Shown here: positions 1 through 64,000 of the stretch, piece after piece
How positions within the stretch are numbered: position 1 is the first letter of the stretch
Layout of the letters: every line of letters starts with the position of its first letter
NCBI GenBank assembly: GCA_964454265.1
Contig: CAYVXD010000002.1
Coordinates: forward strand, 888 to 64,887
Reading direction: 5' to 3'
Source: an uncultured Candidatus Sumerlaeota bacterium
GTDB taxonomy: Bacteria > Sumerlaeota > Sumerlaeia > MWCT01 > JAUWMI01
DNA length: 64,000 nucleotides
Notes under the pieces: model-generated
What the model was told of the DNA's origin: nothing
Seen by the model: the letters and a program-made list of their open reading frames with translations, nothing else
The model's database searches: none
Made by a program: the position numbers and the translations under genes

Positions 1-769
1 CGACCAGACAGAGATGATGCTTGCTTGCCGTTTTGGGTGGATTGTATCGAAGGATAATGAGCCGCGGTGGGTAGACACTTCCCCGACCTACGGCAAGCAG
101 ACCTGCGTAGCCGTTTTTCTTGAGCGCTGCTTCGTCTAGAATTGTTACCGATAGGCTATTGGCACGGGCAACCTCGCGTGCAATTCTGGCAAGGCTTTCA
201 GGATAAATCACATCAGATGGCTCGTTTACAATATCGCGGCAGGCATTGATGGCTGTTGTCAGAATGTGCGCCTTCTCGAACTCCTTTTGCAATCCTGAGC
301 GATCATCAGGGCGGCAGATGATTTCGATATTGGGTGCTTTACCACGACGCTCCTGCTCGCTCTTGTATTTTGTGAATTCATACGAACCGAGCAACGCTCC
401 TTCGATTACGTATGGAGCGATTGTGCTACCGTCCTTTGTATTGAGCAAGAAGGCTGCATTGCGGAGTCCAAGATTTCGACAATGTTCGAGCGCTTTGTAT
501 GCGATGATCTTGACTTTTTCGGATAGAGGGTAATGCGAAACCAGTGTTGTGGACTGTATGTATAGATTTTGAATCTTTGCTTTTGTTGGGAAGCTATAGA
601 TGGACGCTTGTTTAATAGTTTTTTGTTTCACACCCCTGGCAAACCGCCTGACCATCTTCATGAGAGTCGGCGGCAGGCCGGTAAGGAATTGCTGTTTATC
701 ATCAAGAATACAGATGAGAAGCTGGGTGCGTATGCTTGGAATGCGCTTTGCACTGATTCGAACGTTCAT
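1..769 (-). CDS. pepA: Leucyl aminopeptidase (peptidase M17), N-terminal part; 3' end lies beyond the left window edge
   Basis: Not in the ORF track because it runs off the edge. Manual translation from ATG (769..767) gives MNVRISAKR...NACRDIVNEPSDVIYPESLA...KKNGYAGLLAVGRGSVYPPRLIILRY. This fits the M17 pattern N-x-P-x-N..P..LA ... G-x-G-LL-x-V-x-x-GS-x-x-PPR. Confidence 0.7.
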   Translation of the reverse strand, partial: MNVRISAKRIPSIRTQLLICILDDKQQFLTGLPPTLMKMVRRFARGVKQKTIKQASIYSFPTKAKIQNLYIQSTTLVSHYPLSEKVKIIAYKALEHCRNLGLRNAAFLLNTKDGSTIAPYVIEGALLGSYEFTKYKSEQERRGKAPNIEIICRPDDRSGLQKEFEKAHILTTAINACRDIVNEPSDVIYPESLARIAREVARANSLSVTILDEAALKKNGYAGLLAVGRGSVYPPRLIILRYNPPKTASKHHLCLV

Positions 770-932
770 GAACGTTTCTCCCTTCGACATTGATACTATG
801 TAGGGGTTCAAAATTTTGAACACACGCAATGGAGCGCGAAAAAAATAGCCTCTGGAGGCTTCGGATCTTATCGAGAGCGCGGGACGCCCTGCTTCTTCAT
901 GCGGGACAGCGGCACAGAGGTCGAGCAGTGTA

Positions 933-2288
933 CTACCCGTCGCTATTGGATGCCTGCTTGCGCGTGGGCGGCGACTTGTCAAGACGGCGCTTTAAACGAT
1001 TCAAGCGATATTGTAAATCGTCAAGGATTGCATTGAAATTTCCAATGCGTGGTTCCCGATCCAGCAGATCATCGAGCTCGCGCTGCATTTCCAGATACTT
1101 GAGTGCCTGCAAGACGATTTCGTGTGCTCTGGTGTGGTTCCTGGCCCGGTGTTCGTAGTACTTGGCCAGCTCCACAAAAGCATTCAGATTATAAATGTGG
1201 GAACCAGAAATCTGGGCGTGCCAGAGCTCTGCAGCATCGTCCCAGCGGTTTTGCCGCTTGTAGATTTTTGCAATATGAGCGGTGATGAGATGCGAGAGAT
1301 GCTCGTCACGTACTAACAGAAGGGCGCGTTCCATGCACTCCACAGCCTGATCAATCCGGCCGTTGCGCTCAAACAGGTAGCTCAGCCCAATCAGGTCAAA
1401 AGCGTGATTGAGTTCCGGCGAGCTGGGCTTGCGATAGTAATAGGCGAGCCGGGCAAGGAGCGCTGCCAGGGAAATTACGTCCTGCGCATTATGGTCGAAC
1501 ACCGGAATGATGCGTTCGCGTCGCAGCCCGCGCACGTAGTCAAAGAACACTTGCGGAACAAGGCTTCCGTCTATGTCATGCACTCGCTCAATGCCGAGGA
1601 TGTTCTGTTCGATGCTGTCAAGCGAGCAACTCGGCAGACGCTTGCGCCACAGGCGTCTGGCAAGATGCAGCAAATCTATGTGCGGAAGCTCCCACACCGA
1701 GCGAAGGCGGTTATAAATAAACCGGGTTCGGAGTAGTGGGACGTCGAATGCCTTGCCATTGTACGTCACCAAGGCCTGAAATTCTGGCATCCGTTCGCTG
1801 AGCCGGTTCATTAATGCCAGCTCCTGATTGAAGTCTTCCATAAAATACTGCTCAACCACGAATTGCCCGGAGCGGAAGTAGCCAAGGCCGACCAGAAAGG
1901 GATACGTTCCTGTGCCACCCGCCAACCCGGTTGTTTCAACGTCAAGGAAGACTACTCGCTCAAGATCACAGCTGGCGAGTTCTGGATTACGGCCAAGGGC
2001 TGAAAGAGTTTCGGGGTCAACTGCTTCAACGTGATCTGCGACAGGGAAGACATAGCCGCGTTGCGCAGGGGCCCCTAGCAAGGGCAAAGTAAGTTGTCTT
2101 TGCACGACAACGCCGTGAGGAGTAGAAACAGGGGCAGCGTCGGGGACGAGTTTGTCAATAGGAACTGCGGCCTGGCGCGGGCGCTGCTCTTCTTGCGCAA
2201 AATAGTCACTCGCCCGGTAGAGTTTCCCACCCAGCTGCCTGATGAGCGCGTCAGCACTCCGCTTATGTGATTTATCAGGATTGTTCAT
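933..2288 (-). CDS. RNase H-like (YprB/PolB-exonuclease-like) domain protein with C-terminal TPR-like helical region
   Basis: 451-aa ORF. It has VVFLDVETTGL (Exo I-like DxE), TYNGKAFDVPLL and HNAQDVISLAALL motifs typical of the RNase_H_2/YprB family, followed by a helical repeat tail. Confidence 0.6.
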   Translation of the reverse strand: MNNPDKSHKRSADALIRQLGGKLYRASDYFAQEEQRPRQAAVPIDKLVPDAAPVSTPHGVVVQRQLTLPLLGAPAQRGYVFPVADHVEAVDPETLSALGRNPELASCDLERVVFLDVETTGLAGGTGTYPFLVGLGYFRSGQFVVEQYFMEDFNQELALMNRLSERMPEFQALVTYNGKAFDVPLLRTRFIYNRLRSVWELPHIDLLHLARRLWRKRLPSCSLDSIEQNILGIERVHDIDGSLVPQVFFDYVRGLRRERIIPVFDHNAQDVISLAALLARLAYYYRKPSSPELNHAFDLIGLSYLFERNGRIDQAVECMERALLLVRDEHLSHLITAHIAKIYKRQNRWDDAAELWHAQISGSHIYNLNAFVELAKYYEHRARNHTRAHEIVLQALKYLEMQRELDDLLDREPRIGNFNAILDDLQYRLNRLKRRLDKSPPTRKQASNSDG

Positions 2289-2726
2289 AATTTACATCAG
2301 CCACTGAGGCATAGAGGCACGGAGAAATATTTGGAAGCATCCTCAGTGGCTCCCTGTCTCCGTGGTTAAATCTAAAGAATTCATTAAGAAAGTGTGACGA
2401 ATATGTATATAAGAAGTGTGGAAAGAATAATCAAGTCAATTGTGCCAAACGTAATCGAGCTCCTAGATCACCAAGTATGGTTCTTGCTATTTTTTTTTCT
2501 GGGATAGATAGCTAGGGTTAAATCTTTGGCGTGCAGCCAGATAGGAGTGTTCTTTTTATAAAAACCCCAGTCTCATAAACGGGGCAATATTAAAATGGTA
2601 AATTAGAAATGCAAAGTGACAAAGGATGTCATTCTGAGGCGTAGCCGAAGAATCTTAAATGGCAAAATTTATTCCTGCAATAAGTGGCATGTAGCAAGTA
2701 AGCGACCGGCTTTTAATTATTACAAT

Positions 2727-2761
2727 GAAAAAATGGGATGGCTTTTTCAATTAGCCATCCC
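2727..2761 (-). terminator. Rho-independent terminator downstream of the PT-rich ORF
   Basis: On the minus strand: GGGATGGCT-aattgaaaa-AGCCATCCC followed by ATTTTTT. It lies about 28 nt after the stop at 2789. Confidence 0.6.
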
Positions 2762-2788
2762 ATGATTTTAAAATTACGATTTAGCTGT

Positions 2789-3079
2789 TCAATAACGGTT
2801 CCAATCTTGGATAACTGATGGGGTTGCAGTAGGTGTTGGGGTTGTTGTGGGTGCAGGAGTGGGAGTAGGCGTCGGTGTCTCAGTCGGAGTTGGTGTGGGA
2901 GTTGGTGTGGGAGTAGGTGAGGTGTAGGAGATATACTCTGTCCAGACCTCATCGGTTGTGGTTACGCTGTCAGTGCTGAGTTCTGCGGGAAAGGCGCCGT
3001 AGGATTGCAGGGCGTAAAATCCGTCACCCGTTGATCCTGCGTTTAGCTCGGCACGTCTGCTGAGGTGTCTACCTGCCAC
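2789..3079 (-). pseudogene. Probable 3' continuation (jelly-roll end plus PT-rich tail) of the 970-aa repeat protein, in a different frame
   Basis: 96-aa ORF overlapping the stop of 3043..5955. It reads ...NAGSTGDGFYALQSYGAFPAEL...TPTPTPTPTPTETPTPTPTPAPTTTPTPTATP. A 1-nt indel near 3043-3060 would fuse the two ORFs, and the terminator follows this ORF rather than the upstream stop. Confidence 0.5.
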
Positions 3080-5955
3080 GCTAGCCAGTAGGTTCCTGCG
3101 TCAAGTGTAAGATTAGTTGGGGTGCCTGCGCTGATTGGAGCAACCACGAAGTCGTCTGTTGCGGTGTTGGCAATCTGTCCGGATTGCCAGCGGAGGGTTT
3201 TAGTGGTGGCTTCTTCGTAAAGTGCAAGGCGAAGCGTTCCGCTGGAGCTGTGGGAATATAAGTATACATTCGTCGCCAAGCCTGTCTCCGGCATAGTGAA
3301 TTTGGTGGCTTTTGCGAAGCCTTTCTGTGAAAGGCCAACGCGCACTACTCGCCCAGGTCTCGTGTAAGTGCTAAAATAGGCGTATCCTGTGAGCTGATCG
3401 ATCACCGCGCTCTCAAGATCATTCTCTCCCGAATTCAGCGTCACGGCACCCACCCGGCTCGGTGGGTTGGAACCTGAACCCAGCGCTACCTTCACCACTC
3501 GCCCGGGACTGGTAGAAGTGCCGAAATAGGCGTAGCCGGCCGAGGGATCGATCACCGCGCTCTCAAGATCATTCTCTCCCGAATTCAGCGTCACGGTACC
3601 CACCCGGCTCGGTGGATTGGAACCCGAACCCAGCTCTACCTTCACCACCCGCCCGGGACTGTTCCAAGTGCCGAAATAGGCGTATCCTGCGGATGAATCG
3701 ATCACCGCACATTGTAGAGAATTTTCTCCCGAATTCAAGGTTACTGCTCCGATGCGGGTTGGGGGGTTGGCGCCTGACCCCAGCCCTATTTTCACTACTT
3801 TCCCAGGCAAGGTATAGGTACCGAAGTAGGCATAGCCGGCAGAGGGGTCGATCACCGCGGCGCGGAGTCCATCCTCTCCTGAATTCAGGGTTACCGCTCC
3901 AACACGTGTGGGCGGGTTAGCGCCCGTGCCTAGCGCTACCTTTACCACTCGTCCGGGGCTGGTAGCCGTGCCGAAGTAGGCATAGCCTGCAGACGGATCG
4001 ATCACTGCACTCGCGAGATAGTCTTCCAATGGATTCGTTGCTACCGCTCCCACCCGGCTGAAGGTAGAAAGGTCAATCTTAACCACCTGCGGGGTTGTAC
4101 TACTGGTGCCGAAGTAGGCATAGCCCGCCGAGGAATCAATCACCGCACACCGGAGATTGTACTCTGGGAAACTCAGCGTTAATGCTGCAACGCGAGTGTT
4201 GCTTGAAAGGTCAACCTTTACTATCCACCCGCCGGGGTAGTTAGACGTGCCGAAATAGGCATATCCGGCCTGGGAATCGATTACTCCGCTCCTGAGTTCA
4301 TTCTCTCCCGCAGTGAGCATCACCCCACCCACGCGGCTCGGGGGGTTGGAGCCCGAACCCAGTGCAACCTTCACCACGAGCCCAGCGCTCGTATCTGTAC
4401 CGAAATAGACATAGCCGGACGAAGAGTCAATCACTGCGCTCACGACATGATCCTCTAACCCACTTAAAACAACATAACCCACCTCGCTAGGAGGGTTGGA
4501 ACCTGAACCAAGCGCTACCTTCATCACTTGACCCGCATCAGTGTCTGAGCCGAAATAGGCGTACCCTGCCGCCGTGTCGATTGCTGCAGACGCAAGATTA
4601 CCGACTATCAGTGTTGCTGCCCCCACGCGGGTGGGCGGGTTAGAGCCGGAACCGAGCGCCACCTTCACCACGTAGCCAGCTGCGGTATCTGTGCCGAAAT
4701 ATGCGTAACCAGCGGAAGGATCAATCACCGCGCACCGCAGTCGACCCTCTGCTGGATTCAACGACACTGCCCCGACACGGCTAGGCGGGTTAGAGCCCGA
4801 ACCGAGCGCAACCTTCACCACTTGCCCGGGGTAGCTTCGGGTTCCAAAATAGGCGTAGCCTGCGGAGGTATCGATCACCGCGCTGTATAGATACATCTCT
4901 CCAGAATTCAGTGTCACAGCCCCGACGCGGCTCGGCGGATTAGTGCCTGAGCCCAGTGCCACCTTGACCACGCGGCCAGGGTTGGTATCTGTGCCGAAGT
5001 AGGCATAACCCGCTGAGGTATCGATCGCCGCGCTCACAAGATAACTCTCCCCAGAGTTCAGTGTTAAGGCTCCGACGCGTGTGGGCGGGTTAGAGCCGGA
5101 GCCCAGTGCCACCTTGACTACTCGGCCAGGGTTGGTATCAGTGCCGAAATAGGCATAGCCCGCCGATGTGTCAATCACCGCACTCCGGAGAGCATTCTCT
5201 CCCTCATCCAGTATTAGCGATCCCACGCGGGTAAAAGTGGATAGGTTCATCTTTACCACTTTCCCTGGGCTGGTCCCAGTGCCGAAATAGGCGTAGCCTG
5301 CGGAGGTGTCGATCACCGCGCTAAGGAGATAATCATCTCCCACATTCAGCACCTCCGTGTCCAAGCGCCGAAGACCTGCATTTGGATATGCCGTGCTGCC
5401 GGGCGTATTGTTACCTGCAATCGGATCGCTGAAGCGCAGAGAGCGATCGGTGAAGACGTTGCCTGCACGGTCGGTAATCCGCACCGCAACCGTGTAGTAG
5501 CCCTCGCTGAGGCCGTGTGCGTTCCATTCCGCCTGATAGAGTCCCAGCGTTGCGTCAGTGCTCACGCCGCCCAAATTCATTGGCGCAGGCTTGAGTACAA
5601 GCGTATCTACGGGTTGCGCCTCTTCCTCGCCAGAAGCTGTGATCACCGCCTCAACGCGCTCGACACCCTCGACCCCCTTCACCACTGCCTGGATCTTTAG
5701 TTGCCCGCCGTTCTTCACCGACGGCGACGACAGGCTCGGTATCACGTGGATACGGCCATCGCCCGAACCGATTTTCTCTCCCGCCTGCACTGCAGCGGCT
5801 GGCGCAACCGCCGATTGGATAGCTGCGTTTTCATTCCCCGCAAAGCCAACTGAGCCAAAGCAAAAAAGCGGTAGCATCATAACACGTAATGCAACAACTG
5901 TGACTTTTTGCAGATAAGAAAATACTACTGCGTTGTGGGAACGTCTTTTGTCCAT
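3043..5955 (-). CDS. Secreted giant repeat protein: signal peptide, Ig-like domain, 14 beta-propeller-like repeats, C-terminal jelly-roll-like domain
   Basis: 970-aa ORF with a hydrophobic N-terminus. It carries 14 copies of the unit (A/S)VID-x-SAGYAYFGT-x3-PG-x-VVKVALGSGSNPP-x-RVG-x-TLNSGE. Confidence 0.85.
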   Translation of the reverse strand: MDKRRSHNAVVFSYLQKVTVVALRVMMLPLFCFGSVGFAGNENAAIQSAVAPAAAVQAGEKIGSGDGRIHVIPSLSSPSVKNGGQLKIQAVVKGVEGVERVEAVITASGEEEAQPVDTLVLKPAPMNLGGVSTDATLGLYQAEWNAHGLSEGYYTVAVRITDRAGNVFTDRSLRFSDPIAGNNTPGSTAYPNAGLRRLDTEVLNVGDDYLLSAVIDTSAGYAYFGTGTSPGKVVKMNLSTFTRVGSLILDEGENALRSAVIDTSAGYAYFGTDTNPGRVVKVALGSGSNPPTRVGALTLNSGESYLVSAAIDTSAGYAYFGTDTNPGRVVKVALGSGTNPPSRVGAVTLNSGEMYLYSAVIDTSAGYAYFGTRSYPGQVVKVALGSGSNPPSRVGAVSLNPAEGRLRCAVIDPSAGYAYFGTDTAAGYVVKVALGSGSNPPTRVGAATLIVGNLASAAIDTAAGYAYFGSDTDAGQVMKVALGSGSNPPSEVGYVVLSGLEDHVVSAVIDSSSGYVYFGTDTSAGLVVKVALGSGSNPPSRVGGVMLTAGENELRSGVIDSQAGYAYFGTSNYPGGWIVKVDLSSNTRVAALTLSFPEYNLRCAVIDSSAGYAYFGTSSTTPQVVKIDLSTFSRVGAVATNPLEDYLASAVIDPSAGYAYFGTATSPGRVVKVALGTGANPPTRVGAVTLNSGEDGLRAAVIDPSAGYAYFGTYTLPGKVVKIGLGSGANPPTRIGAVTLNSGENSLQCAVIDSSAGYAYFGTWNSPGRVVKVELGSGSNPPSRVGTVTLNSGENDLESAVIDPSAGYAYFGTSTSPGRVVKVALGSGSNPPSRVGAVTLNSGENDLESAVIDQLTGYAYFSTYTRPGRVVRVGLSQKGFAKATKFTMPETGLATNVYLYSHSSSGTLRLALYEEATTKTLRWQSGQIANTATDDFVVAPISAGTPTNLTLDAGTYWLAWQVDTSADVPS
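3360..5345 (-). repeat. Intragenic tandem coding repeats (about 129-150 nt units, 14 copies)
   Basis: Adjacent units are nearly identical at DNA level. For example, 3396-3510 and 3546-3660 share 'gatcgatcaccgcgctctcaagatcattctctcccgaattcagcgtcacgg...' with only a few substitutions at a 150-nt period. Confidence 0.9.
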
Positions 5956-6150
5956 CTACTCATCTCCTTGCATAATATATTTGTTTTAATGTTTTGTTTT
6001 TGCTCTTTATTTTTAAGAGATAGATTCCTATAACATACTTTGTTCAGGACAATGGGTATTACCTCCTGATTAGCTATGCAATTGACAATGAAGTTACTCT
6101 GGTACTTCGTGCTATTTATAGCCTTCGGTGGAAAGGCCTGCCTAACCAAC

Positions 6151-6300
6151 AAAAAGCTAATTGTCAAGATAAACCTTTAGTCTGCTGGTCATAAATTAGG
6201 ATTGGCACTCGCGCTGGTGGGGAGAGGAATCTGTGCAAATTCTTGGTGAGAGGAAAAAGGGAAGCATTGCGTGGAAACGCGCCCATGCAGGAATTAAAGT
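6151..6300. repeat. Copy 1 of a ~150-nt paralogous intergenic element (partner at 12021..12175)
   Basis: The conserved core is ctgtgcaaattcttggtgagaggaaaaagggaagcattgcg...gcaggaattaaagt. In copy 2 it reads ctgtgcaaatttttggtgagatgaaaaagggaaagcattacg...gcaggaattaaggt. The element lies 5' of the minus-strand gene 3043..5955. Confidence 0.75.
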
Positions 6301-6528
6301 AGCGTAAAGCTCAGGGTGAGGATGGAGGTGAGAGGATCTCGATTATTGCCGGGACGAGGATGAGCAAGGCTTTAGCTGCTTCGGCTGAAAATAAAAGAGC
6401 AGGTAAAAGATGTGGAGTTCATCTTTTACCTGACATGATCACTGTATCCAGTTTTTTCCAGCAAGGCCAAGAAGGGGTGCGCCACGGCGTACCCCTACTC
6501 AGTATTCCGCGGTTCGTTTTATTCAGGT

Positions 6529-8370
6529 CTACGGAATCGCGAGATAGTCAATCGCAACGCTGTCCATGTAGATGGTGCCGCCCTGCGCCGAGCTGAAGTC
6601 GAGCAGGTCAAGCGTCACAATGAATCCATCCTGTCCGGCCGTTGGTGAGCCAGGGAGAATTGGGGTCTCCCAGTAGACGTCGTAGTCAGTTCCACCAACT
6701 GTCGGCATTGCTCCTGGGCCAGCGCCCTGGCTGTTCAGCTCCATGGTCTGCGTCATCTGGCCGTCTTCATTCTGGATACGGAGCCTGACCTGTGGCATGG
6801 TGTTGCGTGCCACGTCACTCGCACACCTCAAGGTGTAGCTCGCACGATAGAGCTTATCCACTACATACGTAAGCTCGTTTGCCGTGCCACTGGACTGCCA
6901 CCATCCATAATTGGCATCCGCAGTGGTGCTAGCCGTGATGGAGAGCGTGCCAGTGCCTTCTCCGCCTGACGTCACCGGGCCAAATCCTACGTTGGTAACG
7001 AATCCCCAGTTGGAAAATTCGCCGCCACTGGCGTACGACTTGACCAATGTGCCAAGTGCCGGAAACGGGAACCGCTCTACAGTCACGGTATCTACATAGT
7101 GCGTTCCATACTGCGCCACGTCAAAGTCAAGCATATCAAAAGCCACACCCAGACTGCCGCTCACCACAGGCGCAAAGTAGCAGGTATATTCTTTCGTTGT
7201 TGGATCTGTGGGCAAGGAGTTGCTGTACGAGCCTGAGGCATTCACCACCTGCGTTGCTGACTCGAGTGATTGATCCTGCACCCAGCGCATACGGAACTGC
7301 GGATTCTGAGCTGCACTTGCCTGATTCGAGGAGACTTCGTACGTTGCACGGTATACGTTGTCTGCTACGTAGGCAAGTTCTGACGGCCCGGTCCATAGCC
7401 CTACGCGGTGCGTGCCATCATTTGCCGAGCTGACGCTTATCCGGCCACCACTATAGCTGGACGATGCCCCTGAGAATCCAGAACCACTCAGCGGCAGGAA
7501 TCCCCAGCCCTCCATGCTTGAATCATACGTATATTCCTTGACGAATGTAACTGGCGTTGCGGTGGGCGTCGGTGTTACGGCTGGTGTAGGAAATGCCATT
7601 GCATCGAGCTCCACCTGCCCGGGAATACTCTGCGCACTCGCGTCAAGATAGAGGCTGAACGTGCCGCCTGATGTATTGTATGCTATCAGGTCCCCATCAT
7701 CATAGAGCGTAGAATTCAACCTGGCTGCTGCATCGAAGGAGAATATCCACTCGGTATCACTCTCGCGACTGAAGGCATTGACATCTACCTGAGCTGGTAC
7801 TCCTTCAGCTGAGCCGTCAAAGTCAAGGCTGGCAGAGAACCCGCTCCCCGTGGTAAAGTGCACCATGTCCTCATCAGCTACCAGGCCTACCACGGGCAAC
7901 CGTGCATCTTCTTCAAGAGAGAATGAGAACTCGAACGGAGAGACAGCAATTACGTCTACTGCATCCAGATTCACCCTGGCTGGCAGGCCGTTGGCCGAGC
8001 CGTCCCACAGCAGGCTGATGCTCACTCCATTCCAGACCAGGAGGTCTTCATCTGCGTAAACCGTGCCGCCGATCTTTACATCTTCTGAAAGCGAGAAGAC
8101 CAGCAGGTCTTTTTCTATTAAATCCACGGCATCAATATTCACCTGTGGGGGGAGCAGGCTGGTTAAAGGCGAGCCATAGAGCGCATACGCGCCCACCCCA
8201 TCTGTATCTACCAGCTCATGGTCTGCGGGCGACAGGCTCACGTACGAGGCATCTTCATTATGCGAAAACACAAACGACGCCTCAGCAACCCCCGGCGGCC
8301 CAATACTCAGGCACACCAGCGCAGCCAGGAGCCAAAACGCTAGAACTAGCGATTGTCGATAATTTCTCAT
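6529..8370 (-). CDS. Secreted protein: 4 N-terminal ~45-aa repeats, PT linker, two CBM/jelly-roll-like domains
   Basis: 613-aa ORF with a signal peptide (LVLAFWLLAALVCLSIGPPGVAEA). Repeats read V(N/D)(L/I/V)DA(V/F)... and the linker reads FPTPAVTPTPTATP. Confidence 0.8.
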   Translation of the reverse strand: MRNYRQSLVLAFWLLAALVCLSIGPPGVAEASFVFSHNEDASYVSLSPADHELVDTDGVGAYALYGSPLTSLLPPQVNIDAVDLIEKDLLVFSLSEDVKIGGTVYADEDLLVWNGVSISLLWDGSANGLPARVNLDAVDVIAVSPFEFSFSLEEDARLPVVGLVADEDMVHFTTGSGFSASLDFDGSAEGVPAQVDVNAFSRESDTEWIFSFDAAARLNSTLYDDGDLIAYNTSGGTFSLYLDASAQSIPGQVELDAMAFPTPAVTPTPTATPVTFVKEYTYDSSMEGWGFLPLSGSGFSGASSSYSGGRISVSSANDGTHRVGLWTGPSELAYVADNVYRATYEVSSNQASAAQNPQFRMRWVQDQSLESATQVVNASGSYSNSLPTDPTTKEYTCYFAPVVSGSLGVAFDMLDFDVAQYGTHYVDTVTVERFPFPALGTLVKSYASGGEFSNWGFVTNVGFGPVTSGGEGTGTLSITASTTADANYGWWQSSGTANELTYVVDKLYRASYTLRCASDVARNTMPQVRLRIQNEDGQMTQTMELNSQGAGPGAMPTVGGTDYDVYWETPILPGSPTAGQDGFIVTLDLLDFSSAQGGTIYMDSVAIDYLAIP

Positions 8371-8387
8371 AGCTTTATCTCCTTTCC

Positions 8388-8452
8388 ATCCGTTTGTCCG
8401 TTGTGTCCGTTTATCCGTTTGCCCGTTTATCCGTTTGCCCGTTTATCCGTTA
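8388..8452. repeat. 8-nt-period tandem array (TCCGTTTN)n, including 2.9 copies of the 16-mer CCGTTTATCCGTTTGC
   Basis: Read directly as atccgtttgtccgttgtgtccgtttatccgtttgcccgtttatccgtttgcccgtttatccgtta. It overlaps the stop codon of the four-helix-bundle gene. Confidence 0.9.
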
Positions 8453-8821
8453 TTTGGCTTTGGTGCGGAGGTATTTAATGAAGCCTGTCAGCGTTTTTGA
8501 TACGTTCTCATATTGATCAAACACAGTCTTAAATTGCTCCGCACTGAGGTATTTCCTATCCAAAGCAACGTATAGATGGCTTTTGACCTCGGAAACCGAT
8601 GAGAGAGAATAGCCGAGAAACCTGATGAACTCCTTCCTTGAGTTCCTGTCAAACCCCTCAGCAATATTCGCCATTACCGAAACAGCAGCTCGCTGTATCT
8701 GGTCCCTGAGCCCAAAGTCTCGGGCAAAACTGCCAGTCGCTATTGTGTCATAGACCAGATTCGTCAATGCTCTTGCCTCCTGCCAGGCTCTAATGTCCTC
8801 AAACCTCTCAATCCTCGCCAT
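8450..8821 (-). CDS. Four-helix-bundle protein (23S rRNA intervening-sequence protein / Avd-like family)
   Basis: 123-aa ORF. Motifs F-x-D-x-x-AWQ-x-A, RDQ-x-x-RAA-x-S-x-x-x-NIAEG and EF-x-x-FL-x-x-S-x-x-S-x-x-E are characteristic of TIGR02436/PF05635. Confidence 0.85.
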   Translation of the reverse strand: MARIERFEDIRAWQEARALTNLVYDTIATGSFARDFGLRDQIQRAAVSVMANIAEGFDRNSRKEFIRFLGYSLSSVSEVKSHLYVALDRKYLSAEQFKTVFDQYENVSKTLTGFIKYLRTKAK

Positions 8822-8834
8822 CTTCTATCCCTTT

Positions 8835-8870
8835 ACGGACTAACGGACTAACTGACCAACGGTCCTACGG
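8835..8870. repeat. 8-nt-period array (ACGGACTA-like), inverted relative to 8388..8452
   Basis: Reads acggactaacggactaactgaccaacggtcctacgg. It contains the 20-mer ACGGACTAACTGACCAACGG shared with 10562.. and 11793.., and it overlaps the stop codon of 8865..10430. Confidence 0.9.
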
Positions 8871-10430
8871 ATGATTATTCACCGACGTGCAGCTCGTCAG
8901 GTTAAAGTTCGTGCCGTTATTGACACAGCAGTTTTCCGCGACAAGGGATTGGATAGCCTCGATCCCATCGCCTGTATTATCGGAGCACGTATTGTGGCTG
9001 ACTGTGCCGCCTTCGTTTATACGAATGCCGTTATCTCCGTTGTAAACGCAGGTATTGCCGCTGACTGTGCTGTTATCCCATGCATCGATTCCATCGTCTC
9101 CGTTGTTAGTGCAGATATTGCCGGTCACTGTGCCGTTGACACTCGAATCGATTCCATCCTCTCCGTTGTTATTGCAGATATTACCGGTGATCATACAGTC
9201 CCTGTTTGCTATGATTCCGGAACCACCATTGTTGTAACAGCGCAGGGCATCAAATTGGGATTTCTCTGCCACACCAGCGTGAATTCCGCTCCCCCGCCAG
9301 TCGCGCACGGTGCCATTGCGGATGGCAATGTTATATTGGGCACCGTTGACATAGATGCCATGGCCAGTGGTCCCTGCTGCTTTGCCAGGCCCAATTAATG
9401 CGTGACCGTTCAGGTCCAGCGTGACATTGTCGGCATCAATAGTGATGCCATTTGTGTTCTGCGTAGCCAGCGTGAGGTCGCCAGTCAGGCGATACATTCC
9501 GGGCTGGGAGATGCTGTAGGGCAGCTCGCTTATGAGAATATCCAATTGATTGTCCGCTACCGCATCCACCGGTGTCGTGTTTCCGATCAAGGTGTTCCCT
9601 GAGACGATATTGTCAGCACCGTCAAGGTCCAGCCCGCGGTCATTATCCGTACAATGATTATCGCTAATACGATTGTCAGAACCAGTAGCGAGTATGCCAG
9701 CACCATCTCCTCCACTGCCGTTCGAGTCGCAGGTATTATCCACTACCCGGCAATCACTCGACACCTGTATTCCATCGCCGGTGTTACTCTGGCAGGTATT
9801 GCCGCTGACCGTGCAGCCTTCGTATGTATGGATGCCGTCGCCTGTATTACTACTGGAGGAATTGCCGGTAACTGTGCTGCCATTCCATGCAAATATGCCG
9901 TTGCCTCCGTTTTCACGGCAGGTATTGCCGCTGGCAATGCTGCCATGGCGTACATTGATGCCGTAGTCTTCGTTAGCTCTGCAGATATTGCCGCTGACTA
10001 TGCTGCAAGCGCCTGTAATGATGCCACCGATACCGTTGTTATAACATCGCAATGCCTCAAACTGACAGTTTTCGGAGAGTATGGCATTAACCCCATTCCA
10101 CTGCCAGTCGCGCACGGTCCCATTGCGTACGGCAATGTTGTATTGAGCTCCGCTGACCACGATTCCAGTGCCATATCCCCCTGCTGCTTTACCAGGCCCG
10201 ATTATCGCATGCCCGTTCAGGTCCAGGGTGACATTGTCCGCGTCAATAGTGATGCCATGCGTATTAGTCTGGGTTGTGGATAGGTCATCAACTACAATAT
10301 ATGAACCGGAGCTGGAGATGGTGTAAGGAATCTCTGCGATGTCAATCTGCCCATCACCAGCCCAGGCAGCTGCCCCCAGCAAAAGACACAAACCAAGAAT
10401 ACAAGCCGTTGTTGTGATACGTCGTTTCAT
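8865..10430 (-). CDS. Secreted right-handed parallel beta-helix (PbH1/NosD-like) repeat protein with an internally duplicated module
   Basis: 521-aa ORF with a signal peptide. The module NVTLDLNGHA(I/L)IGPGKAAG...YNIA(V/I)RNGTVRDW occurs twice, at about aa 65 and aa 335. The rest is many G-N-x-C-x-x-N-x-x-DGI turns. Confidence 0.85.
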   Translation of the reverse strand: MKRRITTTACILGLCLLLGAAAWAGDGQIDIAEIPYTISSSGSYIVVDDLSTTQTNTHGITIDADNVTLDLNGHAIIGPGKAAGGYGTGIVVSGAQYNIAVRNGTVRDWQWNGVNAILSENCQFEALRCYNNGIGGIITGACSIVSGNICRANEDYGINVRHGSIASGNTCRENGGNGIFAWNGSTVTGNSSSSNTGDGIHTYEGCTVSGNTCQSNTGDGIQVSSDCRVVDNTCDSNGSGGDGAGILATGSDNRISDNHCTDNDRGLDLDGADNIVSGNTLIGNTTPVDAVADNQLDILISELPYSISQPGMYRLTGDLTLATQNTNGITIDADNVTLDLNGHALIGPGKAAGTTGHGIYVNGAQYNIAIRNGTVRDWRGSGIHAGVAEKSQFDALRCYNNGGSGIIANRDCMITGNICNNNGEDGIDSSVNGTVTGNICTNNGDDGIDAWDNSTVSGNTCVYNGDNGIRINEGGTVSHNTCSDNTGDGIEAIQSLVAENCCVNNGTNFNLTSCTSVNNHP

Positions 10431-10557
10431 AGTGCCGTCCTCCTTCTCTTTGTCACTTTACTTTGCAGTTCTACGTTTCGCCGTCTTACGCACTGTTAAA
10501 CCAATACGAACACAAGATATTCCATACTCTCAAAATCCACCCACTCCCCTCCTTTCT

Positions 10558-10618
10558 CTAAACGGACTAACTGACCAACGGACTAACGGTCTCAACCGAC
10601 AAACCGGCCAACCAATCA
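10558..10618. repeat. 8-nt-period array, solo copy
   Basis: Reads ctaaacggactaactgaccaacggactaacggtctcaaccgacaaaccggccaaccaatca. It is preceded by cctttctct, as in the 11789 copy, and overlaps the stop of 10616..11668. Confidence 0.9.
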
Positions 10619-11668
10619 GAACGAGACGTTAAGCAAGTCGCCTGCACCCACCGTATTGCCACCAACAATATCGTAGTTTATGCCGTTTCCGCTGGCGCGA
10701 TTGCTGGCAATGTAGTTGCCCGTCGCCGGGTTGCAGTCAATCCCGCGGTCATTATCATTCACCAGGTTGCGTTCAATGCAATTGTCTGAACTCGTTGTGT
10801 GGATGCCCGCTCCATCTCCTGTACTGAAGCCGTTAGAGCCGCACGCATTGTCTACAACCCGGCAATCATAAGAGACTTGTATTCCGTCCCCTGTGTTGAA
10901 GCTGCAGTTATTTCCGCTGACCATACTGCCACCGGTATTGATACCGTAGTATCCGTTGCTGCCGCAGCTATTGCCAGTAACCGTACCGCCAGCCAGTACA
11001 GAGATGCCGTGGATCGTGTTGAACTGGCAGGCATTACCAATGACCGCACATCTTTCCTCTGCTTCAATGCCGTCCGCACCGTTTGAGCGGCAGGCATTGC
11101 CGCTGATCGAACAGCCTTCCCCCGCATCGATACCGTCGTCGCCGTTGCTCATGCAGACGTTTCCGCTGATTGCACAGCCATGGGATGCATAGATGCCGTC
11201 GTACGTGTTTTCATAGCAGGTATTACCGCTGACCGTACTGCCAGGGCCTGCAATAATGCCGCGGGAACCGTTGTTATAGCAACGCAGGGCCTCAAACTGG
11301 CTGTTGTAGGCGTAATCGCCATTAACGCCCGTCTGACGCCAGTCGCGCACGGTGCCATTGCGGATGGCAATGTTATATTTGGTACCATTAACAAAGATGC
11401 CATGGCCAGTGGTGCCTTCTACTTTTCCGGGGCCAATTATCGCATGACCGTTCAGGTCCAGTGTTACATTGTCGGCGTCAATAATAATGCCATCTATGTC
11501 AGTCGCAGTTGTGGACAGGTCGTCAACTACAATATAGGAGCCGGAGCTGGATATAGCATAAGGAATCTCAGCAATGTCAATCTGTCCATCACCAGCCCAT
11601 GCCCATGCGCCCAGCAAAAGCGACAATCCAATTATGCAAGCAATTTTTGTAATACTTCGCTTCATCAT
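10616..11668 (-). CDS. Secreted right-handed parallel beta-helix repeat protein (paralog of 8865..10430)
   Basis: 350-aa ORF. Its N-terminal ~130 aa are nearly colinear with those of 8865..10430 (GDGQIDIAEIPY-x-ISSSGSYIVVDDLSTT...NVTLDLNGHAIIGPGK). Confidence 0.85.
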   Translation of the reverse strand: MMKRSITKIACIIGLSLLLGAWAWAGDGQIDIAEIPYAISSSGSYIVVDDLSTTATDIDGIIIDADNVTLDLNGHAIIGPGKVEGTTGHGIFVNGTKYNIAIRNGTVRDWRQTGVNGDYAYNSQFEALRCYNNGSRGIIAGPGSTVSGNTCYENTYDGIYASHGCAISGNVCMSNGDDGIDAGEGCSISGNACRSNGADGIEAEERCAVIGNACQFNTIHGISVLAGGTVTGNSCGSNGYYGINTGGSMVSGNNCSFNTGDGIQVSYDCRVVDNACGSNGFSTGDGAGIHTTSSDNCIERNLVNDNDRGIDCNPATGNYIASNRASGNGINYDIVGGNTVGAGDLLNVSF

Positions 11669-11788
11669 TTGATCACTCCTTTTTTGTTAGAATAGTATGG
11701 AACGTACACTTTTGCATCTCGCATTGTTTTCGTGCCAATCCCACAAGGACTCTTCGCACTCCAACAATACACGCCTCACCACCTTTCT

Positions 11789-11853
11789 CTAAACGGACTA
11801 ACTGACCAACGGTCTAACGGACTAACCGACCAACGGACATACGAATTAACCGA
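11789..11853. repeat. 8-nt-period array, solo copy in the 5' region of 10616..11668
   Basis: Reads ctaaacggactaactgaccaacggtctaacggactaaccgaccaacggacatacgaattaaccgac. It shares 31 identical nt (cctttctctaaacggactaactgaccaacgg) with the 10549.. copy. Confidence 0.9.
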
Positions 11854-12020
11854 CTTTACACAACGAGCTTTCCAACTTTCACCTTCTCTGGTTTGGACTA
11901 TTTAAAAATGTAAAACCGGGTAGCAAAGTGCATCATTTACTGACTAGCCATGTAAGTGACAACGCGGTTACTCTGACGCATCGTGATAGTGTATAATTTT
12001 TGTATCCATTTTTTTTTAAT

Positions 12021-12175
12021 AAAAAGCAAAATTATTGTCAAACAGAATATCTAGTTTTCTGATTTTTAATTATGACTGGCAGTCGCGCCGGTTTGCATAA
12101 GAGCCTGTGCAAATTTTTGGTGAGATGAAAAAGGGAAAGCATTACGGGCAAACTGGCTCACGCAGGAATTAAGGT
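12021..12175. repeat. Copy 2 of the ~150-nt paralogous intergenic element (partner at 6151..6300)
   Basis: See copy 1. It lies 5' of the minus-strand gene 10616..11668 and upstream of the plus-strand gene at 12382. Confidence 0.75.
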
Positions 12176-12381
12176 GACGCGATGGTCAGTCCAACAACCT
12201 GGTGGCCCAGGCGGCTTCATTCCGTAGCATTCAATTGCACCCATTTTTCCTCTTTACAAACACTGGTGGTATTGGCCAGAGTATTTCGGATTTGTGCGAC
12301 GAGTGCGCCTCTGGAGTAACGGAATCAGCCTGAGGCTGATAAATTGGGTGCGAATACGCGGCGCAGGGGTGAAGGGAGTGC

Positions 12382-13146
12382 GTGATGCGCGTAGTGTTTC
12401 TGGGCACAGGCACGTCATTCGGCGTCCCGATAATTGGATGTCGGTGTCGGGTCTGTCAGTCAGAAAATCCGAAGAATAAACGGCTTCGCGCTAGCGTTTA
12501 CTGTGTGGAAGGAGACAGCCAGGTGCTGATTGATTGTTCGACCGATTTCCGCCAGCAGGCCCTTACGCACCAGATTGATCGTCTGGACGCGGTGCTATTT
12601 ACGCATAATCACGCTGATCATATCTCGGGGATTGATGATTTGCGCATCTACAACCTGCTGCATCACCGGGCAATTGATGTTTACGGCAATGAGGACGTTA
12701 TTAACGATATAAAGCGCCGGTATGATTACTGTTTTAATCCAGTACAGATCGGTGGGGGAGTGCCACAGTTTGAATTGCATCGTGCTGATGTCCCGTTCCG
12801 TATTGGTGAGATAGCCATCACCCCGATTCCGGTGTGGCACGGGAACCTGGAGATTTTGGGATACCGCTTGAATGATTTTTGCTACATTACTGACGCGAAC
12901 AAGATACCCGAGAGTTCGCTGGCTGAGATGCGTGGGCTGAAGCTATTGGTTATTAATGCATTGCGTGAGAAGCCCTTTGCCACACATTTCTCGCTGGCCG
13001 AAGCGCTTGAAATCGCGAAGGCTTTGCAACCCCGCCAAGCATATTTCACCCATATTTCTCACCGCCTGGATCACGAAGAGATTAACCGCACATTGCCCCC
13101 AGAGTATCAGCTTGCCTATGATGGGCTGACCGTTGATCTGGACTGA
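12382..13146 (+). CDS. MBL-fold metallo-hydrolase, PhnP-like (cyclic phosphodiesterase-type)
   Basis: 254-aa ORF with an HNHADH (HxHxDH) motif and an N-terminal GTGTSFGVPIIGCRCRVC Cys cluster as in PhnP. The likely true start is the ATG at 12385, preceded by GAAGGGAG. Confidence 0.8.
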   Translation: MMRVVFLGTGTSFGVPIIGCRCRVCQSENPKNKRLRASVYCVEGDSQVLIDCSTDFRQQALTHQIDRLDAVLFTHNHADHISGIDDLRIYNLLHHRAIDVYGNEDVINDIKRRYDYCFNPVQIGGGVPQFELHRADVPFRIGEIAITPIPVWHGNLEILGYRLNDFCYITDANKIPESSLAEMRGLKLLVINALREKPFATHFSLAEALEIAKALQPRQAYFTHISHRLDHEEINRTLPPEYQLAYDGLTVDLD

Positions 13147-13304
13147 AGTGGCTCGACCATAATCCTGCCGACATTTTTCTCCTTGAAAGGGCAATTTAAG
13201 CATATCCAGTGATCTTTACGTCGTTCTTCCCTCAAGCACAATCGCGCTATTGGCTGCCGGGAGATACGTGTTCGAAGAAACGTAAAAAAGCTATTGACAT
13301 GGCT

Positions 13305-13314
13305 TACAAGTGTA
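13305..13314 (+). promoter_or_regulatory. Candidate BlaI/CopY-type operator (TACA-N2-TGTA dyad)
   Basis: TACAAGTGTA lies 6 nt downstream of a TTGACA hexamer (13294..13299) and about 60 nt upstream of the BlaI-like gene. This matches the TACAnnTGTA dyad known for CopY/BlaI/MecI operators. Confidence 0.4.
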
Positions 13315-13375
13315 GGCTACCGCTTATTTGTGTTGTTAATTGGGCGAATCTAAAGATGCCGGAGGATCAATATTC

Positions 13376-13813
13376 ATGAAGAGAAGAGCCAAAAAAGTTT
13401 CCAGTCCACCACGTCTGTCTGAAGCTGAATGGATTATTATGAAGCCGTTCTGGGAACGGGGCGCACTGGCTGCCCGAGACCTATTCGCCGCACTTCCGTC
13501 TAATAATCAATGGGCTTATAAGACGGTGAAGACAATGCTTGCCCGGCTGGTAAAAAAGGCTGCTCTCGAATACACTCAGGTGGGAAACTCTTATCTCTAC
13601 CGTGCTCGATTCGGGCAGGAGGAGATGGTGAGGGCGGCGGTTAAGAATTTTTCCCACCGCGTGTTGGATGGGGCACTCAAACCTTTTCTTGTTCACTTTT
13701 TTGACGGTAGAGAGCCCTCGGCAGAGGAAATCTCTACTCTGCGCGGCATTCTTAAACAACTTAAGGAACAGCAAGCGCATGATAATGAGAAAAATGCGAG
13801 GAACAAAAAATGA
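13376..13813 (+). CDS. BlaI/MecI/CopY family transcriptional repressor
   Basis: The winged-helix N-terminus reads LSEAEWIIMKPFWERGALAARDLFAAL...YKTVKTMLARLVKK. I chose the ATG at 13376 (GGAGG lies 7 nt upstream) rather than the track's TTG at 13340. Confidence 0.85.
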   Translation: MKRRAKKVSSPPRLSEAEWIIMKPFWERGALAARDLFAALPSNNQWAYKTVKTMLARLVKKAALEYTQVGNSYLYRARFGQEEMVRAAVKNFSHRVLDGALKPFLVHFFDGREPSAEEISTLRGILKQLKEQQAHDNEKNARNKK

Positions 13814-16800
13814 TGAATGCAATTATCACATTCTGGGCGCAATGGATGCTCGCCACATCGTGGCAGCTAGTAGTCATGGTTATAGTGGTTGGTGCTTTAT
13901 GTTTCTTTTGGCGCAAAGCCCCGGTGCGGATGCTGCATTTGCTCTGGCTTTTGGTTTTTATCAAACTCCTTATCCCACCGCATCTGGGACATGATTATTC
14001 GCTTGCCAATCTCCTGGTGCGTTCGGAAATTTTCACATCGCAGCATTTAGCGGTCAATAGTGCGCAAGAGGAATGGCAAGTTCCTGCCGTGCATTTGTCC
14101 AGGACTGCAATCGAAGGCCCAATTGCCATCGAGGATGAGAGCGTAATAAGCGATAATGAGGTCGGTTCATCTCTTCCGTCCACATCAGTTCAAGAATTTC
14201 CTATTGTCTCTGGTATAGGGCAATTTACTTACCAGCATATTCTTTTTGTCCTTTGGCTGGTGGGCGCTGCAGGGCTTTTGCTTAGAAGTTTGATGAGTGC
14301 CGGCAGATTCCGGGGGTGGTTATCTGCTTACGGACAGCCGCCACCTTCATGGTTTAAAGAAAAACTGGCAGAATGGTCTCAGAAATTCAGGCTCAGAGAA
14401 CCCCCAGGATGCTTTATTGTTTCGGGGAGCCATTGTCCGTGCCTTTTCGGCTGGTTCAAGCCCCAATTACTCTTCCCCAAGGATTTGTTAAAGCGCTTGA
14501 CCCCGGAGCAACTGCAAATGGCTGTTTATCACGAATTAACTCATATAAAGGGGAGGGATACCATTATGAACGGGCTGCAAAGTTTACTGCAAATTGTTTA
14601 CTGGTTTCATCCGCTGGTCTGGTTGGCGGGACGCGAGGTTCGGCATTACCGGGAGATGGTGGTGGACGAGGCAGTCGTATCTGCTCATAAGAACTTACCC
14701 AAGCATACCTATGAGCAAACGATTCTTGCCCTGGCAGAGCATAGTCCGGCACGCCCGGTGCCTGCGATGGTGGGAATTCTTGAGCATCGCAGTTTTGTGT
14801 TTAGAAGGGTGATGCGACTCGTCGCCAGCTCCTCCACAAGAATTGGTTGGCGCCAGACGTTTTTAAGCTGGGTGATGTTAGCTCTCTTTACTTTCTTTTT
14901 TATTCCAATGGGGATAAGTCAGCCTCAGGTTTCCCCATCGGATACGCTAAACGTTGAGAAGAAAGCGTTTCCCGAAGTTCTGAATGAGGCGCAGAGGCTC
15001 TATATGCAGTGGACGGGGGAAAGATTTTCTGGGTATCTTGACAAAAGTGATTATGCTGACCTCTCAGACTCCACCAAAGCGGAGCTTGAGAAGGGATGGA
15101 TTAGCATTCTGGAAGGACCATGGAGCCGCAAATATTATGATACGATTAATTGTCTTGCGGCTCTAAAGAGCAAAAAAGCCGTGAAACCGCTGCTCCATAT
15201 TGCTGCCGAGCGCAGGGAAAAGGACAATCGCGATCGCTGGATGGCGGTCAGGGCACTGGGGATAATTGGTGATGAATCGGTGGTGCCGGAGCTTATTCAC
15301 CTGATTTATCATTACAATCAGAACACGCGGTTCTGGGCGCAGATTTCGCTCGCACGAATCACAGGCGTGAATTTCGGCTATGACTGGCAAAAATGGGGTG
15401 AGTGGTGGAATCAGCAAGGCAAGCAACCTCCATTCTCACCTGAAAAAATCACCTGGACTACCAAATACCCTGAATGGGCTGATTCACAGAAGCAAAAGGA
15501 AAGTGATAGAAACTTCGTTGAAAGATTCAGCGGCAGAAAGGAAGAAGAGTCGGCTACCGTTAGTCCTGCTCCAAAGCCTGAAGTGAACTACCTTGGGCAA
15601 GCCAATTTCCCCAGCGTTGTCGCCCTTGACCCGCCAAATGGCGCCACTGACGTCGACCCTGCCCGTGAGCACATTACCGTAACTTTTGACCGCCCAATGA
15701 TGAGAGGCGGATATTCATGGGTAGACAAGGGCAAACGCCCCAAATTAGAGAAAATCGAATGGATTAATGACCACCAGTGTCGCGCATGGGTGACTTTGGA
15801 GCCGGGCCGAGAATATGGCGTATGGCTGAATTTTGGTCCGAGAACGTGTAACTTTAAAAGTCGAGAGGGTGTCTCTGCCGACCGCGTTTACTGGACGTTT
15901 CGCACTAGTTCCGCACAGCAGACAAGTGAAGTGGGGACACTTCAAGCAAAGATAGACAAGGCACAATCCGGTGGTGTCGTCATCGTTTCGCCAGGCAAGC
16001 ACGAAGGCCCCCTGGAAATCACCAAGCCCCTGACGCTGCGTGGCGAGGATGCCCGCACCTGCACAATTGAACTACTCGGCAACGAACCAACCATCACTGT
16101 AAGAGGCACCAAGGACGCTGTCCTTGAGAATTTGACGGTTCGCTGGGCTCCAAAATCAACTGATGTGCGTATTGAATCGCCTGCTGCAATTTACGTGCGA
16201 GACAGCGACGTGGTGATTCGCGGTTGCCGTCTTGAGCCCCTTGAGCGGCCTAAAGACACACCTTACGGCCTAATGGCTGCAGGCAGATCCCACGTGACCT
16301 TTACCGAAGGCAGGAGCACGGGCTTTGCCTACGCCCTGATTTTCCTTGAGGGCGCCAACGGTACTGTCAGCAACTCCATTCTCACAGATGCCGGGCACAG
16401 CGTGGTCACACTTCATGCCAACTCTCGTGTTAAAATTATCGGAAATATCCTTGGCCGATGTGAGTATCATGCGGTGCGTAATACTGGTGGGACAATGGAT
16501 ATGACCAATAATCTGGTAATCGCTGACAATCGCGCTGGCGCTTATCTAGGTAATAAATCGGCTCACGGGCGTATCGCCAACAATCTGTTCTCCCAGAATC
16601 GCGGAGCAATCTGGGCTTATGCTAGTTCCGACGTTACTATTGAGAACAACGTCTTTCTTGCTGAAAATGGCCCCGGCGTAGGGTTCCACGACAGCTGTGA
16701 CTTAACCATACGGAATAATTGCTTTGTCAACAATGCACAAGGTCTGACCAGGTATTCAAAAGAAGGGCGACCACCTGGCATCGGTGCGCGCACCAATGGC

Positions 16801-17016
16801 AACCACTTCTGGAACAATAAAGAAGACTTCGTGGATTTTGAAAAAGAGACCTCTGCGCTATACGGCGATCCGAAATTCACCGACCCCAGTAATGGTGATT
16901 TCACACCGCAAAAAGACTCACCGCTTCTGGATAATACAGGGCACCCACTCGCCGGGCTCACTGACCCCGAACCTATCCGCGCTCTCTGGGCCACCTGGGC
17001 TGCGCTGAATCAATAG
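13810..17016 (+). CDS. BlaR1/M56-peptidase family membrane sensor with HEAT-like, Ig-like and C-terminal right-handed beta-helix domains
   Basis: 1068-aa ORF whose start overlaps the BlaI stop (ATGA). It has 4 TM segments plus the HELTHIKGRD (HExxH) M56 motif. The C-terminal ~350 aa carry PbH1-like repeats (NN-x-F/V-x-x-N). Confidence 0.85.
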   Translation: MMNAIITFWAQWMLATSWQLVVMVIVVGALCFFWRKAPVRMLHLLWLLVFIKLLIPPHLGHDYSLANLLVRSEIFTSQHLAVNSAQEEWQVPAVHLSRTAIEGPIAIEDESVISDNEVGSSLPSTSVQEFPIVSGIGQFTYQHILFVLWLVGAAGLLLRSLMSAGRFRGWLSAYGQPPPSWFKEKLAEWSQKFRLREPPGCFIVSGSHCPCLFGWFKPQLLFPKDLLKRLTPEQLQMAVYHELTHIKGRDTIMNGLQSLLQIVYWFHPLVWLAGREVRHYREMVVDEAVVSAHKNLPKHTYEQTILALAEHSPARPVPAMVGILEHRSFVFRRVMRLVASSSTRIGWRQTFLSWVMLALFTFFFIPMGISQPQVSPSDTLNVEKKAFPEVLNEAQRLYMQWTGERFSGYLDKSDYADLSDSTKAELEKGWISILEGPWSRKYYDTINCLAALKSKKAVKPLLHIAAERREKDNRDRWMAVRALGIIGDESVVPELIHLIYHYNQNTRFWAQISLARITGVNFGYDWQKWGEWWNQQGKQPPFSPEKITWTTKYPEWADSQKQKESDRNFVERFSGRKEEESATVSPAPKPEVNYLGQANFPSVVALDPPNGATDVDPAREHITVTFDRPMMRGGYSWVDKGKRPKLEKIEWINDHQCRAWVTLEPGREYGVWLNFGPRTCNFKSREGVSADRVYWTFRTSSAQQTSEVGTLQAKIDKAQSGGVVIVSPGKHEGPLEITKPLTLRGEDARTCTIELLGNEPTITVRGTKDAVLENLTVRWAPKSTDVRIESPAAIYVRDSDVVIRGCRLEPLERPKDTPYGLMAAGRSHVTFTEGRSTGFAYALIFLEGANGTVSNSILTDAGHSVVTLHANSRVKIIGNILGRCEYHAVRNTGGTMDMTNNLVIADNRAGAYLGNKSAHGRIANNLFSQNRGAIWAYASSDVTIENNVFLAENGPGVGFHDSCDLTIRNNCFVNNAQGLTRYSKEGRPPGIGARTNGNHFWNNKEDFVDFEKETSALYGDPKFTDPSNGDFTPQKDSPLLDNTGHPLAGLTDPEPIRALWATWAALNQ

Positions 17017-17061
17017 ACGGCCATAAACCCTGACTTATTTCTCTCGCTAAGGAGAGTTGAC

Positions 17062-18183
17062 ATGAATTCCTTAAGAAGGTTTCTCAAACAATTGATGATT
17101 GCTGCTATGACGGTGGCAGCTTTAATTAGCGTTGCCTCCAGTGAGGAAATAAAAGATACGGTCTGCGAGGTTCACCTGCAAGATGGAAGAATTTATCGGT
17201 CGGCAAGGCTTGACGTTCAACAAGTGGCACTCTGCACCAAATACGGAATCCTCAAAATTCCAATCGATGATCTGATAAGCATCATCCGTTCCACTTCTTC
17301 CGGTGAGGACGAGGTTGCTACTGTCAAATTCGTGGTAACAGGTGAGCTGCTCGTTGATGAGTTTTCCGGACATACTCCAGCGGAGCAATTCTGTTTTCGC
17401 AAGGGAGAAATCAGTCAAATTCTCTTTGGGTTTCCGGCAAGTGCGGCAGTAGGGCCGGAAGGGCCAAGATTTCGTATCTTATGGTTCAGGGACCGCAGGC
17501 ACCATGCAGAGTCAATTCATCGAGTGGGAGACTATGGATATTCAGCAGCTGCTCGCATCGCTGAAGAAATTGGGGCGGCAAATATTGAGGTTCAGGACAA
17601 CTATACCCTAACCAGTGAGAGGCTCTCGCAATTTGATGCCATTATTTTTATGAACGTCGAGTCTTGCGAGACGTTGAGTGAAAGCGAGCGGAAGACACTT
17701 CGCGACTTCCTTGCTGCGGGAGGATCAATCCTGGTAATAGGTCAGCAAGACCGTGGTTCACCGCTCTCGCGCGAGGCACTCTTTGCGAATTCTGTCTCCT
17801 TGCCATACGGAATCGAATTTACAAAAGGAAAAGCGAAGTCTACAAAGAAACTCGCTTCTCATCCGATTACCAGTGGGCTCAAATCTGTTCCTGGAGGGGG
17901 CAGTGTTCTCAAAGTAAGATCTCCAGCGCAAGCGCTTGCTCCCGCCGATGGAAATAACGTGGTGCTGGCTATATCACAGCACGGGAAAGGCAGGATTGTT
18001 GCGGTAAGCGACGACTCTGCCTTCGCAGACCTGTCTCTTAGCATAGAATCCCCCATTGCGGCGTTTAACGAATCTTTCTTTTTAGAAGCGCGAGAGCCCA
18101 AAGTGAAGCAGAGCCGTTTGTTCTTTAGAAACGTATTATGCTGGCTATTGCATCTAGAAGCAGAGCAACTGCAACAGGACTAG
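17062..18183 (+). CDS. Secreted hypothetical protein (possible class-I glutamine-amidotransferase-like/ThuA-like fold)
   Basis: 373-aa ORF with a signal peptide. The segment FDAIIFMNVE...LRDFLAAGGSILVIGQQD resembles GATase1-like folds. The function call is weak. Confidence 0.55.
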   Translation: MNSLRRFLKQLMIAAMTVAALISVASSEEIKDTVCEVHLQDGRIYRSARLDVQQVALCTKYGILKIPIDDLISIIRSTSSGEDEVATVKFVVTGELLVDEFSGHTPAEQFCFRKGEISQILFGFPASAAVGPEGPRFRILWFRDRRHHAESIHRVGDYGYSAAARIAEEIGAANIEVQDNYTLTSERLSQFDAIIFMNVESCETLSESERKTLRDFLAAGGSILVIGQQDRGSPLSREALFANSVSLPYGIEFTKGKAKSTKKLASHPITSGLKSVPGGGSVLKVRSPAQALAPADGNNVVLAISQHGKGRIVAVSDDSAFADLSLSIESPIAAFNESFFLEAREPKVKQSRLFFRNVLCWLLHLEAEQLQQD

Positions 18184-18343
18184 GAGAATCTGAACATTCA
18201 AGTAAAAACCATGAAAGGGAGTGAACGAATACGAAGGGGATTTATTTCCCACATTATTTTTTATTATCCGCATCTTGCAATTGAGTTTGGCCAAACTGAA
18301 AATAAATTTTAGCCAAATCTAAACGTATGCTTTAAGTTGGTAT

Positions 18344-19303
18344 TCAGCTTTCGAACAGGGCGTCAACGTACTCCTGCGGGTCGAAGTCTCGCAGATCCTC
18401 GAGTTTTTCGCCTACGCCGATCATGACGACCGGTATTTCGAAAAGGTCGCGAATCGCCACCAGGATACCCCCTTTGGCTGTTCCATCGAGTTTCGTCATG
18501 ACAATACCGGTGACAGGAATAGCCTGGCTGAATATTTTGGTCTGGTTGATGGCGTTTTGGCCTGTTGTTGCGTCGAGGATCAGGAGCGATTCGTGCGGGG
18601 CGTCGGGAACGAGTTTTTTTATCACGCGTACCATCTTTTTTAATTCTTCCATGAGATTGATCTTCGTGTGGAGGCGGCCTGCAGTGTCAATAATGACAAC
18701 GTCAGTGGCTCTGGCTTTAGCGGAGTTCAGCGCGTCGTAGCATACCGATGCCGGATCAGCACCCATGCTTTGCTTGACGAAGTCGCTGTGAGAGCGCTCG
18801 GCCCAGATTTCGAGCTGCTCGACTGCGGCTGCGCGGAAGGTGTCACCCGCCACAAGCATAACAGATTTGCCCGCATCATAGTAGCGCTTTGCGAGCTTAC
18901 CAATTGTGGTAGTCTTGCCAACCCCATTTACCCCGACAACAAAGATGACGGAGGGTTTCGCGGTTGGCGGTGCGAGCGGACGCTCACTCTTACTGACGAT
19001 GGAGAGCAGCGCCTGTTTGAAGACCGTGATGAGCATCTGTGGGTCTTTCACGCCGCGAACTGTGGTTTCCTCGCGGATAGTACTGATGATCTTGGCTGTG
19101 GTTGACACGCCGACATCGGCCTGGATAAGAATCTCCTCGATTTCTGACAGTAGATCCTCGTCAATCTTGCCGCGAAGCGCAACCAGCGTTTTCACCCGGT
19201 CAATCACACTGTGCTTGGTTTTTGCAAGGCGCTCTTTCAGGCGTGCGAAGAGCCCCTTTTTCTCCGGCGGCTGATTTGTATTGCGTTTTGACATTTTTGG
19301 CAA
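18344..19303 (-). CDS. ftsY: Signal recognition particle receptor FtsY
   Basis: The SRP GTPase motifs GVNGVGKTTTIGKLA, DTAGRLH and TKLDGTAKGG are present. Confidence 0.95.
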   Translation of the reverse strand: MPKMSKRNTNQPPEKKGLFARLKERLAKTKHSVIDRVKTLVALRGKIDEDLLSEIEEILIQADVGVSTTAKIISTIREETTVRGVKDPQMLITVFKQALLSIVSKSERPLAPPTAKPSVIFVVGVNGVGKTTTIGKLAKRYYDAGKSVMLVAGDTFRAAAVEQLEIWAERSHSDFVKQSMGADPASVCYDALNSAKARATDVVIIDTAGRLHTKINLMEELKKMVRVIKKLVPDAPHESLLILDATTGQNAINQTKIFSQAIPVTGIVMTKLDGTAKGGILVAIRDLFEIPVVMIGVGEKLEDLRDFDPQEYVDALFES

Positions 19304-19490
19304 GTGCGATTCGTGAATTTCACGGGCTAAAGGAAACAGACACGCTCTTACGCAGATTGTGGCTGATGTTCAAGCGAAAATTTACCTGTTATACCGGTTG
19401 AGACTCGACTTAGTACAGCGCAGGGGGTGCAGAGTTGCCAGAGGCTAATTCGCGACGAGGTGGCATGCGCTGCGAGAACCACAGGCCATC

Positions 19491-21212
19491 CTACTCTTTT
19501 TTGAAAATCTGAAAGGCAATATGTGTACGTGGCTTCGATGTGTACGATGGAAAGAAGACTTCATATACGGGTGTCTTGCTTTTGAGCTCTTGAGGGTATA
19601 AAACGACCAGCGAGTTGGATGAGATTTGCGGCCAAAAGCGTTCCATGTCGAGGCCAGGGGGCATGAAGACATACGGGAGTGAACGAAAGCCATCGGCTTT
19701 TACATGAGCCGGTTGTATCTTTTCGTAAAAGAGCACAAGGTACGGGGCAAAGGTGATATAGCCGGAGAGGTAAATCTGCACAGGAGGAGGGGAATGGTGC
19801 CGTGTATATTCGAGGGCCTCCTTTACTCCATACTGCCAATCTGGTGCCGAGTAGATGGGATAGAGGACAAAGAGGTTGAAGACGAACAGAAGCACCGCAA
19901 TACAGGCGACAATTACGAGACAAAGGAGGACTGTGCGCGCCACACGGTTGACATGAGGAACCGCTGGACGATTCGCCTGGTCAGGGGGACTAAGCCACTT
20001 GAGGACAGTATGAATGCCCATCGCTGTGATTAACTGGAGCATGGGAAGCGCGACGATTGAGCGCAGCGCATGAGGTACTCCCTCGTGCGTCAGGCTTGCT
20101 CCGACAGGGAACAGGAGAAACCAGCCGAGCAAGAGGAGGTCTGCCTGCGTGCGGCGCTTGGCGAGCCGAATCAGGCCAATTATCAGAAATGGCGCTTCAA
20201 AGAGGTAGAGTACGCCAAAGCTGGTAAGCAGAAGACCGACGGATTTGGGATTCAGATGAAATGGTACGCCCAGTACGTGCATGGCCGCTAAACTCTGGAC
20301 ACTGTGGCGTGTCAGCTCATCGCCTTTGAAAAACAGAAAGAGGGGTGAGTAGTGTTCGATATAATTACGGAGAAACAGGAGCAGGGTTTTATACCATGGG
20401 AGATTGAGAGTAAGAATCGAAATTCGCTCAAACCGCGAACCTCCCTGTGCACTGAGTGTGAACAGGAGGATCGGAACAGCCAGGATCAAGAACAGGCCTA
20501 GGCTGCCCAGGGCCCATGGCCGCGCCTCGCCGAGCCTTCGCCGGTATACAAGACAGAGCAGGAGCAGAAAGATCGGGATAAACAGGCGAGCCACCGCATA
20601 GGCGTAAAAGGAAATGCCAAATACTAAAGCGGCGAGTAACCAATAGCGGGGTTTCTGCTCAATGCCCTTGAGAAAACAGAGCAGGGCTATTGTGAGAAAC
20701 AGCGGCACTAGGATTCCCTGCAGGGCCCAGCGGCTGAAGAGCACGTGCCAGGGTGAAATCGCAAGGAGCAGACTGGCAATGAGAGCCAGGCGTGTGTTGT
20801 TCCAGAGCCGCTTTGCGAGGAAGAAGGTGAGGAGCACGGTCAGGATACCGGCAAGGGCAGCTGGCGCCCGGGTGGCGAATACGGTCAGGCCAAAGAGTGC
20901 CACGAAGGAGACGTCAAGATATTGGTAAATGGCGGATGTATACACGCCAAACACATTGCAAAAAAGCGGGAGAGGTTGAAAGCAGACACGCGATCCTGTG
21001 GGGAATGTTTCAAAGTAGATATAGCCGCCGGTTTTCAGGAGCGAGTAGGCAGTGTAGCCCTTTTCAGCTTCATCGCGAAAGAGAGCTGGCGGATTGGAAC
21101 CGAGGGAATAAAGACGTAGAATAGCTGCGAGCGCAATAATGAGAACAAGCAAATAAACTGGTGATCTGTGGTTCATTTCTTGCTCCAGGTGATCTTTTCC
21201 GCTTAAATGCAA
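19491..21212 (-). CDS. Polytopic membrane glycosyltransferase, family 39/ArnT-like
   Basis: 573-aa ORF with more than 10 TM segments. The N-terminal loop LFRDEAEKGYTAYSLLKTG is typical of PMT/ArnT-type enzymes. The start may be the internal Met at 21176. Confidence 0.65.
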   Translation of the reverse strand: MHLSGKDHLEQEMNHRSPVYLLVLIIALAAILRLYSLGSNPPALFRDEAEKGYTAYSLLKTGGYIYFETFPTGSRVCFQPLPLFCNVFGVYTSAIYQYLDVSFVALFGLTVFATRAPAALAGILTVLLTFFLAKRLWNNTRLALIASLLLAISPWHVLFSRWALQGILVPLFLTIALLCFLKGIEQKPRYWLLAALVFGISFYAYAVARLFIPIFLLLLCLVYRRRLGEARPWALGSLGLFLILAVPILLFTLSAQGGSRFERISILTLNLPWYKTLLLFLRNYIEHYSPLFLFFKGDELTRHSVQSLAAMHVLGVPFHLNPKSVGLLLTSFGVLYLFEAPFLIIGLIRLAKRRTQADLLLLGWFLLFPVGASLTHEGVPHALRSIVALPMLQLITAMGIHTVLKWLSPPDQANRPAVPHVNRVARTVLLCLVIVACIAVLLFVFNLFVLYPIYSAPDWQYGVKEALEYTRHHSPPPVQIYLSGYITFAPYLVLFYEKIQPAHVKADGFRSLPYVFMPPGLDMERFWPQISSNSLVVLYPQELKSKTPVYEVFFPSYTSKPRTHIAFQIFKKE

Positions 21213-21371
21213 TAGATTTTTCCCTAGGGACTATTCCCTGGTAATGCACCAAGCTCTTTCAAGTATGGTTCGGGTGAACATATAATTGGAGCGTGGCACG
21301 GCCATCCTGGCCGTGAGTTATCGAATTCATTCGGCCAGCATGATGTCTCATACATACATAAGCAAACGGGG

Positions 21372-22493
21372 CTATTTTGTCAACGGGCGAAAAAGCGGGA
21401 GTGCTGGATTGCTAAACGGGCCGGACCTCAGAAACGGAAGGTCGTCTGCAATAGCGCCTGAGTACCAGATGGCGATACCCTGACATTGGTATCTGCGTGC
21501 GATGGTGATCTGGTGCACCAGAGACTCAGGTTTTACGTCGTCTGCATTAAGCCCGCAAATGATTTTTGCCTGTGGGCCCACTGCCTGCCGAATAATCTTT
21601 AAATTCGCATCCAGCTGACCGGCTTGATAGAGCATTGGAGCCGCTGCGTCAATGTGGCCGTTACGAAGCCAGCTATACCACCCCTGGCCTTTAGAATCTA
21701 TCTCTCCGGGAGGAACTACTGCGGAGGTAATCGTGATCCCGGGACGCGCGGAGCGCAGCTGTTTTGCAAGTCCGGCGATAAATCGCTCGGTCTGACGCTT
21801 TCGCCAGTAGTCCCATATTTTGCGCGCACTGGATTCCGGCGGAAAGGCTCGTAATTCAAGCCCCGTATCTTTTCGAAATTGCTCCTTGCAGTATGAGCAA
21901 AAGCAGAACTCCTCAGTAGGGTATCGAATGCGGTCGAGATTTATGCCGTCAAATGAGTTGAGCTGGATTGCTTCCAGAAAGATATTAGTCAGAAGCACGT
22001 GGGATTTGGGATTGGAAGGGCAGAGCGAATAGAAGTCCCCCCACTGGTCTCGATGAAGATATAGATCTCCTGCCTGGTTGATTGCGGTCAGTTGGGGGAA
22101 TTTGTCCAGCAGAACGCCACGGCTTGTTGTTTTTCGGGCATCAGGAGTGTGAAAGGCATAGAAGCCGTATTCCATCCACGCCTCAGCGCACATGCCCCGT
22201 TTGTGAGTCTCTCCAATCAGCCATGACAGGATATTTTTCTCCTTCATCTCCGGATATTGAGGAAGGTGCTGGCTATTGGGATAGGCAACGTATCCGCGGA
22301 AATACGTTGCCACGTAAATGGTGTTAAAGTTGGCGTCATGCAGACCGTTGAGGAGTTGAGTGAGATGGGCCTGTCCTTTGAACAGATCGGACTTATCAAC
22401 CCAGACTGCACGGGTTTCAGTGGTGGCGGTTTGCGCCACGGCAAGCAACGGAATTCCAAAGAGAATGATGAAAGCGAAAACAAGTCGTTTCAT
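21372..22493 (-). CDS. Glycoside-hydrolase-like family 10 (UPF0748/YngK-like) lipoprotein/secreted protein
   Basis: RAVWVD...FNTIYVATYFRGYVAYPNS and a TIM-barrel-like pattern. I chose the ATG at 22493, which gives the signal peptide MKRLVFAFIILFGIPLLAVAQ, over the track's TTG at 22556. Confidence 0.65.
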   Translation of the reverse strand: MKRLVFAFIILFGIPLLAVAQTATTETRAVWVDKSDLFKGQAHLTQLLNGLHDANFNTIYVATYFRGYVAYPNSQHLPQYPEMKEKNILSWLIGETHKRGMCAEAWMEYGFYAFHTPDARKTTSRGVLLDKFPQLTAINQAGDLYLHRDQWGDFYSLCPSNPKSHVLLTNIFLEAIQLNSFDGINLDRIRYPTEEFCFCSYCKEQFRKDTGLELRAFPPESSARKIWDYWRKRQTERFIAGLAKQLRSARPGITITSAVVPPGEIDSKGQGWYSWLRNGHIDAAAPMLYQAGQLDANLKIIRQAVGPQAKIICGLNADDVKPESLVHQITIARRYQCQGIAIWYSGAIADDLPFLRSGPFSNPALPLFRPLTK

Positions 22494-22552
22494 GGCGTTA
22501 TTGCTTTCCGTTCTGGTTGATAGTAGGGGTGTTCGGCAGAACGCCCTTACTT

Positions 22553-23446
22553 TCAATCACCTTGCATACGGTCGTTTTCTAAACAGACAGCGTAGAGTTC
22601 ACACCGCTGGCAGACGGTTGAGTTCTTCTTTGCGGGACAAAGTTTTAGAATGCCCAGGCGGCATAGAGCGAAGTCGTACTTTACCGGATCCATGGGATCG
22701 AACCGTGTCAGTGCCCGAGTGACCTCGATGGCCGTTTTCATGGTTGCGTTTGTTCGCGTAGTCAGGCCAAGTCGCCTGGAGATGCGCGAAAGATGGATGT
22801 CGAGCGGTATAATGAGGCGGTCCGGCGGAATTTCCGGCCACAGGCCCAGGTCAATGTGATCCTGTGCCCGCACCACCCAGCGCAGGAACAACAATGGCCG
22901 TTTACAGGCGCTGCCGCCTGCTGGTGAAGGGAATAAGAAGCGGACAGGGGCCCGTCTGGGAATCTCTCGCTGGTGTGGAAAGTAGGGTGAAGCGTCGAGG
23001 TGCCAAAGGTTGGCAGCAAACCGCTCAAGGCTGGGCAGAATGTTTGGCTCCTGCGGCTGATAACATGAGAGAAAGAACTGTTTGATGGAGCCTGACTGGC
23101 GGAGAACTTGATGCAGTAGAAAGATAAGGCAGGCAATATCGCGGCCAGTGTTAAAACGATGCTTGAAGCCCTCGAACAATCGGTTGTGGCGCGCCGGAGA
23201 GAAATTGTAGACAAAGTCGTAGGGATGGCCATTCATGATTCCGAGAATGTGCAGGAGACTCTTGCGAATGACCTGCACGCTCCCATATGCCAGGCATGTT
23301 GATAGAAATGCTACAATCTCCTGATCTGCTTTCGCTCTATACTGATGGGGGAATTCAAGAGGATCAGAGTAAAGATATTCCGGGCGATGGTAGTTGCGAT
23401 ACAGGCGGTCGAGGAAATTTTGTAGTGATGCGGGTGATGTGCTCAA
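22553..23446 (-). CDS. TIGR02757/DUF2400 family protein
   Basis: 297-aa ORF. The N-terminal FLDRLYRNYHRPEYLYSDPLEFPHQY and the C-terminal Cys-rich end are typical of DUF2400. Confidence 0.7.
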   Translation of the reverse strand: MSTSPASLQNFLDRLYRNYHRPEYLYSDPLEFPHQYRAKADQEIVAFLSTCLAYGSVQVIRKSLLHILGIMNGHPYDFVYNFSPARHNRLFEGFKHRFNTGRDIACLIFLLHQVLRQSGSIKQFFLSCYQPQEPNILPSLERFAANLWHLDASPYFPHQREIPRRAPVRFLFPSPAGGSACKRPLLFLRWVVRAQDHIDLGLWPEIPPDRLIIPLDIHLSRISRRLGLTTRTNATMKTAIEVTRALTRFDPMDPVKYDFALCRLGILKLCPAKKNSTVCQRCELYAVCLENDRMQGD

Positions 23447-24750
23447 CAGGCAGCTCCGGTCATTGTGGGTGCACGATCAAGAATATTTTTGATAATCTCA
23501 GCGCTTCGCCTGGCACTTCCTTTGTTTCGTTCAACTGCTTGCACTGCTTGCTGGCCAATCTCGTGTCGGCGGGTTTCGTTTTCCAGTAGCTCGGTGATAG
23601 TGGGAACAAGGGCGTTTGCGGTGATTTGCAGGCCTCCTCCAGTTTGGTTCATAATCTCCGTGATTTCTGGCTGATTGTGCATATGGGGGCCATAGAGGAC
23701 AGGGATGCGATGAATTGCGGCCTCTAGCAAGTTGTGTCCGCCAATGGGAACGAAGCTGCCGCCAACGATGGCCAGCGATCCAACCCCGTATACATTGGCG
23801 AGCTCGCCCATTACATCCAGCAGCAGCACGTCAGGATTTGTGGCTGCAGGTTTGCTAGCTCGCGAAACACTCAGTCCCTTTGCCGTAGCCAGGCGGTAGG
23901 CTTCATCGAAGCGCTCAGGGTGACGAGGAGCCAGAACGAGGTGGAGAGATGGAAACCGGGATTTCAGCGTGCAAAACGCACTGAGGATAAGCTCCTCCTC
24001 GCCCGGATGAGTGCTGCCAGCGACTATAATGGGATCTGTTGGTGCGATTGTCCACTGGTGCAGGATGGTCTGTCTGGCCTCGGGGCTTAAGGGAGCACCG
24101 GGCGAGTCGAATTTGCAATTTCCGGTAACGAATACTCTGTCCCGGCTGCCGCAGAGTGTTGCCATGCGTTCGGCATCCGCAGTGGTCTGCATAAGAAAGG
24201 CCTGTACACCGTCAAGCGGCCGCTTGAACAGGAATTTGAATCGCTTGTAAAGACGAAAAGACCTAGGTGAAAGCTTTCCGTTTGCCAGGAAGATTCTAAC
24301 TCCGCGGTCGCGTGCCAGCATGAGAAAGTTGGGCCAAAGCTCAGTCTCCATCATGATGAATAGGGTTGGGCGGAAGTGATCGAGAAACTTGCGTACGATC
24401 CAGGAGGCATCCAGGGGGTAGTAAGTTATCGTGTCGGCCATGGTGAGGGATTTCTGCGCCTTTTGCTGGCCTGTTTCAGTGATAGTAGATGCGATGACTC
24501 GGGCGTCCGGGAACGTGCGCTTGAGTTCGGGGATCAGCGCTGCTGCGGCCACCACTTCGCCGACCGAGACCGCGTGGACCCAAATACGCTCACCTCCATT
24601 ATAGCGTGGCGATGGCGTCAGATCAAGCTGTTTGCCAAGCATTCCCTTCAGGCTGTTTCGATATTTCTTTTTCATCATGATTTTGTATGCAACAGAAGGG
24701 AGCACAAAGGGCGAAGCCAGCAGGTAGAGGATGTTCACGAATTGGATCAT
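23443..24750 (-). CDS. waaA: 3-deoxy-D-manno-octulosonic acid (Kdo) transferase
   Basis: WVHAVSVGEV motif with a GT-B C-terminal half. Its 3' end overlaps the next gene's start by 4 nt (23443..23446). Confidence 0.9.
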   Translation of the reverse strand: MIQFVNILYLLASPFVLPSVAYKIMMKKKYRNSLKGMLGKQLDLTPSPRYNGGERIWVHAVSVGEVVAAAALIPELKRTFPDARVIASTITETGQQKAQKSLTMADTITYYPLDASWIVRKFLDHFRPTLFIMMETELWPNFLMLARDRGVRIFLANGKLSPRSFRLYKRFKFLFKRPLDGVQAFLMQTTADAERMATLCGSRDRVFVTGNCKFDSPGAPLSPEARQTILHQWTIAPTDPIIVAGSTHPGEEELILSAFCTLKSRFPSLHLVLAPRHPERFDEAYRLATAKGLSVSRASKPAATNPDVLLLDVMGELANVYGVGSLAIVGGSFVPIGGHNLLEAAIHRIPVLYGPHMHNQPEITEIMNQTGGGLQITANALVPTITELLENETRRHEIGQQAVQAVERNKGSARRSAEIIKNILDRAPTMTGAAC

Positions 24751-24820
24751 AATCTAGTAGCACAGGCATTTCTGCCTGCCTTTTCCATTGATGGGTGTGT
24801 GACCACAGCATTCCGGCCGT

Positions 24821-25261
24821 TCAGTGCGGTATGGAGTCTTTCTGGACGAGTTTGAGCCTGCTGTTCCGGGCAACCTTATCAAGGATACCGTTAATGAAAG
24901 AGGGTGAGTCAATGTCTCCATAAATTTTGGCAATCTCAATATATTCATTAATGGTGACTTTAGGCGGAATGTCGCCAAAGTGAAGCAACTCGCTGGTGGC
25001 GAGGCGAAGGATATTCTTGTCAATTAAAGAGAGACGATCAAGGCGCCAGTTGGTGATTACCTTTTGAAGCAATAGATCAATATATGCAAGGTTGAGGAGA
25101 GTTTTTTCGAGCAGTTGAATGGTAAAGTCGCCAGGCTGGGGCTTTTTCTTCAGCTCAAGACAGGCGAAGTTCTCCAGCGTCTCCTGAAGCGAAAGGGCGG
25201 TTATGTCAATTGCGTAGAGGAGCTGAAGTCCTAATTCTCTGGCCACACGGCGTTGTCCCAT
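24821..25261 (-). CDS. nusB: Transcription antitermination factor NusB
   Basis: 146 aa, reading RRVARELGLQLLYAIDI ... LIDKNILRLATSELL. Confidence 0.9.
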   Translation of the reverse strand: MGQRRVARELGLQLLYAIDITALSLQETLENFACLELKKKPQPGDFTIQLLEKTLLNLAYIDLLLQKVITNWRLDRLSLIDKNILRLATSELLHFGDIPPKVTINEYIEIAKIYGDIDSPSFINGILDKVARNSRLKLVQKDSIPH

Positions 25262-25329
25262 TGTTACCCGACCTGGTGGAACAGTAATAGATGATCAGCG
25301 GGCTGCCGGTTTGCGGCAGCCCTGGCTTA

Positions 25330-26490
25330 TTACATTGCGTATTGGTAAAGCGTAAAGCTCATGTCCTTCTGGGCGAAATAGAGACTTAACCCATTAAAGA
25401 CTGATCGTGCGAGATCAACCTGAAACTTGCGATCCAGCAGATGCTTGACCTCGTTTTGGTTGTTAATGAAGCCACATTCAATGAGCAAAGCAGGCATGTA
25501 GTAGTTGACCAGTACGCGGAATCGTGCGCTCTTAATCCCTCGATTGTATTTGCGAAAGTAGGCAATGTCCTTCAATGCTGTGCTGACATTATTGCAGACC
25601 TCTATGCTTTTGTTTTTCTCAACTTCGAGCTTATCCTTCAACAGATTTTTAAAGAGCGTTGTGTTTTGTTTGGAGCCGTTGATGTTCAGCTGGCCCTCGT
25701 TTTCGAGTTCTTCCAGATATTTTACCGCAGCATTATCCGATCCTTTTTCGTTCCAGTAGAAGAGTTCAATTCCCTGGGCCCGTGTGGCTTCGTAGCCTCG
25801 CGTGGCATTACAGTGGATGCTGATAAAGACGTCGCCTCTATGGCGTTCTGCAAATGCGATGCGCTCCGTCAGTGTCATGTCCTTATCGCGTGTGCGCGTG
25901 AGAATGGCAGTCATGTTTGGCGACGAATCAATCACCTCTTTCAGAACCTTTGCAATCACAAGGTTCACGTCCTTTTCCCAGATATAGCGTCCGTTAACTT
26001 TCCGGCTTGAACGTGCGCCTTTGGAGTCTCCTCCATGACCGGGATCAATGATGACTACCTTTTTAGGGGTAAGCCGGGCGGATCCGTTCTGCCCGGCAAT
26101 ATCTACTGTGAGGGCCGGCGGAGTGTCTGTTGAGCGGACCACGTACTGAGCTGGAGAACACAGATAGAATATCAGGCGAACAATGTGAGACTGCGGATAG
26201 CTAACCACTCTGACGCTTTTGACCCGTGCATCGTGCAGCTCAAAGGTCTGCTCCCGGCAGTAGTTATCCATATTGAGAAGATCAATGTAGAAATACCCAC
26301 TGTCGCGCAGTGCATCTTTTATCTCGTACTGGCTGGGCTTGTTGAGGGAGATGCAAAAGCGGATGCGGTCGGGCAGGCTTTCATAGGTGATGTCATCCAG
26401 CTGGCTCCCAAGTGTTTGAGCCGTGAGGGAGAGCAAGAGAGCGGACAGGAATAGGATTCCAGATTGTCTGCGGGCTGTGGCTTTCATCAT
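25330..26490 (-). CDS. N-acetylmuramoyl-L-alanine amidase (Amidase_3) with N-terminal AMIN-like domain
   Basis: VVIIDPGHGGDSKGA and FISIHCNA motifs, with a signal peptide. Confidence 0.85.
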   Translation of the reverse strand: MMKATARRQSGILFLSALLLSLTAQTLGSQLDDITYESLPDRIRFCISLNKPSQYEIKDALRDSGYFYIDLLNMDNYCREQTFELHDARVKSVRVVSYPQSHIVRLIFYLCSPAQYVVRSTDTPPALTVDIAGQNGSARLTPKKVVIIDPGHGGDSKGARSSRKVNGRYIWEKDVNLVIAKVLKEVIDSSPNMTAILTRTRDKDMTLTERIAFAERHRGDVFISIHCNATRGYEATRAQGIELFYWNEKGSDNAAVKYLEELENEGQLNINGSKQNTTLFKNLLKDKLEVEKNKSIEVCNNVSTALKDIAYFRKYNRGIKSARFRVLVNYYMPALLIECGFINNQNEVKHLLDRKFQVDLARSVFNGLSLYFAQKDMSFTLYQYAM

Positions 26491-26570
26491 ACGTTAGCCA
26501 GTGCTGGAACGGGGGCGTCATTTCTTACAGGATATAGAACTCGAGTGACGTGCCATTGCCCCAGTTATTG

Positions 26571-27056
26571 CTACTTTGCCTCTTTTTCCAATGTTGCCAG
26601 GTGGTCTTTAACGGCCTTAATTTCCTCGCTTTGTACAGGGTCCAATAGTTTCAAGTATTCTTCCCACAATTGACCTGCTTTTTGCTTGTTGTTAAGTCGT
26701 TCATAACAGAGTGCCAGGTTGAAAATTGCCCCGGGCATCTCGGGTTTGACCTTAAGTGCTTTTCTAAACCAGTCTTTTGCTTGCTGGTAGTCTTCTTGAG
26801 CGGCGGCTACCGTGCCAAGGTTATAGAAGTCAATTTCGTCTACCGGAACAAATCCTATCTCGTGAAGCCAGTGAATCTTATCCATTGGGTCCAGAGACTG
26901 AAACAGGGTGAATCCGTATCGTTTATAGGCTTGGTCAAGGTCACGCTTCAGTGCTGTGCGATAGCGCTGAAGTTCGAACTTGTATAAATCCTGCCTCTCA
27001 GTTGCCTGAGCATTGCGACCTGGCTTCGGCCGGTCCTTGCTGCTTGTTTTACCCAT
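26571..27056 (-). CDS. TPR repeat protein
   Basis: 161-aa ORF. YQQAKDWFRKALKVKPEMPGAIFNLALCYERLNNKQKA is a TPR pattern. Confidence 0.6.
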   Translation of the reverse strand: MGKTSSKDRPKPGRNAQATERQDLYKFELQRYRTALKRDLDQAYKRYGFTLFQSLDPMDKIHWLHEIGFVPVDEIDFYNLGTVAAAQEDYQQAKDWFRKALKVKPEMPGAIFNLALCYERLNNKQKAGQLWEEYLKLLDPVQSEEIKAVKDHLATLEKEAK

Positions 27057-27290
27057 CCAAAGTCTCCTTTATTAGTGTCTAAAAGAAATTCGAGATACTG
27101 ATACAGCGTTTCACAAAATCTGTCCATCTTTTTTTCGTAGCGGCGGGCTCCGGCTCAAGGGAAGGCGTAATTCGAAAAGAGAATCTCCGGGGCGGTGCGG
27201 CAAAAGAGTGCTAAGGCAAAGTCAACGACCGCCCGAGGGCGTCAGAAGCCCCGGGGGTGCACAAAGCAATAGTTAAGTGCAGAGTGAGCT

Positions 27291-27659
27291 TCACCCGAGA
27301 ATCTTTTTAAGAATGGCCTCAACGCGGGGTGGCTCGAATGGCTTCATTATGTAATCCACTGCTCCGGCCTCCATGGCCTGCTCGACGGAATCCGCGTGAG
27401 AGGCTGCTGAAAGCATGACAATAGGAATGTGGCTGGTGTTCTCGTCTGCTTTCAGCTGTTTGCAGACTTCAAATCCATTGATAACAGGCATCATAATGTC
27501 AAGCAAGATTAAGTCGGGCTTTTCGGCTTTTACTTTGTCCAAGGTATCAAGGCCGTCGTAGGAGGTCACTACATCATAGCCCTTTGATTCAAGATAGAGT
27601 TTGATGACGGTCTTGATATCTTCCTCGTCATCCGCAAGAAGAATCTTTTTCTTTCCCAT
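27291..27659 (-). CDS. Single-domain response regulator (CheY-like receiver)
   Basis: MGKKKILLADDEEDI...DLILLDIMMPVINGFEV...KPF. I chose the start at 27659 (AAGGAG lies 7 nt upstream) instead of the track start at 27728. Confidence 0.85.
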   Translation of the reverse strand: MGKKKILLADDEEDIKTVIKLYLESKGYDVVTSYDGLDTLDKVKAEKPDLILLDIMMPVINGFEVCKQLKADENTSHIPIVMLSAASHADSVEQAMEAGAVDYIMKPFEPPRVEAILKKILG

Positions 27660-27755
27660 AGCTTGACTCCTTTCGTGGCCGGATGGGCAGCTCTGGCTGT
27701 CCCATAGGCTCAGAAGATCATTGGCCACACTTGGGCCCTCTAAGATTAGTCCCTG

Positions 27756-29363
27756 TTAATCTGTCAGGGGTAGTGTAATGAGGAATTCTGTTCCTTTCTT
27801 AGACGAGTCGACGAGCTCAATGTTTCCGTTGTGCATATTGATAACGGCTTTTGCAATGTACAACCCAAGACCAGCTCCCCCCCATTGTCGGCTAATTGAG
27901 TTGTCAACCTGGTAGAACTTCTTGAAGATTTTCTCTTTATGACTCTTATCGACCCCGATGCCGGTATCTTGAACGCTAATTCTAACCTTGTTCTCGGTAA
28001 TAGAAGTTTTAACTCTAATTCGGCCTTTGGAAGGTGTGAATTTCACGGCATTGTCCAGCAGGTTGTGTATCACCTGTCCGATGCGTTTATCGTCAAGGGC
28101 CATAGGCGGGATAGAATTGGGGTGCCGCACGGCCAGGTGGATCTTCTTTTTCCGAGCGACCGCACGAAAGGGCTCAACGGCGGAATTAATCATCTCTTGA
28201 AGATCAGTGGGAACTCGTTGAATCGCGAAGGTCTGGTTTTCAATATGTGTAACGTCAAGCAGATTGTTGACGAGGGTGGTAAGACGATTTGCGTTATTGT
28301 GAATAATGTAAAGCAGCTCGCTCTGTGTGGGGGAGAGATGCAAGGGAGGGTTTTCCTTGAGGAGATGAAGCGCACCTGTGATTGGAGTCAGGGGGGTACG
28401 CAGTTCATGCGAGACCATTGACATAAAATTAGATTTCAGCTGGTCAATCTGCTTAAGCTCAGCAATCTCGCGACGCAACGAAAGATCCGTAAGAATCATC
28501 ATGGTTTCTCTCGGCTTTAGCGGTGCACTGGCGAGCGGAACTATTGTCACCCGCATAGGGGTCGATGATCCGGCGGAGCGGGTGAGAAGATCCAGTTCAA
28601 TTTCCTGGTGGCTCTTGGTCCTTAGGCTTTTAGACATCATTGAATTGAGCACAGTCGCAGTCTTTTTGTCTATGAAACTGGAGAGAGATTTTTGCTTGGC
28701 CCGGACCGGTGTGCACCCCAAGAGAGAAGCCGCCCGCTGATTGCAATGTGTAATGACATGGTCACCGTTGATTGTTATGATGCCAACGTCGAGGCTTTCT
28801 ATCATGTCGGCCAAACGCTTTTTGGCATTTTGTGAGAGGACAAACAGCCGAGTATTCTCCAGCAAGAGAGCGAGCAGACCGGCAATCGCCTGAAGCAGAT
28901 CAAGGTCGTGAGGGGTGAAGGCCTCGCGCGTGACCTTATTAGCCACATTGATGACGCCAGGCGCGTGTCCCTTGCCGTGGAGAGGGAGGAGGGGGATGCT
29001 TATAAAGGAGTGGGTAGTATAGCGTCGCGAGGGTTGCTCGGTCAGCTCCAGCAGCTCGCGACGATTCTTAACGAGAACGGCTTTTCGGCGCGACAGCACC
29101 CTGCCCGCTATTCCATGGCCTGGCCGTATCCTAATTTTGGGCCACAGCCGCCGTGGGACGCCAGCAGCTGTCTTCACCTTAAGATACCCAGTTTTTGAAT
29201 CCATAATGAGAATTGAACAGCGTTTGACGTGGAGAAGGGATTGGATTAAACGAACAGTTTGTGAAAAAATCGCGTCAAGGTTTTTGCCGCTTGAAATCAT
29301 CTCGCTGATACATGCCAGGAGACCCAGGTATTGAGAATCAGCGGATGCGCGCCTGCCGGACAT
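27756..29363 (-). CDS. Sensor histidine kinase (GAF-PAS-HisKA-HATPase_c)
   Basis: H-box SHELRTPLT, N-box NLLDNAVKFT, and the G-boxes DTGIGV and GGAGLGLYI. Confidence 0.9.
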   Translation of the reverse strand: MSGRRASADSQYLGLLACISEMISSGKNLDAIFSQTVRLIQSLLHVKRCSILIMDSKTGYLKVKTAAGVPRRLWPKIRIRPGHGIAGRVLSRRKAVLVKNRRELLELTEQPSRRYTTHSFISIPLLPLHGKGHAPGVINVANKVTREAFTPHDLDLLQAIAGLLALLLENTRLFVLSQNAKKRLADMIESLDVGIITINGDHVITHCNQRAASLLGCTPVRAKQKSLSSFIDKKTATVLNSMMSKSLRTKSHQEIELDLLTRSAGSSTPMRVTIVPLASAPLKPRETMMILTDLSLRREIAELKQIDQLKSNFMSMVSHELRTPLTPITGALHLLKENPPLHLSPTQSELLYIIHNNANRLTTLVNNLLDVTHIENQTFAIQRVPTDLQEMINSAVEPFRAVARKKKIHLAVRHPNSIPPMALDDKRIGQVIHNLLDNAVKFTPSKGRIRVKTSITENKVRISVQDTGIGVDKSHKEKIFKKFYQVDNSISRQWGGAGLGLYIAKAVINMHNGNIELVDSSKKGTEFLITLPLTD

Positions 29364-29640
29364 AAAAATATGCCTTCAGTCGTTTTTCGTTTCAATTCAG
29401 GGACAACAGTAGCAGACGGCACGGCTGTTTGCAAGCACTTTGTCTCATGGGCCATATTTTCGGATTGATGGTTCACAGGGTATGGGTATGAACCAGGTAT
29501 GGGCGCGCTAGATTGAGGAAATTCTGGTTGACGTGGCCTACAAGGAGGCGGTAGATATCTGATTGATATCTTGGCGGGTCGCTCGACGGCTCGTTTTGAG
29601 ATGAAGATTGGAAGTGCGAGTGCAAACACTATAGCTCGGG

Positions 29641-30807
29641 TTGCGGGAGTCTGTGCTTGAATGTGCTGGCTCCGATAATGATCAAGGCAGAGGTGCACGA
29701 AAAGCCGTGGCGAAGACAGAATGTTTAGAGTGTTTGCGTCGGGCGGTGGCGGACAAGGGCGGGGCAGCTGCGTGGAGCCTGTTCAAAACCAAACAGGCAA
29801 AGGTAGACTTAACAAAGGCTGATCTTTCGAATCTTGATTTGCGCACGTTCAACCTGGCACAGGTGGATCTGGCAGGGGCGAATCTCTTCAATGCGGATCT
29901 ATCAGGGACCGATCTCTCTGAGGCGTCGCTAATGTACGCGGATTTGCGGCGGGCCAATCTGGCACATGCATTTTTAACGAAGGCGAATCTGGCGGTGGCG
30001 AATCTGCAGGGTGCAAATATGGTGGATGCCAATCTGGATTTTGCCAACTTGCGATCTGCGAAATTAGATGGGGCGTATTTGATGGGGGCTACTCTTGTTA
30101 AGGCGAACCTGGAAGGCGCTAATTTACGTGGGGCAAACCTGAAGTTTTCTAATCTCACTGGCGCGACGGTGACTGGTGCAGATGTTGAGGATGCTAATCT
30201 TTGTCACATACAGCTCAGTGACGAGATGATGCGGCAGTTTCGAAATTTTGACAAAGCCCTGGTGCCACTCAAAGGCCTCATGAAAAGGCCACTTAATCAG
30301 CGCAAGCTCTTGGCCGAGGAAAACTATGATGATCTGTTCACCGATGAGGATTGTTTTAAGATCCTTGGAGTTACACGAACCGCGACAATTGAGGAAATTG
30401 ACAAGGCCTATCGGGGCAAAGCGAAGGAATATCATCCGGATCTCGTGGGTCATCTCGGAGCGAAATTGAAGGTAGTGGCAGCACGCGAGTTTGAACGGAT
30501 CCAGATGGCTTACCACACGCTCTCGCGAAGGAGGACAAAGCCAATGATGGAGCTCGAGGCAGAGAACGGCCTGGGACTTCCTGAAAAGCGTGTAAAGGAC
30601 TATGCTATTGACGATTGGCTGACTGTTATTCAAATAGCTCCGAACAATGACCGTGCGCACTATAACCTGGGGATTAAGTATTTTGAAAGTGGCCTGGTTG
30701 AAATGGCAGTTCAGGCCTATCGGAAGGCGATTGATCTCAATCCGCATAATTACCAAGCTCTCCATAACCTGAAAATTGCCCTCCTCGTACAAACCTTATC
30801 ACCATAA
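29641..30807 (+). CDS. Pentapeptide-repeat / J-domain / TPR fusion protein
   Basis: About 30 A(D/N)LXX pentapeptide repeats are followed by a J domain (DCFKILGV...AYRGKAKEYHPD) and a TPR end. The start is uncertain (TTG at 29641, with in-frame GTGs downstream). Confidence 0.75.
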   Translation: MRESVLECAGSDNDQGRGARKAVAKTECLECLRRAVADKGGAAAWSLFKTKQAKVDLTKADLSNLDLRTFNLAQVDLAGANLFNADLSGTDLSEASLMYADLRRANLAHAFLTKANLAVANLQGANMVDANLDFANLRSAKLDGAYLMGATLVKANLEGANLRGANLKFSNLTGATVTGADVEDANLCHIQLSDEMMRQFRNFDKALVPLKGLMKRPLNQRKLLAEENYDDLFTDEDCFKILGVTRTATIEEIDKAYRGKAKEYHPDLVGHLGAKLKVVAAREFERIQMAYHTLSRRRTKPMMELEAENGLGLPEKRVKDYAIDDWLTVIQIAPNNDRAHYNLGIKYFESGLVEMAVQAYRKAIDLNPHNYQALHNLKIALLVQTLSP

Positions 30808-31020
30808 TTTAGCATTTTTGCTATGGCGCTGTCGTGGGCTTTTGATCTCTACAGTCTTCCAGCGCATGGTGAAGAACTGCTTATACCCTTTTGCGAGAGA
30901 AATGACTGAAAATCAGAGAAGAAAAAGGGCGAACATCCGCCACGGCGGATTCGCCCCTACACAGCTATCTTACACGCCATTAAGCGTATTCATGCGGTAG
31001 TGGTGAAATGGTGCATGCCG

Positions 31021-31047
31021 TAGGGGCAGACCCGCGTGTCTGCCCTA
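31021..31047. repeat. GC-rich hairpin repeat (GTAGGGGC...GCCCTA family)
   Basis: Reads taggggcagac-ccgcgt-gtctgcccta. It lies about 25 nt 3' of the PPIase stop. Confidence 0.7.
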
Positions 31048-31071
31048 TGGATGGGGTGAGAGCGACAGATG

Positions 31072-32286
31072 TTAGGGGCGGGACTGTGGTGGGGCTAGGA
31101 GAATCTGTTTCTTTTGCCCTTCGACAATAACGGTGACCCTTTTTCTGCCCTTGATTGCCTGGAGGAGATCATTGCGCACGGTGGCGAACACGTAGTCTTC
31201 CACAGCGGGGCGAGCATCCTCGAATGTTAAACCAGTCGCAGGCCGGGCATCAGTGAGCTTCAGGATATGATAGCCGAACTGGGATTCAACGACCTTACTT
31301 ATTTTGCCCACCTTGAGTTCAAAAATGAGGGTATCAAGTGGTTTGGGAAGCGAGTTCACGGTCGTAAACCAGCCAATATCACCACCCCTATCTCTGGAAG
31401 GCGCATCGGAAGCCTTGGCAAGAGTGGCGAAGTCTTCCCCGGCCAGGGCACGCTGGCGCAGCGCTTTGATTTCATTGTAGAGGGTGTTTTTTTTCTTTTT
31501 CGTTTCATTACCCGAGAGTGCACGGAAAATGTGGCTGACGCGAACTTGCGGTGGGTTGATGAATTTCTTTGGCAAGGCGTTGTAAATCCCGCGCAGTTTA
31601 TCTTCGGGATAGGCCTGTGCCAGACGCGTCCGGATAAGCTTTTCCCCCAGGATCGCGTCGCGCATCTCGTTAAGGAATTCCGTTTTGGTCACACCCAGGC
31701 TCTTCAGTGCCTTGTCAACGTCTACCCGCGTCCCCGACGTTGATTGCAAAGCATCTATTTTCTGCTGGAGCTCAGCCGGCGTTACGGCAAACTCCTGTGC
31801 CTCCGCCTCATCAGCGAGAAGCGCAATGTCAACCCAGTCATCCAGAACCTTTGACTGATAGAATTCCTCGAGTGCCACCAGGTTTCGTCTGGAAAGGGTC
31901 TTGGCATGCTCCTGGGTAAGCTTTGCCACCCGTCGGGTCAGTTGCTCCTTCGTTAGACTCCGATTGCCGACAGTCCATTCCTTTGCATTATATACGAGCA
32001 GGCGCGAGCGCGGTCTCTTCGGCACTGATATGGGCTGGCGGATAGTGCCTGGAGTTCCTCTTTTCTTTGTGCTGAGAATCCTTTCGTCGGCGTGCGATAG
32101 CGGCGTCGCCACCAGCAGCGCTGCGATCAGGAGACAAACAATAGCGAATATGGAGCACATGGATTGTGCTCGAGTCGTTGCGTGCTGACTGCTAATGCAG
32201 CGGTGGGCGTATCGTTGTCGAGTACGTCCCCTGACAACTACCAGATCAACTCCGCGCCGTGACATGTTTTCACGCATTAGATTCAT
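31072..32286 (-). CDS. Peptidyl-prolyl cis-trans isomerase, parvulin/SurA-like
   Basis: Parvulin domain VRVSHIF...GGDIGWF...FGYHILKL. The true start may be the internal Met before the TM segment (about 32160). Confidence 0.8.
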   Translation of the reverse strand: MNLMRENMSRRGVDLVVVRGRTRQRYAHRCISSQHATTRAQSMCSIFAIVCLLIAALLVATPLSHADERILSTKKRGTPGTIRQPISVPKRPRSRLLVYNAKEWTVGNRSLTKEQLTRRVAKLTQEHAKTLSRRNLVALEEFYQSKVLDDWVDIALLADEAEAQEFAVTPAELQQKIDALQSTSGTRVDVDKALKSLGVTKTEFLNEMRDAILGEKLIRTRLAQAYPEDKLRGIYNALPKKFINPPQVRVSHIFRALSGNETKKKKNTLYNEIKALRQRALAGEDFATLAKASDAPSRDRGGDIGWFTTVNSLPKPLDTLIFELKVGKISKVVESQFGYHILKLTDARPATGLTFEDARPAVEDYVFATVRNDLLQAIKGRKRVTVIVEGQKKQILLAPPQSRP

Positions 32287-32289
32287 ATT

Positions 32290-32577
32290 TCATTCCCCCT
32301 CTGTGTTTTCCGACGCTTGCCGATCTGTTGTGAGTTGCTCCGTGAGTATTGTTGCCAGGTTACTTGAGACTTCCAGAATTCCTGAAGCAATGGTAAAGTG
32401 TTGTTCCTGCTCGTTATGTTTGACCGTGATGCAGCCCTTTTTGAGAGTTGTGATCAGGGGCGCATGGTGTGCCAGTACTCCTAGATATCCGAGCTCGCCA
32501 GGCGCAATGAGAGACGTAACTGACCCGCTGAAGACGACCCGTTCCGGGGTGATAATGCGCAACTCGAATTCCGTCAT
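32290..32577 (-). CDS. atpC: F1 ATP synthase epsilon subunit, short form (beta-sandwich only)
   Basis: 95 aa, reading ELRIITPERVVFSGSVTSLIAPGELGYLGVLAHHAPLITTLKKGCITV...SGILEV. This aligns with the epsilon N-terminal domain. Only about 13 aa follow it, so there is no two-helix C-terminal domain. Confidence 0.85.
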   Translation of the reverse strand: MTEFELRIITPERVVFSGSVTSLIAPGELGYLGVLAHHAPLITTLKKGCITVKHNEQEQHFTIASGILEVSSNLATILTEQLTTDRQASENTEGE

Positions 32578-32657
32578 GGCAGTGTGATCCTTTATTCGCG
32601 AATTCTTATTCTGTCTTCTTCAACGATCCAGAAATCTTATACTTCATTGTAGAGGCC

Positions 32658-32891
<234 letters not shown>

Positions 32892-33073
32892 TTATCTTCC
32901 TTCCATGGTCCTGTTCGGCGTGTTTCCCTTTTGCGATTCATCGCCCACTTCACGGACATCCGACTTGGCGTCAACGCGACGGAATTGTGACAGACGGATT
33001 TCTCCTAGCGGACTCGTCTCGAGACTCTCTCGGCGGTGGGAGAAGACGCACTTGGGTCGCCCCCATCGTGAAT

Positions 33074-34144
33074 TCAGATAACATCAATAACAAGCTCTTT
33101 CGTCACGCTGATCAGCAACAGAGCGAGAGTTATGAAATAATATCCCGTGGAGCTGATTGGAACCAGGTTTAGCATTCGCCTGCCAGGTCCGCACGTTGAG
33201 GTTTGGTTCGTAAGCCGCTCATCGAGAAAAATGGCAGAGTAAATAAAGATGATGGGCAGTGACAACCAGGGAAGCTCGCAAAGGAATGCAAAACCGATTA
33301 AGAGTGGAGCCTCCGCCACAGAAAAGTCCTGTGGTTTCCGCTGATGCAGAAACAGCGATAGCCCAATGAGGGCTACACCGGGTGGTATCGCCACCCAATC
33401 GCATTCGACTTCGAAACGTATCACAAACGCTCCCAGCACAATAATCCCAGCAAGCAGTGCTCCGCGCACAGCGGCAATCGAGAGGCACGCCGGAAGAACC
33501 GACCGGTGGCATCTCAAACTCCGTCTCAATTGCCAGGCGATCCCGTTAAGTAGAACAACCCCGAAAAGAGCGTAAGAAACGGCCGGGTTTAGGTAAGAGT
33601 GCAGAATGAACCCATTGGCGCTCACGTCACGGCATAGCATGAACAACAGAGGATACGACAGAAAACGAACGGTCCGGGGAAGTTCGGTTCGGAGAATGTT
33701 GGGGTTGCGCCACGAGAATCCATCTTTTACCGGAAGTGGGGAACGGAAGGGGAAAAGCAGCGGAACTCGGTTCGCATACTCCTCATATGTTCTCCCAAAC
33801 AGACTCCTCAGCGCAGTTTCTTCGCGGCGCATAGTAGGTAGGTACACAGCACACCACCAGACCGGGAACACGATCATCAGCAGCATAGAGCCGGACATCG
33901 CAACTATTGCTAAGTCAACGAAAATATTGCCGAGGTAGAAGGGGTGACGAACAAACCGATATGGGCCAGAGGTTGTGACGTCTCTATTCTGATGCAGGCA
34001 CCCCTTCGCCCACAGGCGAAGGGTGATTCCCACAAGCAGGAGTAAGGAGCCCACAGCAATACCAAAAGGCGTTACCTGACCGGCAAGCAGGCCAAGTATT
34101 ACTAGGTAGGTGCGAAATCCACCTCGATTACATGGCAAACGCAT
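33074..34144 (-). CDS. Isoprenylcysteine carboxyl methyltransferase (ICMT/PEMT) family membrane protein with extra C-terminal TM domain
   Basis: GPYRFVRHPFYLGNIF...REE-x-x-L-x-x-x-FG-x-x-Y-x-x-Y motif in the N-terminal half. The protein has about 9 TM segments. Confidence 0.7.
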   Translation of the reverse strand: MRLPCNRGGFRTYLVILGLLAGQVTPFGIAVGSLLLLVGITLRLWAKGCLHQNRDVTTSGPYRFVRHPFYLGNIFVDLAIVAMSGSMLLMIVFPVWWCAVYLPTMRREETALRSLFGRTYEEYANRVPLLFPFRSPLPVKDGFSWRNPNILRTELPRTVRFLSYPLLFMLCRDVSANGFILHSYLNPAVSYALFGVVLLNGIAWQLRRSLRCHRSVLPACLSIAAVRGALLAGIIVLGAFVIRFEVECDWVAIPPGVALIGLSLFLHQRKPQDFSVAEAPLLIGFAFLCELPWLSLPIIFIYSAIFLDERLTNQTSTCGPGRRMLNLVPISSTGYYFITLALLLISVTKELVIDVI

Positions 34145-34175
34145 GGCGCAGTCTCCTCACTTGCTTCTCCCGCCG

Positions 34176-34236
34176 AACTATGGTTTATATGCTTTTCGTA
34201 TAAGAACCTTTATGCAGCCAATGAGCGCTATAATAC
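34176..34236. repeat. 61-nt intergenic module, copy R1 (5' of the ICMT-like gene)
   Basis: Reads aactatggtttatatgcttttcgtataagaacctttatgcagccaatgagcgctataatac. Confidence 0.85.
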
Positions 34237-34308
34237 GATTGTCCTTCTCCGCCCATAAGTGATGTGATTGCAATGAAGTAGTGGCGACTTTCCATCCTTC
34301 TTGGGCGC

Positions 34309-34327
34309 TTATATGGTTTCCGTATAG
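34309..34327. repeat. Partial module copy R4 (19 nt identical to R3)
   Basis: Reads ttatatggtttccgtatag. Confidence 0.7.
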
Positions 34328-34396
34328 CATCCATTTAGGCGTTCCTCTTTTTCATTTGGAACTCAATAATCAAGCTTGCCTTCAAACTCTTTTCTC

Positions 34397-34834
34397 TTAT
34401 TTGCCTTTCTTCCTGGTCTTTGCCTTTCTCAGGTATTTCAAATCAGCTTTATCCTGTTCCCTATTTGCTTTTTCCTTGTTCCTGATAAGATCATCGAGCG
34501 AAATATATGATACATTGGCTTCTCCGTATTTACCAGTTGTTCTTTTTGACCAGGCATCTTCAAAACTGCCGATGCCAGAAATACTACTCATTAAATCAAT
34601 CCGAACTGGCGCAACTCCCAGCTGCACGGTGAGGTCGGGATTATATAAGTCAGCGATAGTTAATCCGAGGTCGTATCCACGAAAGAATGCTCGGATGGCC
34701 TTCAGTATCCTGAGCGCAGATTCTGCTGTGGCTTCATGAAGGATATGGATGTTTTTCGTTGCCCTCGGTCTTGCATAGAAAGCGACAGCATGAGCTCCGA
34801 CAATCAAGAACTTAACGCCATTTGCGTTTAACAA
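34397..34834 (-). CDS. Nucleotidyltransferase-fold-like small protein (uncharacterised family)
   Basis: 145-aa ORF (TTG start) reading LNANGVKFLIVGAHAVAFYARPRATKNIHIL. The in-frame upstream sequence DYEEFFE extends the similarity, so the ORF may be fused to 34812..35069 (see findings). Confidence 0.55.
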   Translation of the reverse strand: MLNANGVKFLIVGAHAVAFYARPRATKNIHILHEATAESALRILKAIRAFFRGYDLGLTIADLYNPDLTVQLGVAPVRIDLMSSISGIGSFEDAWSKRTTGKYGEANVSYISLDDLIRNKEKANREQDKADLKYLRKAKTRKKGK

Positions 34835-35069
34835 TTCGAAAAACTCTTCGTAGTCTTGGTGTGCTATTCGCCCCCCTTGTCTTTAGACATCCTAATAAAC
34901 ATGAATCCACAGAGTTAACTCGGTCTTCTGGAGAAAGGCCCTCAAGCCAGAAACGAAAATCTTCTTCTTCGGCCTCGGCCTTAGGCACAACCCTCGCCTT
35001 CCACTTTTTCCCATGTTTGTCTATGCTACTTCCACGTTCCATCATAAGTAGACCCCTTAAGAGCACCAC
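34812..35069 (-). CDS. Small hypothetical protein, overlapping or possibly frameshift-fused with 34397..34834
   Basis: 85-aa ORF. It overlaps the next ORF by 23 nt, and a G6 run (plus-strand C6, 34871..34876) lies at the frame junction. Confidence 0.4.
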   Translation of the reverse strand: MVLLRGLLMMERGSSIDKHGKKWKARVVPKAEAEEEDFRFWLEGLSPEDRVNSVDSCLLGCLKTRGANSTPRLRRVFRIVKRKWR

Positions 35070-35141
35070 AAGTTCTAACCGAATTCCTGATGCTAGTTAC
35101 AAAGATAAATATCAGAGTACATATTATTGAATCACCCAACG

Positions 35142-35501
35142 TCAAGGTTGAGCGGTTTTATCCGCCCCAACCGTTTGTTGAGTATTTTTCCTCTGCAATT
35201 CAATCTTCCACCATTTCGTAGTATTGTAAAGCAATCCTTCCTTTTCTCGGGAGGGTGCAAGATGCAAGCCGACACACAATACAAACAACAAAAATGATAT
35301 TATTACGCCAATAAAGCAAATAGACCTTCTTCTTCGTATCGCACCTACAACGGTTATGATCGGAGCAACGATGAGTAATATCCACGCGATTATCTAGCCC
35401 GTTCTAGTGAAATAGGTTAATGTCATTAATTGACCAGCAAGAACTGCGCATATAATAAAGATTATCGAAGTCGTTATCATTATGGAATTCTTGGTCTTCA
35501 T
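35142..35501 (-). pseudogene. Putative 3-TM small membrane protein interrupted by an in-frame TAG
   Basis: Manual translation gives MKTKNSIMITTSIIFIICAVLAGQLMTLTYFTRTG-TAG-IIAWILLIVAPIITVVGAIRRRRSICFIGVIISFLLFVLCVGLHLAPSREKEG...*. The TAG is at 35396..35394. The track's ORF 35200..35385 is in another frame. Confidence 0.3.
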
Positions 35502-35512
35502 TTTCGCTACTC

Positions 35513-35573
35513 AACTATTGTTTATATAGATCCGTATAAGAACCCAAATCATGCAAATCTATCAGTATAACAC
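35513..35573. repeat. 61-nt intergenic module, copy R2
   Basis: Reads aactattgtttatatagatccgtataagaacccaaatcatgcaaatctatcagtataacac. Confidence 0.85.
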
Positions 35574-35739
35574 TCCTGTTAATCTCCTTTCTTTTCTTTT
35601 CAACGTTCCGTGCTCACTCGTGTCTTGTAGCTGGTGATTTTATATGGGTCCGGATAATACCCGATTGCAATTCACAAGAGATGTAAGGTGTCCGCTGGGC
35701 TACGAACGCCTCGGGTAATGATGTCCGTTGGATTTATTG

Positions 35740-36078
35740 TTAGCTGCCTAGTATATCTTCAACCTCATTTCGAAGAGTTGGCATACTATCCTTTATGGCA
35801 GACCAGACCGTTGCATCGTCAATGATGTCATAACCATGGACAAGGACGTTGCGAAAACCGATAATCTTCTGATGACCGGTAATTTTGTCTATTATTTCTG
35901 GGTGCTCTCTTTTTAATCTTCTCAACGCCTCGCCAATCACAAGGAATTTGCGCTCTACAGCGGCCTTCACCATGGAATTGTCAGAATATTCTTCAAAACC
36001 CATGTCATGAGTGAATTCTTTGATTTCATCGCACGCCTGTTTAATATCGAAGAGGTAAGCTTTGGGCTCATGATCCAT
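35740..36078 (-). CDS. hepT: HepT-like (DUF86) RNase toxin of a type VII MntA/HepT TA pair
   Basis: 112 aa with the R-x4-H-x-Y motif (RNVLVHGY). It overlaps the upstream NTase gene by 11 nt. Confidence 0.85.
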   Translation of the reverse strand: MDHEPKAYLFDIKQACDEIKEFTHDMGFEEYSDNSMVKAAVERKFLVIGEALRRLKREHPEIIDKITGHQKIIGFRNVLVHGYDIIDDATVWSAIKDSMPTLRNEVEDILGS

Positions 36079-36367
36079 ATATTCGCACCTTGTCTCGATG
36101 TAAGCTTCTTTTAACGTAAGGATTTTTCACTGCGCTTTCCTGAATGACATCAACTTGCCTTCCTAAATGCTGCTCCAGTCGCATTTTCAGTTCAAAGTAG
36201 CGGTCGAAGAGCCTGTCGAAACCAACAAACTCTACGAGGACATCAATATCGCTTCTTTCATGTTGGAAATCATGTCTTGATGCTGAGCCAACGAGATCGA
36301 GGCGCTTCACCCGAAGATCCCTGCAAATTTTTTCGATGACCTGTTTGTGATCTTCTATTTTAAACAT
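36068..36367 (-). CDS. mntA: MntA-like minimal nucleotidyltransferase antitoxin
   Basis: 99 aa with LDLVGSASRHDFQHERSDIDVLVEF (the GS-x10-11-DxD NTase signature). Confidence 0.85.
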   Translation of the reverse strand: MFKIEDHKQVIEKICRDLRVKRLDLVGSASRHDFQHERSDIDVLVEFVGFDRLFDRYFELKMRLEQHLGRQVDVIQESAVKNPYVKRSLHRDKVRIYGS

Positions 36368-36393
36368 CTTCTCTTGCTCTTCCTTCTACACCT

Positions 36394-36454
36394 AACTATT
36401 GATTATATGGTTTCCGTATAGGAACCTTTGTATGTTTTTCTGTCGGTATAATAC
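36394..36454. repeat. 61-nt intergenic module, copy R3 (5' of mntA)
   Basis: Reads aactattgattatatggtttccgtataggaacctttgtatgtttttctgtcggtataatac. Confidence 0.85.
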
Positions 36455-36582
36455 TCCTTGACTCAGCAAAATGTAAAACTAAATCTGTCTTTTATCGAAG
36501 CTTCCTTTGCGGTGCGATGCACGAAGCGAGCTATTCCAATTTTCTGATGCCCCTTTCCCCGCCTGATAATCCCAACAGACTT

Positions 36583-36685
36583 AGAGCCTATCCCAAAAAT
36601 TCTGTCTTCCACAATGTCATTCTGAGAATCTCGCCGTCTTGAGATGCTTCACTCCGTTCAGCATGACAATTTTGGGATAGCCTCT
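36583..36685. repeat. MITE-like nested inverted-repeat element
   Basis: Outer arms are agagcctatcccaaaaatt and aattttgggatagcctct. Inner arms are gtcattctgag and ttcagcatgac. The track ORF 36588..36791 is a translation of this repeat. Confidence 0.7.
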
Positions 36686-36809
36686 TAGACCTGCTATTTG
36701 ACCCAGCTAGTCTGCGCCAGTATCGAAAATAGGGTACAGTCCACGCGCTCGTTCCTCGCTTGGGACAGTCCCCAATTTTTATCTCCCTCATTTCAAATAT
36801 GCCGAAGCA

Positions 36810-38288
<1,479 letters not shown>

Positions 38289-39170
38289 TTAGTGTTTCAT
38301 TAGTGCCTCGGTCCCGTGAATGATGTCGAGCAGTTCCTTCGTGATCGATGCCTGACGCGCCTTGTTGAGCTTTAGCGTCAGCGTATCCACCAGATCCTCG
38401 CAGTTTTTCGTAGCATTGTTCATGGCTATCATCCGCGCACTATGCTCGGCGGTTAGACTTTCCGCAAGGGCGATTGTCACACGTGCCTTCACGTATTGCG
38501 GCACGAGCTGTTCGACTACGCGATCCATCGTTGGCTCGACGATGTAATCAATTTCGGCCCTATCGGAGTGCCCGGATTCGGGCAACCCGGCAGCTGATTC
38601 AATGGGGAGAAGCTGCTCCACTATGGGCTTACCTGTTAAGCGTGTCACAAAGGTTGTATAGAGTAAGTAAACAGCATCAGCCGCTCCGCTGACAAATTGT
38701 GTAAGCAAGAATTGGGCGATAGGTGTGGCCTGGCCAAGATCAAGTCGTTGGCTGAGATCCGTCCATTGCCTGATAATAGTCTGCTCATGTCGGGAAAAGT
38801 AGCGAGCCCCCTTCTTGCCAATACAGACCATAGCCGTGCTTGCTGCCGTAAGTTCTTCGAGAAATGCATTTGCCCGAGTAATGATTGTGCTGTTAAAAGC
38901 ACCACATAATCCGCGGTCGCCGGTAATGACGAGGAGAATGACACGCCGTGCCTCCCGCGGAGCAAAAAATACATAATTCTGCATCTGGGGCGCAGCGGTC
39001 AGCCGGACAAGAAGATCCTGGAAGTGCTTGGCGTAAGGGCGCGCAGCGAACAAAATAGCCTCGATGCGTCTGAGCTTTGATGCGGAGATCATGCCCATTG
39101 CACGTGTCATTTGCTTTGTATTCTGCACCGAGCGAATTCGACGTCGTAGCTGTCTGAATGATTCTGGCAT
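38289..39170 (-). CDS. atpG: F1 ATP synthase gamma subunit
   Basis: LRRRIRSVQNTKQMTRAMGMISASKLRR at the N-terminus and ITKELLDIIHG at the C-terminus. Confidence 0.95.
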   Translation of the reverse strand: MPESFRQLRRRIRSVQNTKQMTRAMGMISASKLRRIEAILFAARPYAKHFQDLLVRLTAAPQMQNYVFFAPREARRVILLVITGDRGLCGAFNSTIITRANAFLEELTAASTAMVCIGKKGARYFSRHEQTIIRQWTDLSQRLDLGQATPIAQFLLTQFVSGAADAVYLLYTTFVTRLTGKPIVEQLLPIESAAGLPESGHSDRAEIDYIVEPTMDRVVEQLVPQYVKARVTIALAESLTAEHSARMIAMNNATKNCEDLVDTLTLKLNKARQASITKELLDIIHGTEALMKH

Positions 39171-39228
39171 TGTTTAAGGCACCTAACAGAAAGAGATGCC
39201 AAGCCGCACCGAGAATTAAATTCGGTTT

Positions 39229-39255
39229 GTAGGGGCGGGGTCACCCCGCCCCTAC
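39229..39255. repeat. Perfect 12-bp-stem hairpin GTAGGGGCGGGG-tca-CCCCGCCCCTAC overlapping the atpA stop
   Basis: Read directly. The loop 'tca' (39241..39243) is the atpA TGA stop on the minus strand. Confidence 0.9.
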
Positions 39256-40800
39256 AGCTTCTTTCCCCGACTCCCTGGATTGCTCCTTCTGGTGTCCTGT
39301 AAACTGGCTCTTAAACTCCTTTATGGCCTTGATCATTTTCTCCTGTAACTTGTCGGACAACTCTTTGGCTGTATCAATTTCGTGAGCGATATCGGGATAA
39401 TGCTTTTCGTGATATGCTTTAAATTCGCGCTCAAAGCGCAGTACGTCCACAACCGGCAGATCGTCGAGAAACCCCTGCGTCGCCACGAAAATAATAATTA
39501 CTTGGTCGGACAACAGCATAGGGGTATATTGCTCCTGTTTCAATATCTCCACCAGTCGCTCTCCGCGAGTGAGCTGATCGCGGGTAGCTTTGTCCAGATC
39601 AGAGCCAAACTGTGCAAACGCTGCGAGCTCACGGTATTGCGCAAGGTCAAGCCTGAGCTTTCCTCCAACGTGTTTCATCGCTTTGGTCTGTGCATGTCCA
39701 CCCACGCGCGAGACCGAAATGCCCACATTAATCGCCGGCCGCACACCGGCATAGAAAAGATCCGGCTCCAGGTAGATCTGGCCGTCTGTGATCGAGATCA
39801 CGTTGGTCGGTATGTATGATGAGATGTCGCCTGCCTGGGTTTCGATAATAGGGATTGCAGTGAGGGAACCGCCTTTGAGATCGTCACGCAGCTTGGCTGC
39901 CCGCTCGAGAAGCCGACTGTGGAGGTAGAACACGTCGCCGGGATATGCTTCGCGCCCCGGCGGACGACGCAGAAGCAAGGAGAGCTGGCGATAGGCGGCC
40001 GCATGCTTGGAGAGATCGTCGTAGATAACCAGCGCGTGTTTACCATTGTACAGATATTCTTCGCCCATGGCACACCCTGCGTAGGGCGCAATATAAAGCA
40101 GAGAGGCTGGTTCATCAGCGGTAGCAGCGACAACGGTAGTATGGTCCATCGCGCCATGCTTTTTAAGTATGTCTACCACCTCTGCGACGCTGGAGGCTTT
40201 TTGTCCGATAGCGACATAGATGCAATGGACATCTGTGTTTCTCTGATTTATAATCGTATCTACTACAATAGCCCCCTTACCTGTCTGGCGGTCGCCGATG
40301 ATGAGTTCGCGCTGCCCGCGGCCAATAGGGATCATCGAATCAATTGCCTTGAGGCCAGTCATCAGAGGTTCCTTCACGGGTTGGCGTGATACCACGTTTG
40401 GCGCCTTGAACTCGATAGGGCGAAATTTCTCTGTAGCGATTGGCCCTTTTCCATCAATTGGCTGACCCAGGGAATTCACCACACGGCCAAGCAGCGCATC
40501 ACCCACGGGAACCGAAGAAATTCGGCCTGTCCGCTTGACAATATCGCCTTCTTTAATACCAGTATCAGAGCCGAATAGAGCTGCACCGACGCTGGTCTCG
40601 TCGAGGTTCAAAACAACGCCCATAATGCCACCGGGGAACTCCAGAAGCTCCCCGGCCATTGCTTTCTGAAGGCCGTAGATCGTGGCGATTGAGTCGCCGA
40701 TCTTGAGGATTGTGCCAATATCTTCAATCTCAAGGGTGCTCTGATACTTTTCCAGCTCTTGCTCCAGGATTCTGGTTATCTCTTCAGGTCGCAGTGCCAT
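39241..40800 (-). CDS. atpA: F1 ATP synthase alpha subunit (with a ~15-aa C-terminal tail)
   Basis: [11 protein letters not shown]-loop. The 519-aa ORF ends ...[17 protein letters not shown]. Confidence 0.97.
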
Positions 40801-40867
40801 AGAACATGCCTCGTTTGTTCTGCTTCAGCCCGTTCCATTTCCTGCAGGAATGAAACGGCGCATTTCT

Positions 40868-41431
40868 TTACTCTTCAAACAGCGAGACCTCCTGCAGTCT
40901 CGTCTTCAGTCTCTTCAGCTCTTCCTGCACGCTCGCGTCAACCACCTCGTCCTGATGCTGGAAGATGATTCCACCGAGAATCTGCGGTTCTACACGGTAG
41001 CTCAGGCGTAGCGGGATGCCGGTAAATTTCTCAAGAGCTTTGTGGAGGGGTGGCTTCTGGTCTTCCGCAAGTGTGATGGCTGTGATTACAATACCCGAAT
41101 AGATGCCCTTATGTTCTTGAAGGAGTTTGTGATACTCAAGCAGGACGGGTTCGACATAAGCGACACGTCCTCTTGCCGTCAGGAGCAGGAGCAGATTAAA
41201 GATAGGTTGGGCGTAGGCGTCACGAAAAAGTTTTGCCAGGACGGCCTGCTTGTCGGACAATGCGATTGTTGGGGCTTCAAGGAAAAAGCGCAGTCGGGCA
41301 TTCTGTTGATACAGCTGAGCAAGTTCCTGAGCCTGGCGGGCAATAGACTCGATGGCCTGCTGCTTAAGCGCCACGTTAAAGAGCGCGTGCGCATAGGCTT
41401 GTGTAACGCTACGGTCAATTTCTTCCGGCAT
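40868..41431 (-). CDS. atpH: F1 ATP synthase delta subunit (OSCP)
   Basis: 187 aa in operon position. YAHALFNVA at the N-terminus and LGGIIFQ-x-x-DEVVDASV at the C-terminus. Confidence 0.9.
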   Translation of the reverse strand: MPEEIDRSVTQAYAHALFNVALKQQAIESIARQAQELAQLYQQNARLRFFLEAPTIALSDKQAVLAKLFRDAYAQPIFNLLLLLTARGRVAYVEPVLLEYHKLLQEHKGIYSGIVITAITLAEDQKPPLHKALEKFTGIPLRLSYRVEPQILGGIIFQHQDEVVDASVQEELKRLKTRLQEVSLFEE

Positions 41432-41952
41432 CAGTTTTTCTCTATGGTATCAATGAATGATGATATAAGCTGGCGATGTTTTGCCTCGTCCAGGCGCTCT
41501 TTAATAATCTTCTCCGTGGCCAGCAAAGTCATTTTGATAATGTCTTGTTTCAGCTGCAGCCGGGCTTTGGCGACTTCCAGCTCGATATTCTGTTGCGCCT
41601 TGTCGGTAATCTGGCGAGCATCCTGGCGCGCCTTATCTGCGATTTGCTGCGCCATGCGGCGACCGTCTGCAATGGCGTCCTGGATGATACGGCGCGCTTC
41701 GACATCAATGTTTTTTAGCTTTTCGTTGTAGTCGTGGTCTAGTTCAATAAATTTTTCTTCCAGCGCTTTGATGCGGTCGAACTCTGAGGAAATTTTCTCC
41801 TTGCGCTCATCAAGCAGTTGGAGCAAGCGACCCCAGGCAAACTTTTTCAGAACCCAGACAAATACCAGGAAGGCAATTATCTGCGTCACAATCTCAGCAA
41901 TGGCTTCATGGACCTTGGGGTCGCTCAAGGTTGTAAGCAGCGATTGCAGCAC
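41431..41952 (-). CDS. atpF: Fo ATP synthase b subunit
   Basis: 173 aa with a single N-terminal TM segment followed by a long charged helix. In operon position. Confidence 0.9.
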   Translation of the reverse strand: MLQSLLTTLSDPKVHEAIAEIVTQIIAFLVFVWVLKKFAWGRLLQLLDERKEKISSEFDRIKALEEKFIELDHDYNEKLKNIDVEARRIIQDAIADGRRMAQQIADKARQDARQITDKAQQNIELEVAKARLQLKQDIIKMTLLATEKIIKERLDEAKHRQLISSFIDTIEKN

Positions 41953-42047
41953 TCGTCACTCCTTTACGTAAGATAGGCGTAAGAGGCGCGCGCCAGCCTT
42001 GGTAGAACCCACGGATGGCACGTGCTATTGGTCCCTCAGAAGCTGCG

Positions 42048-42272
42048 TCAGCGCGCCAGGAAGATGGAAATCAGGGCGTAAATCGTGATTGCCTCAATGA
42101 ATGCGCAGCCAATGATCATGGAGGTCTGAATTTTACCTGCGGCCTCCGGCTGCCGGCCAATTGCCTCCATAGCAGAACTCACTGCGCGGCCCAGGCCGAA
42201 TGCTGATCCGAGCGCAGCAATTCCCAATCCGATTGGATACGCAAGCGACAGCGCAACATGTGGATCCATCAA
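42048..42272 (-). CDS. atpE: Fo ATP synthase c subunit
   Basis: 74-aa hairpin proteolipid with a GRQPE loop and the FIEA carboxylate. Confidence 0.95.
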   Translation of the reverse strand: MMDPHVALSLAYPIGLGIAALGSAFGLGRAVSSAMEAIGRQPEAAGKIQTSMIIGCAFIEAITIYALISIFLAR

Positions 42273-42331
42273 ACGTCTCCTCTCTTAAAGTCTAGAATAA
42301 TCACATCCACGTCTTGTCCCGTCTTGCCTGC

Positions 42332-43243
42332 TCAGGGCTGTTCCTCGTGCGGTAAGACCAGGAGTATATAGATCGTTGACAGAATCGCAAAAACCGCTGC
42401 CTGAACCGTTCCTAAAATGACCGCCAGGAAGAACGGAATAAGCTGAATGGGAAACCCGATTGGAATAGCCTCGAATCCTGTAAGTCCGAACAGTGCAATC
42501 CCGAAGACAACAAACGCGCCAATCAGTATATCTTCGCCCAAGACATTGCCAAAGAGACGCAATGAAAGGGAAACGGGCTTTGCCAGCTCCTGAACAATGT
42601 GCATGGGGAACATCAGCGGCACCATGCACCAGGCGATCACGTCACGCGGCTCGCCTGCCAGGTGGTCGAGGTAGCCCAGCACACCCCGCTTCGTGATGGC
42701 GACATACTGCACGTAAAGGAAGGTACAGAGCGCGAGCGCAATGGTTGTGCGATACGATGATGTAGGCGCCTTCATGAACGGAACAATGCCGCACAGGTTA
42801 TTAATCAGAATAAAAAAGAAGAGTGAACCAATGTAGGGAAGAAACCTACGTCCATTTTCCTTGCCCAGGATACCGCAGAGAAAATCGTGGAATTTCTCGA
42901 CCAGGAGTTCCAGAAAGTTCTGGAAGCGAGATGGTATCATGAGCCGGCGGCGTGTTCCGCGAATCACGATTACGCTAATGAGCACGACGATGAGCCAGGA
43001 GAAGACGGGATTTTCCCAGTGATGAAGGAATTTCACCACCGGCGTATCTTTTAGTGGACTTCGCGCAAGCACGGTGATGAAATTTGCGACTTCCGGTGGA
43101 CCTGTCTCCTCGGCTTCGGAGTGTGCCGTCGCTTCCGCATGTTCCGTTGTGACGGACACCTCAGCCTCCTGGTGCAAAGGAGAAAGTTGCTCTGTATTCC
43201 CTGTACCTGACAGTTGAAGCTGGTCTGAGTTAGAATCTGGCAT
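42332..43243 (-). CDS. atpB: Fo ATP synthase a subunit (with a ~60-aa N-terminal extension)
   Basis: SLSLRLFGN (essential Arg) motif, 5-6 TM segments, and operon position. Confidence 0.95.
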   Translation of the reverse strand: MPDSNSDQLQLSGTGNTEQLSPLHQEAEVSVTTEHAEATAHSEAEETGPPEVANFITVLARSPLKDTPVVKFLHHWENPVFSWLIVVLISVIVIRGTRRRLMIPSRFQNFLELLVEKFHDFLCGILGKENGRRFLPYIGSLFFFILINNLCGIVPFMKAPTSSYRTTIALALCTFLYVQYVAITKRGVLGYLDHLAGEPRDVIAWCMVPLMFPMHIVQELAKPVSLSLRLFGNVLGEDILIGAFVVFGIALFGLTGFEAIPIGFPIQLIPFFLAVILGTVQAAVFAILSTIYILLVLPHEEQP

Positions 43244-43245
43244 GA

Positions 43246-43650
43246 TTACTTAGAATCAGGACTCGTTCTGGTGCTCTGATTTTGTTGTGCCTGACTTGCC
43301 TCAATATACATTTTGCCGGCGGCCTTCAATATAAGAACGATAAATATCGTATTGAAACCGAACAGAAAGCCGGTTGTAGAAAATCCGCCGTTGCGGAAGA
43401 AGAGAAATGCAATAAAATAGAGCAGCGGGAATTTCACCACCGCCCAAATCAGGCTCCTGATCTTATTTCTCTCTGCAAACATTGCAACCACTAATTTTTC
43501 GATGAGCCAGAAATTTACAATGCTCAAACACGAGGTCACAGCATACTGCACTGCCCAGAGCATGCTGACGTAAACTGCGCCGTACAATCCTATGATGGCG
43601 GTTAGTATTAACGCAGTTATGCGCGTTCGTTTGAGAAATTCGCGTTTCAT
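43246..43650 (-). CDS. Small 4-TM membrane protein in the atpI position
   Basis: 134-aa hydrophobic ORF directly upstream of atpB. The call rests on position only. Confidence 0.5.
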   Translation of the reverse strand: MKREFLKRTRITALILTAIIGLYGAVYVSMLWAVQYAVTSCLSIVNFWLIEKLVVAMFAERNKIRSLIWAVVKFPLLYFIAFLFFRNGGFSTTGFLFGFNTIFIVLILKAAGKMYIEASQAQQNQSTRTSPDSK

Positions 43651-43662
43651 GCTAAGAATCGC

Positions 43663-43899
43663 CTATTTGTCCGCTGAGGATTTTTTGATTAATGTATACG
43701 TTTGATGCACGCCGGCAAACAAGCCCAAAAAGAGCATGATAAACTGGAACCAGGGGCTGGTGTGCAAGAGATCATCAATCAGGCGGCCAAGCACGTATCC
43801 GATTAGCGGGGACGCTAGCATAATCATGGGAATCATTGCCAGCGTGCCGATCTGACGAATCTGGCGATAGCGCTCCCGCCGATCGTCTTCCTGGGTCAT
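43663..43899 (-). CDS. AtpZ/AtpI family protein (ATPase_gene1)
   Basis: 78 aa with 2 TM segments and the pattern R-x-x-x-x-IG-x-x-x-x-I-x-x-x-x-x-x-x-PLIGY-x-LG-x-x-x-D. Confidence 0.7.
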   Translation of the reverse strand: MTQEDDRRERYRQIRQIGTLAMIPMIMLASPLIGYVLGRLIDDLLHTSPWFQFIMLFLGLFAGVHQTYTLIKKSSADK

Positions 43900-44097
43900 T
43901 TCGTGCGCCTTTCAATGCCATGCCACTGGAATGCTCACCCGACGATGAAGCTGTCTTACAACACTTCGTTATAGGACTTCGTAAGAACCCGGGTTTTTGA
44001 AACGATTGCCGGCTCGATTCTGTCCCGGCCCGGCATTCGATCGACACATTCAGGTGGGAATTTTGCGCTCATTCTTCCCACAAAACGAAGCGAATCC

Positions 44098-44125
44098 TAT
44101 ATACCAGAATGCGGGCGCTTATCAA
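44098..44125 (-). promoter_or_regulatory. Candidate sigma70-type promoter for the atp operon
   Basis: On the minus strand: TTGATA, a 16-nt spacer, then TATATA, about 195 nt upstream of the atpZ start. This is a pattern match only. Confidence 0.3.
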
Positions 44126-44337
44126 TGAAAAAAATGCGAGGGTTTTCTTATGTCTCCCAATGTCTACAATTTGAAACATCCTGCGAAACACCATGGCATT
44201 GCGATGATTTCCTGTTTGTGCGAAAGGCGTGGAATTTTCTTAGCAAAGATTGTGAGGCAGGAAGATATAAGCCGTTAGTGGATGTAATGGCAATTGAAGG
44301 GGTGAAATCTGCCCTAACGGGACAGGCAGGGAAGTGA

Positions 44338-44577
44338 TCATGCCTCCTGGGTGAGCGATGCATTCTTTTTGATCTTCTCTTCGCCTTTTACGTAAATTGC
44401 CATATCATAGAGTTCAGTATATCCGCAGAGGGTACAGGTGACAAAAAAGTACTTGCCGGTATTTGAAAAGAGTTTTGGGAAGCTAGGGGTAGGGAGCGCG
44501 ACTTTCTGGATAACGCCAGCCTTGCCCCGGCATTTCTGGCATTGGTATGTCTCGAGAATCCGTTCTTCAAAACCCAT
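44338..44577 (-). CDS. Zinc-ribbon domain protein (DUF2082-like)
   Basis: Two CxxC pairs (CQKC ... CTLC). The likely start is MGFEERI at 44577. Confidence 0.6.
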   Translation of the reverse strand: MGFEERILETYQCQKCRGKAGVIQKVALPTPSFPKLFSNTGKYFFVTCTLCGYTELYDMAIYVKGEEKIKKNASLTQEA

Positions 44578-44745
44578 TGTCCTTCTCCTTACCAAATCAA
44601 AAACAGTATTAATCTATATGCTGAGTTGGCATCATTTGCAAGTATTTTTACGGAGAGATGGCAAAGAGGTCCCCTTCATCCGTCAACCTTCGGTTCAGAT
44701 TAGAGGATGACGTTCGTTTAAAGGGATATATCCAGTCCGGCAATT

Positions 44746-44799
44746 GTAGGGGCGGGGTTTCCCCGCCCAGGGCGACCCACCGCGGCGGGTCGCCCCTAC
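44746..44799. repeat. Double GC-rich hairpin repeat
   Basis: Reads GTAGGGGCGGGG-ttt-CCCCGCCC then AGGGCGACCC-accgcggc-GGGTCGCCCCTAC. Confidence 0.85.
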
Positions 44800-44916
44800 G
44801 TCTCACCATCGATTCGTTTTTATACACCCTATTTATCCGAACAACCCAGAACCAATCAATGTCTTTATTTTAATTTAGCAGCTTTTTCAGAGGTTGACAG
44901 ATCAGGGCAAAGAGGC

Positions 44917-45972
44917 TCAATCTCTTCGTGCGGCGCTATATAGCCAGTAGAGCACGGCAATAGCAACACTTGCGCCTGTTCCATAGAAGAACTGAGGGTC
45001 GAGTTTGGTGGCGAGAACAGTGAACAGCACTGCCAGGATCGCCATTACCACTGACAGCACAACGGCCTTATCGTACTTGCCGACCGGCGCCTGTCCCTTT
45101 TCCACTTCGCCAGAATGGCCGTTCACTAACATCTGGTAGCGGTTATCTTTATAGTGGTAGGAGATGAACCAGAGTGGAACGTAGATGAGCTGGGTATCTT
45201 TAATGTAGGTTGTGGTATCAACATCGGTGGCTCTCGCGAATTTTCGTAGGGCCAGGCGACGTTGGTATTCGATGATCTGGTTGCGGGTGTGAGTTTCTGC
45301 GTTTTCGCGAATAATCTGGCCGTTAAGGATTGGAAGCGATTTAGCCAGCTCGAGGCTAAAGGGCTGGCTGCCTTTGCGGAAGTCGGTCTGGGTGCTGGTT
45401 TGCTCGCCCAGGCCGAAGTTCAGGACAAATCCACCCCAGTCGGCCTCAACGGATTGGCTGCCTGGGTTTAATGCTTCCAGGCCAAAGTAACGTTCCGGAT
45501 CCTGGCGTGCATAAATAGCCCAGTTGAGCGTTTGGGTGAATTCGCCAATCACAGGTGCATCGTATGTATCCATTCGACGCGACCGGCCAGAACCGACCCA
45601 GCGCACTTGCTTGTTCAAGCCGGCCCAAAAGGTTCGCGCCTCAATAGTAGTTACCCAGAAGGGGAGGAAGAAACCTTCGGTGGTATCAAAGACGGCTTGC
45701 TCATCAAGGTCAGCCGCCTTGAGGAACCCTTTGCTCATCCATTCTTGGCAGATTTGCTGGATTTGCGCTTTTGTATACCTATTCGGAATTATTCTGTGGT
45801 TTTCGACCTTCACAATTCGGTTGAAGCCAGTAAGCATATTGGTGGTTCCGCAGTAGGAGCAGGAAATGAGATATTCTCCCTCCACGTACTTGATGGGTGC
45901 GCCGCAGCTCGTGCATTTGAGTGTCCTGGTGACTTCAGGAGTCTCGGCTTTTGCTGGAATGTTTTCTGACAT
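44917..45972 (-). CDS. Membrane-anchored protein with N-terminal zinc ribbon
   Basis: CTSCGAPIKYVEGEYLISCSYCG at the N-terminus and two C-terminal TM segments. I chose the start at 45972 (GGAGGAA upstream) over the track's 46005. Confidence 0.6.
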   Translation of the reverse strand: MSENIPAKAETPEVTRTLKCTSCGAPIKYVEGEYLISCSYCGTTNMLTGFNRIVKVENHRIIPNRYTKAQIQQICQEWMSKGFLKAADLDEQAVFDTTEGFFLPFWVTTIEARTFWAGLNKQVRWVGSGRSRRMDTYDAPVIGEFTQTLNWAIYARQDPERYFGLEALNPGSQSVEADWGGFVLNFGLGEQTSTQTDFRKGSQPFSLELAKSLPILNGQIIRENAETHTRNQIIEYQRRLALRKFARATDVDTTTYIKDTQLIYVPLWFISYHYKDNRYQMLVNGHSGEVEKGQAPVGKYDKAVVLSVVMAILAVLFTVLATKLDPQFFYGTGASVAIAVLYWLYSAARRD

Positions 45973-46125
45973 TAGCGGTATTCCTCCCACGCAGCCTGCC
46001 GGCACGGAACTATACGTTTACCACAAGTTGAAATGTTAGCAAGCCAAAGACTCAACGCAAGGGAAAAGTTGCAGACGCACATTGAAAGAATTGTTGTAAC
46101 CATAGCTGACTAAGAGCCCGCTATT

Positions 46126-46342
46126 GCTCTGTTGAAAACCTTAGACCATACAAAAGAGGATATTGAAAATGATGGGTTCGCCACCTTGACGTAGCACGGG
46201 CGTCTCGCCCGTGTGGATTGACAACTATGGCACAAAGATCATCCGCCTAGGCGGATGCCACGTTATCAGAGCCACATTGACACTCCAAGTAGAATGGCGG
46301 TTCGATTTATTTCTGGCAGGATGTAAGGCTTTTCAACAGAGC
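46126..46342. repeat. MITE-like element: 17-18-nt terminal inverted repeats enclosing two GC hairpins
   Basis: The terminal repeats are gctctgttgaaaacctt (46126..46142) and aaggcttttcaacagagc (46325..46342). The internal hairpins are CACGGGCG-tct-CGCCCGTG (46195..46213) and CATCCGCCTAGGCGGATG (46240..46257). Confidence 0.5.
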
Positions 46343-46468
46343 ATGCGTCTGTAAAAAAAGGATTGATTTTACGGATGCACAATGACATAAAATTATAACG
46401 TAATGCTGTCGCGGAAGGGCCTGATTCGTCTCAGCCTTTTCCATCCTTCCCTTGAGTTGACCAGTTGT

Positions 46469-46545
46469 CGGGGCGTAGCGCAGTTGGCTAGCGCGCAGCG
46501 TTCGGGACGCTGAGGTCGGGGGTTCAAGTCCCCCCGCCCCGACCA
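46469..46545 (+). tRNA. tRNA-Pro (anticodon CGG), CCA encoded
   Basis: A manual cloverleaf folds cleanly. Acceptor CGGGGCG/CGCCCCG, D stem GCGC/GCGC, anticodon stem CAGCG/CGCTG with loop TTCGGGA, T arm GGGGG-TTCAAGT-CCCCC, discriminator A plus CCA. Total 77 nt. Confidence 0.95.
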
Positions 46546-46668
46546 GATGCAACTTTGCGAATTTATGGGGTAATATGGCAGAAGATATTTATAAATGCTT
46601 GTGAGAAAGCAAAAATACAAAAAACAGTAACAGTCCATGCCCTCAGGCATAGTTTTGCAACCCACCTT

Positions 46669-46693
46669 CACGCCGGAGGCGCATTTTCAACTT
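46669..46693. repeat. Left copy of a 25-nt perfect inverted repeat inside the recombinase remnant
   Basis: cacgccggaggcgcattttcaactt is the exact reverse complement of 46741..46765. Confidence 0.95.
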
Positions 46694-46740
46694 GAGTGCG
46701 GAACTGACCTGAGGTACATTCAAGAGATTTCAGGGCATAA

Positions 46741-46765
46741 AAGTTGAAAATGCGCCTCCGGCGTG
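46741..46765. repeat. Right copy of the 25-nt perfect inverted repeat
   Basis: Reads aagttgaaaatgcgcctccggcgtg. Confidence 0.95.
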
Positions 46766-46892
46766 CAGTAAGACTACCGAAATCTATACGCAAGTGAGCA
46801 CTAAAGATATTGGAAGAATCAAAAGTCCACTGGATAGTCTGAATATAATCAAGGGGCGTAATAAGTGACAAAATTTGTCAATGCGAAGGGGA

Positions 46893-46992
46893 CCTCTGGT
46901 TCAGCCAGAGGGAGGTATATCCGAACATAGTTCGTCTATACCTCCAACTTAGGCGGATATCCGAACTCGGTTCGCATGTGAACGAGTTAGAT
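46893..46992 (+). promoter_or_regulatory. Structured attI-like/operator-like region upstream of the ATPase gene
   Basis: It opens with the hairpins CCTCTGG-ttcag-CCAGAGG and GGAGGTATA...TATACCTCC. Two direct copies of ATATCCGAAC-N3-GTTCG follow, at 46917 and 46957 (40 nt apart). A perfect GTTRRRY core (GTTAGAT, 46986..46992) closes the region. Confidence 0.45.
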
Positions 46993-47106
46993 GCAATTGG
47001 ACAGGAAATAACACTGAAAAGGAAAATGCTGCGTGATGAGGAAAAACACAAAATTGGTAACAAGGTGTGGGAGAGTGTATCAAAAAGATGAACTTTCAAG
47101 GGGGAT

Positions 47107-48408
47107 GTGATGAGAGAAGGCATTGTTGATAGGGTAAAGAGAGAAAGAGAAACCTATTTCAAGGACAGATTTGGGTTAAAATCAAATCCCTTTATATTAT
47201 CTCCTTACGGTGATATCAAGAGACTTGCAAGAGTATTTGTGGATAGAAAAGAAGAAATTGAAAGGGCAGTTGTTACATGTTTAGAAGAGCCTCGGAATAT
47301 CCTTGTCTATGGCATGTTTGGAATTGGAAAATCTGCTTTCATTCTCAAATTACTTTATGAATTTGCTAAGGCAACATATATTCGTTCCCTCACATCGTAT
47401 GGCTATATAGGAGAGGCTACTCCTAAAGGCTTTGTTGCCCAAGCATTGTTGGGTTTGGCTACTTCTCTGACTGGAAATGGAAAAGCAGAGCAATACAAAA
47501 AGACGCTACTGGGTACCAGTAGAGTTAAAGAAATAGAAAAAGAAATAAGCGGAGAGATCGAAGGTGGAGTATTAGTGATGAAGGGGAAAGGTGGTGGAAA
47601 ACTTGCATTTACATCTGCAGAAATAATAGAGACAAATCTAGACCAGTTAAAACTACAAGCCATGTTTAAAGAACTCGTAAAAATATCAAAGCACAAAGCT
47701 GACCGGATAATAATTGCGATTGATGAAATGGATAAGCGAAGCGCTGCGAAAGTCCAGGAAATTATTGCGGAATGTAGAGGTTTACTGCACGAGTCCGTTT
47801 CGTTTATACTAACTACCTCCTTAAGAGCCATGATCTACAGAGCAGATGAACTTGGCAAGAAATTAGATGATATTTATTCCACTTTTTATGGTGCATTTGA
47901 TGAGAAAATCGAAATAAAGCCCTTCTCTTTAGCTGACTTATCTACATTTGAAGAATTGGTTGAGAAATCTTTAGGATCAGTAAGAATTTCCGGATTCGAA
48001 AAGGGAATAGTTCCATTCACTAACGACGGAATTGAATTCATAGCTAAACGGAGCCACGGAGTTCCCCGAGTGTTCAACCGAATATGTAGAGATGTACTTG
48101 ATACTGCTTGGCGTTTAAAGCTTGAACAGATCAATTCGGCGGCTGTTAAGTATTGCTTCAGGGTAAAAGGGAAAGAAATTTTAGAAAGTTTACCTAGAAA
48201 ACAACGAAAACTTATCGATTTAATAAATGAGCGAGGGGGAACACTAGAAAGAGTAGATGATAAGCTTGTTACAAAATATAAAGCAAAAAATAAACAGGCA
48301 GTTTACAGGCAACTTGGTTTTTTGGTACAGAACGATAAGATAATAAAAATAGAAACAGAAGAAGGCACAAATTATGAAGTGATACCCGAAATCAAGGAAG
48401 TAACATAG
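47107..48408 (+). CDS. AAA+ ATPase (Orc1/Cdc6- or ExeA-like P-loop) with C-terminal winged-helix-like domain
   Basis: 433-aa ORF with an N-terminal FGLKSNPF...FVDRKEEIE. Walker A is GMFGIGKS, Walker B is RIIIAIDEMD, and there is a sensor-like SFILTTS. The C-terminal ~80 aa (QRKLIDLINERGGTLERVDD...YRQLGFLVQNDKIIK) look wHTH-like. The probable start is the ATG at 47110. Confidence 0.8.
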   Translation: MMREGIVDRVKRERETYFKDRFGLKSNPFILSPYGDIKRLARVFVDRKEEIERAVVTCLEEPRNILVYGMFGIGKSAFILKLLYEFAKATYIRSLTSYGYIGEATPKGFVAQALLGLATSLTGNGKAEQYKKTLLGTSRVKEIEKEISGEIEGGVLVMKGKGGGKLAFTSAEIIETNLDQLKLQAMFKELVKISKHKADRIIIAIDEMDKRSAAKVQEIIAECRGLLHESVSFILTTSLRAMIYRADELGKKLDDIYSTFYGAFDEKIEIKPFSLADLSTFEELVEKSLGSVRISGFEKGIVPFTNDGIEFIAKRSHGVPRVFNRICRDVLDTAWRLKLEQINSAAVKYCFRVKGKEILESLPRKQRKLIDLINERGGTLERVDDKLVTKYKAKNKQAVYRQLGFLVQNDKIIKIETEEGTNYEVIPEIKEVT

Positions 48409-48486
48409 AGGGGGGGAGTGTATCATAAATAGAGATAGGCAAAAAGCAAGCAGCAAAAATTTTGCAAGATTTGGACGACCAACTGC

Positions 48487-48560
48487 ATCTAACACGGGCT
48501 TTGCGGCTTACTGCATTCTCTCAAATGCTTCGCACTTCGTAAAGCCCAAGAACGTTATAT
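48487..48560 (+). other. attC-like element A (74 nt)
   Basis: R''-like ATCTAAC, stem GGGCTTTGCG/CGTAAAGCCC, and R'-like GTTATAT. It is homologous in layout and partly in sequence to element B. Confidence 0.45.
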
Positions 48561-48576
48561 GAAATTGCTATGATAC

Positions 48577-49533
48577 ATGGGGGAAATTATGTTAGCTTTG
48601 TTTCTTGGAGCCGGCTTTTCTAAGTGGGCTGCAAATTTACCGGTGGCCAGTCAGTTCTTTGATTTTAACGTTGAACCTTCGGGGCCACGTGAGCTTAAAA
48701 AATTGGAGATTGTAAGGTCGTTAAAACATAATTGGGACAAATCACACCCGTATGGGCTTAGCGAACAATTCATTGTAGATGCATTGAAATTTGAGGAGAA
48801 AAAGAAAGAGGCGGTTCTTTGGTATATTGTTCGTAGGCTTTCGGAACCATTTATTTGGAAAGAATATCATGCACAGAAATGGCGCAGACATGTTTTGATG
48901 ATTGATGAAAATCGCAAATACGATAGACCAGGAGTCATTCAAGCACAAAAGTTTCTTAAGAAATATTCGACCCCATCTTTAGCTGGTATCATAACCACGA
49001 ATTATGATATCCTTGTTGAATATGCGCTTGGGACAAAGGGATTCAACTACGGTATCCCTAATCAAGCGCTTACAGGTCGAGGGCCGTATCCCGTTTCTCA
49101 GTGGAAAAATCCCGTTATACTAAAAGGCAATATCCCGATAGCGAAAATTCATGGTAGTATTTCATGGGATGAACATAATCAATATACAGATGGGAGGCAT
49201 GGTTTGACAGGTCATGCTTTGATTGTGGCACCAACGCCCGAGAAAGAATCATCAGAATCTTTGAGATTTGTTTGGAACTTGGCTAAAGAAATTCTCAGAA
49301 AAGCCACACGAATCATTGTTTTTGGGTTTGCATTTAACCCTTACGACACTTCCGTTCTGAATTTTCTAAAATCTGAAGGTAAGAACTTGGAGTCTGTTCT
49401 CTTGGTGAATATAGGATCCAACACTGAGGCGGCACGTATTCTGTGGCCACGCGCTAAAATTGTATCGACAATGCCGCCACCAGATGGGAATAAAGAGATG
49501 CAAAATTGGCAGAAGAAATGGCTAGGAATATGA
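48577..49533 (+). CDS. Stand-alone SIR2-like (SIR2_2/ThsA-type) domain protein, putative NADase effector
   Basis: 318-aa ORF with LFLGAGFS at the N-terminus, ITTNYD (catalytic Asn) and KIHGSISW (catalytic His). The probable start is the ATG at 48589 (GGGGGA lies 4 nt upstream). Confidence 0.8.
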   Translation: MGEIMLALFLGAGFSKWAANLPVASQFFDFNVEPSGPRELKKLEIVRSLKHNWDKSHPYGLSEQFIVDALKFEEKKKEAVLWYIVRRLSEPFIWKEYHAQKWRRHVLMIDENRKYDRPGVIQAQKFLKKYSTPSLAGIITTNYDILVEYALGTKGFNYGIPNQALTGRGPYPVSQWKNPVILKGNIPIAKIHGSISWDEHNQYTDGRHGLTGHALIVAPTPEKESSESLRFVWNLAKEILRKATRIIVFGFAFNPYDTSVLNFLKSEGKNLESVLLVNIGSNTEAARILWPRAKIVSTMPPPDGNKEMQNWQKKWLGI

Positions 49534-49543
49534 GCCCAATTTC

Positions 49544-49619
49544 ATCTAACAGCATGTTTACGGTTCGCTACGCTCACCCAAATGCTTTCGGCACTTCGCA
49601 AACACGCAGGACGTTAACC
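49544..49619 (+). other. attC-like element B (76 nt)
   Basis: R''-like ATCTAAC, stem GCATGTTTACG/CGCAAACACGC with 2 mismatches, and R'-like GTTAACC. The central caaatgctt..gcacttcg is shared with element A. Confidence 0.45.
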
Positions 49620-49818
49620 AAATTTGATATTGCCATTTTATGGGTTCGCAAAGCGTTTTAAGTGCGAGCATTTCCTGCCTTAAAATCCAGTAGCCGGGTA
49701 TGCCTTCCTGGTTTCATTAAGGGCCTTCTGCACCTGTTAATTGTGTTGAATTGCTGCGCCTATAATGACTATGGCTTGAAAGGTGATCCTTCCCCTTCAC
49801 TTTGTTCAGGGTCAGGAT

Positions 49819-49850
49819 GAGGGGTCGGGGGTAGAACTCCCCGACCCCTC
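49819..49850. repeat. GC-rich hairpin
   Basis: Reads GAGGGGTCGGGG-gtagaact-CCCCGACCCCTC (12-bp stem). Confidence 0.85.
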
Positions 49851-50067
49851 AATTATTTGCGTCAAGTGGCCAGTTAATCATTTGACATTTTCATATAGAT
49901 TGCCATGATGGTTGCGATTATCTGAATTGTTTACGATTCACGTTTTTGCAATAGAGCATTGGAAATCCCTCAAGCCAATCGCGTAAAGCCGCTTTTTCAG
50001 CGTGCGTTTATTAGATCGAGCAGGGATAGCCATAGGCTGAGAGTATCCTTGGTTTTAATGTGAATCC

Positions 50068-52083
50068 ATGGAAGAAAATGATCAGATAATTGCCCTGCAT
50101 GAGGCACGGGAAGGCACGGTTCCGGTATTACCTATTGCGCTTGGCTTTGCGCTTTCTGTAGTTTTGCTGCTCAACATCTACCTCAGTTCGCCCGATTCTG
50201 CCGCATACTACAGTGTGCCGCGTTCAATTCTAATTGATCACGATCTGGATTTTCAAAATGAGTATTTGTACTTCGAATTTCAACCCAATATGTTTTACCT
50301 CACAGGGCATCAACGCCTTTCGAATGATTGGCCGATTGGCGCAGGGCTGCTCTGGTTGCCTTTCTTTATACTCGCCCATCTTCTTGCGTTAGCCCTTTAC
50401 CTGCCCGGCATGCTCCCGAATGGTTATAGCACGGTTTACCAGCTGGTCGTGTCGCTGGGGATTGTGATATATGGATTATGCGGCCTTGTGCTGAGTTTCC
50501 GATTTGCACGCAGGTACGTTTCGGATCGCTCTGCATTATTCGCTGTAGGATTGGTAGTGTTTGGCTCGCCGCTGGGATTCTACCTTTACTATTACGACTT
50601 TATGTCACATGTGGTCTCGTTTTTTGCCATTTCGCTTTTTCTTTATCTCTGGGTGAGCACGTATCGCACGCGAACACTCCGGCAGTGGGGCACCCTCGGT
50701 CTGGTAGCGGGTTTGATGACGATGGTGCGGCCTCAGAACGTCTGTTTTCTTGTAGTCATTGTAGTCGAATATGTGATGGTGCTGCGCCGTGAGCTCCTGA
50801 GCAACAGCGCGGCGTTGAAGCACTACATAAAGGGGATCATGCTGCTGATTCTGGGCCTGGTAGTCGGTTTTCTGCCCCAGATGCTTTTCTGGCTTACCGT
50901 CTATGGGAGTCCAATTGCGTTTCCCAAGATGGAGGAAATGCACTGGTTCAGGCCCCGGGTGTGGGCCATGCTCTTTTCGCAATATCACGGACTGTTGGCG
51001 TGGTCACCAATCCTGATGCTAGTCTTGCCAGGACTGTATTTTATTTACAAGATGGAGAAGCCGGTTGGGGTGGCGCTCAGTCTCGCGCTGGTGATTCAGA
51101 TGTACCTGAACAGCGCGAATGAGGTCTGGTGGGCAGGGGGATCGTTTAGCAACCGGCGATTTGCTGACTATGCGTTTATTTTTGTTCCTGCGATTGCCCT
51201 TATGGTGCACAGAAGGCGAGGCCCGCTGCTGCCAATATTGTGCGTGGTTCTTGCCGCTTGGAACTGGCTCTTAGTAATTGCTGAGCGTGCTGGCGTGCTG
51301 ACATTGGATCATTTTGTTCCCTGGACAGGTGAATTCTGGCGCTCGCTGGTAGGATTGGCTATAGATCCGTTGCGCAGCTTTGGCGCAATGATCGGCAACT
51401 TCGGAGACGTCGCGATTCTCAGTCGCGTGCTTATTGGCATTGTTTTTGGAGCAGTAGTGTTCCTGGTCATTTATTTCTTTCAGAGACAAAAAAGGCACAA
51501 TCAATTGGCGAACATCGGCTCTGGATGTCTGATGGCCTATACCGTGCTTTTGGGCCTGAGCTTCATTGTTCTCATCCCCAATACCAGACCGATTGAGGCC
51601 GAGACCTTTTCCTATCAACTCTCTCGGACAAACCGCGTCCTGTGGAACAACTACTACGAGTACGGCTACTACTTGCTCATGAAACGCAAATACGACGAGT
51701 CAATCAGGGCATATGAAAAGGCTGTGACCTTGTGGCCGGAGCGTCCCTATGCCTACCGGTATCTTGGCACAAACTACTACCTGCTGGGACAGTATCGTCT
51801 GGCAGCTCAATATTGCCGTGAGGCGCTTGCTATTGACCCGGAATACCAGTCAGCAGCCCAATATTTGGCCGCGTGTTACAGGGCCATTCTAGCAGAAGAG
51901 CCGCAGAACCTGGCGCTGATGCTGGGGCTCGCGCGACTCTACAAACAGCTAGGCAACCTTGAACGATCAGAGATGCTATATCAGGAAGTATTAAGGCAGA
52001 ACCCGAACAATGCGACAGCACAGGAAGGAATTGCTGCAATCCGTACAAAGAAGAAAATCAGGCAATTCCCAGTCCAACCGTAG
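50068..52083 (+). CDS. Polytopic membrane protein (glycosyltransferase-39/PMT_2-like) with C-terminal TPR repeats
   Basis: 671-aa ORF with about 12 TM segments followed by TPRs (YDESIRAYEKAVTLWPERPYAYRYLGTNYYLLGQY...). Confidence 0.65.
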   Translation: MEENDQIIALHEAREGTVPVLPIALGFALSVVLLLNIYLSSPDSAAYYSVPRSILIDHDLDFQNEYLYFEFQPNMFYLTGHQRLSNDWPIGAGLLWLPFFILAHLLALALYLPGMLPNGYSTVYQLVVSLGIVIYGLCGLVLSFRFARRYVSDRSALFAVGLVVFGSPLGFYLYYYDFMSHVVSFFAISLFLYLWVSTYRTRTLRQWGTLGLVAGLMTMVRPQNVCFLVVIVVEYVMVLRRELLSNSAALKHYIKGIMLLILGLVVGFLPQMLFWLTVYGSPIAFPKMEEMHWFRPRVWAMLFSQYHGLLAWSPILMLVLPGLYFIYKMEKPVGVALSLALVIQMYLNSANEVWWAGGSFSNRRFADYAFIFVPAIALMVHRRRGPLLPILCVVLAAWNWLLVIAERAGVLTLDHFVPWTGEFWRSLVGLAIDPLRSFGAMIGNFGDVAILSRVLIGIVFGAVVFLVIYFFQRQKRHNQLANIGSGCLMAYTVLLGLSFIVLIPNTRPIEAETFSYQLSRTNRVLWNNYYEYGYYLLMKRKYDESIRAYEKAVTLWPERPYAYRYLGTNYYLLGQYRLAAQYCREALAIDPEYQSAAQYLAACYRAILAEEPQNLALMLGLARLYKQLGNLERSEMLYQEVLRQNPNNATAQEGIAAIRTKKKIRQFPVQP

Positions 52084-52385
52084 ATGCTCCAAGTTCAATA
52101 GAGGAAACAGGAGGGCGATTTACGTCTGGTTCTGTGCGACGCGATTGGAACCTTTGAAACTGTGTTGTGCTTCGAGCAGGCGAGCAGAATCATCTATTCG
52201 TATGCCAGATGTAAGTGTTTTGGGCATAACTTTAGCATGGTGGGTGCGTCCAAGTACTAACGAATTTTCTTGCAAGGCGTACGTGCAACACTGTAATGGT
52301 GCATCTGGCAATGCTGATTGTGTTCAATGTTCACGCAATCATTACGATTATCGAAAATGATGTACGCGGATGATGCATCCTTAAT

Positions 52386-52414
52386 TGTACGGGCAGGTTT
52401 GAAACCTGCCCTTA
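52386..52414. repeat. GC-rich hairpin repeat (GTACGGGCAGGTTT-g-AAACCTGCCCTTAC)
   Basis: Read directly. It is of the same family as 39229 and 44746, and it underlies the spurious ORF 52257..52658. Confidence 0.8.
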
Positions 52415-52465
52415 CGATCTTCTCGTTGTTGCGATAGAACGAAAATTTCGTAAGGAGGACACATA

Positions 52466-54961
52466 ATGAGGCGTTACAACGTAAACAACATGAGGTTGCG
52501 AGTCTTTTGTTGCGGAGTGTTATTGTCCATCGTTCTTGTATTCCTGGCTTGTTCTCATCTTTCAGTCCAGAGGAGCCGGCAAGATTCTCAGGCACGGTTT
52601 TTGCCGGGACGACTTGGCACGAATGAGGTGCTTTTGCCGAACCAATGGCGGTTGACACCGGCGGGTCGTCAGCTACCCCTTGGTGATCTTCCGCTCAATA
52701 TGTCCCTGAGTCCTGATGGGCGCTACCTGGCGGTAAATAATAACGGCTGGGGCGATCATCAGGTGATCATTGTTGACTCTCAGAAAGGAACGGTTCGGTC
52801 GCAGGTGACGATTCCCAAGTCGTGGTATGGCCTGACGTTTAGCCCGGACGGCAAATTTCTCTACGTGACCGGCGCTGCAGACAATCTTATTTATCGCTTT
52901 ACCTTTGATGAGGGTTTTCTTTCAGGCGAGCGAACAATTCCGGTTGGCGAGCCGAAACAGGCGATTTTCCCCAGCGGCATAGCGACGAATCGTACGGGCA
53001 CGAAGCTGTACGTTGCCAACAATCTGGGCCATAGCATGTCGGTGGTAGATCTGGAGCACGAACGGCTGGAGGCTACGATTCCTCTCGGGCCCGAAACGTA
53101 TCCCTACACGTGTTTGGTATCGCCCGATGATAAACGCATTTACGTAAGTTTGTGGGGTGCTGAAGCCGTGGTAGTGGTTGACGCGGCGGAACTTCGGGTG
53201 GACAGTATCATCAAGACAGATTCTCATCCGAACGACATGGTGCTGAATGAAGCGGGGACGCGGCTATACGTCGCCAACGCTAATATTAATACCGTATCGG
53301 TGATTGACACGCAACGGCTCAAGCGCATTGAGACAATCACGACAAGTCTTTATCCAGATGCACCGGAAGGGAGTACTCCGAATGGCGTGGCACTGAGCTC
53401 TGACGGTACAATGCTCTTCGTGGCGAATGCAGACAATAATGATGTGGCAGTAGTGGCAGTTTCCGACACCGGACCAAGCGAGGTGCGCGGCTTCATTCCA
53501 GTGGGCTGGTATCCAACAGCGGTCGAGGTTACCAAGGATGGAGCACGGCTGTTCGTGGCGAATGGCAAGGGCACAACGTCGTTTGCAAATCCACAAGGCC
53601 CCTCGCCATTTCTGCCGTCACGCAAAGAGACGCAGTATATTGGCAGGTTGCTCAAGGGATCGTTGTCAATCATTGATATGCCTGACGCATCGCAGCTGGC
53701 TCAATTCACAGCGCAGGTCTACGCGAACTGTCCGTATAAAAAGGGGAGTGTAGTGACGGCAAAACCTGAAGGACCAAATCCCATTCCGCATAGTGTTGGC
53801 GAACCTTCGCCAATAAAATACGTCGTCTACATTATTAAAGAGAATCGCACGTATGACCAGGTGTTTGGTGACATGCCGGAAGGTAATGGAGATCCCAATC
53901 TGTGCCTTTTTCCAGAGTGGAACACGCCGAATCATCATGCCCTGGCGCGCGAGTTCATCTTGTTTGACAATCTTTATGTTGATGCGGAGGTAAGCGCAGA
54001 CGGGCACAACTGGTCAACAGCAGCGTATGCGCCTGATTACATAGAGAAAATCTGGCCGCAGACCTATTCCGGGCGTGGCCGGACGTATGACTTTGAAGGC
54101 CACAAGAAGATTGCGCAGCCGGATGCAGGCTACATCTGGGATCTGTGTCAAAAAGCCTGGGTGACGTATCGCAGCTATGGAGAGTTCATCGAGAATGGCG
54201 CAACGCCGCAGGATCCGGGCCGGGCGCGAGTGGCTGCACTTGAAGGACACTTTGATCCTTTCTTCCGCAGCTATGATCTTCGCTATAAAGACGTAGATCG
54301 TGCAGAACAATTCCTGCGCGAGCTTCGCCAGTTTGAGGCCCAGGGCACCTTGCCGCAATTTATTATCATACGGCTTCCCAATGACCACACCGCTGGCACG
54401 CGACCAGGACGTCCGACACCGCGGGCCATGGTGGCGGACAATGACCTCGCTCTAGGGTTGGTCGTCGAGAAGCTGAGTCAAAGCCCCTTCTGGAAGGAGA
54501 TGGCCATCTTTGTGATTGAGGATGATGCGCAGAATGGATGTGACCACGTTGATGCGCATCGTTCTGTTGCGCTGGTGATTAGCCCATATGCAAAGCGCGG
54601 ATACGTGGACAGCACGTTTTACAGTACGACGAGCATGCTTCGCACCATGGAACTTATTCTTGGTTTGCCACCTCTGAGTCAGTACGACGCAGCCGCCACA
54701 CCGATGTATAACGTCTTTACCATGACACTAGATTACAGGCCGTACAGGCACCGGCCGGTCAGCGCCGTGGATCTTGATGCGACAAACCTGAAAACGGCGT
54801 GGGGTGCGAAAGAGTCAATGGAAATGAACCTCGACACAGAAGATTCGGCCAATGACATTGCCTTTAATGAGATTATATGGAAGGCAATTAAGGGAGCGAA
54901 CTCAGAGATGCCGCCGCCGGTTCGGTCGGCGTTTGTGAGTATTGCAGGAGCTATGCCGTAG
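52466..54961 (+). CDS. Fusion of a YncE/YVTN-type beta-propeller with a phosphoesterase (phospholipase C/acid phosphatase) family domain
   Basis: The N-terminal half has repeats such as LYVANNLGHSMSVVDL, LYVANANINTVSVID and LFVANADNNDVAVV. The C-terminal half has YVVYIIKENRTYDQVFGD and GCDHVDAHRS (PF04185-like). Confidence 0.85.
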   Translation: MRRYNVNNMRLRVFCCGVLLSIVLVFLACSHLSVQRSRQDSQARFLPGRLGTNEVLLPNQWRLTPAGRQLPLGDLPLNMSLSPDGRYLAVNNNGWGDHQVIIVDSQKGTVRSQVTIPKSWYGLTFSPDGKFLYVTGAADNLIYRFTFDEGFLSGERTIPVGEPKQAIFPSGIATNRTGTKLYVANNLGHSMSVVDLEHERLEATIPLGPETYPYTCLVSPDDKRIYVSLWGAEAVVVVDAAELRVDSIIKTDSHPNDMVLNEAGTRLYVANANINTVSVIDTQRLKRIETITTSLYPDAPEGSTPNGVALSSDGTMLFVANADNNDVAVVAVSDTGPSEVRGFIPVGWYPTAVEVTKDGARLFVANGKGTTSFANPQGPSPFLPSRKETQYIGRLLKGSLSIIDMPDASQLAQFTAQVYANCPYKKGSVVTAKPEGPNPIPHSVGEPSPIKYVVYIIKENRTYDQVFGDMPEGNGDPNLCLFPEWNTPNHHALAREFILFDNLYVDAEVSADGHNWSTAAYAPDYIEKIWPQTYSGRGRTYDFEGHKKIAQPDAGYIWDLCQKAWVTYRSYGEFIENGATPQDPGRARVAALEGHFDPFFRSYDLRYKDVDRAEQFLRELRQFEAQGTLPQFIIIRLPNDHTAGTRPGRPTPRAMVADNDLALGLVVEKLSQSPFWKEMAIFVIEDDAQNGCDHVDAHRSVALVISPYAKRGYVDSTFYSTTSMLRTMELILGLPPLSQYDAAATPMYNVFTMTLDYRPYRHRPVSAVDLDATNLKTAWGAKESMEMNLDTEDSANDIAFNEIIWKAIKGANSEMPPPVRSAFVSIAGAMP

Positions 54962-55096
54962 CAGAAAGATAGCTAAGTCGCGATAGAGGGCCCTTTAATA
55001 ATTAACGCAGACGAAGCATTAAAAAACACCGTCCTCGTCTTTCCTGAACCCAGGCTTTTTCGTCCTGTTTAGCACACCAAGCAGTCATGCTGCGTA

Positions 55097-55189
55097 CTAT
55101 TTTTTACGCTTATGACGAGTGCGCTTGCGCTGCTTTTTAATTTTGTGCTTGCGAATTTTCTTTCGTCGTTTCTTAACAACACTGCCCAT
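55097..55189 (-). CDS. 30-aa highly basic peptide resembling ribosomal protein bS22 / the AURKAIP1-COX24 family
   Basis: Too short for the ORF track. Manual translation gives MGSVVKKRRKKIRKHKIKKQRKRTRHKRKK*. Compare the MGSVIKKRRKRM-x-KKKHRKLL pattern of actinobacterial bS22. Confidence 0.55.
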   Translation of the reverse strand: MGSVVKKRRKKIRKHKIKKQRKRTRHKRKK

Positions 55190-55296
55190 AGAAATTTCTA
55201 TCCTTTGCTTTGCTAGCTGTATCTAGAGAAGAAAGATCATGCACACCTTTTCAGCTTGTCTTGTCAAGCAAAATTGCCGGCGGAGTTCTATTCAAC

Positions 55297-56292
55297 CTAG
55301 GATTTCTGCAATTTACGCAGTGCATCCAGGGTAGCTTGCGTGATTTTCCGCACCAGGTCATCGTGTGCCAGCGGTGTAGCGGCTTTTACGATGCCACAGC
55401 CGTTGCAAATCGGACACAGCGCGTTCTGCTTAGCACAAACGTTTGCGCTCATAAAGATTTCCATTTGCTCTTCCACGACACGAGTCACCGCATCTTTCGC
55501 TTCGCTCAGCAGCCCGGGAAAATCCACACATTGGAGACCCTTGTCCAGCCGTTGTCTTACTGCCTCACAAGCCGCAACGACCATGCCGGTGTAGAAATTG
55601 ATCTTTGCCACCCCAAGGCTAATGGCTTTTCGGAAATCTTCAATTGATAGCCCAGTGCCGCCATGCAAAACCAGTGGCATCTTGAGCGTCCTGTTGAGCT
55701 TGTCGAGTCGTTCGAAGTCGAGCTGTGGCTTTCCCTGGTAGAGCCCATGTGCGGTGCCTACAGCCACGGCGAGGGCATCAACGCCTGTGCGCCGGACAAA
55801 TTCCTCAGCTTCATTGACTTTGGTAAAAAGCTCTTCGCTCACCTGTTTGCTGGCTGACGCTTGCGCCTCTGCTCCGCCGATATGTCCCAGCTCGGCCTCG
55901 ACCGTTACGCCTACGGCGTGGCACATTTTCACGACATCGCTTGTTGTGGCGAGGTTCTGCTCAAATGGGAGGCGCGAGCCGTCAAACATAATAGAAGTAA
56001 AGCCAGCACGCAATGCGCGCATGATGGCCTCAAAGCTTTCGCCATGGTCGAGATGTAACACTACGGGAACACTGGCGCGGTGGGCCACGTACTTGATGGC
56101 GGGCGTGATGTTTTCCAGCGTAACGTACTTGAAATGAACTTCAGCAATGCTGAGGATAACAGGGGAGCGTTTGCGTTCAGCCGCTTCGATAATCGCCTCG
56201 AGAAACTCCATGTTGATCACATTAAAGGAGCCGACAGCGTATTTCTGTCGGTATGCGTCATTAAGGACATCCTTGAAATTGACGAGCGGCAT
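55297..56292 (-). CDS. fba: Class II fructose/tagatose-bisphosphate aldolase with a ~45-aa Cys-containing C-terminal extension
   Basis: YAVGSFNV, HLDHG and LVLHGGTG motifs. The tail reads ANVCAKQNALCPICNGCGIVKA.... Confidence 0.88.
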   Translation of the reverse strand: MPLVNFKDVLNDAYRQKYAVGSFNVINMEFLEAIIEAAERKRSPVILSIAEVHFKYVTLENITPAIKYVAHRASVPVVLHLDHGESFEAIMRALRAGFTSIMFDGSRLPFEQNLATTSDVVKMCHAVGVTVEAELGHIGGAEAQASASKQVSEELFTKVNEAEEFVRRTGVDALAVAVGTAHGLYQGKPQLDFERLDKLNRTLKMPLVLHGGTGLSIEDFRKAISLGVAKINFYTGMVVAACEAVRQRLDKGLQCVDFPGLLSEAKDAVTRVVEEQMEIFMSANVCAKQNALCPICNGCGIVKAATPLAHDDLVRKITQATLDALRKLQKS

Positions 56293-56362
56293 AGGATCAT
56301 TCCTGCTGTGCGCAATAAGTGTCTGGAGGTCTAACGATTCACAGCCAGCGCATGCCGTGGAC

Positions 56363-57811
56363 TTATACGGTCATATCCTGGACGTGGATGCCGGCGGCCT
56401 GACAGGCGTAGGTAATTTCCTGGACGCAATGGCCCAGCGTAGCGACGTAGTGGTTGCCTGCAGCCTGCTTGATGAAGCGATGGGCGTCAGTCTTAAGGTG
56501 AATAGCCACGTGCGGCCAGGTCTTACCCCACACGATGTTCTTCTTCATAGGCTGGCTGAACGCCATGGCGCGGCCGCTGGCCAGCTGCATGACGTAGCGA
56601 CCATCAATACGAGCCAACCGGCCGATGGTCATATCGCCTGCTTTTCCGTCATATCCGATGGCACCGCCAGAGGCGCCCTGGCACTGTGGTGCGATCACCA
56701 CTTTCGAGAGAGCGGTTTTCGGGTCCAGGGAATTCGCCGCATAGAATACTGACGATGCGCCACAGTTTGATAGTGTGATATATTCGTTTGACACGAACTT
56801 CAAGTCGCCAAAGAGGGGAGGGATCTCGGGCTGAATCTGATGAAAGAGCACTGCAGTCAGTAGTCCTTTGATATCGCCCTCGCAGACGGTGGGGATAATG
56901 GGTTGCAGCCCGCTTGCATCGCTGGCAAAAGGAAGAAACGCGGGAAGCGTGCATGCTGTGACGCCGTACTCCACTGAAAATTCCGGTTGGCATTTGACCG
57001 ATACGCCAAGAATTTTCAGGTCGCGCAGCTCATTTAGGCGATCGCGCGCCGCCAGATAAAGGGCCAGCTGCTTCTCAAGCACCGAAGCCGTTAGCATCTT
57101 GTGATCGAACTGTATGACGACCCCCTGTGCCTCGAGCCAGGTGCGGAGCCTGGCGATCCGCTTGGGGTTAGATTGCAGAATTTCTTCGGCACGCTTGATA
57201 ATGATGTATTGGCCTTCCGTCAGAATGTCGTTAACCAGGAAGGACTTCAGATTGGGGATGTCGTCTTGCAGATGCTCCATGCCGAGGCAGTAGCTGCCGC
57301 CCCACAGGAGGATGCTGCCCTGTCGCATGCGCTGAAAGGCCGTAGCACCGCGAAGCCAGCGCAAGAGTTCACCGGTCTCGTCCATGAAGCGCTGATGCGT
57401 TCTCACGTGGTGGGTTGCCGCGTGTTCCCACAGCGAAGCACCTGCAGCTGTGATGCCAACCGAGCCGGCCCATGCTGCATCCTGACTGGTGTAGAGAGCA
57501 AGTGGACGGTTGAGTTCGCGGGCAAGCCAGATCACCAGCTGCGGTTCGGTCCAGTGCCAAATGCAAACAATCAAGGCTTCGACCTCATTAGTGACCAGCG
57601 TTTTCAGACACTCTTTATTCTCCGCATCTGTGGCGATGCCAAAAACATGCTTCCGTCCTTCGCGCATCTGGGGCAAAGGGTCAACAACCTCAATGTGGTG
57701 TGCCCGCAAGAACTCGCAGAGCTGATAATGGGACTTCTCGATGTACTGTTCTCGTTCGCGGGCGAACGCGGTTTTGCGGGGATCAGTATACGAAACGATT
57801 CCAACCCGCAT
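56363..57811 (-). CDS. L-fucose/L-arabinose isomerase family protein
   Basis: 482-aa ORF. The segment CEGDIKGLLTAVLFHQI...FGDLKFVSNEYITLSNCG resembles the isomerase C-terminal catalytic region. It sits directly upstream of the aldolase. Confidence 0.6.
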   Translation of the reverse strand: MRVGIVSYTDPRKTAFAREREQYIEKSHYQLCEFLRAHHIEVVDPLPQMREGRKHVFGIATDAENKECLKTLVTNEVEALIVCIWHWTEPQLVIWLARELNRPLALYTSQDAAWAGSVGITAAGASLWEHAATHHVRTHQRFMDETGELLRWLRGATAFQRMRQGSILLWGGSYCLGMEHLQDDIPNLKSFLVNDILTEGQYIIIKRAEEILQSNPKRIARLRTWLEAQGVVIQFDHKMLTASVLEKQLALYLAARDRLNELRDLKILGVSVKCQPEFSVEYGVTACTLPAFLPFASDASGLQPIIPTVCEGDIKGLLTAVLFHQIQPEIPPLFGDLKFVSNEYITLSNCGASSVFYAANSLDPKTALSKVVIAPQCQGASGGAIGYDGKAGDMTIGRLARIDGRYVMQLASGRAMAFSQPMKKNIVWGKTWPHVAIHLKTDAHRFIKQAAGNHYVATLGHCVQEITYACQAAGIHVQDMTV

Positions 57812-58072
57812 GAAGCGACATCCTTTCGATACAAAGTCTGGACGAAAATCTTAGACGGAACAAGCCAAACGTATCCTTAACAGACAGGAAAACAGCAGTC
57901 AAATGAATTATAAGACAGGTATGAATACATGTATATTTTGCTCTTGCAACTAATCTCTATTATTCCAAGAAGTTTTGCTTGCTCAGCGCTATATGAACCA
58001 TGCCGTACTATATGGGTGCCACTTAGCAGTCTTAGAAAATCCGCACGCGTGTGTGAGGGTATAGATCTCCAT

Positions 58073-59437
58073 TTACAGGATGAACTTTGCAACCGCTTCA
58101 ATGTGATAGGTATGCGGGAACATATCAATCGGCTGAACTGTGTCAATGCGGTAACCGGCATTTGTAATCGCGATGAGGTCGCGGGCCAACGTAGTCGGGT
58201 TACAGGAAACATAGACGAGAACGGGTGCTTTCAATTCGAGGAGATGTCTCAAGGTTTTCTTGTCCATGCCGCTGCGTGGTGGATCGACAATGATGCGCGT
58301 GATACTATCGGCAATGGAAGAGAGAGCCGTTGGTAGCACCTTGCGCACCTCGCCTGTTATAAATGTGCAATTTGTCAAATTGTTAAGGGCGGCATTTCGC
58401 CGAGCATCCCAGATAGCTTCAACTTCGAGCTCAATGCCAATAACGGTCTTAACAGAGTCACTGCAGAAGAGGCCAATGGGGCCGATACCGCAGTATGCAT
58501 CCAGCAGCACGTCTTTCTTGCTCAAGTCGGCCATTTGCTTGACGACAGTATAGAGTTGCTGGGCAGCCAAAGTATTGGTTTGAAAGAAGGAGGAGGGGGA
58601 GATGAGGAAGCGCAGTGAGTCTAGATGCTCTTCAATCTGGCTGTCGCCATCCTGATAGGCGATGCGATCTAACCGGGCCACATCCGCCACGCCAGAGTGA
58701 ATTCCCCAGATCAGACCGGTTATGTTTGGCATCTGCTCACGTAAAGCTGCAGCGAGGGGCTCAATGGCCAACGTATCAGCAGCCGTGGTAAGCAGCGTAA
58801 TTATAATGTTGCCCGTTTGTTTTCCTTCACGCACAATCAGGTGGCGAAGCAATCCCTCGTGGGTTTGGGGATCATAGCTCGTGAGTTGTTGGCGGTTTAC
58901 CTCGTCGCGCAGAATCTGCAGAATAGTGTTGAAAATTTTTGGGTGGATGAAGCATTTCTTGATGTCAATAATGTCGAGATAGCTTCCTTCCTTGTGAAAA
59001 CCGAGGGTCACCTGTCCCGTGCTGCTGGTGCCGAATGTAAAGTCCATTTTGTTGCGGTAATGCCAGATTTCAGGAGAGGGGATGATGGGTCGAATCACCA
59101 GGTCTTTTTGCGCGCCCATGTGCTCCAGCGTAGTCTTGAGAATCTGTTCTTTGAATACCAGCTGGTGTTTATAGGGGATATTCTGCCAGGTGCAGCCCCC
59201 ACATTTGCCAAAATGCGGACAGGGTGGGGTGAGACGAAGCGGGGAGGGCGTCTGAATATCAACGAGTTCGGCACTGGCGTGGTTTGATTTTCGTTTGATT
59301 ATGCGAGCCCGGATAACGTCGCCCGGAACAGTGCCCGGCACGAAAATCACGAATCCGTTTACCTTACCAATTCCGCGACCGCCGTACGCCAGGTCTTTGA
59401 TCGTTATTGTGACAATATCATTTTGAGCGACATCCAT
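58073..59437 (-). CDS. rlmD: 23S rRNA (uracil-5-)-methyltransferase RlmD/RumA
   Basis: An N-terminal TRAM domain, the Fe-S Cys cluster CPHFGKCGGCTWQ, SAM motifs, and a C-terminal VSCNPTTLARD. Confidence 0.9.
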   Translation of the reverse strand: MDVAQNDIVTITIKDLAYGGRGIGKVNGFVIFVPGTVPGDVIRARIIKRKSNHASAELVDIQTPSPLRLTPPCPHFGKCGGCTWQNIPYKHQLVFKEQILKTTLEHMGAQKDLVIRPIIPSPEIWHYRNKMDFTFGTSSTGQVTLGFHKEGSYLDIIDIKKCFIHPKIFNTILQILRDEVNRQQLTSYDPQTHEGLLRHLIVREGKQTGNIIITLLTTAADTLAIEPLAAALREQMPNITGLIWGIHSGVADVARLDRIAYQDGDSQIEEHLDSLRFLISPSSFFQTNTLAAQQLYTVVKQMADLSKKDVLLDAYCGIGPIGLFCSDSVKTVIGIELEVEAIWDARRNAALNNLTNCTFITGEVRKVLPTALSSIADSITRIIVDPPRSGMDKKTLRHLLELKAPVLVYVSCNPTTLARDLIAITNAGYRIDTVQPIDMFPHTYHIEAVAKFIL

Positions 59438-59460
59438 CGCCTGGGTTTCTCTGAACGAAG

Positions 59461-59874
59461 TCAGTTTTGCATGCCTTTGCAGTAGTGAAAAAAATCTCTA
59501 GGTCGCCAATGCTGGGGGAAGTCACGGCACTGTGCAGGCTTTACCGGATGGATCTTGCAAAGATTGTTTTCGAGAAACACGCACTCACGTGTCTCCGTGT
59601 CGAGCAGCCAGTGTTCGTTGTCCTCCGCACCGACGTCCGTCTGCCCATCAGGACAAAAGGTGTACTGATTGTAAAACGAGGCCACTTTGATATTCAGAAA
59701 CCGTGCAATGCGCTCTGCCTCGTCGGGCGTAATCCTGACGTATCCATTGCCTCGGCAGCAATTGCCGCATCGCTTGCATTCAAACTGGGTGACCTCTGTA
59801 CGATCGCCATGCACAGGTGAATCTTCGTGAGTTGTGCCGGCTTCCTGGTTTTGTGGCGAGTTGTTATGCATCAT
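59461..59874 (-). CDS. YkgJ family cysteine-cluster protein (UPF0153)
   Basis: CKRCGNCCRG ... C-x-FL-x-x-N-x-C-x-IH-x-x-KP-x-x-C pattern. Confidence 0.8.
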   Translation of the reverse strand: MMHNNSPQNQEAGTTHEDSPVHGDRTEVTQFECKRCGNCCRGNGYVRITPDEAERIARFLNIKVASFYNQYTFCPDGQTDVGAEDNEHWLLDTETRECVFLENNLCKIHPVKPAQCRDFPQHWRPRDFFHYCKGMQN

Positions 59875-59919
59875 GCGCTCTGCCAGATCATTTGTGGGGG
59901 ACGAAGATTTAAGCCCCTC

Positions 59920-62172
59920 TTATTTATACAGCGGCAGATCCTCCTCCTTGTATTCGATCTTTTGCAGGGTCGGATAGGCCACAATGCCTGCTTCCCCGAT
60001 TGACCCCGTGACTTCCAGGGGAAATCGTGGGCGTTTAGACCGGGTTTGGATTTCCAGCTGGATGCGTTGTTGATAGTTTAGTTCAGCGATCTGGCTCGAG
60101 AGAATGCGTCTGGCCTCCGCATCAATTTCTAATGTGTGTGGATGGGAATCGCCGTGTACGAAATAGTGCGCTTGATTGTTTGAAAAAATCGTAACGCCCT
60201 CTTCCGTCATTTCGCTGTTACGACGGTCGCCATCGAACAATTCTTGCTGGAGCCAAAGACCTTTATGATTCCATAGAACTGGCGTTGCTTGAAGAACTGT
60301 TTTGGGAATTGTCTGTTCAATAATAGGTGTTCTTTCGATTGCTGCAAGTTCTTTTTTGACTTTCTTCCGTAGTTTTGAGTCCGGATAAAGAGTCAGAATT
60401 TCTCTGAGAATGCTCACGCGGGGCTCAGGGGATGGAACTCGGTGGGCAAGCGTGTAGAGATGGCGGGCGCACGTGTTCTCCACACGTGCGATGCATTGTG
60501 TAGTCAGCTGGTCAGCCAGCGCGTAGTAGTGCAAAGCCTCTTCGCCACGCGCGTCATTTTTGTAATAGCGGGCGACCTTGGCTGACAGGCGCTTCGCTTG
60601 TAGGCTTGCGGGGTATTTGTTGATATAGAAAATCGCCCTGTCAATAATGCTTTCTTTTGACACGGGATTTGCCAGCGCGGTCTTTAGTGCACGCATAGGA
60701 ATGTCCGTGATACAGATGATCCCCAGGTGCTGTGCGAATTTGTTCTGCTGAGGCATTGTTTCTGATGCCGCCATGTATAGACGTGATTCATTGGTGTGCA
60801 CACCCAGGAGAAGATACGTGGCCAGGCGATGATGGTAGCGAGCATTCTCGCGGTCGTATGCCGCCAGCGGATTTATAAAAGGGCTTTGAGCCACCTGTTC
60901 TGCATGTTGTGCCATATTCGTTTGAGGATACTGTTTGGCTAGGAGGCGCATGCGGTCTGTGAGTTGTTGTGGATTCGCGGGATCGGCTGTGAATAAGTCA
61001 TGAGCGTATGCGGCTTCGTCGGCAAACTTGCTCGTCGGTACGTACTGAGTAAGGGTTAGTGCGATGCGAGTAATGTCTGCCTGGTCATTGCGCCCCAGAG
61101 CATAAAGTAGGCGACGATAGAGGGTTTCCTCGTCGCTTGCGTCTTGGAACAGTTCGCCGTCGAGAACCGTGACCGTATCAATCTGGCGGCGTCGGGTGCG
61201 CGAAATATCACGCAGGATATTTAATCTTTGCTTCTCAAATTTTCTGGCCTTTGGGAAGAGATGACACGCTTGCTGAATATAGAAGAGTGAATCGTCGAGA
61301 CGGCCAGCAGCACGGAGGCGCTTACTCTGTGCTGCGGCCAGGATCGCCTGCTGTGTGCGGCGCTTCTTTTCCAATCGCTCAATATGTCGCGTTAGGATTT
61401 CGACTCTTGGATCTTCGGGGTGTTTTTTCAGATAGGTGTTGGCTAGAACAAGGATTTTTCGTTCGCGTGGTGTAATTTTGGAAAACCTTTGGTAGAGGAA
61501 AGGCAGATCAAGCGCAAACCGAAACAACGGCTGTAGTCGGGCCGAGATCAGCTGGGAGGTTGATTTAGACAGCCGGTTGAACAAACTGGCAACATGGTTG
61601 TAGTAAAGCTCCCACCTGAGTCGAGAGGCACGGTTGAGTTCATCGCTTTGAGCATGTGTTAAAATTCCAGGCTTGAGCAAGGCATCCGGGTGCTCCTTCA
61701 AGATTCGTCTGGCCAGCTCAAGGCGAGAAATACGATCAGGCGTACATGCGGCTTGCAGCGCCAGGATATTGTCGTGCAGCTGGTAAGGCAAGGCCACACG
61801 GCCTGGCTCAGGCCGCTCGAGGGTTTTCGCCTCTTTATACAGTCGGTCCAGGAGCAAAACATCGCCGGTAAAACTGGCTATAGCGCTGGAACGGACAATC
61901 TGGTATGCTGTGTTGGACGTACAATTACCATTGCTGCAAAATTCCTGAGCGAAGCACGCGCAGCACAGCGCCGAGCATACGGCCGCAATAAATACTGGCA
62001 CAGTAAGCCCAGAGCTACGAGAAGCAAAATGGGAGTGATGGACAACCAGGCACTGCTTGGGCATTGAGTAAGGTACGCTATCCGTATTAAGAGTTTGAAG
62101 ATGAATTGCTGCAACTAAAATGCAGACAAGGACCCTGATCATTTTCTCAATGGCACTTTTGTCCGTGTGCAA
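59920..62172 (-). CDS. Large hypothetical protein (N-terminal hydrophobic segments, helical/TPR-like body)
   Basis: 750-aa uninterrupted ORF. I recognised no family motif. Confidence 0.55.
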   Translation of the reverse strand: MHTDKSAIEKMIRVLVCILVAAIHLQTLNTDSVPYSMPKQCLVVHHSHFASRSSGLTVPVFIAAVCSALCCACFAQEFCSNGNCTSNTAYQIVRSSAIASFTGDVLLLDRLYKEAKTLERPEPGRVALPYQLHDNILALQAACTPDRISRLELARRILKEHPDALLKPGILTHAQSDELNRASRLRWELYYNHVASLFNRLSKSTSQLISARLQPLFRFALDLPFLYQRFSKITPRERKILVLANTYLKKHPEDPRVEILTRHIERLEKKRRTQQAILAAAQSKRLRAAGRLDDSLFYIQQACHLFPKARKFEKQRLNILRDISRTRRRQIDTVTVLDGELFQDASDEETLYRRLLYALGRNDQADITRIALTLTQYVPTSKFADEAAYAHDLFTADPANPQQLTDRMRLLAKQYPQTNMAQHAEQVAQSPFINPLAAYDRENARYHHRLATYLLLGVHTNESRLYMAASETMPQQNKFAQHLGIICITDIPMRALKTALANPVSKESIIDRAIFYINKYPASLQAKRLSAKVARYYKNDARGEEALHYYALADQLTTQCIARVENTCARHLYTLAHRVPSPEPRVSILREILTLYPDSKLRKKVKKELAAIERTPIIEQTIPKTVLQATPVLWNHKGLWLQQELFDGDRRNSEMTEEGVTIFSNNQAHYFVHGDSHPHTLEIDAEARRILSSQIAELNYQQRIQLEIQTRSKRPRFPLEVTGSIGEAGIVAYPTLQKIEYKEEDLPLYK

Positions 62173-62273
62173 TCAGGATCGTCAAGCATATACCACGCAT
62201 CAGCTAACCCATTCCTGAGTGCCACAATGGTTGGCGCCCACGAAGGGATGAAATCAGCAGCTTGCTTGCCAGG

Positions 62274-64000
62274 CTATAGTAGCGAATAAGGCACAGCCTG
62301 TCTCCAGGCCTCCTCGTTCACGATGAAGTCGCGCTTGAAATAGAGAATGTAGCCGTCAATGTAGTTCCGCTCATCCCATATCCATTGAGCACCTGTGCCG
62401 GTCCATTCGAGCACGTTCATCTGGTATGAATATACCACATGATCGTAGTGTGTTCCATACTCGGTCACGGGACGCCACGAGGTGATGTCGTCAGTATGTA
62501 GCTCCCAGTCCTCGATTTGCGCGTCTGTGACCAGCCAGTCATTGTCAGTGATAGTTGATGAATCGAGCATGAGAACTTCTGCAATCACGCCGCCGAACAG
62601 AATAATATTACGGCACCGGATCGCCAGGGTGTGCCGACCAGGTTTAAGGGTGACCCTGAAGCGCTTGCATCCCTCGAACAATGTGCCGGAGCCAATTGGC
62701 TCGCCGTCAAGGTAAGCATTGTAGATGTCATCGCCGTTGATGAGAACCAGAGCGTTCTTCGTGCTTTCAAAGAGGTAGAGCATATCCTGAGCAACCCGGC
62801 GACGGTATCTACTATCCGAGTGATCGGCAATCTCTTGAAGTAGAGATTTAGCTTTGTCGGTCTGGCCGAGTTTTAACGCGAGTCGTGCTAGGAGAAACTT
62901 GATCACCTCAGAGCGCACAGGGGCTGTGTCGTGGCGGAGGCGTTGTTCGCAGATCTCTGCGGCTTGAGCCGTGTGGCCTTCGCGCTCGAGTTCGTATGTC
63001 TGGCGCAAGGTTGCCACATGATCCATAGTATCCACCATGCGGGCGGTCATCCGGCCACGTGCTGGTCCCAGGTAGCCGAATGAATCGCCTGGCTCAGTTT
63101 GATACCAGTAGGCGACGCTCGAATAGTCATCCGAGCGGCTGTTGGCGTGGCCGTGTTCGATAGTAACCTGAATGCTGCGCTTGAATGCAATAGGATCATC
63201 GAGGTGAAAACGGTAGACGCAGCTCTGGCCGCCTTTGACGTAGGCTTCATAATGTGGCACGCCATACAAGGGGGTCATGTAGGTATGGAGACCCCAGGCG
63301 TTGTTAAAATAATCTTCCGTACCGGTGCCATGAAGTGTGGGCGTTATGGCGCCATCAATAAAGATCATGTCATCGCCTTCGCCCCACCAGCCGACAGCAC
63401 GGCTATGGACGCCGAGGGTGCATCCGATATAATACCCCGTTCCGCAGACGTCGAGGATAGTGTAATTCCCTTGGCCGCGAATGTTTGGCTCCTGATTGAC
63501 AATATGATCAGCCTGAGCGCGCTGAGCGAGGTCCAAATCCAGGTCAATCCAGCCATCGGTAGGGAATTGCTGGTGATATTTTGCATGAAAGTAAAGGCCA
63601 GGAAATGCCCGGCGGCTGGTCTTGCGATAATCAATGTGATAGTATACGGTCACTGGTTGGAAGCCCTCGTTACGCAATTCCACAAGCGCCGAGCGCTTGA
63701 AGGGCATTATGAGATAGCAATTCTTGGCTGCGCCGCTATTGGTGACGACAATCGGGCGCGACTCCGCGTCCAGGTTCAATCCATGGGCGCTAAGGAAGAA
63801 ATCGCCAACAGGGGCTTCCACAGCAGGCAGAGAGGCGCCATCCCAAAAGATGCGCAGCACCACCAGCCGCGAGGCATATTCCTCGCCTGCGTATGTGAGC
63901 CAGAGATGGGTTATTTCGCCAGGTCCGCTAAGGCGCGTCAAGGTACTGGTTTGCCCGGGGGCAATCTGTATGCAATCAATGTTCTTCCCTGTTTGATCCC
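62274..64000 (-). CDS. DUF2961 (glycoside hydrolase family 172-like) protein; 5' end beyond the right window edge
   Basis: GPGEITHLWLT and HGTGTEDYFN motifs. The reading frame stays open upstream of the track's TTG (63941) to the window edge (...DQTGKNIDCIQIAPGQTSTLTRLSGPGEITHLW). Confidence 0.8.
   Translation of the reverse strand, partial: DQTGKNIDCIQIAPGQTSTLTRLSGPGEITHLWLTYAGEEYASRLVVLRIFWDGASLPAVEAPVGDFFLSAHGLNLDAESRPIVVTNSGAAKNCYLIMPFKRSALVELRNEGFQPVTVYYHIDYRKTSRRAFPGLYFHAKYHQQFPTDGWIDLDLDLAQRAQADHIVNQEPNIRGQGNYTILDVCGTGYYIGCTLGVHSRAVGWWGEGDDMIFIDGAITPTLHGTGTEDYFNNAWGLHTYMTPLYGVPHYEAYVKGGQSCVYRFHLDDPIAFKRSIQVTIEHGHANSRSDDYSSVAYWYQTEPGDSFGYLGPARGRMTARMVDTMDHVATLRQTYELEREGHTAQAAEICEQRLRHDTAPVRSEVIKFLLARLALKLGQTDKAKSLLQEIADHSDSRYRRRVAQDMLYLFESTKNALVLINGDDIYNAYLDGEPIGSGTLFEGCKRFRVTLKPGRHTLAIRCRNIILFGGVIAEVLMLDSSTITDNDWLVTDAQIEDWELHTDDITSWRPVTEYGTHYDHVVYSYQMNVLEWTGTGAQWIWDERNYIDGYILYFKRDFIVNEEAWRQAVPYSLL

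Follow-up and report, generated by a model that had tools for sequence, protein, structure and literature searches.

What occupies the 3.1 kb of AT-rich DNA immediately downstream of a tRNA-Pro gene in an uncultured Candidatus Sumerlaeota bacterium, and what does the composite motif at its two ends record? The locus lies in a stretch of 64,000 nucleotides, here called the window. The initial annotation had described an island bounded by a direct 8-mer, possibly an att core, and by 9-mers, possibly terminal inverted repeats.

The boundary motif and the block it encloses

The features of the locus, including those of its proposed interpretation, are as follows.

46469..46545 (+): tRNA-Pro gene (anticodon CGG), intact, with CCA end (ARAGORN; Rfam RF00005, 66.7 bits)
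46553..46561 (+): left 9-mer CTTTGCGAA, proposed left arm of a split palindrome (target DNA)
46562..46569 (+): left 8-mer TTTATGGG, junction repeat
46579..46868 (+): remnant of a tyrosine-recombinase pseudogene, about the last 75 residues (Pfam PF00589; three-frame translation)
46666-46693 and 46741-46768 (no strand): arms of a 28-nt inverted repeat within the remnant (repeat search)
46869..46989 (+): attI-like platform, ending GAACGAG/TTA (the slash marks the crossover)
46987..48554 (+): cassette 1, consisting of an ORF and attC1
47107-48408 (+): cassette 1 ORF, a P-loop NTPase of 433 aa, KAP/AAA_16/STAND-like
48487-48560: attC1 (R'' ATCTAAC, 48487-48493; R' GTTATAT, 48554-48560)
48555..49613 (+): cassette 2, consisting of an ORF and attC2
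48577-49533 (+): cassette 2 ORF, a SIR2-like protein of 318 aa (Pfam SIR2_2, PADLOC SIR2 models)
49544-49619: attC2 (R'' ATCTAAC, 49544-49550; R' GTTAACC, 49613-49619)
49614..49636 (+): start of the constant distal segment (alignment of all post-crossover sequences)
49637..49644 (+): right 8-mer TTTATGGG, junction repeat
49645..49653 (+): right 9-mer TTCGCAAAG, proposed right arm of the split palindrome, followed by CGTTTT
49654..49869 (+): tail specific to occupied alleles (allele comparison)
49762-49846: remnant of about 85 nt of a MITE-like insert in the tail
49818-49851: terminator-like hairpin in the tail

The motif is present exactly as it had been described. Its left copy, CTTTGCGAA followed by TTTATGGG and a G (46553-46570, reading CTTTGCGAATTTATGGGG), starts 7-8 nt past the CCA of tRNA-Pro. 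In the right copy a T precedes TTTATGGG (49636-49653, reading TTTTATGGGTTCGCAAAG); here the 8-mer recurs in direct orientation, and the 9-mer that follows it, TTCGCAAAG, is the exact reverse complement of CTTTGCGAA. The description of the cargo as AT-rich was likewise borne out, GC being 0.36-0.43 between the motifs versus about 0.50 in the flanks. At both ends the inverted 9-mers are outermost and the direct 8-mers lie inside them (IR-DR ... DR-IR).

How often the motif recurs elsewhere had been named as a check, and the answer differs between the parts and the whole. Taken singly, the words occur near chance frequency in the 64-kb window (TTTATGGG twice versus 1.9 expected, CTTTGCGAA three times versus 0.85 expected), while the joint geometry X9-Y8 ... 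Y8-revcomp(X9) is found just once, at both junctions of the block (mean of shuffled windows 0.1). Homology places these junctions independently. On the left, the recombinase match starts at 46579-46580, at most 10 nt from the left core, the first base with recombinase homology lying 10 nt beyond the 8-mer: in a tblastn comparison the recombinase of the metagenomic array L010 matches with residues 172-246, from 46579, and DNA homology to locus L008 begins at 46580. On the right, cassette-type 5' sequence extends to about 49626, some 11 nt short of the right core. The 20-nt stretches preceding the two cores also agree in register at 12/20 positions, from the tRNA's ACCA onwards (empirical p ~0.001); in two related alleles the match is lower (10/20 in L002, 9/20 in L017).

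Recombinase remnant, attI-like site and cassettes

The recombinase remnant carries two frameshifts, ends in its natural stop TGA at 46866-46868, is 87% identical to protein P0001 and is transcribed in the direction of the cassettes. The arms of the 28-nt inverted repeat are two insertions of about 23 nt that cause the frameshifts. This region has a DNA fold of -37 kcal/mol (z -8.3); the left arm is missing in L017, and 46649-46749 is missing in L002. The 64-kb window contains no second recombinase copy, and the island has no 5' half of the gene, no intact integrase and no transposase ORF. A reading of TTTATGGG as recombinase codons (IYG) was discarded, as the family has the consensus HITTRTV at this place and matches only from QKIF onwards.

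The IntI-specific domain (I2 helix) was compared in relatives of the family, the remnant in the window not spanning that region. At the IntI-specific segment of about 40 residues, the L010 recombinase has 17 residues versus 59 in VchIntIA (2a3v). Family relatives score 217 with TIGR02249, below the cutoff of 265 and in two stretches that skip profile positions ~180-235, and 229 with the Xer-like model NF040815 (cutoff 220); the family aligns contiguously to XerA structures. It thus has no IntI-specific insertion, yet it is repeatedly found beside attC arrays. No fewer than three unrelated settings have it directly upstream of a conserved attI-like site: chromosomes of Sumerlaeota, the array L010 from a metagenome, and the Chryseobacterium plasmid NZ_CP041688.1, which encodes the full-length member WP_143853951.1.

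The attI-like platform is strongly structured (fold z -4.7), and its ending is the same in L002, L017, L008 and L010. The crossover lies between 46986 and 46987, and the sequences diverge immediately past it. The start of cassette 1, GTTAGATGCAATTGG, is complementary to the 5' end of its own attC, CCAACTGCATCTAAC (repeat search). The attC bottom strands fold with R' and R'' as the closing stem, and each R' box belongs to the following cassette. Both R' boxes are near the consensus GTTRRRY without matching it exactly; the R'' consensus is RYYYAAC. In the consensus fold of six attC sites, 10 of the 16 pairs have compensatory changes. Profiles of the attC half-sites match only attC1 and attC2 convincingly in the 64 kb; a weak match of the 3' half at 9008-9035 was set aside as ordinary coding-like sequence. 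Two attC sites, each with a paired L''/L' stem between its R''/R' boxes, are therefore present in the block, at least two being the number by which such arrays are recognised. Based on the covariation of the attC fold, the specificity of the half-site profiles, the shared attI-like ending and the unrelated cassettes between alleles, the block is a decayed integron-type cassette array with two defence-like genes, just past tRNA-Pro. Neither this identity nor the dead recombinase had been part of the initial annotation.

Beyond attC2 the distal segment does not vary among the window, L002, L017 and L025, although the preceding attC differs. Its opening ~12 nt look like the 5' end of a cassette (TTAayyrAATT..), so that the inserted integron fragment probably ends, truncated, in this segment.

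Clusters of attC sites without an integron integrase have been named CALINs (Cury et al. 2016, PMC4889954); only 15 of 279 have an integrase pseudogene nearby, and their mobilisation in trans has been proposed (PMC4889954). The present array resembles them in its two attC sites with R''/R' boxes and covarying L''/L' stem, in its single promoterless ORFs in one orientation and in cassettes that differ between strains, implying mobilisation in trans, and it resembles those with a pseudogene in the recognisable recombinase pseudogene adjoining the array. In contrast to CALINs, this pseudogene is Xer-like, has no IntI-specific insertion and is co-oriented with the cassettes; an attI-like site is kept, and the block is bracketed by a proposed split palindrome beside a tRNA. 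A classical integron comprises an IntI with an I2 helix, attI and attC cassettes (Messier and Roy 2001, via PMC9668308; PMC7790495). The order of recombinase, attI and cassettes, the G/TT crossover, the complementarity between each cassette start and the 5' end of its own attC, and the defence-type cargo are all shared with it. However, relatives of the recombinase are without the IntI-specific segment, the recombinase gene points toward the cassettes instead of away from them, and there is no intact integrase next to attI, only about 75 codons with two frameshifts being left.

Alleles with and without the block

Four related Sumerlaeota alleles carrying the block (the window, L002, L017 and L025) were compared; SRR24270826 and JGI 3300022542 are among the samples in which occupied alleles occur. 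They have common flanks and motifs, the right motif having drifted in L017. The cassettes of the window, L002 and L017 are unrelated to one another, and L025 differs visibly only in the last attC. Divergence begins right past GAACGAG/TTA and stops at G/TTAAyy, the pattern of discrete cassette exchange. Gene content differs between strains at these internal G/TT crossovers and not at the outer motif; since the ancestor common to the occupied alleles it would have changed only at such points (attI-like x attC, attC x attC), which requires a recombinase supplied in trans. L002 keeps both motifs unchanged, L017 does so with the left copy and L025 with the right copy. The right copy of L017 has drifted to TTTTCTGGATTCGAAAAG (8-mer TTTCTGGA) by three changes, and because none of these is compensated at the left, nothing shows the motif pair to be under selection.

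Homology to the unoccupied allele L001 ends at 46545, the last base of the tRNA, and returns at 49870. This haplotype, shared by L018, L020 and L021, has an identical 109-bp filler after tRNA-Pro, in which no copy of TTTATGGG or CTTTGCGAA is present. It is the only unoccupied haplotype found, and the tail is absent from it as well as the palindrome. The expectation that an empty site would read tRNA-Pro plus one copy of the motif was thus disappointed. This is not decisive, since the L001 haplotype is not a clean empty site: it may have lost the island secondarily, or it may show how the site looked originally in a clade into which the island was brought later. A MAFFT hint that the filler is a diverged island tail was dropped, local alignment being no better than for shuffles.

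Other searches around the site were negative within their scope. An Rfam scan of 46000-50200 gave no match besides the tRNA, exact-protein look-ups returned no record for either flanking gene or for P0145, and a metagenome scan with a flanking protein yielded short contigs only, none reaching the site. Contigs L015, L016 and L024 end at or within tRNA-Pro, and the part of the gene present on L026 is the wrong end.

Origin and meaning of the boundary motif

The 9-mers had been taken for terminal inverted repeats. They lie outside the direct repeats, the opposite of the order TSD-TIR ... TIR-TSD, and are for this reason better read as the arms of a palindromic target; the observed order is the one predicted by insertion into the centre of a palindrome. 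The best reading is accordingly that the 3.1-kb block is an integron fragment in the centre of a 9-8-9 palindrome near tRNA-Pro, to which we give about an even chance. The fragment would begin midway in the recombinase gene, take in the attI-like site and the cassettes, and stop ~20 nt inside a further cassette. Its target would have been the palindrome CTTTGCGAA-TTTATGGG-TTCGCAAAG, 7 nt downstream of tRNA-Pro, with the 9-mers as arms and the 8-mer as centre, and may have served as the weak terminator hairpin of tRNA-Pro. The 8-mer would either have been duplicated at insertion (staggered break or crossover region) or have been shared beforehand, the incoming DNA ending in a similar sequence that was used as junction microhomology. 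The recombinase would already have been dead at the junction in the common ancestor of every occupied allele. The reconstructed unsplit site, of 26 bp, would read CTTTGCGAATTTATGGGTTCGCAAAG, and a circle or empty-site junction would join ...ATTGCCATTTTATGGG to GTAATATGGCAG.

At each end of the block a feature is cut short, on one side the recombinase, which has lost its 5' part, and on the other a cassette that starts but has no gene; a captured fragment would be expected to look like this. The 12/20 upstream match fits either an extended junction microhomology or an att-like identity block. Of the initial interpretation, this much is supported: the motif pair is non-random and bounds the foreign block, and the 8-mer is a junction repeat, for which a crossover core, a target duplication and junction microhomology are all candidates. 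When folded, the reconstructed site gives a stem of 10 bp and a loop of 4 nt (-15.6 kcal/mol in a 56-nt context, CGTTTT next). This hairpin surpasses shuffled sequences by a small margin only (z -1.7, 12/200) and is followed, after a 2-nt gap, by just four U, which makes the label 'terminator' a weak one. The unsplit palindrome was found neither in the viral collection nor in the unoccupied haplotype, and the joined element ends and each motif half had zero matches in the viral collection. As the unoccupied haplotype has neither palindrome nor tail and carries unrelated filler, at least one further event must be assumed. The anatomy of the block, its conserved flanks, its variable cassettes and the position of its junctions are observed; both the former existence of the unsplit palindrome and the enzymatic route of insertion are inferred.

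Known elements offer partial parallels. Some insertion sequences enter the loops of palindromic repeats or of terminators and duplicate the target, for example IS1397 and ISKpn1 in REP/PU palindromes; the hairpin arms then form an inverted repeat that encloses a short direct repeat, as here. In contrast to such insertion sequences, the present insert is a truncated integron fragment with neither transposase nor element IRs, and in transposons and ISs in general the terminal IRs lie inside the target-site duplication, whereas here the IR is outside the DR; by eye, the block ends have in common only the 6-nt word ATGGCA/TGCCAT, at different offsets. The target of IMEX elements is a palindrome of two inverted recombinase-binding arms and a short centre of 6-8 bp, each junction after integration consisting of target arm, centre and element arm, and the junctions here have the same IR-DR ... 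DR-IR order.

This parallel leads to an account with the same split-palindrome anatomy as insertion into the palindrome centre, in which only the enzyme differs: an Xer-like recombinase would have integrated a circular element carrying C-core-B at a lox/dif-like 9-8-9 attB, much as IMEX elements integrate at dif through Xer recombinases (PMC7790495). Integration at a two-arm site leaves exactly the geometry seen, A-core-B ... C-core-A', and the island's recombinase family is Xer-like, as judged by NF040815 and the contiguous XerA alignment. The element-side left arm equals the target arm at 5/9 positions and is preceded by the 12/20 match, but the element-side right arm (GTAATATGG) does so at only 3/9, and no complete element is present here. 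Moreover, joining the ends would put the crossover in the middle of a recombinase gene whose 5' half is nowhere in the island. Excluded, too, is an integrase of the SSV type that its att site has split, since the frame before the right core reads a stop followed by PNLILPFYG and not an N-terminal recombinase. The scan of the viral collection found neither the excised nor the joined form. Unlike an IMEX site, this one is beside a tRNA and not at the replication terminus, and we know of no dif site that the 9-8-9 site resembles in sequence. We regard this account as unlikely, though deserving of consideration.

Improbable, in our view, is the 8-mer as the att core of a tRNA-integrated island with the 9-mers as its own terminal inverted repeats. 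Integrase-mediated islands typically have direct repeats next to the 3' end of a tRNA, the repeat (8/8 plus 12/20 upstream) extends imperfectly back to the tRNA's ACCA and, if the L001 haplotype were naive, both motif copies would have come with the inserted DNA. Yet the repeat takes in only 4 nt of the tRNA, the inverted repeats are outside the direct ones and hence not element termini within a duplicated target, the island has no intact integrase or transposase, and the unoccupied haplotype, which may not be naive, is without even one motif copy. Similarly improbable is a derivation of the arms from the two halves of a degraded attC: similar words occur in the stems (attC1 CTTTGCGG ... TTCGTAAAG; attC2 TTCGCAAAC) and the right-motif region matches the 5' half of attC2 at 15/21 in the repeat search, but these pairwise similarities are not significant (p 0.09-0.13), the attC-half profiles that find attC1 and attC2 do not find the motif regions even at E = 10, and attC crossover takes place at the R' GTT at the stem base, not in the loop. 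The motif as a decayed attC half was dropped, being unsupported by profiles and alignment statistics. Least probable of all is coincidence, the abutting of two unrelated short matches, which the initial annotation had left open. Each word singly is at or near chance frequency, there is a ~10% chance of one such 9+8 pair in random 64 kb, and the boundaries had been searched specifically for repeats. However, both copies are within about 10 nt of homology-defined junctions; a rough estimate (0.1 times the chance of both copies falling in ~50-nt windows) is far below 1e-5, and the in-register similarity upstream adds to this. Given a joint geometry unique in the window and both copies a few nt from independent junctions, a chance origin of the pair is very unlikely.

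Read as insertion into the palindrome centre, the outer motif looks like the scar of a single insertion, not like a recombination site still at work or a new kind of element. What appears to be a tRNA island with att-like ends is a dead integron platform, the content of which is still turning over internally. It provides an example of how orphan arrays (CALINs) can arise and persist as strain-variable defence-gene slots in an uncultured phylum. The I2 helix is thought necessary for recombination of single-stranded attC sites. Only tentatively, and against the greater likelihood, do we suggest that the array was built by the Xer-like recombinase family without the I2 helix, with the 9-8-9 site possibly an Xer-type integration site for the platform. 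If this family is active on these sites, cassette capture would be possible without I2, many 'orphan' CALINs would possess a cognate recombinase that has gone unrecognised, and whole platforms of this kind could integrate through the 9-8-9 palindrome at tRNA-Pro as an Xer-type site. If its link to attC arrays holds, the family would bear on the evolution of integron recombination from Xer-like ancestors.

Motif pair at the tRNA-Pro boundary

The tRNA-Pro(CGG) gene ends at 46545 (ARAGORN; Rfam), and the low-GC stretch in the GC profile of the window lies between the left and right motifs, listed here with the features that they enclose.

46553-46570: left motif, CTTTGCGAATTTATGGGG
46579-46868: C-terminal ~75 residues of a tyrosine recombinase
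47107-48408: ORF 1, 433-aa P-loop NTPase, KAP/AAA_16/STAND-like (Pfam)
48577-49533: ORF 2, 318-aa SIR2-like protein, SIR2_2 domain (Pfam and PADLOC)
49636-49653: right motif, TTTTATGGGTTCGCAAAG

The initial annotation had described a 9-mer followed by an 8-mer on the left, and the same 8-mer followed by the reverse complement of the 9-mer on the right; the sequences, the positions and the low-GC interior were all borne out. Taken alone, each word is near chance in the window (8-mer: 2 occurrences vs 1.9 expected; 9-mer: 3 vs 0.85). The joint geometry X9-Y8 ... Y8-revcomp(X9) occurs once, at the motifs, compared with 0.1 per shuffled 64 kb, and is non-random. Both copies lie within ~10 nt of independently defined junctions, and the 20 nt 5′ of the two cores (the 8-mers) are identical in register at 12/20 positions, counted from the ACCA of the tRNA (p ~0.001). 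Given this unique geometry, the junction positions and the upstream match, the motif pair is a real structure rather than a coincidence.

The last bases of the tRNA, CGACCA(G) (46539-46545), are seen again directly 5′ of the downstream anchor (AAACGACCAGTTAATC) in the alleles L001, L002 and L017, and their window equivalent (49863-49869) is mutated to GTGGCCAG. Standing at the tRNA end and before the anchor, this sequence lies on either side of the island and, in unoccupied alleles, of the 109-bp filler. The recurrence could be fortuitous or could mark an outer att-like repeat of greater age; the window + strand contains 7 occurrences of this 7-mer.

Integron-type organisation of the island

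Recombinase homology begins at 46579-46580, 10 nt 3′ of the left core, and the motif itself translates to RIYGVIW, which does not fit the family consensus (HITTRTV). The remnant is readable across two frameshifts (...QKIFINACEKAKIQKTVTVHALRHSFATHL / LECGTDLRYIQEISGHKS / SKTTEIYTQVSTKDIGRIKSPLDSL...). Both originate from the arms of a near-perfect 28-nt inverted repeat within it (46666-46693 / 46741-46768; fold -37 kcal/mol, z -8.3), which are two ~23-nt insertions; the coding segment between the arms, LECGTDLRYIQEISGHKS, is still correctly oriented. Since L017 has the right arm only, with near-natural coding sequence at the left-arm position, the left arm arose later, as an inverted copy. In L002, 46649-46749 is deleted between CCTC repeats. 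The best database matches to the remnant (P0001-P0120) are short ORFs in 120/120 cases (78-164 aa), many beginning at one shared internal Met (MLIYSAGLRVSEV) and some located on 100-800 kb contigs, and the recombinase gene of L010, a metagenomic locus, carries an in-frame TAG (650-652) between its SAM-like and catalytic parts. Possible explanations of these short ORFs and the TAG are widespread pseudogenisation, a ranking that favours short targets, and recoding.

The ~120 nt 3′ of the remnant are strongly structured (fold z -4.7) and terminate in GAACGAG|TTA. An attI-like ending as in the window is present in L008 and L010 (..ATGAAyGAG|TTA), 3′ of related recombinase genes; L010 also has a long array running in a single direction, in which there are at least 7 attC sites. 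A hairpin with 16-bp arms in the attI-like region (46911-46945; GGAGGTATATCCGAAC...GTTCGTCTATACCTCC) is shared by the window and the unrelated L008, while L002 and L017, which are closer alleles, do not have it; it may be a repeated attI-like-site module that comes and goes through slippage between ATATCCGAAC repeats.

Downstream of each ORF lies a site of 74-76 nt, bounded by ATCTAAC on one side and by GTTATAT or GTTAACC on the opposite side. In a repeat search, the first ~14 nt of each cassette proved to be the complement of the 5′ end of that cassette's site, a hallmark of integron cassettes. Site-half profiles matched these two sites only in the whole window, and the common stem in six attC-type sites from four loci has compensatory changes at 10/16 pairs. 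The Pfam matches of the NTPase are all weak, KAP_NTPase alone exceeding its cutoff, while the 318-aa protein matched several PADLOC SIR2 models (best 2.8e-12); as the two genes occupy separate cassettes, one joint system is not required. The last crossover is followed by ~12 nt resembling a cassette 5′ end (TTAayyrAATT), with the right core 11 nt further on. Judging from this stub and from the point at which recombinase homology starts, the recognisable integron DNA between the motifs is a fragment with both ends missing. As a whole, the island is a decayed integron-type array with two defence-like cassettes.

Alleles and history of the locus

The source of the window is related to Candidatus Sumerlaeota MAGs, and the alleles compared are as follows.

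Alleles at the tRNA-Pro locus
Window: occupied, 3324 bp; NTPase and SIR2-like cassettes
L002: occupied, 2401 bp; flanks and motifs as in the window; unknown protein and trypsin-like peptidase
L017: occupied, 1985 bp; truncated recombinase as in the window; left motif identical; one methyltransferase cassette
L025: right end only; last attC different, then constant tail as in the window, right motif intact
L001 (=L019), L018, L020, L021: unoccupied; identical 109-bp filler, neither motif word

Divergence among all occupied alleles starts directly after GAACGAG|TTA and stops at G|TTAAyy. This pattern and the attI-like ending shared with L008 and L010 identify the island as a platform of integron type whose recombinase is dead, and cassette turnover must have been catalysed in trans, because the truncation junction is common to alleles with different cassettes. 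At this locus several contigs from independent metagenome assemblies (L015, L017, L024) end within or just beside tRNA-Pro; such breaks would be expected where strains with different arrays live together.

The four unoccupied contigs (L001, L018, L020, L021) come from different samples, and in all of them the same 109 bp separate the tRNA from the downstream anchor CCAGTTAATCATTTGAC. Neither the 8-mer nor the 9-mer has a copy in this filler, and local alignment found no relationship between the filler and the island tail. The empty site predicted initially, tRNA-Pro plus one motif copy, was not seen in these contigs, and their haplotype is not a clean empty site. Because the outgroup L017 has the island, a loss in the L001 lineage is suggested. 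L017 is a more distant lineage, with 81-84% nucleotide identity to the window in flanking genes and 87-90% in the constant parts of the island; this lower divergence of the constant parts would instead fit a spread of the already occupied tRNA-downstream region between lineages via recombination in the flanks. The L017 left motif is unchanged and the right one has three changes; these being uncompensated, the motif pair shows no sign of selective maintenance and behaves like a decaying scar.

The constant tail contains a MITE-like insert in the window (49762-49846) and in L017 (about 1845-2030), missing from L002, L025 and L001. The L017 insert is ~170 nt long and lies between copies of a duplicated AATTATTTG; ~85 nt are left in the window, with a 14-bp GC-rich terminator-like hairpin (49818-49851). 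On L016, the tRNA-SeC that ARAGORN called at 300-400 falls within the coding sequence of the flanking gene (351 aa) and is almost certainly spurious.

Insertion route and recombinase family

The island is bracketed by direct 8-mers, with the inverted 9-mers outside those. The inverted repeats of a mobile element lie inside its target duplication. With the order reversed here, the earlier reading of the 9-mers as terminal inverted repeats is untenable, whereas the 8-mer as an att core is partly tenable. Inverted repeats outside direct repeats are the order that arises when DNA inserts into a palindrome at its centre, and we infer that the integron fragment was inserted into a short palindrome in this way, the pre-insertion state being not seen in the alleles compared. 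The unsplit target would have been CTTTGCGAATTTATGGGTTCGCAAAG followed by CGTTTT, starting 7 nt 3′ of CCA. As reconstructed, it has a 10-bp stem (-15.6 kcal/mol in 56-nt context, with a z of only -1.7) and may have acted as a weak terminator.

A linear integron fragment could have been captured at a hairpin break, with microhomology provided by the 8-mer together with the imperfect match 5′ of it, or the insertion could have followed a staggered cut and fill-in. Site-specific recombination by an Xer-like enzyme at a lox/dif-like 9-8-9 site is attractive, as the recombinase family of the island is itself Xer-like, but the element arms match poorly, and joining the ends would put the site midway along a recombinase gene for which the island contains no 5′ half. 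The lack of this 5′ half also excluded an SSV-type split integrase.

As an integron fragment, the island matches integron cassette arrays in anatomy and interior behaviour, and it qualifies as a CALIN (an attC cluster without integron integrase) with a neighbouring integrase pseudogene, a situation reported near only 15/279 CALINs (definition and counts of Cury et al. 2016, PMC4889954). It is not a classical integron: the recombinase gene runs in the same direction as the cassettes, and the closest fuller-length relatives of the recombinase are without the IntI-specific insertion. These relatives align with VchIntIA (PDB 2a3v) in two blocks, with 17 residues vs 59 in IntI, and unbroken with archaeal XerA-type structures; they score below the TIGR02249 cutoff and pass the cutoff for NF040815 (“site-specific tyrosine recombinase/integron integrase”). 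A full-length member (347 aa), annotated under the latter name, is found on the Chryseobacterium plasmid NZ_CP041688.1 (L027, 6413-10700), followed by co-oriented small genes with attC-like sites between them. In L010 (157-1189; a metagenomic lineage), an I2-less-family recombinase is followed by the attI-like site and attC array. The NCBI family name shows that curators, at least, are aware of the link between this recombinase and integrons. The motif itself is of modest interest; the broader question is the I2-less recombinase family beside attC arrays. The I2 helix is the innovation held responsible for single-stranded attC recombination (PMC7790495).

Follow-up and report, generated by a model that had tools for sequence, protein, structure and literature searches.

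A 22-nt repeat inserted twice, in opposite orientations, into a tyrosine recombinase remnant behaves like a very small mobile insertion element

The question raised by this locus is how two perfect copies of one short sequence came to lie in opposite orientations within the coding sequence of a recombinase. In the window, the whole stretch of 64 kb of DNA that was analysed, CACGCCGGAGGCGCATTTTCAACTT is found at 46669-46693 and its exact reverse complement at 46741-46765, which confirms an earlier reading made without database searches (hereafter the sequence-only reading) that had described perfect 25-nt inverted copies separated by 47 nt. A repeat search extended these arms to 28 nt at 96% (46666-46693 and 46741-46768, 47 nt apart), and the pair is the sole inverted repeat in the 64 kb with a 12-nt seed and arms at most 200 nt apart, besides two short palindromes. 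With up to three mismatches allowed, the window yields just two matches to the 22-nt core and 100 shuffles yield none, and no further credible copies were found in the window at up to five edits. The three coding pieces around the copies occupy frames 1, 2 and 0, which fits two insertions, each of a length equal to 1 mod 3. The features of the locus are given below.

46469..46545, + strand: tRNA-Pro(CGG), at the edge of a decayed low-GC islet
46579..46868, + strand: C-terminal remnant of an Xer/integron-integrase-like tyrosine recombinase, about 80 codons (tblastn, NCBIfam, PDB)
46669..46690, + strand: left 22-nt copy, CACGCCGGAGGCGCATTTTCAA (22-nt gap in four homologous DNAs; Leu-Leu invariant in 23 homologs)
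46691..46743, + strand: native recombinase sequence between the copies, 53 nt in native orientation, coding for (L), 16 residues and (S) (identity to contig L004, protein alignment)
46744..46765, - strand: right 22-nt copy in the opposite orientation, reading TTGAAAATGCGCCTCCGGCGTG on the + strand (protein and DNA alignments)

Recombinase homology begins at about 46579 and ends with a stop codon at 46866-46868, the two insertions splitting the remnant over three frames. Profile matches were obtained to the integron integrase (1.7e-25) and XerD (8.6e-22) models of NCBIfam, and a homolog of the remnant (P0004) matched XerC-like, XerA and IntI4 structures in the PDB. The sequence-only reading had placed the copies in the catalytic region of a recombinase, but the host is a C-terminal remnant and not a recombinase gene. 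No N-terminal recombinase part was detected by tblastn throughout the window; the N-terminal two thirds are lacking, the window contains neither the first catalytic Arg nor the Lys nor the SAM-like domain, and the only catalytic residues kept are HxxR, GH and Y. The remnant does not comprise both the complete catalytic domain and the N-terminal core-binding domain that define a tyrosine recombinase. These losses indicate that the host gene is dead, a remnant and not a gene. The suggestion that the inverted copies form a switch inactivating the recombinase is not supported, given the missing two thirds with the first catalytic Arg and the Lys; it is moot, since only a remnant is left and there is nothing to switch.

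An integrase split at a tRNA, as in SSV-type integration, was considered and rejected, as the window contains neither an N-terminal half nor a repeat of the tRNA 3' end, and the recombinase homology starts only about 35 nt past the 3' end of the tRNA-Pro. At the locus, Rfam returned the tRNA alone, plus chance-level matches of miRNA precursors to the long hairpin, and none of the promoter or terminator signals exceeded chance. Contig L008, which is orthologous, stops some 15 nt short of the tRNA, and the locus of the homolog P0124 showed no synteny with that of the window.

The surroundings of the remnant offer some observations in their own right. The remnant opens a low-GC islet downstream of the tRNA-Pro (46546-50000, GC of 0.41-0.42 vs. 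about 0.51) that harbors a KAP/STAND-like P-loop ATPase (47107-48408) and a SIR2-like protein (48577-49533; PADLOC SIR2, 2.8e-12), a pair that may represent a two-gene defence module; no att repeat was found at the right end of the islet. Past the recombinase stop codon, about 120 nt (46869-46989) are conserved with contigs L004 and L005, while the genes further downstream differ, and this segment, which holds a hairpin formed by GGAGGTATATCCGAAC and GTTCGTCTATACCTCC (46911-46945) and a repeat ATATCCGAAC..GTTCG at 46917 and 46957, is a candidate recombination site or element end for this recombinase family. Moreover, the 120 best homologs of the recombinase fragment (P0001-P0120) are only 69-161 aa long, catalytic-domain-only or shorter, the recombinase of L004 has an internal deletion, and that of L006 has a deletion and a stop codon splitting the gene, so that this recombinase family seems to occur mostly as decayed copies.

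The exact size and ends of the insertions could be defined from homologs of the host. Using the repaired recombinase fragment as query, 2045 homologs were found, of which 23 were aligned at the protein level. The THLLE motif is present in all 23, with both Leu residues invariant, and three residues (mostly KSS, the second Ser occurring in at least 90%) separate GH from KTTEIY in 23/23. At the DNA level, MAFFT alignment of L004, L005, L006 and L007 produced two clean gaps of exactly 22 nt opposite both copies. Since L007 is a copy of L006, these four DNAs amount to three independent contexts. The left copy splits the Leu codons CTT^CTT of THLLE, with a boundary ambiguous by 1 nt (46670-46691, reading ACGCC...CAAC, is equally possible), and the right copy interrupts the Ser-Ser codons of GHKSSKTT. 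The sequences before insertion would thus read CAC CTT^CTT GAG on the left and AAA AG^C AGT AAG on the right. By these alignments each net insertion is 22 nt (CACGCCGGAGGCGCATTTTCAA) without target duplication, and the CTT/CTT and AGY/AGT repeats at the borders represent the native Leu-Leu and Ser-Ser codons, one base of which is supplied by the element.

Accordingly, the 25-mer region consists of insertions and not of coding sequence, as the sequence-only reading had proposed, since the homologs lack 22 nt at each site. Excision of both 25-mers does restore a continuous frame as had been noted, but excision of 22 nt does so too and it alone matches the homologs. The proposed composition of 22 nt plus a 3-nt target-site duplication cannot be maintained, as the repeated codons are native and the 25-nt reading deletes one residue per site. 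For the same reason we rejected a 25-nt element ending in CTT, with which both recombinase sites would lose a conserved residue; besides, the 22-mer is followed by CCC in contig L001 and by CTG in a nested copy (see below). The 53 nt lying between the copies have an identity to L004 of 0.78, compared with 0.89 and 0.85 in the two flanks, and can be regarded as ordinary native sequence, roughly as divergent from the homologs as the flanks. Because this spacer is native sequence in native orientation, each 22-mer must have entered separately, as a singlet.

Exact 22-mer and 20-mer scans were carried out on 596 Gb of genomes (one per species) and on JGI metagenomes. The genome scan returned a single contig, L001, from a Candidatus Sumerlaeota MAG, and the JGI scan returned L002 and L003, giving three contigs in all public scans; viral contigs yielded no match to the 22-mer, and diverged copies were absent at up to five edits from the window and 11 loci. 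The search for further copies that the sequence-only reading had called for was therefore successful in L001, L002 and L003, and its suggestion of footprints or ends of a tiny mobile element proved half right, since a tiny repeat with copies elsewhere is present, but as whole units instead of footprints or ends.

L001 and L003 are orthologous loci (the argD-argF spacer), 93.6% identical, and both carry the 22-mer within a hairpin loop, in the arrangement GTGG-CACGGGCG-(T + 22-mer + CC)-CGCCCGTG, followed by a second hairpin, CATCCGCCTAGGCGGATG-CTAC. The window holds a related structure with an empty loop.

46191..46213, + strand: unoccupied GTAG-tagged hairpin CACGGGCG-TCT-CGCCCGTG, a paralog of the L001/L003 hairpin and not an orthologous empty site

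This hairpin is part of a two-hairpin module at 46191-46261 that corresponds to the L001/L003 module. These modules of opposed GTRG-tagged hairpins (window 46191-46261, L001 1489-1558, also in L003) resemble a REP doublet, the window version being composed of GTAG + CACGGGCG-TCT-CGCCCGTG and CATCCGCCTAGGCGGATG + CCAC. Between its hairpins it has 20 extra nt compared with L001/L003 (TGGATTGACAACTATGGCAC, 46214-46233), which are possibly another tiny insertion; no second copy of TGGATTGACAACTATGGCAC was found in the window.

In L002, three copies of the 22-mer lie within 79 nt. Two are nested, with 13+3+6 nt of a host copy enclosing a 22-nt guest in the TCC loop of the host (44 nt altogether), and the third is located 13 nt from the nested pair. 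Overall, six copies are known in four sequence contexts, all with identical boundaries, and five of the six are identical over 23 nt. The 22-mer inserts, as these arrangements show, into single-stranded hairpin loops and into itself. With two copies in 64 kb, both at the recombinase remnant, and one contig only in the representative Sumerlaeota MAG, its copy number appears very low.

The organism from which the window derives is related to the genomes carrying the other copies. One window gene is 81% nucleotide-identical to L001, L002 has a 73-nt repeat in common with the window (92% identity), and the best named matches of AtpA are from Sumerlaeota/BRC1 at 74-76%, with Nitrospirae and Zixibacteria close behind. 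The shared repeat (GAAAAATAGGGTACAGTCCACGCGCTCGTTCCTCGCTTGGGACAG..., 36726-36798 in the window and 1575-1645 in L002) is non-coding, lies about 230 nt from the 22-mer cluster of L002 and is another small dispersed repeat family in these genomes. Other small elements were noticed in the window. A MITE-like unit of 219 nt with perfect 14-bp terminal inverted repeats, TGCTCTGTTGAAAA and TTTTCAACAGAGCA, occupies 46072-46349 (core 46125-46343), and about 275 nt holding it are absent from the orthologous intergenic region of the related genome L008, which identifies it as an insertion that took place in the lineage of the window. At 36616-36668, the spacer that follows the ATP synthase beta gene (- strand, 36810-38210) holds an imperfect palindrome, GTCATTCTGAGAATCTCGCC...CACTCCGTTCAGCATGAC, which resembles a palindromic repeat widespread in uncultured bacteria.

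Regarding its structure, the 22-mer consists of a GC hairpin of 4-5 bp with a 3-nt loop, followed by a 9-nt A/T-rich tail. The stem, CGCC/GGCG, has 4 bp and reaches 5-6 pairs through G-U pairing on the TTGAAAATG... strand, and the MFE values of -4.8 and -6.5 kcal/mol are no better than those of shuffles (z = -1.3 and -1.9). Read on the CACGCC...TCAA strand, the 5' flank ends in T or G and the 3' flank is CTT in 4/6 copies (CTTTT in three), with CCC or CTG in the two loop insertions; the binomial probability of four CTT flanks in six is about 9e-7 for independent sites. At the right window copy, the CTTTT forms part of the conserved native coding sequence and has therefore to be attributed to the target instead of the element. 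The 22-mer lies 3' of AAG (4/6 copies) or AAAAG (3/6) when read on the TTGAAAATG... strand. It appears to be oriented by whichever strand offers the preferred target, and this allows two copies to come to lie in inverted orientation. In the ACGCC...CAAC notation, the left junction is C^A and the right one C^T, or C^C in L001. As CT[TG]CTT occurs 97 times in the window, the target motif alone cannot explain both copies at this locus. The chance of two random insertions within 75 nt in 64 kb is about 0.002, and the process itself seems to favour sites near a resident copy, given that the copies of L002 cluster likewise. Folding revealed no convincing hairpins at the recombinase insertion sites, and hairpin-loop targeting was discarded as a general rule, since the two recombinase sites and two L002 sites (L002b and the host copy) fold unconvincingly. 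A CRISPR repeat, a dif site or an att site was also rejected on sequence grounds, as the copies are inverted, with spacings of 13 to 53 nt and arms without symmetry.

Taken together, these results argue that the 22-mer is probably a discrete tiny mobile insertion element. It behaves like a very small, non-autonomous REP/SDR-like insertion repeat, one of the smallest mobile DNA elements known, each copy of which would have entered the decaying recombinase remnant as a single unit, without target duplication. We infer tentatively, as a possible rather than an established step, that an HUH/Y1 transposase (RAYT or IS200/IS605 type) acts in trans and moves the element in single-stranded form. If an enzyme bound to a resident copy were to cut nearby sites, the clustering of copies within 100 nt would be explained. 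It has been demonstrated that single-stranded DNA is cut at C^T by the Escherichia coli RAYT within a range of more than 400 nt around the REP to which the enzyme is bound (PMC3333891), and that the Marinomonas enzyme cuts at CT and CA (PMC8266576), while IS200/IS605 transposases act on one strand of single-stranded DNA and recognise their cut sites through a tetranucleotide 5' of the hairpin foot (PMC3333891, PMC8266576). There are also precedents for the arrangements observed here, including REPs within small GC palindromes, intragenic REPs, sometimes two per ORF, and head-head or tail-tail REP dimers with spacers of 20-100 bp (PMC3733652). Against REP-type enzymology, the C^A cut at the left end differs from that of the E. 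coli enzyme, and no transposase, RAYT or reverse transcriptase was found among the 38 window ORFs scanned; the missing GTAG or CGTC tag, the marginal hairpin and the apparently low copy number of the element also count against it.

Other explanations have to be weighed against a mobile insertion element. One of them holds that a single 22-mer arrived and that the second was made locally by intramolecular template switching at CTT/AAG microhomology during replication, the nascent strand folding back, copying the first 22-mer and returning to leave an inverted neighbour. Such a process would give inverted copies close to each other, as in the window and in L002, the inverted repeat indeed runs 3 nt (CTT/AAG) past the 22-mer on one side and 2/3 nt on the other, and the nested arrangement of L002 is also readable as a 17-bp fold-back hairpin. 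However, the second copy has the same two boundaries, which the homologs define independently, and nothing would make a polymerase that slips on 1-3 nt of microhomology halt at them. CTT also flanks L002 copies that have no partner arranged for switching, and the lone copy of L001/L003 needs a long-range mechanism anyway, so that we consider template switching quite unlikely. Only slightly better placed, and unlikely as well, is insertion through an RNA or cDNA intermediate, in which the element is first transcribed into a small structured RNA; such a route has reportedly been proposed for the cyanobacterial SDRs. The size of 22 nt, the small hairpin and the self-nesting match the reported description of SDRs, and the G-U pairs on the TTGAAAATG... 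strand are a hint of RNA. Nonetheless, the copies of the 22-mer are identical and show no covariation, no reverse transcriptase was found nearby among the 38 window ORFs scanned, and the flank rule and the loop targeting fit enzymes acting on single-stranded DNA at least equally well.

The sequence-only reading listed an assembly artefact among its possibilities, and an origin of the copies in a chimeric join, an MDA fold-back or an adapter-like oligonucleotide is very improbable. It is true that some chimeras are known to leave perfect inverted repeats separated by a short spacer and that no independent copy of the window locus was seen in public collections, but the inserted sequence is foreign to the locus and not derived from it by inversion, each insertion measures exactly 22 nt with the flanking codons intact, and the same 22-mer occurs with seamless junctions in three contigs from other assemblies and samples (L001, L002 and L003), including orthologous loci differing by 6.4% around it, which speaks against an assembly artefact. 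The 22-mer is also not known to match any common sequencing adapter. Equally hard to credit is a functional device, be it an invertible segment, a hairpin switch controlling the recombinase, or two gaps passed by translational bypass. The two copies do form a 97-nt hairpin whose 25-bp stem is strong on folding (-37.9 kcal/mol as DNA, z = -6.8). In phage T4 gene 60, the take-off and landing codons of translational bypass match and the gap contains a hairpin, and here identical codons flank the inserts (CTT...CTT and AGT...AGT), a TGA comes right after the second take-off codon, and a hairpin lies in the gap. Yet the repeated codons are accounted for as native, the remnant has about 80 codons and nothing upstream supplies its N-terminal domain and the two missing catalytic residues, the 53-nt segment has kept its native orientation, and promoter and terminator signals do not rise above chance; moreover, that segment is far shorter than any invertible segment known to us. 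The 97-nt hairpin is most likely a by-product and not a device.

Returning to the mobile insertion element, very small repeats such as REPs and SDRs are common in bacterial genomes, and how they spread is poorly understood. The exact ends of such repeats are rarely known, as they usually lie in non-coding DNA without an empty site, and the main value of the present locus is that the empty site can be read to the single base, in two places, from a conserved reading frame. Loop-inserted and self-nested copies with exact ends provide a precisely defined substrate for testing single-stranded-DNA transposases, and tiny insertion elements are extended to a poorly studied phylum. Besides, insertions of this type mimic frameshifts, target duplications and chimeric assemblies and can mislead annotation. 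A further-reaching reading, to which we give a distinctly lower probability, is that the 22-mer is an active member of an ultra-small mobile class outside cyanobacteria that moves as one 22-nt unit, lands preferentially beside or inside resident copies and so builds hairpin doublets de novo with host DNA between them; if true, it would capture the birth of a REPIN- or MITE-like element and explain the 'long-loop' variants of REP hairpins.

Comparison with known systems brings the 22-mer close to the repeats mobilised by RAYTs (REP, BIME and REPIN), which are units of 20-40 nt with a small GC hairpin that insert without target duplication (PMC3116915, PMC3333891, PMC3733652, PMC8266576). Inverted pairs with 20-100 bp spacers that fold into a larger hairpin, as well as intragenic and palindrome-inserted copies, are shared with them, and cleavage at C^T (and C^A) fits the junctions of the 22-mer. 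In contrast, its stem has 4-5 bp, compared with 5-13 bp in REPs, and half of the unit is an unpaired A/T-rich tail. Neither end of the 22-mer carries the GTAG/CGTC tag of REPs, the four bases 5' of its stem being derived from the flank and variable (TTCA, TGCA, GTCA); the hairpins at 46191-46261 near the remnant carry GTAG/GTGG. REPs are present in tens to thousands of mostly extragenic copies per genome, whereas the 22-mer count is apparently far lower, and a RAYT gene is often flanked by REPs, while none was found for the 22-mer among the 38 window ORFs. A REPIN moves as a doublet with its own spacer, but here the spacer is native, in-frame recombinase sequence and it was a singlet that moved.

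The IS200/IS605 family and its derived PATEs likewise show strand-specific insertion beside a short target, single-stranded DNA targets and no duplication. In IS200/IS605 a hairpin is followed by about 9-10 nt to the cut, comparable to the 22-mer, which ends in TCAA, the cleavage tetranucleotide of the right end of IS608. PATEs insert without duplication 3' of a fixed tetra- or pentanucleotide; the 22-mer likewise shows no duplication, and its flank, AAG in 4/6 copies and AAAAG in 3/6, agrees in part. These elements differ in requiring two subterminal hairpins and at least about 100 nt, whereas the 22-mer has one tiny hairpin, and no tnpA was seen among the window ORFs. Rickettsia palindromic elements are also selfish palindromic repeats inside protein-coding genes (PMC3733652), but they measure 100-150 nt and insert in frame into genes that remain functional, while the 22-mer causes a frameshift, in a gene that had probably lost its function beforehand. 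MITEs are similarly small, non-coding and non-autonomous, although they have 70-300 nt, terminal inverted repeats and a target-site duplication, and the arms observed here are separate whole elements around host coding DNA, without duplication.

The SDRs of cyanobacteria remain the closest in behaviour. Work by Elhai and colleagues in 2008 reportedly described SDR1-8 of Nostocaceae as repeats of 21-27 nt with a small hairpin and self-nesting, and is said to have found insertion at specific short targets and to have proposed an RNA-mediated route; we know of no enzyme for SDRs. That work and an SDR5 insertion in HIP1 are mentioned in a study of HIP1-enriched genomes (PMC5861425), and no SDR-like repeats were reported in HIP1-enriched cyanobacteria outside Nostocaceae (PMC5861425). 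The 22-mer falls within the 21-27 nt range, is precisely inserted and nests in itself, with one nested copy of 44 nt, but its host is Sumerlaeota-like and not of the Nostocaceae, its sequence is unrelated, and neither that lineage nor compensatory changes are seen. Overall, the 22-mer matches the behavioural definition of SDRs, in another phylum, while it lacks the tag of REPs and, unlike a REPIN, moved as a singlet. We file it within a known kind, the very small non-autonomous insertion repeats.

What the first reader, a model, noticed from the sequence alone, without database searches (positions are those of the whole stretch)
46893..46992. Direct repeats of a palindromic site (ATATCCGAAC-N3-GTTCG) upstream of the ATPase gene: attI-like IntI sites or a wHTH operator
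Seen:
- Two copies of the site lie at 46917 and 46957, 40 nt apart (about 4 helical turns). Each contains the dyad CGAAC-N3-GTTCG.
- The first copy is embedded in a 9+5-bp hairpin (GGAGGTATA..TATACCTCC).
- The second copy lies 11 nt before the GTTAGAT core.
- A further hairpin (CCTCTGG/CCAGAGG) and the palindrome GACAAA-A-TTTGTC follow the recombinase stop.

Established knowledge: attI sites combine direct-repeat integrase-binding sites with a GTTRRRY simple site.

Alternative inference: this is an operator for the wHTH domain of the downstream ATPase (autoregulation).
Basis: partly seen in the sequence, partly recalled or inferred. Interest (0 to 1): 0.5.

Follow-up and report, generated by a model that had tools for sequence, protein, structure and literature searches.

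The report
Cassette insertion site of decayed integron-like element
The repeated palindromes are the cassette insertion site ("attI") left next to a dead recombinase gene, not a switch for the ATPase gene, and the site belongs to a large metagenomic family whose recombinase lacks the hallmark domain of integron integrases.

Summary
The exact dyad CGAAC-N3-GTTCG occurs twice in 64 kb, both times here, against 0.03 expected.

The region 46905-46992 is an attI-type site. It lies between a C-terminal tyrosine-recombinase pseudogene (46546-46868, directly after tRNA-Pro) and the crossover core GTTAGAT (46986).

- **Cassettes.** The ATPase and the SIR2 gene are two separate mobile cassettes, each ending in an attC hairpin site.
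- **Sister strain.** It has the same tRNA, the same recombinase remnant and one unit instead of two. Its sequence diverges within GTTA into two unrelated cassettes.
- **Metagenomes.** More than 100 contigs carry the same module: CCAGAGGGAKG, then 1-3 units of about 40 nt, then GTTRNNN. Unrelated genes follow it (76 clusters among 86 loci).
- **Operator reading.** It is refuted, because the dyads stay with the platform and not with the ATPase gene.
- **Unusual points.** All 32 full-length relatives of the recombinase lack the IntI-specific additional domain and score as XerA-like. The units carry phased direct GGATATA repeats, the arm motif of archaeal dif. I found no description of this architecture.

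What the units do mechanistically, most likely recombinase binding, is inferred and not shown.

The parts
46469..46545 (+). tRNA-Pro (CGG). The recombinase remnant starts at the next base.
   Evidence: ARAGORN and Rfam RF00005 at 66.7 bits. The sister strain L210 has the same junction.
46546..46868 (+). Pseudogene remnant of a tyrosine recombinase. Only about the last 75 residues survive (..QKIF.NACEKAKIQKTVTVHALRHSFATHL..GTDLRYIQEISGHKS..KTTEIYTQVSTKDIGRIKSPLDSL*). It is spread over three reading frames and broken by internal deletions and two 23-28-nt insertions.
   Evidence: Translations. The reconstituted 92 aa score best against TIGR02249 at 90 bits, model positions 241-315 of 315. tblastn with a full-length relative covers only its residues 275-347.
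46893..46911 (.). Hairpin CCTCTGG-N5-CCAGAGG. Its 3' arm is the start of the conserved module. The 5' arm is specific to this lineage and is not conserved in the family.
   Evidence: upstream sequences of other loci lack CCTCTGG, and L210 keeps 6 of 7 bases.
46905..46992 (+). attI-type module: CCAGAGGGAGG, unit 1, spacer, unit 2, then GAACGA and the core GTTAGAT.
   Evidence: It aligns without difficulty with 50 two-unit modules from metagenomes at 77% mean column identity. The scan for its first 19 bases gave at least 120 stretches.
46911..46945 (.). Unit 1, an imperfect palindrome: GGAGGTATATCCGAAC-ATA-GTTCGTCTATACCTCC.
   Evidence: I4. Family counterpart: 92.7% of cells paired, with AU<->CG swaps.
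46955..46979 (.). Unit 2, an imperfect palindrome: GGATATCCGAAC-TCG-GTTCGCATGT. Its right arm is the degenerate counterpart (GCATGTG) of the family's GGATATA motif at -12 from the core.
   Evidence: (90.9% paired in the family).
46986..46992 (+). Crossover core GTTAGAT (the R box). Platform sequence lies to its left and the first cassette to its right. The crossover falls within GTTA, by analogy between G46986 and T46987.
   Evidence: Comparison of window and L210, complementarity to R'' at 48480-48493, and contig L001 starting at the base equal to 46996.
46987..48554 (+). Cassette 1: a 120-nt leader, the P-loop ATPase ORF (47107-48408) and its attC (48480-48560; R'' CAACTGCATCTAAC, L'' GGGCTTTGCG, L' CGTAAAGCCC, R' GTTATAT).
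   Evidence: Pfam KAP_NTPase/AAA_16. The attC bottom strand folds as expected. The same cassette is followed by a different gene in L001.
48555..49613 (+). Cassette 2: SIR2-like ORF (48577-49533) and its attC (49536-49619; R'' CCAATTTCATCTAAC, R' GTTAACC). The array ends here, and the downstream flank is shared with the sister strain.
   Evidence: Pfam SIR2_2, PADLOC SIR2 models, sequence and the L210 flank.

Best explanation
The region is the primary cassette insertion site (attI-type) of a small, decayed integron-like platform.

**Layout (shown).** The order on the + strand is tRNA-Pro, then the 3' remnant of a co-oriented tyrosine-recombinase gene, then the module, then two cassettes. The module is CCAGAGGGAGG, two units of about 40 nt, then GAACGA and G|TTAGAT. 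The cassettes (ATPase, SIR2) each end in a folded attC site.

**What each unit is (shown).** A unit is a short imperfect palindrome (..ATATNCGAAC-N3-GTTCG..) flanked by GGATATA-like motifs. Across the family these motifs form a phased array of direct repeats about every 20 nt. The last one lies 4-5 nt before the crossover G.

**How it most likely works (inferred).**
- Several monomers of the cognate recombinase bind the repeated arms and assemble on one face of the DNA.
- The last arm, together with the cassette-borne arm TTAKNYG, forms a dif-like core.
- That core is exchanged with the folded bottom strand of an incoming attC.
- The units can also recombine with each other, which changes their number between 1 and 3.

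**State of this locus.** In this genome the recombinase gene is dead and the core-proximal arm is degenerate. Any recent cassette turnover therefore needed a recombinase supplied in trans, or homologous replacement of the whole array.
For: **Shown: cassette boundary.**
- The first 14 nt from GTT (46986) are the reverse complement, with 1 mismatch, of R'' at 48480-48493.
- The same holds in 34 of 80 family loci, against 1 of 80 controls. A systematic T->C change in these loci gives a G.T wobble on the bottom strand only.

**Shown: insertion point.**
- The sister strain L210 shares tRNA-Pro, the same remnant junction, one unit and GAACGAGTTA.
- It then carries two other cassettes and rejoins the window at GTTAACC(A/G)AATTTGATATT.

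**Shown: mobility.** The ATPase cassette recurs with another downstream gene in L001 and in another context in L212.

**Shown: family.**
- The pattern scan gave at least 120 stretches.
- By core position, 12 loci have 1 unit, 68 have 2 and 18 have 3, out of 99.
- The genes that follow the core form 76 clusters among 86 loci.

**Shown: link to the recombinase.**
- 64 of 108 assessable loci keep recognisable C-terminal recombinase motifs just upstream.
- Five loci have a full-length gene ending 5-70 nt before the module.

**Shown: unit anatomy.**
- The palindrome cores are 91-93% paired, against 18-58% in slid controls. The covariation score is 0.139 against 0.090 in shuffles (0 of 500 reach it).
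- GGATATA lies on the top strand at -12/-11 in 87 of 98 loci and again at -30, -51 and about -70.

**Supports the binding inference.**
- GGATATAA is the left arm of the dif site of P. abyssi that XerA binds and recombines in vitro (PMC2958812). The full-length relatives pass the XerA model.
- Unit-number changes have junctions at ..GAAC|loop with only 2-10 nt of identity (window against L210; L170 against L106/L208).

**Literature.** Putative attI sites immediately downstream of a co-oriented intI are reported for archaeal and Treponema integrons (PMC9668308; PMC3607928).
Against: - No protein binding has been shown for any member of the family.
- The window's arm next to the core is GCATGTG, three mismatches from GGATATA. 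No recombinase of this family is encoded in the 64 kb. This copy may therefore be inactive.
- The difference in cassettes between the two strains could come from homologous replacement between the conserved flanks, or from differential loss out of a longer ancestral array. Neither needs a recent insertion at this site.
- The spacing between the outer arms of a unit varies from 11 to 16 nt. That is awkward for a rigid protein dimer and fits hairpin or cruciform formation at least as well.
- Most family loci have decayed recombinase genes or none, so co-function rests on association.
- The relatives lack the IntI additional domain, which in known integrons is needed to recombine folded attC sites. 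Calling the site 'attI' is therefore an analogy and not membership.
Confidence: 0.78

Rival explanations
1. The dyads are an operator bound by the C-terminal winged-helix part of the downstream ATPase, which would then regulate itself.
For: The dyads are symmetric and lie 135-190 nt upstream of the ATPase start codon. The ATPase has an AAA lid and a C-terminal extension with weak Orc1/Cdc6 similarity.
Against: - The dyads lie outside the cassette, whose 5' end is fixed at 46987 by its complementarity to R''.
- L212 has a leader and ATPase N-terminus that are 82% identical, but no dyad pair upstream.
- L210 has the same unit before an unrelated gene.
- In the family the module precedes 76 different gene clusters and follows the recombinase gene.
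Confidence: 0.02
2. The hairpins are an attC site, or the remains of one, belonging to a lost preceding cassette, and not a platform site.
For: - The region folds strongly as single-stranded DNA on both strands.
- CTCCAAC (46940-46946) is a 5-of-7 inverse match to GTTAGAT.
- Some family loci have cassette-like sequence upstream of a very short recombinase remnant (L120 and L154).
Against: - attC sites differ from cassette to cassette. This module is conserved in sequence in over 100 loci with unrelated cassettes and is tied to the 3' end of the recombinase gene.
- The genuine attCs of the same arrays have a different plan: R''-L''...L'-R', 75-85 nt, with a bottom-strand wobble.
- There is no L''/L' pair here.
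Confidence: 0.06
3. The palindromes act only as structures: RNA or DNA hairpins that end, stabilise or insulate the recombinase transcript, or cruciforms, with no sequence-specific recombinase binding.
For: - The fold z-scores are -4.8 and -4.9.
- Stems keep pairing through compensatory changes and through changes in stem length.
Against: - No T-tract follows any stem, and the terminator scan finds none.
- G.T and A.C mismatches are equally frequent (28 against 28), so neither strand is favoured as it would be for an RNA.
- One position in each stem is a conserved mismatch, paired in only 22-25% of loci.
- The outer arms are conserved as direct GGATATA repeats and not as perfect inverted repeats: about 120 exact top-strand copies against 18 on the bottom strand.
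Confidence: 0.1
4. The module mainly carries the promoter for the first cassette (a Pc equivalent, or an archaeal TATA box in GGATATAA about 12 nt before the core). The repeats would then be regulator sites.
For: - Cassettes are normally promoterless, so a platform promoter is expected (established knowledge of integrons).
- ATATAA lies at a fixed distance from the core in 87 of 98 loci.
Against: - No sigma-70-like promoter lies inside 46905-46992. The only + strand hit in the area is a 9-of-12 match at 46998-47027, inside the cassette, and the number of hits equals the shuffled expectation.
- The same architecture occurs in archaeal and bacterial MAGs, whose promoters differ.
- In the window the proximal motif has degenerated to GCATGTG.
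- This reading could hold alongside the attI function.
Confidence: 0.04

Closest known systems
attI sites of integrons whose integrase is co-oriented with the cassettes (Treponema denticola type; archaeal integrons of Ghaly et al. 2022)
   Same: - The site lies immediately after the stop codon of the recombinase gene.
- It ends in a GTTRRRY box at which cassettes carrying attC sites are inserted.
- It is semi-conserved between distant hosts (PMC9668308; PMC3607928).
   Different: - Those integrases carry the IntI-specific additional domain. The relatives of this remnant do not.
- I found no report of a tandem array of palindromic units in those attI sites. Their sequences are only in figures that I could not read.
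attI1 of class 1 integrons (simple site L+R plus direct repeats DR1 and DR2)
   Same: A crossover box GTTRRRY is preceded by further repeated sites. The AAC-N3-GTT geometry of each dyad equals that of the attI1 simple site (..AAC AAA GTT..). This comparison rests on my own knowledge of attI1.
   Different: - attI1 lies upstream of a divergently transcribed intI1 and contains Pc.
- Its accessory sites are not palindromes and are not phased at 20 nt.
- There is no GGATATA motif.
XerA/dif of Thermococcales (ATTGGATATAA-TCGGCC-TTATATCTAAA)
   Same: - The arm motif GGATATA(A) is identical.
- The cassette-borne arm after the G has the consensus TTATnCG and is within 2 mismatches of TTATATC in 45 of 98 loci.
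- Full-length relatives pass NCBIfam's XerA model at 248-257 bits against a cutoff of 220.
   Different: - dif is a single site near the replication terminus and is not next to xerA (PMC2958812).
- Here the motif is repeated directly 2-6 times next to the recombinase gene.
- The gap to the opposite arm is 1-2 bp shorter.
- The partner site is a folded attC.
- The recombinase has an extra N-terminal segment of about 75 residues.
Integron attC sites
   Same: They are imperfect palindromes that fold as single strands, with AAC/GTT triplets.
   Different: - attC sites are specific to their cassette and lie at the cassette's 3' end.
- They are 55-140 nt long with R''-L''/L'-R' boxes.
- The true attCs of this array (48480-48560 and 49536-49619) look different from the units.

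Membership tests
Integron attI site | Lies next to the integrase gene, between it and the first cassette. | tested here: met
   The recombinase remnant ends at 46868, the module spans 46905-46992 and the first cassette starts at 46987. The family shows the same arrangement.
Integron attI site | Holds the insertion point: constant platform sequence to the left of G|TT in a GTTRRRY box and variable cassettes to the right. | tested here: met
   Window against L210. In the family, 86 loci give 76 clusters of following genes. GTTAGAT fits GTTRRRY.
Integron attI site | The start of the first cassette is the split R' box of its own attC, and so is complementary to that cassette's R''. | tested here: met
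   GTTAGATGCAATTG against CAACTGCATCTAAC, 13 of 14. In the family, 34 of 80 loci against 1 of 80 controls.
Integron attI site | Contains several binding sites for the cognate integrase (L, R and accessory repeats). | not testable with these tools
   Repeated motifs are present and phased. Binding needs EMSA or footprinting.
Integron attI site | The cognate recombinase is an IntI, meaning a tyrosine recombinase with the IntI-specific additional domain. | tested here: not met
   - The remnant lacks that part of the protein, so it cannot be tested directly.
- Full-length relatives score 221-224 bits against TIGR02249, below its cutoff of 265, and skip model positions 178-240.
- In them, 22 residues replace residues 177-240 of VchIntIA.
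- All 32 relatives have Xer-like spacing of 58-60 aa at this point.
Integron attI site | A promoter for the cassettes (Pc) lies in or next to the site. | tested here: inconclusive
   The consensus scan gives only background-level hits. No transcript data are available.
Integron attC site | Lies at the 3' end of a cassette, differs between cassettes and has the R''-L''...L'-R' plan. | tested here: not met
   The module is conserved across unrelated cassettes and tied to the recombinase gene. It has no L boxes, and the inverse core matches only 5 of 7.
Xer/dif chromosome-dimer resolution site | Two inverted 11-bp arms separated by 6 bp. | tested here: inconclusive
   GGATATA(A) equals the left arm of P. 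abyssi dif. The opposite arm comes from the cassette, resembles TTATATC only moderately, and the gap is 1-2 bp shorter.
Xer/dif chromosome-dimer resolution site | A single copy per replicon in the terminus region, not linked to the xer gene or to mobile cassettes. | tested here: not met
   The module abuts the recombinase gene, occurs twice within 8 kb in L207 and is followed by cassettes.
Autoregulatory operator of the downstream ATPase | The site stays upstream of homologues of the regulated gene. | tested here: not met
   L212 has a homologous leader and ATPase N-terminus without the dyad pair. The same unit precedes other genes.
Intrinsic transcription terminator | A G+C-rich stem followed by a run of T. 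| tested here: not met
   No terminator-like site was found in 46300-47300. The stems are followed by CCAACTTAGG and GAACGAG.

The most novel reading that the evidence does not exclude
The module marks a second lineage of integron-like gene-capture platforms that has gone unnoticed. It is widespread in anoxic-sediment bacteria and archaea; relatives occur in MAGs labelled Methanoperedens, Methanophagales, Desulfobacteraceae, Latescibacterota and Bacteroidota.

Its integrase would be a XerA/IntI intermediate. It lacks the I2 additional domain and carries an extra N-terminal segment. Its attI would be a tandem array of dif-type arms with palindromic spacers. It would nevertheless handle classical attC cassettes that fold on the bottom strand.

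Such platforms would be reported as 'CALINs' by tools that require the IntI domain. They could represent the missing step between Xer/dif systems and integrons.
Probability: 0.3. Interest if true: 0.85.

Novelty: new variant of a known kind. Interest (0 to 1): 0.58.

Why it matters
**For this locus.** The result settles the annotation.
- The ATPase and the SIR2-like gene are independent mobile cassettes in a two-cassette array next to tRNA-Pro.
- The repeats upstream are the platform's insertion site and not a regulatory site of the ATPase.

**More broadly.**
- attI sites outside the clinical integron classes are almost uncharacterised. The integron field holds that the I2 additional domain is what let a Xer-like ancestor use folded single-stranded attC sites.
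- Here a large family of platforms has genuine attC cassettes, a recombinase without that domain, and an insertion site built from phased dif-type arms.
- If this family is active, it makes that evolutionary question testable by experiment.
- It would also explain part of the many 'integrase-less' cassette clusters seen in environmental genomes.

Tried and rejected
- **Rfam.** Gathering thresholds on the whole window gave only the tRNA.
Looking for dyads upstream of ATPase homologues first failed. The protein has only two close homologues, and their contigs hold 114 nt and 19 nt of upstream sequence. The exhaustive HMMER search then gave a fragment (P0153) whose contig L212 allowed the test.
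- **Locating the window's contig.** Looking it up by one of its proteins found nothing on record. A 90%-cluster relative gave the sister strain instead.
- **A simple attC finder of my own.** It recovered only one of the two attCs and had about 0.6 false hits per 64 kb. I replaced it with the test of cassette start against R'' complementarity.
- **Wobble asymmetry.** I used it to ask whether one strand (RNA or single-stranded DNA) folds. There was no asymmetry, 28 against 28.
- **Anchoring on the core.** A first attempt allowed GAT and produced false anchors. I redid it with GTT only.
- **tRNA adjacency as a general property of the platforms.** Rejected. Only 6 of the 120 scanned loci hold any tRNA gene, and none abuts the module as in the window.
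- **SSV-type splitting of the integrase gene by integration into the tRNA.** Considered and dropped. The remnant holds only the last 75 residues and carries several internal deletions.
- **Literature.** Searches for a described palindromic or dif-like attI, or for integron-like arrays with domain-less integrases, found nothing. The library is incomplete, so this is weak evidence of novelty.
Full report
**1. The observation**

- ATATCCGAACATAGTTCG lies at 46917-46934 and ATATCCGAACTCGGTTCG at 46957-46974, with starts 40 nt apart.
- The first copy sits inside a hairpin with 16-nt arms, 46911-46926 and 46930-46945, 14 of 16 complementary.
- The second copy ends 11 nt before GTTAGAT (46986-46992).
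- CCTCTGG/CCAGAGG (46893-46911) and GACAAAATTTGTC (46867-46879) follow the stop codon (46866-46868) of a recombinase reading frame.
- The exact dyad CGAAC-N3-GTTCG occurs twice in 64 kb, both times here. The expectation is 0.03, and 0 of 100 shuffles gave two.
- The 110-nt stretch folds far better than shuffles on both strands, with z about -4.8.

**2. Surroundings in the window**

- **tRNA.** tRNA-Pro(CGG) lies at 46469-46545.
- **Recombinase remnant.** Directly after the tRNA comes the decayed 3' end of a tyrosine-recombinase gene (46546-46868). It reads ..QKIF.NACEKAKIQKTVTVHALRHSFATHL / GTDLRYIQEISGHKS / KTTEIYTQVSTKDIGRIKSPLDSL*. The pieces lie in three reading frames. tblastn with a full-length relative covers only that protein's residues 275-347.
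- **Composition.** G+C falls from about 0.51 to 0.41-0.42 between 46 and 50 kb.
- **Genes in the low-G+C stretch.** They are a P-loop ATPase (47107-48408; KAP_NTPase/AAA_16) and a SIR2-like protein (48577-49533).
- **attC sites.** Each gene is followed by an imperfect palindrome of about 80 nt with the plan of an integron attC site.
  - 48480-48560: CAACTGCATCTAAC-AC-GGGCTTTGCGG...CGTAAAGCCC-AAGAAC-GTTATAT.
  - 49536-49619: CCAATTTCATCTAAC...GTTAACC.
- **Cassette ends.** The first 14 nt from the GTT at 46986 (GTTAGATGCAATTG) are the reverse complement of the R'' box of the ATPase attC, matching at 13 of 14. The start of the SIR2 unit (GTTATATGAAATTG) is likewise complementary to its own R''. 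This is how integrated integron cassettes are built. The ATPase unit (46987-48554) and the SIR2 unit (48555-49613) are therefore two cassettes, and GTTAGAT is the left border of the array.

**3. Evidence from related sequences that this is the insertion point**

- **The ATPase cassette is mobile.**
  - The ATPase has only two close relatives among 5.8 billion proteins.
  - In contig L001 (92% identity) the contig starts at the base equal to window 46996. The attC is homologous, but the next gene is different.
  - In L212 an 82%-identical leader and N-terminus are homologous from GCAATTG onward. What lies upstream is different: a half unit behind a sequence that looks like the 3' half of a tRNA.
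- **A sister strain pins down the crossover.**
  - L210 comes from NCBI assembly GCA_030613245.1, and its flanks are nearly identical to the window's.
  - It has the same tRNA-Pro, the same junction with the recombinase remnant, one unit instead of two, and the identical GAACGAGTTA. Its single unit equals the window minus the 40 nt at 46927-46966.
  - After that come two unrelated cassettes with their own attCs (a 304-aa protein and a Trypsin_2 protein). It rejoins the window at GTTAACC(A/G)AATTTGATATT.
  - The two strains thus share everything to the left of GTTA and everything to the right of the last attC, and nothing in between.

**4. The module is a family**

- **First relatives.** Relatives of the remnant are followed by similar palindromes and a GTTRNNN box.
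- **Metagenome scan.** Nearly all show the same plan: CCAGAGGGATG, then TATATNCGAAC-N2-4-GTTCGGATATA, then ..CCAAATTGGAAG.., then GATATACGAAC-N3-GTTCGGATATA, then N4-5, then GTTAKNYGMAAT, then divergent sequence with a ribosome-binding site and a start codon.
- **Number of units.** By the position of the core, 12 loci have one unit, 68 have two and 18 have three, out of 99. The period is 37-42 nt, most often 41.
- **Genes that follow.** The first ORFs after the core fall into 76 blastp clusters among 86 loci.
- **Cassette structure.** In 34 of 80 loci the start of the first cassette recurs as its reverse complement 450-2517 nt downstream, against 1 of 80 for controls (I set aside one further hit at 115 nt as too short for a cassette). 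A systematic T->C difference makes a G.T wobble on the bottom strand only. That is the signature of attC sites that fold on the bottom strand.
- **What lies upstream.**
  - 64 of 108 assessable loci keep recognisable C-terminal recombinase motifs.
  - 5 loci have a full-length gene ending 5-70 nt before the module, 8 are cut by a contig end and 27 are truncated at the N-terminus.
  - Some of the remaining loci show IS200-like or other unrelated sequence upstream.
  - Decayed platforms such as the one in the window are therefore common.

**5. Anatomy of the units**

This uses a 51-sequence alignment of two-unit modules (A2).
- **Pairing.** The two palindrome cores are 92.7% and 90.9% paired, against 18-58% when the partner columns are slid.
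- **Covariation.** AU<->CG swaps occur at two positions in each unit. The covariation score is 0.139 against 0.090 in shuffles, and 0 of 500 shuffles reach it. The sequences are related, so the shuffle count is not a probability.
- **Conserved mismatch.** One position in each stem is usually mismatched (GxG or AxG), paired in only 22-25% of loci.
- **No strand preference.** G.T and A.C mismatches are equally common, 28 each. Neither strand is favoured, which argues against an RNA element.
- **Direct repeats.**
  - The conserved mismatch exists because the outer arms are conserved as direct repeats of GGATATA and not as perfect inverted repeats.
  - With up to one mismatch, the motif sits on the top strand at -12/-11 from the G of the core in 87 of 98 loci. 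It recurs at -30, -51, about -70, -87 and -109.
  - Exact copies number about 120 on the top strand against 18 on the bottom strand.
- **Variable width.** The distance between the outer arms of a unit varies from 11 to 16 nt.
- **The window's copy.** Its four motif positions read GGAGGTATA (46911), GTCTATA (46934), GGATATC (46955) and GCATGTG (46974). This copy is degenerate, most of all next to the core.

**6. The recombinase**

- **The remnant.** The reconstituted 92-residue remnant scores best against the integron-integrase model TIGR02249 (90 bits, aligned to the end of the model). XerD scores 78 bits.
- **Full-length neighbours of the module.** For L158 and L167, NF040815 (XerA, named 'site-specific tyrosine recombinase/integron integrase') gives 248-257 bits against a cutoff of 220. 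TIGR02249 gives 221-224 bits, below its cutoff of 265, in two pieces that skip model positions 178-240.
- **Comparison with solved structures.** The best match is VchIntIA (2a3v) in two pieces, with 22 residues standing in for residues 177-240 of VchIntIA. XerA (5hxy) aligns in one piece.
- **All relatives.** All 32 full-length relatives in the fetched loci have 58-60 residues between GKxxKxR and HxLRHSFA, as in Xer proteins.
- **Conclusion.** The family is close to IntI, with which it shares the SPLD tail, but it lacks the additional (I2) domain that defines IntI (Messier & Roy 2001, as cited in PMC9668308). It has an extra N-terminal segment of about 75 residues with a sub-threshold HARP match (E = 8e-4).
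- **Link to dif.** The dif site that P. abyssi XerA binds and recombines in vitro is ATTGGATATAA-TCGGCC-TTATATCTAAA (PMC2958812). Its left arm is the GGATATA(A) motif repeated here. The cassette-borne arm after the G has the consensus TTATnCG and is within two mismatches of TTATATC in 45 of 98 loci.

**7. How it most likely works**

- **Shown.**
  - The region is the border between platform and cassettes.
  - It is conserved together with the 3' end of the recombinase gene.
  - Cassettes differ to the right of GTT.
- **Inferred.**
  - The phased GGATATA arms are binding sites for the cognate recombinase.
  - The last arm and the cassette's TTAKNYG arm form a dif-like core that is exchanged with a folded attC.
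  - The units can recombine with each other. The evidence is that the one-unit and two-unit versions differ by a clean junction at ..GAAC|loop. The identity at that junction is only 10 nt in window against L210 and 2-4 nt in L170 against L106/L208, which share the same upstream gene.
- **Open.** Whether the palindromic centres act as duplex core sites or as extruded hairpins. Variable stem length favours structure. The conserved mismatch, the direct orientation of the arms and the lack of strand bias favour recognition of duplex DNA.
- **In this genome.**
  - The recombinase gene is dead and no paralogue lies in the 64 kb.
  - Both strains share the same truncation. The cassette difference therefore arose later through a recombinase acting in trans, through differential loss, or through homologous replacement between the flanks.

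**8. Alternatives**

- **Operator for the ATPase.** Refuted; see points 2-4.
- **attC remnant.** Unlikely, because the module is constant across cassettes and tied to the recombinase gene.
- **Terminator or RNA hairpin.** No T-tract is present and neither strand is favoured.
- **Promoter.** Only background-level matches were found. The same plan occurs in bacterial and archaeal MAGs. A promoter role could still hold alongside the attI function.

**9. Comparison with what is known, and novelty**

- Putative attI sites lying downstream of a co-oriented intI are described for Treponema and archaeal integrons. Functionally this locus is of that kind.
- It fails one defining test for an integron, the IntI additional domain in the cognate recombinase family.
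- I could not find its site architecture described: tandem units of about 40 nt, dif-type arms phased at about 20 nt, palindromic spacers.
- I therefore rate it a new variant of a known kind. The stronger reading, a separate Xer-like lineage of integrons, gets a probability of about 0.3.

**10. Host**

- The window is part of a 72,658-nt NCBI MAG contig.
- Its ATP synthase beta subunit is about 80% identical to those of Candidatus Sumerlaeota (BRC1) and similar candidate phyla. The host is therefore an uncultivated bacterium whose phylum is not firmly assigned.
- The closest relatives of the recombinase remnant come from MAGs labelled Methanoperedens, Latescibacterota, Desulfobacteraceae and others.

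Noticed in passing
window 46666-46693 and 46741-46768: A 28-nt inverted repeat, 96% complementary with a 23-nt exact core (CGCCGGAGGCGCATTTTCAACTT), is inserted twice in opposite orientation in the recombinase pseudogene. The two copies flank 47 nt of coding sequence that is otherwise in order (ECGTDLRYIQEISGHKS). The repeat occurs nowhere else in the window. The sister strain has a 114-nt deletion that removes the left copy, the 47 nt between the copies and most of the right copy. Its origin is unknown.
   Followed up: partly
window 47107-48408 and 48577-49533: The two cassettes encode a KAP/AAA+ P-loop ATPase and a SIR2-like protein, and the SIR2-like protein hits several PADLOC SIR2 models. 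They look like anti-phage defence genes carried as independent cassettes. In L001 the ATPase cassette is followed by a different 377-aa gene. The ATPase family is rare: 2 close homologues, and 131 distant ones at E<=1e-3 among 1.84 billion representative proteins.
   Followed up: partly
L212 1-70 and 1190-1255: In this contig the truncated ATPase cassette follows GTTCGAATCCCACCCTCTCCGCCA, which looks like the 3' half of a tRNA but is not called by ARAGORN. After that sequence come ATTTGGGGAAA, a half unit GTTCGTATATACCGAA, and the core GTTATAAGC. The same combination recurs 1.2 kb downstream before another gene. The family's spacer consensus ..ACCGCCAAATTGG.. resembles a tRNA acceptor end. This may hint at where the units came from, or at a second class of target site.
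   Followed up: partly
window 49768-49858: An insertion of about 90 nt contains the G+C-rich hairpin GAGGGGTCGGGG-N8-CCCCGACCCCTC. It is absent from the otherwise collinear sister strain. It resembles a small REP- or MITE-like element.
   Followed up: no
L207 (two modules 8 kb apart); L132 and L165; L106, L170 and L208: The module can occur twice on one contig. It can be preceded by an IS200/IS605-like transposase end (..VDHVHLFIKY..). In one group of three loci it is preceded by another conserved gene in place of the recombinase. Platforms without an intact recombinase gene are the majority.
   Followed up: partly
L014-L089 (Bacteroidota genomes): More distant relatives of the recombinase (about 60-70% identity over the C-terminus, 385-431 aa) are followed by a single palindrome such as ATATATGTAAC-NN-GTTACATATAT and then ATTGTTRY. 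The same site plan may therefore extend to a large group in Bacteroidota.
   Followed up: no
window 34001-36000: A second dip in G+C (0.43 against about 0.51) holds only short ORFs of 85-152 aa. I did not examine it.
   Followed up: no
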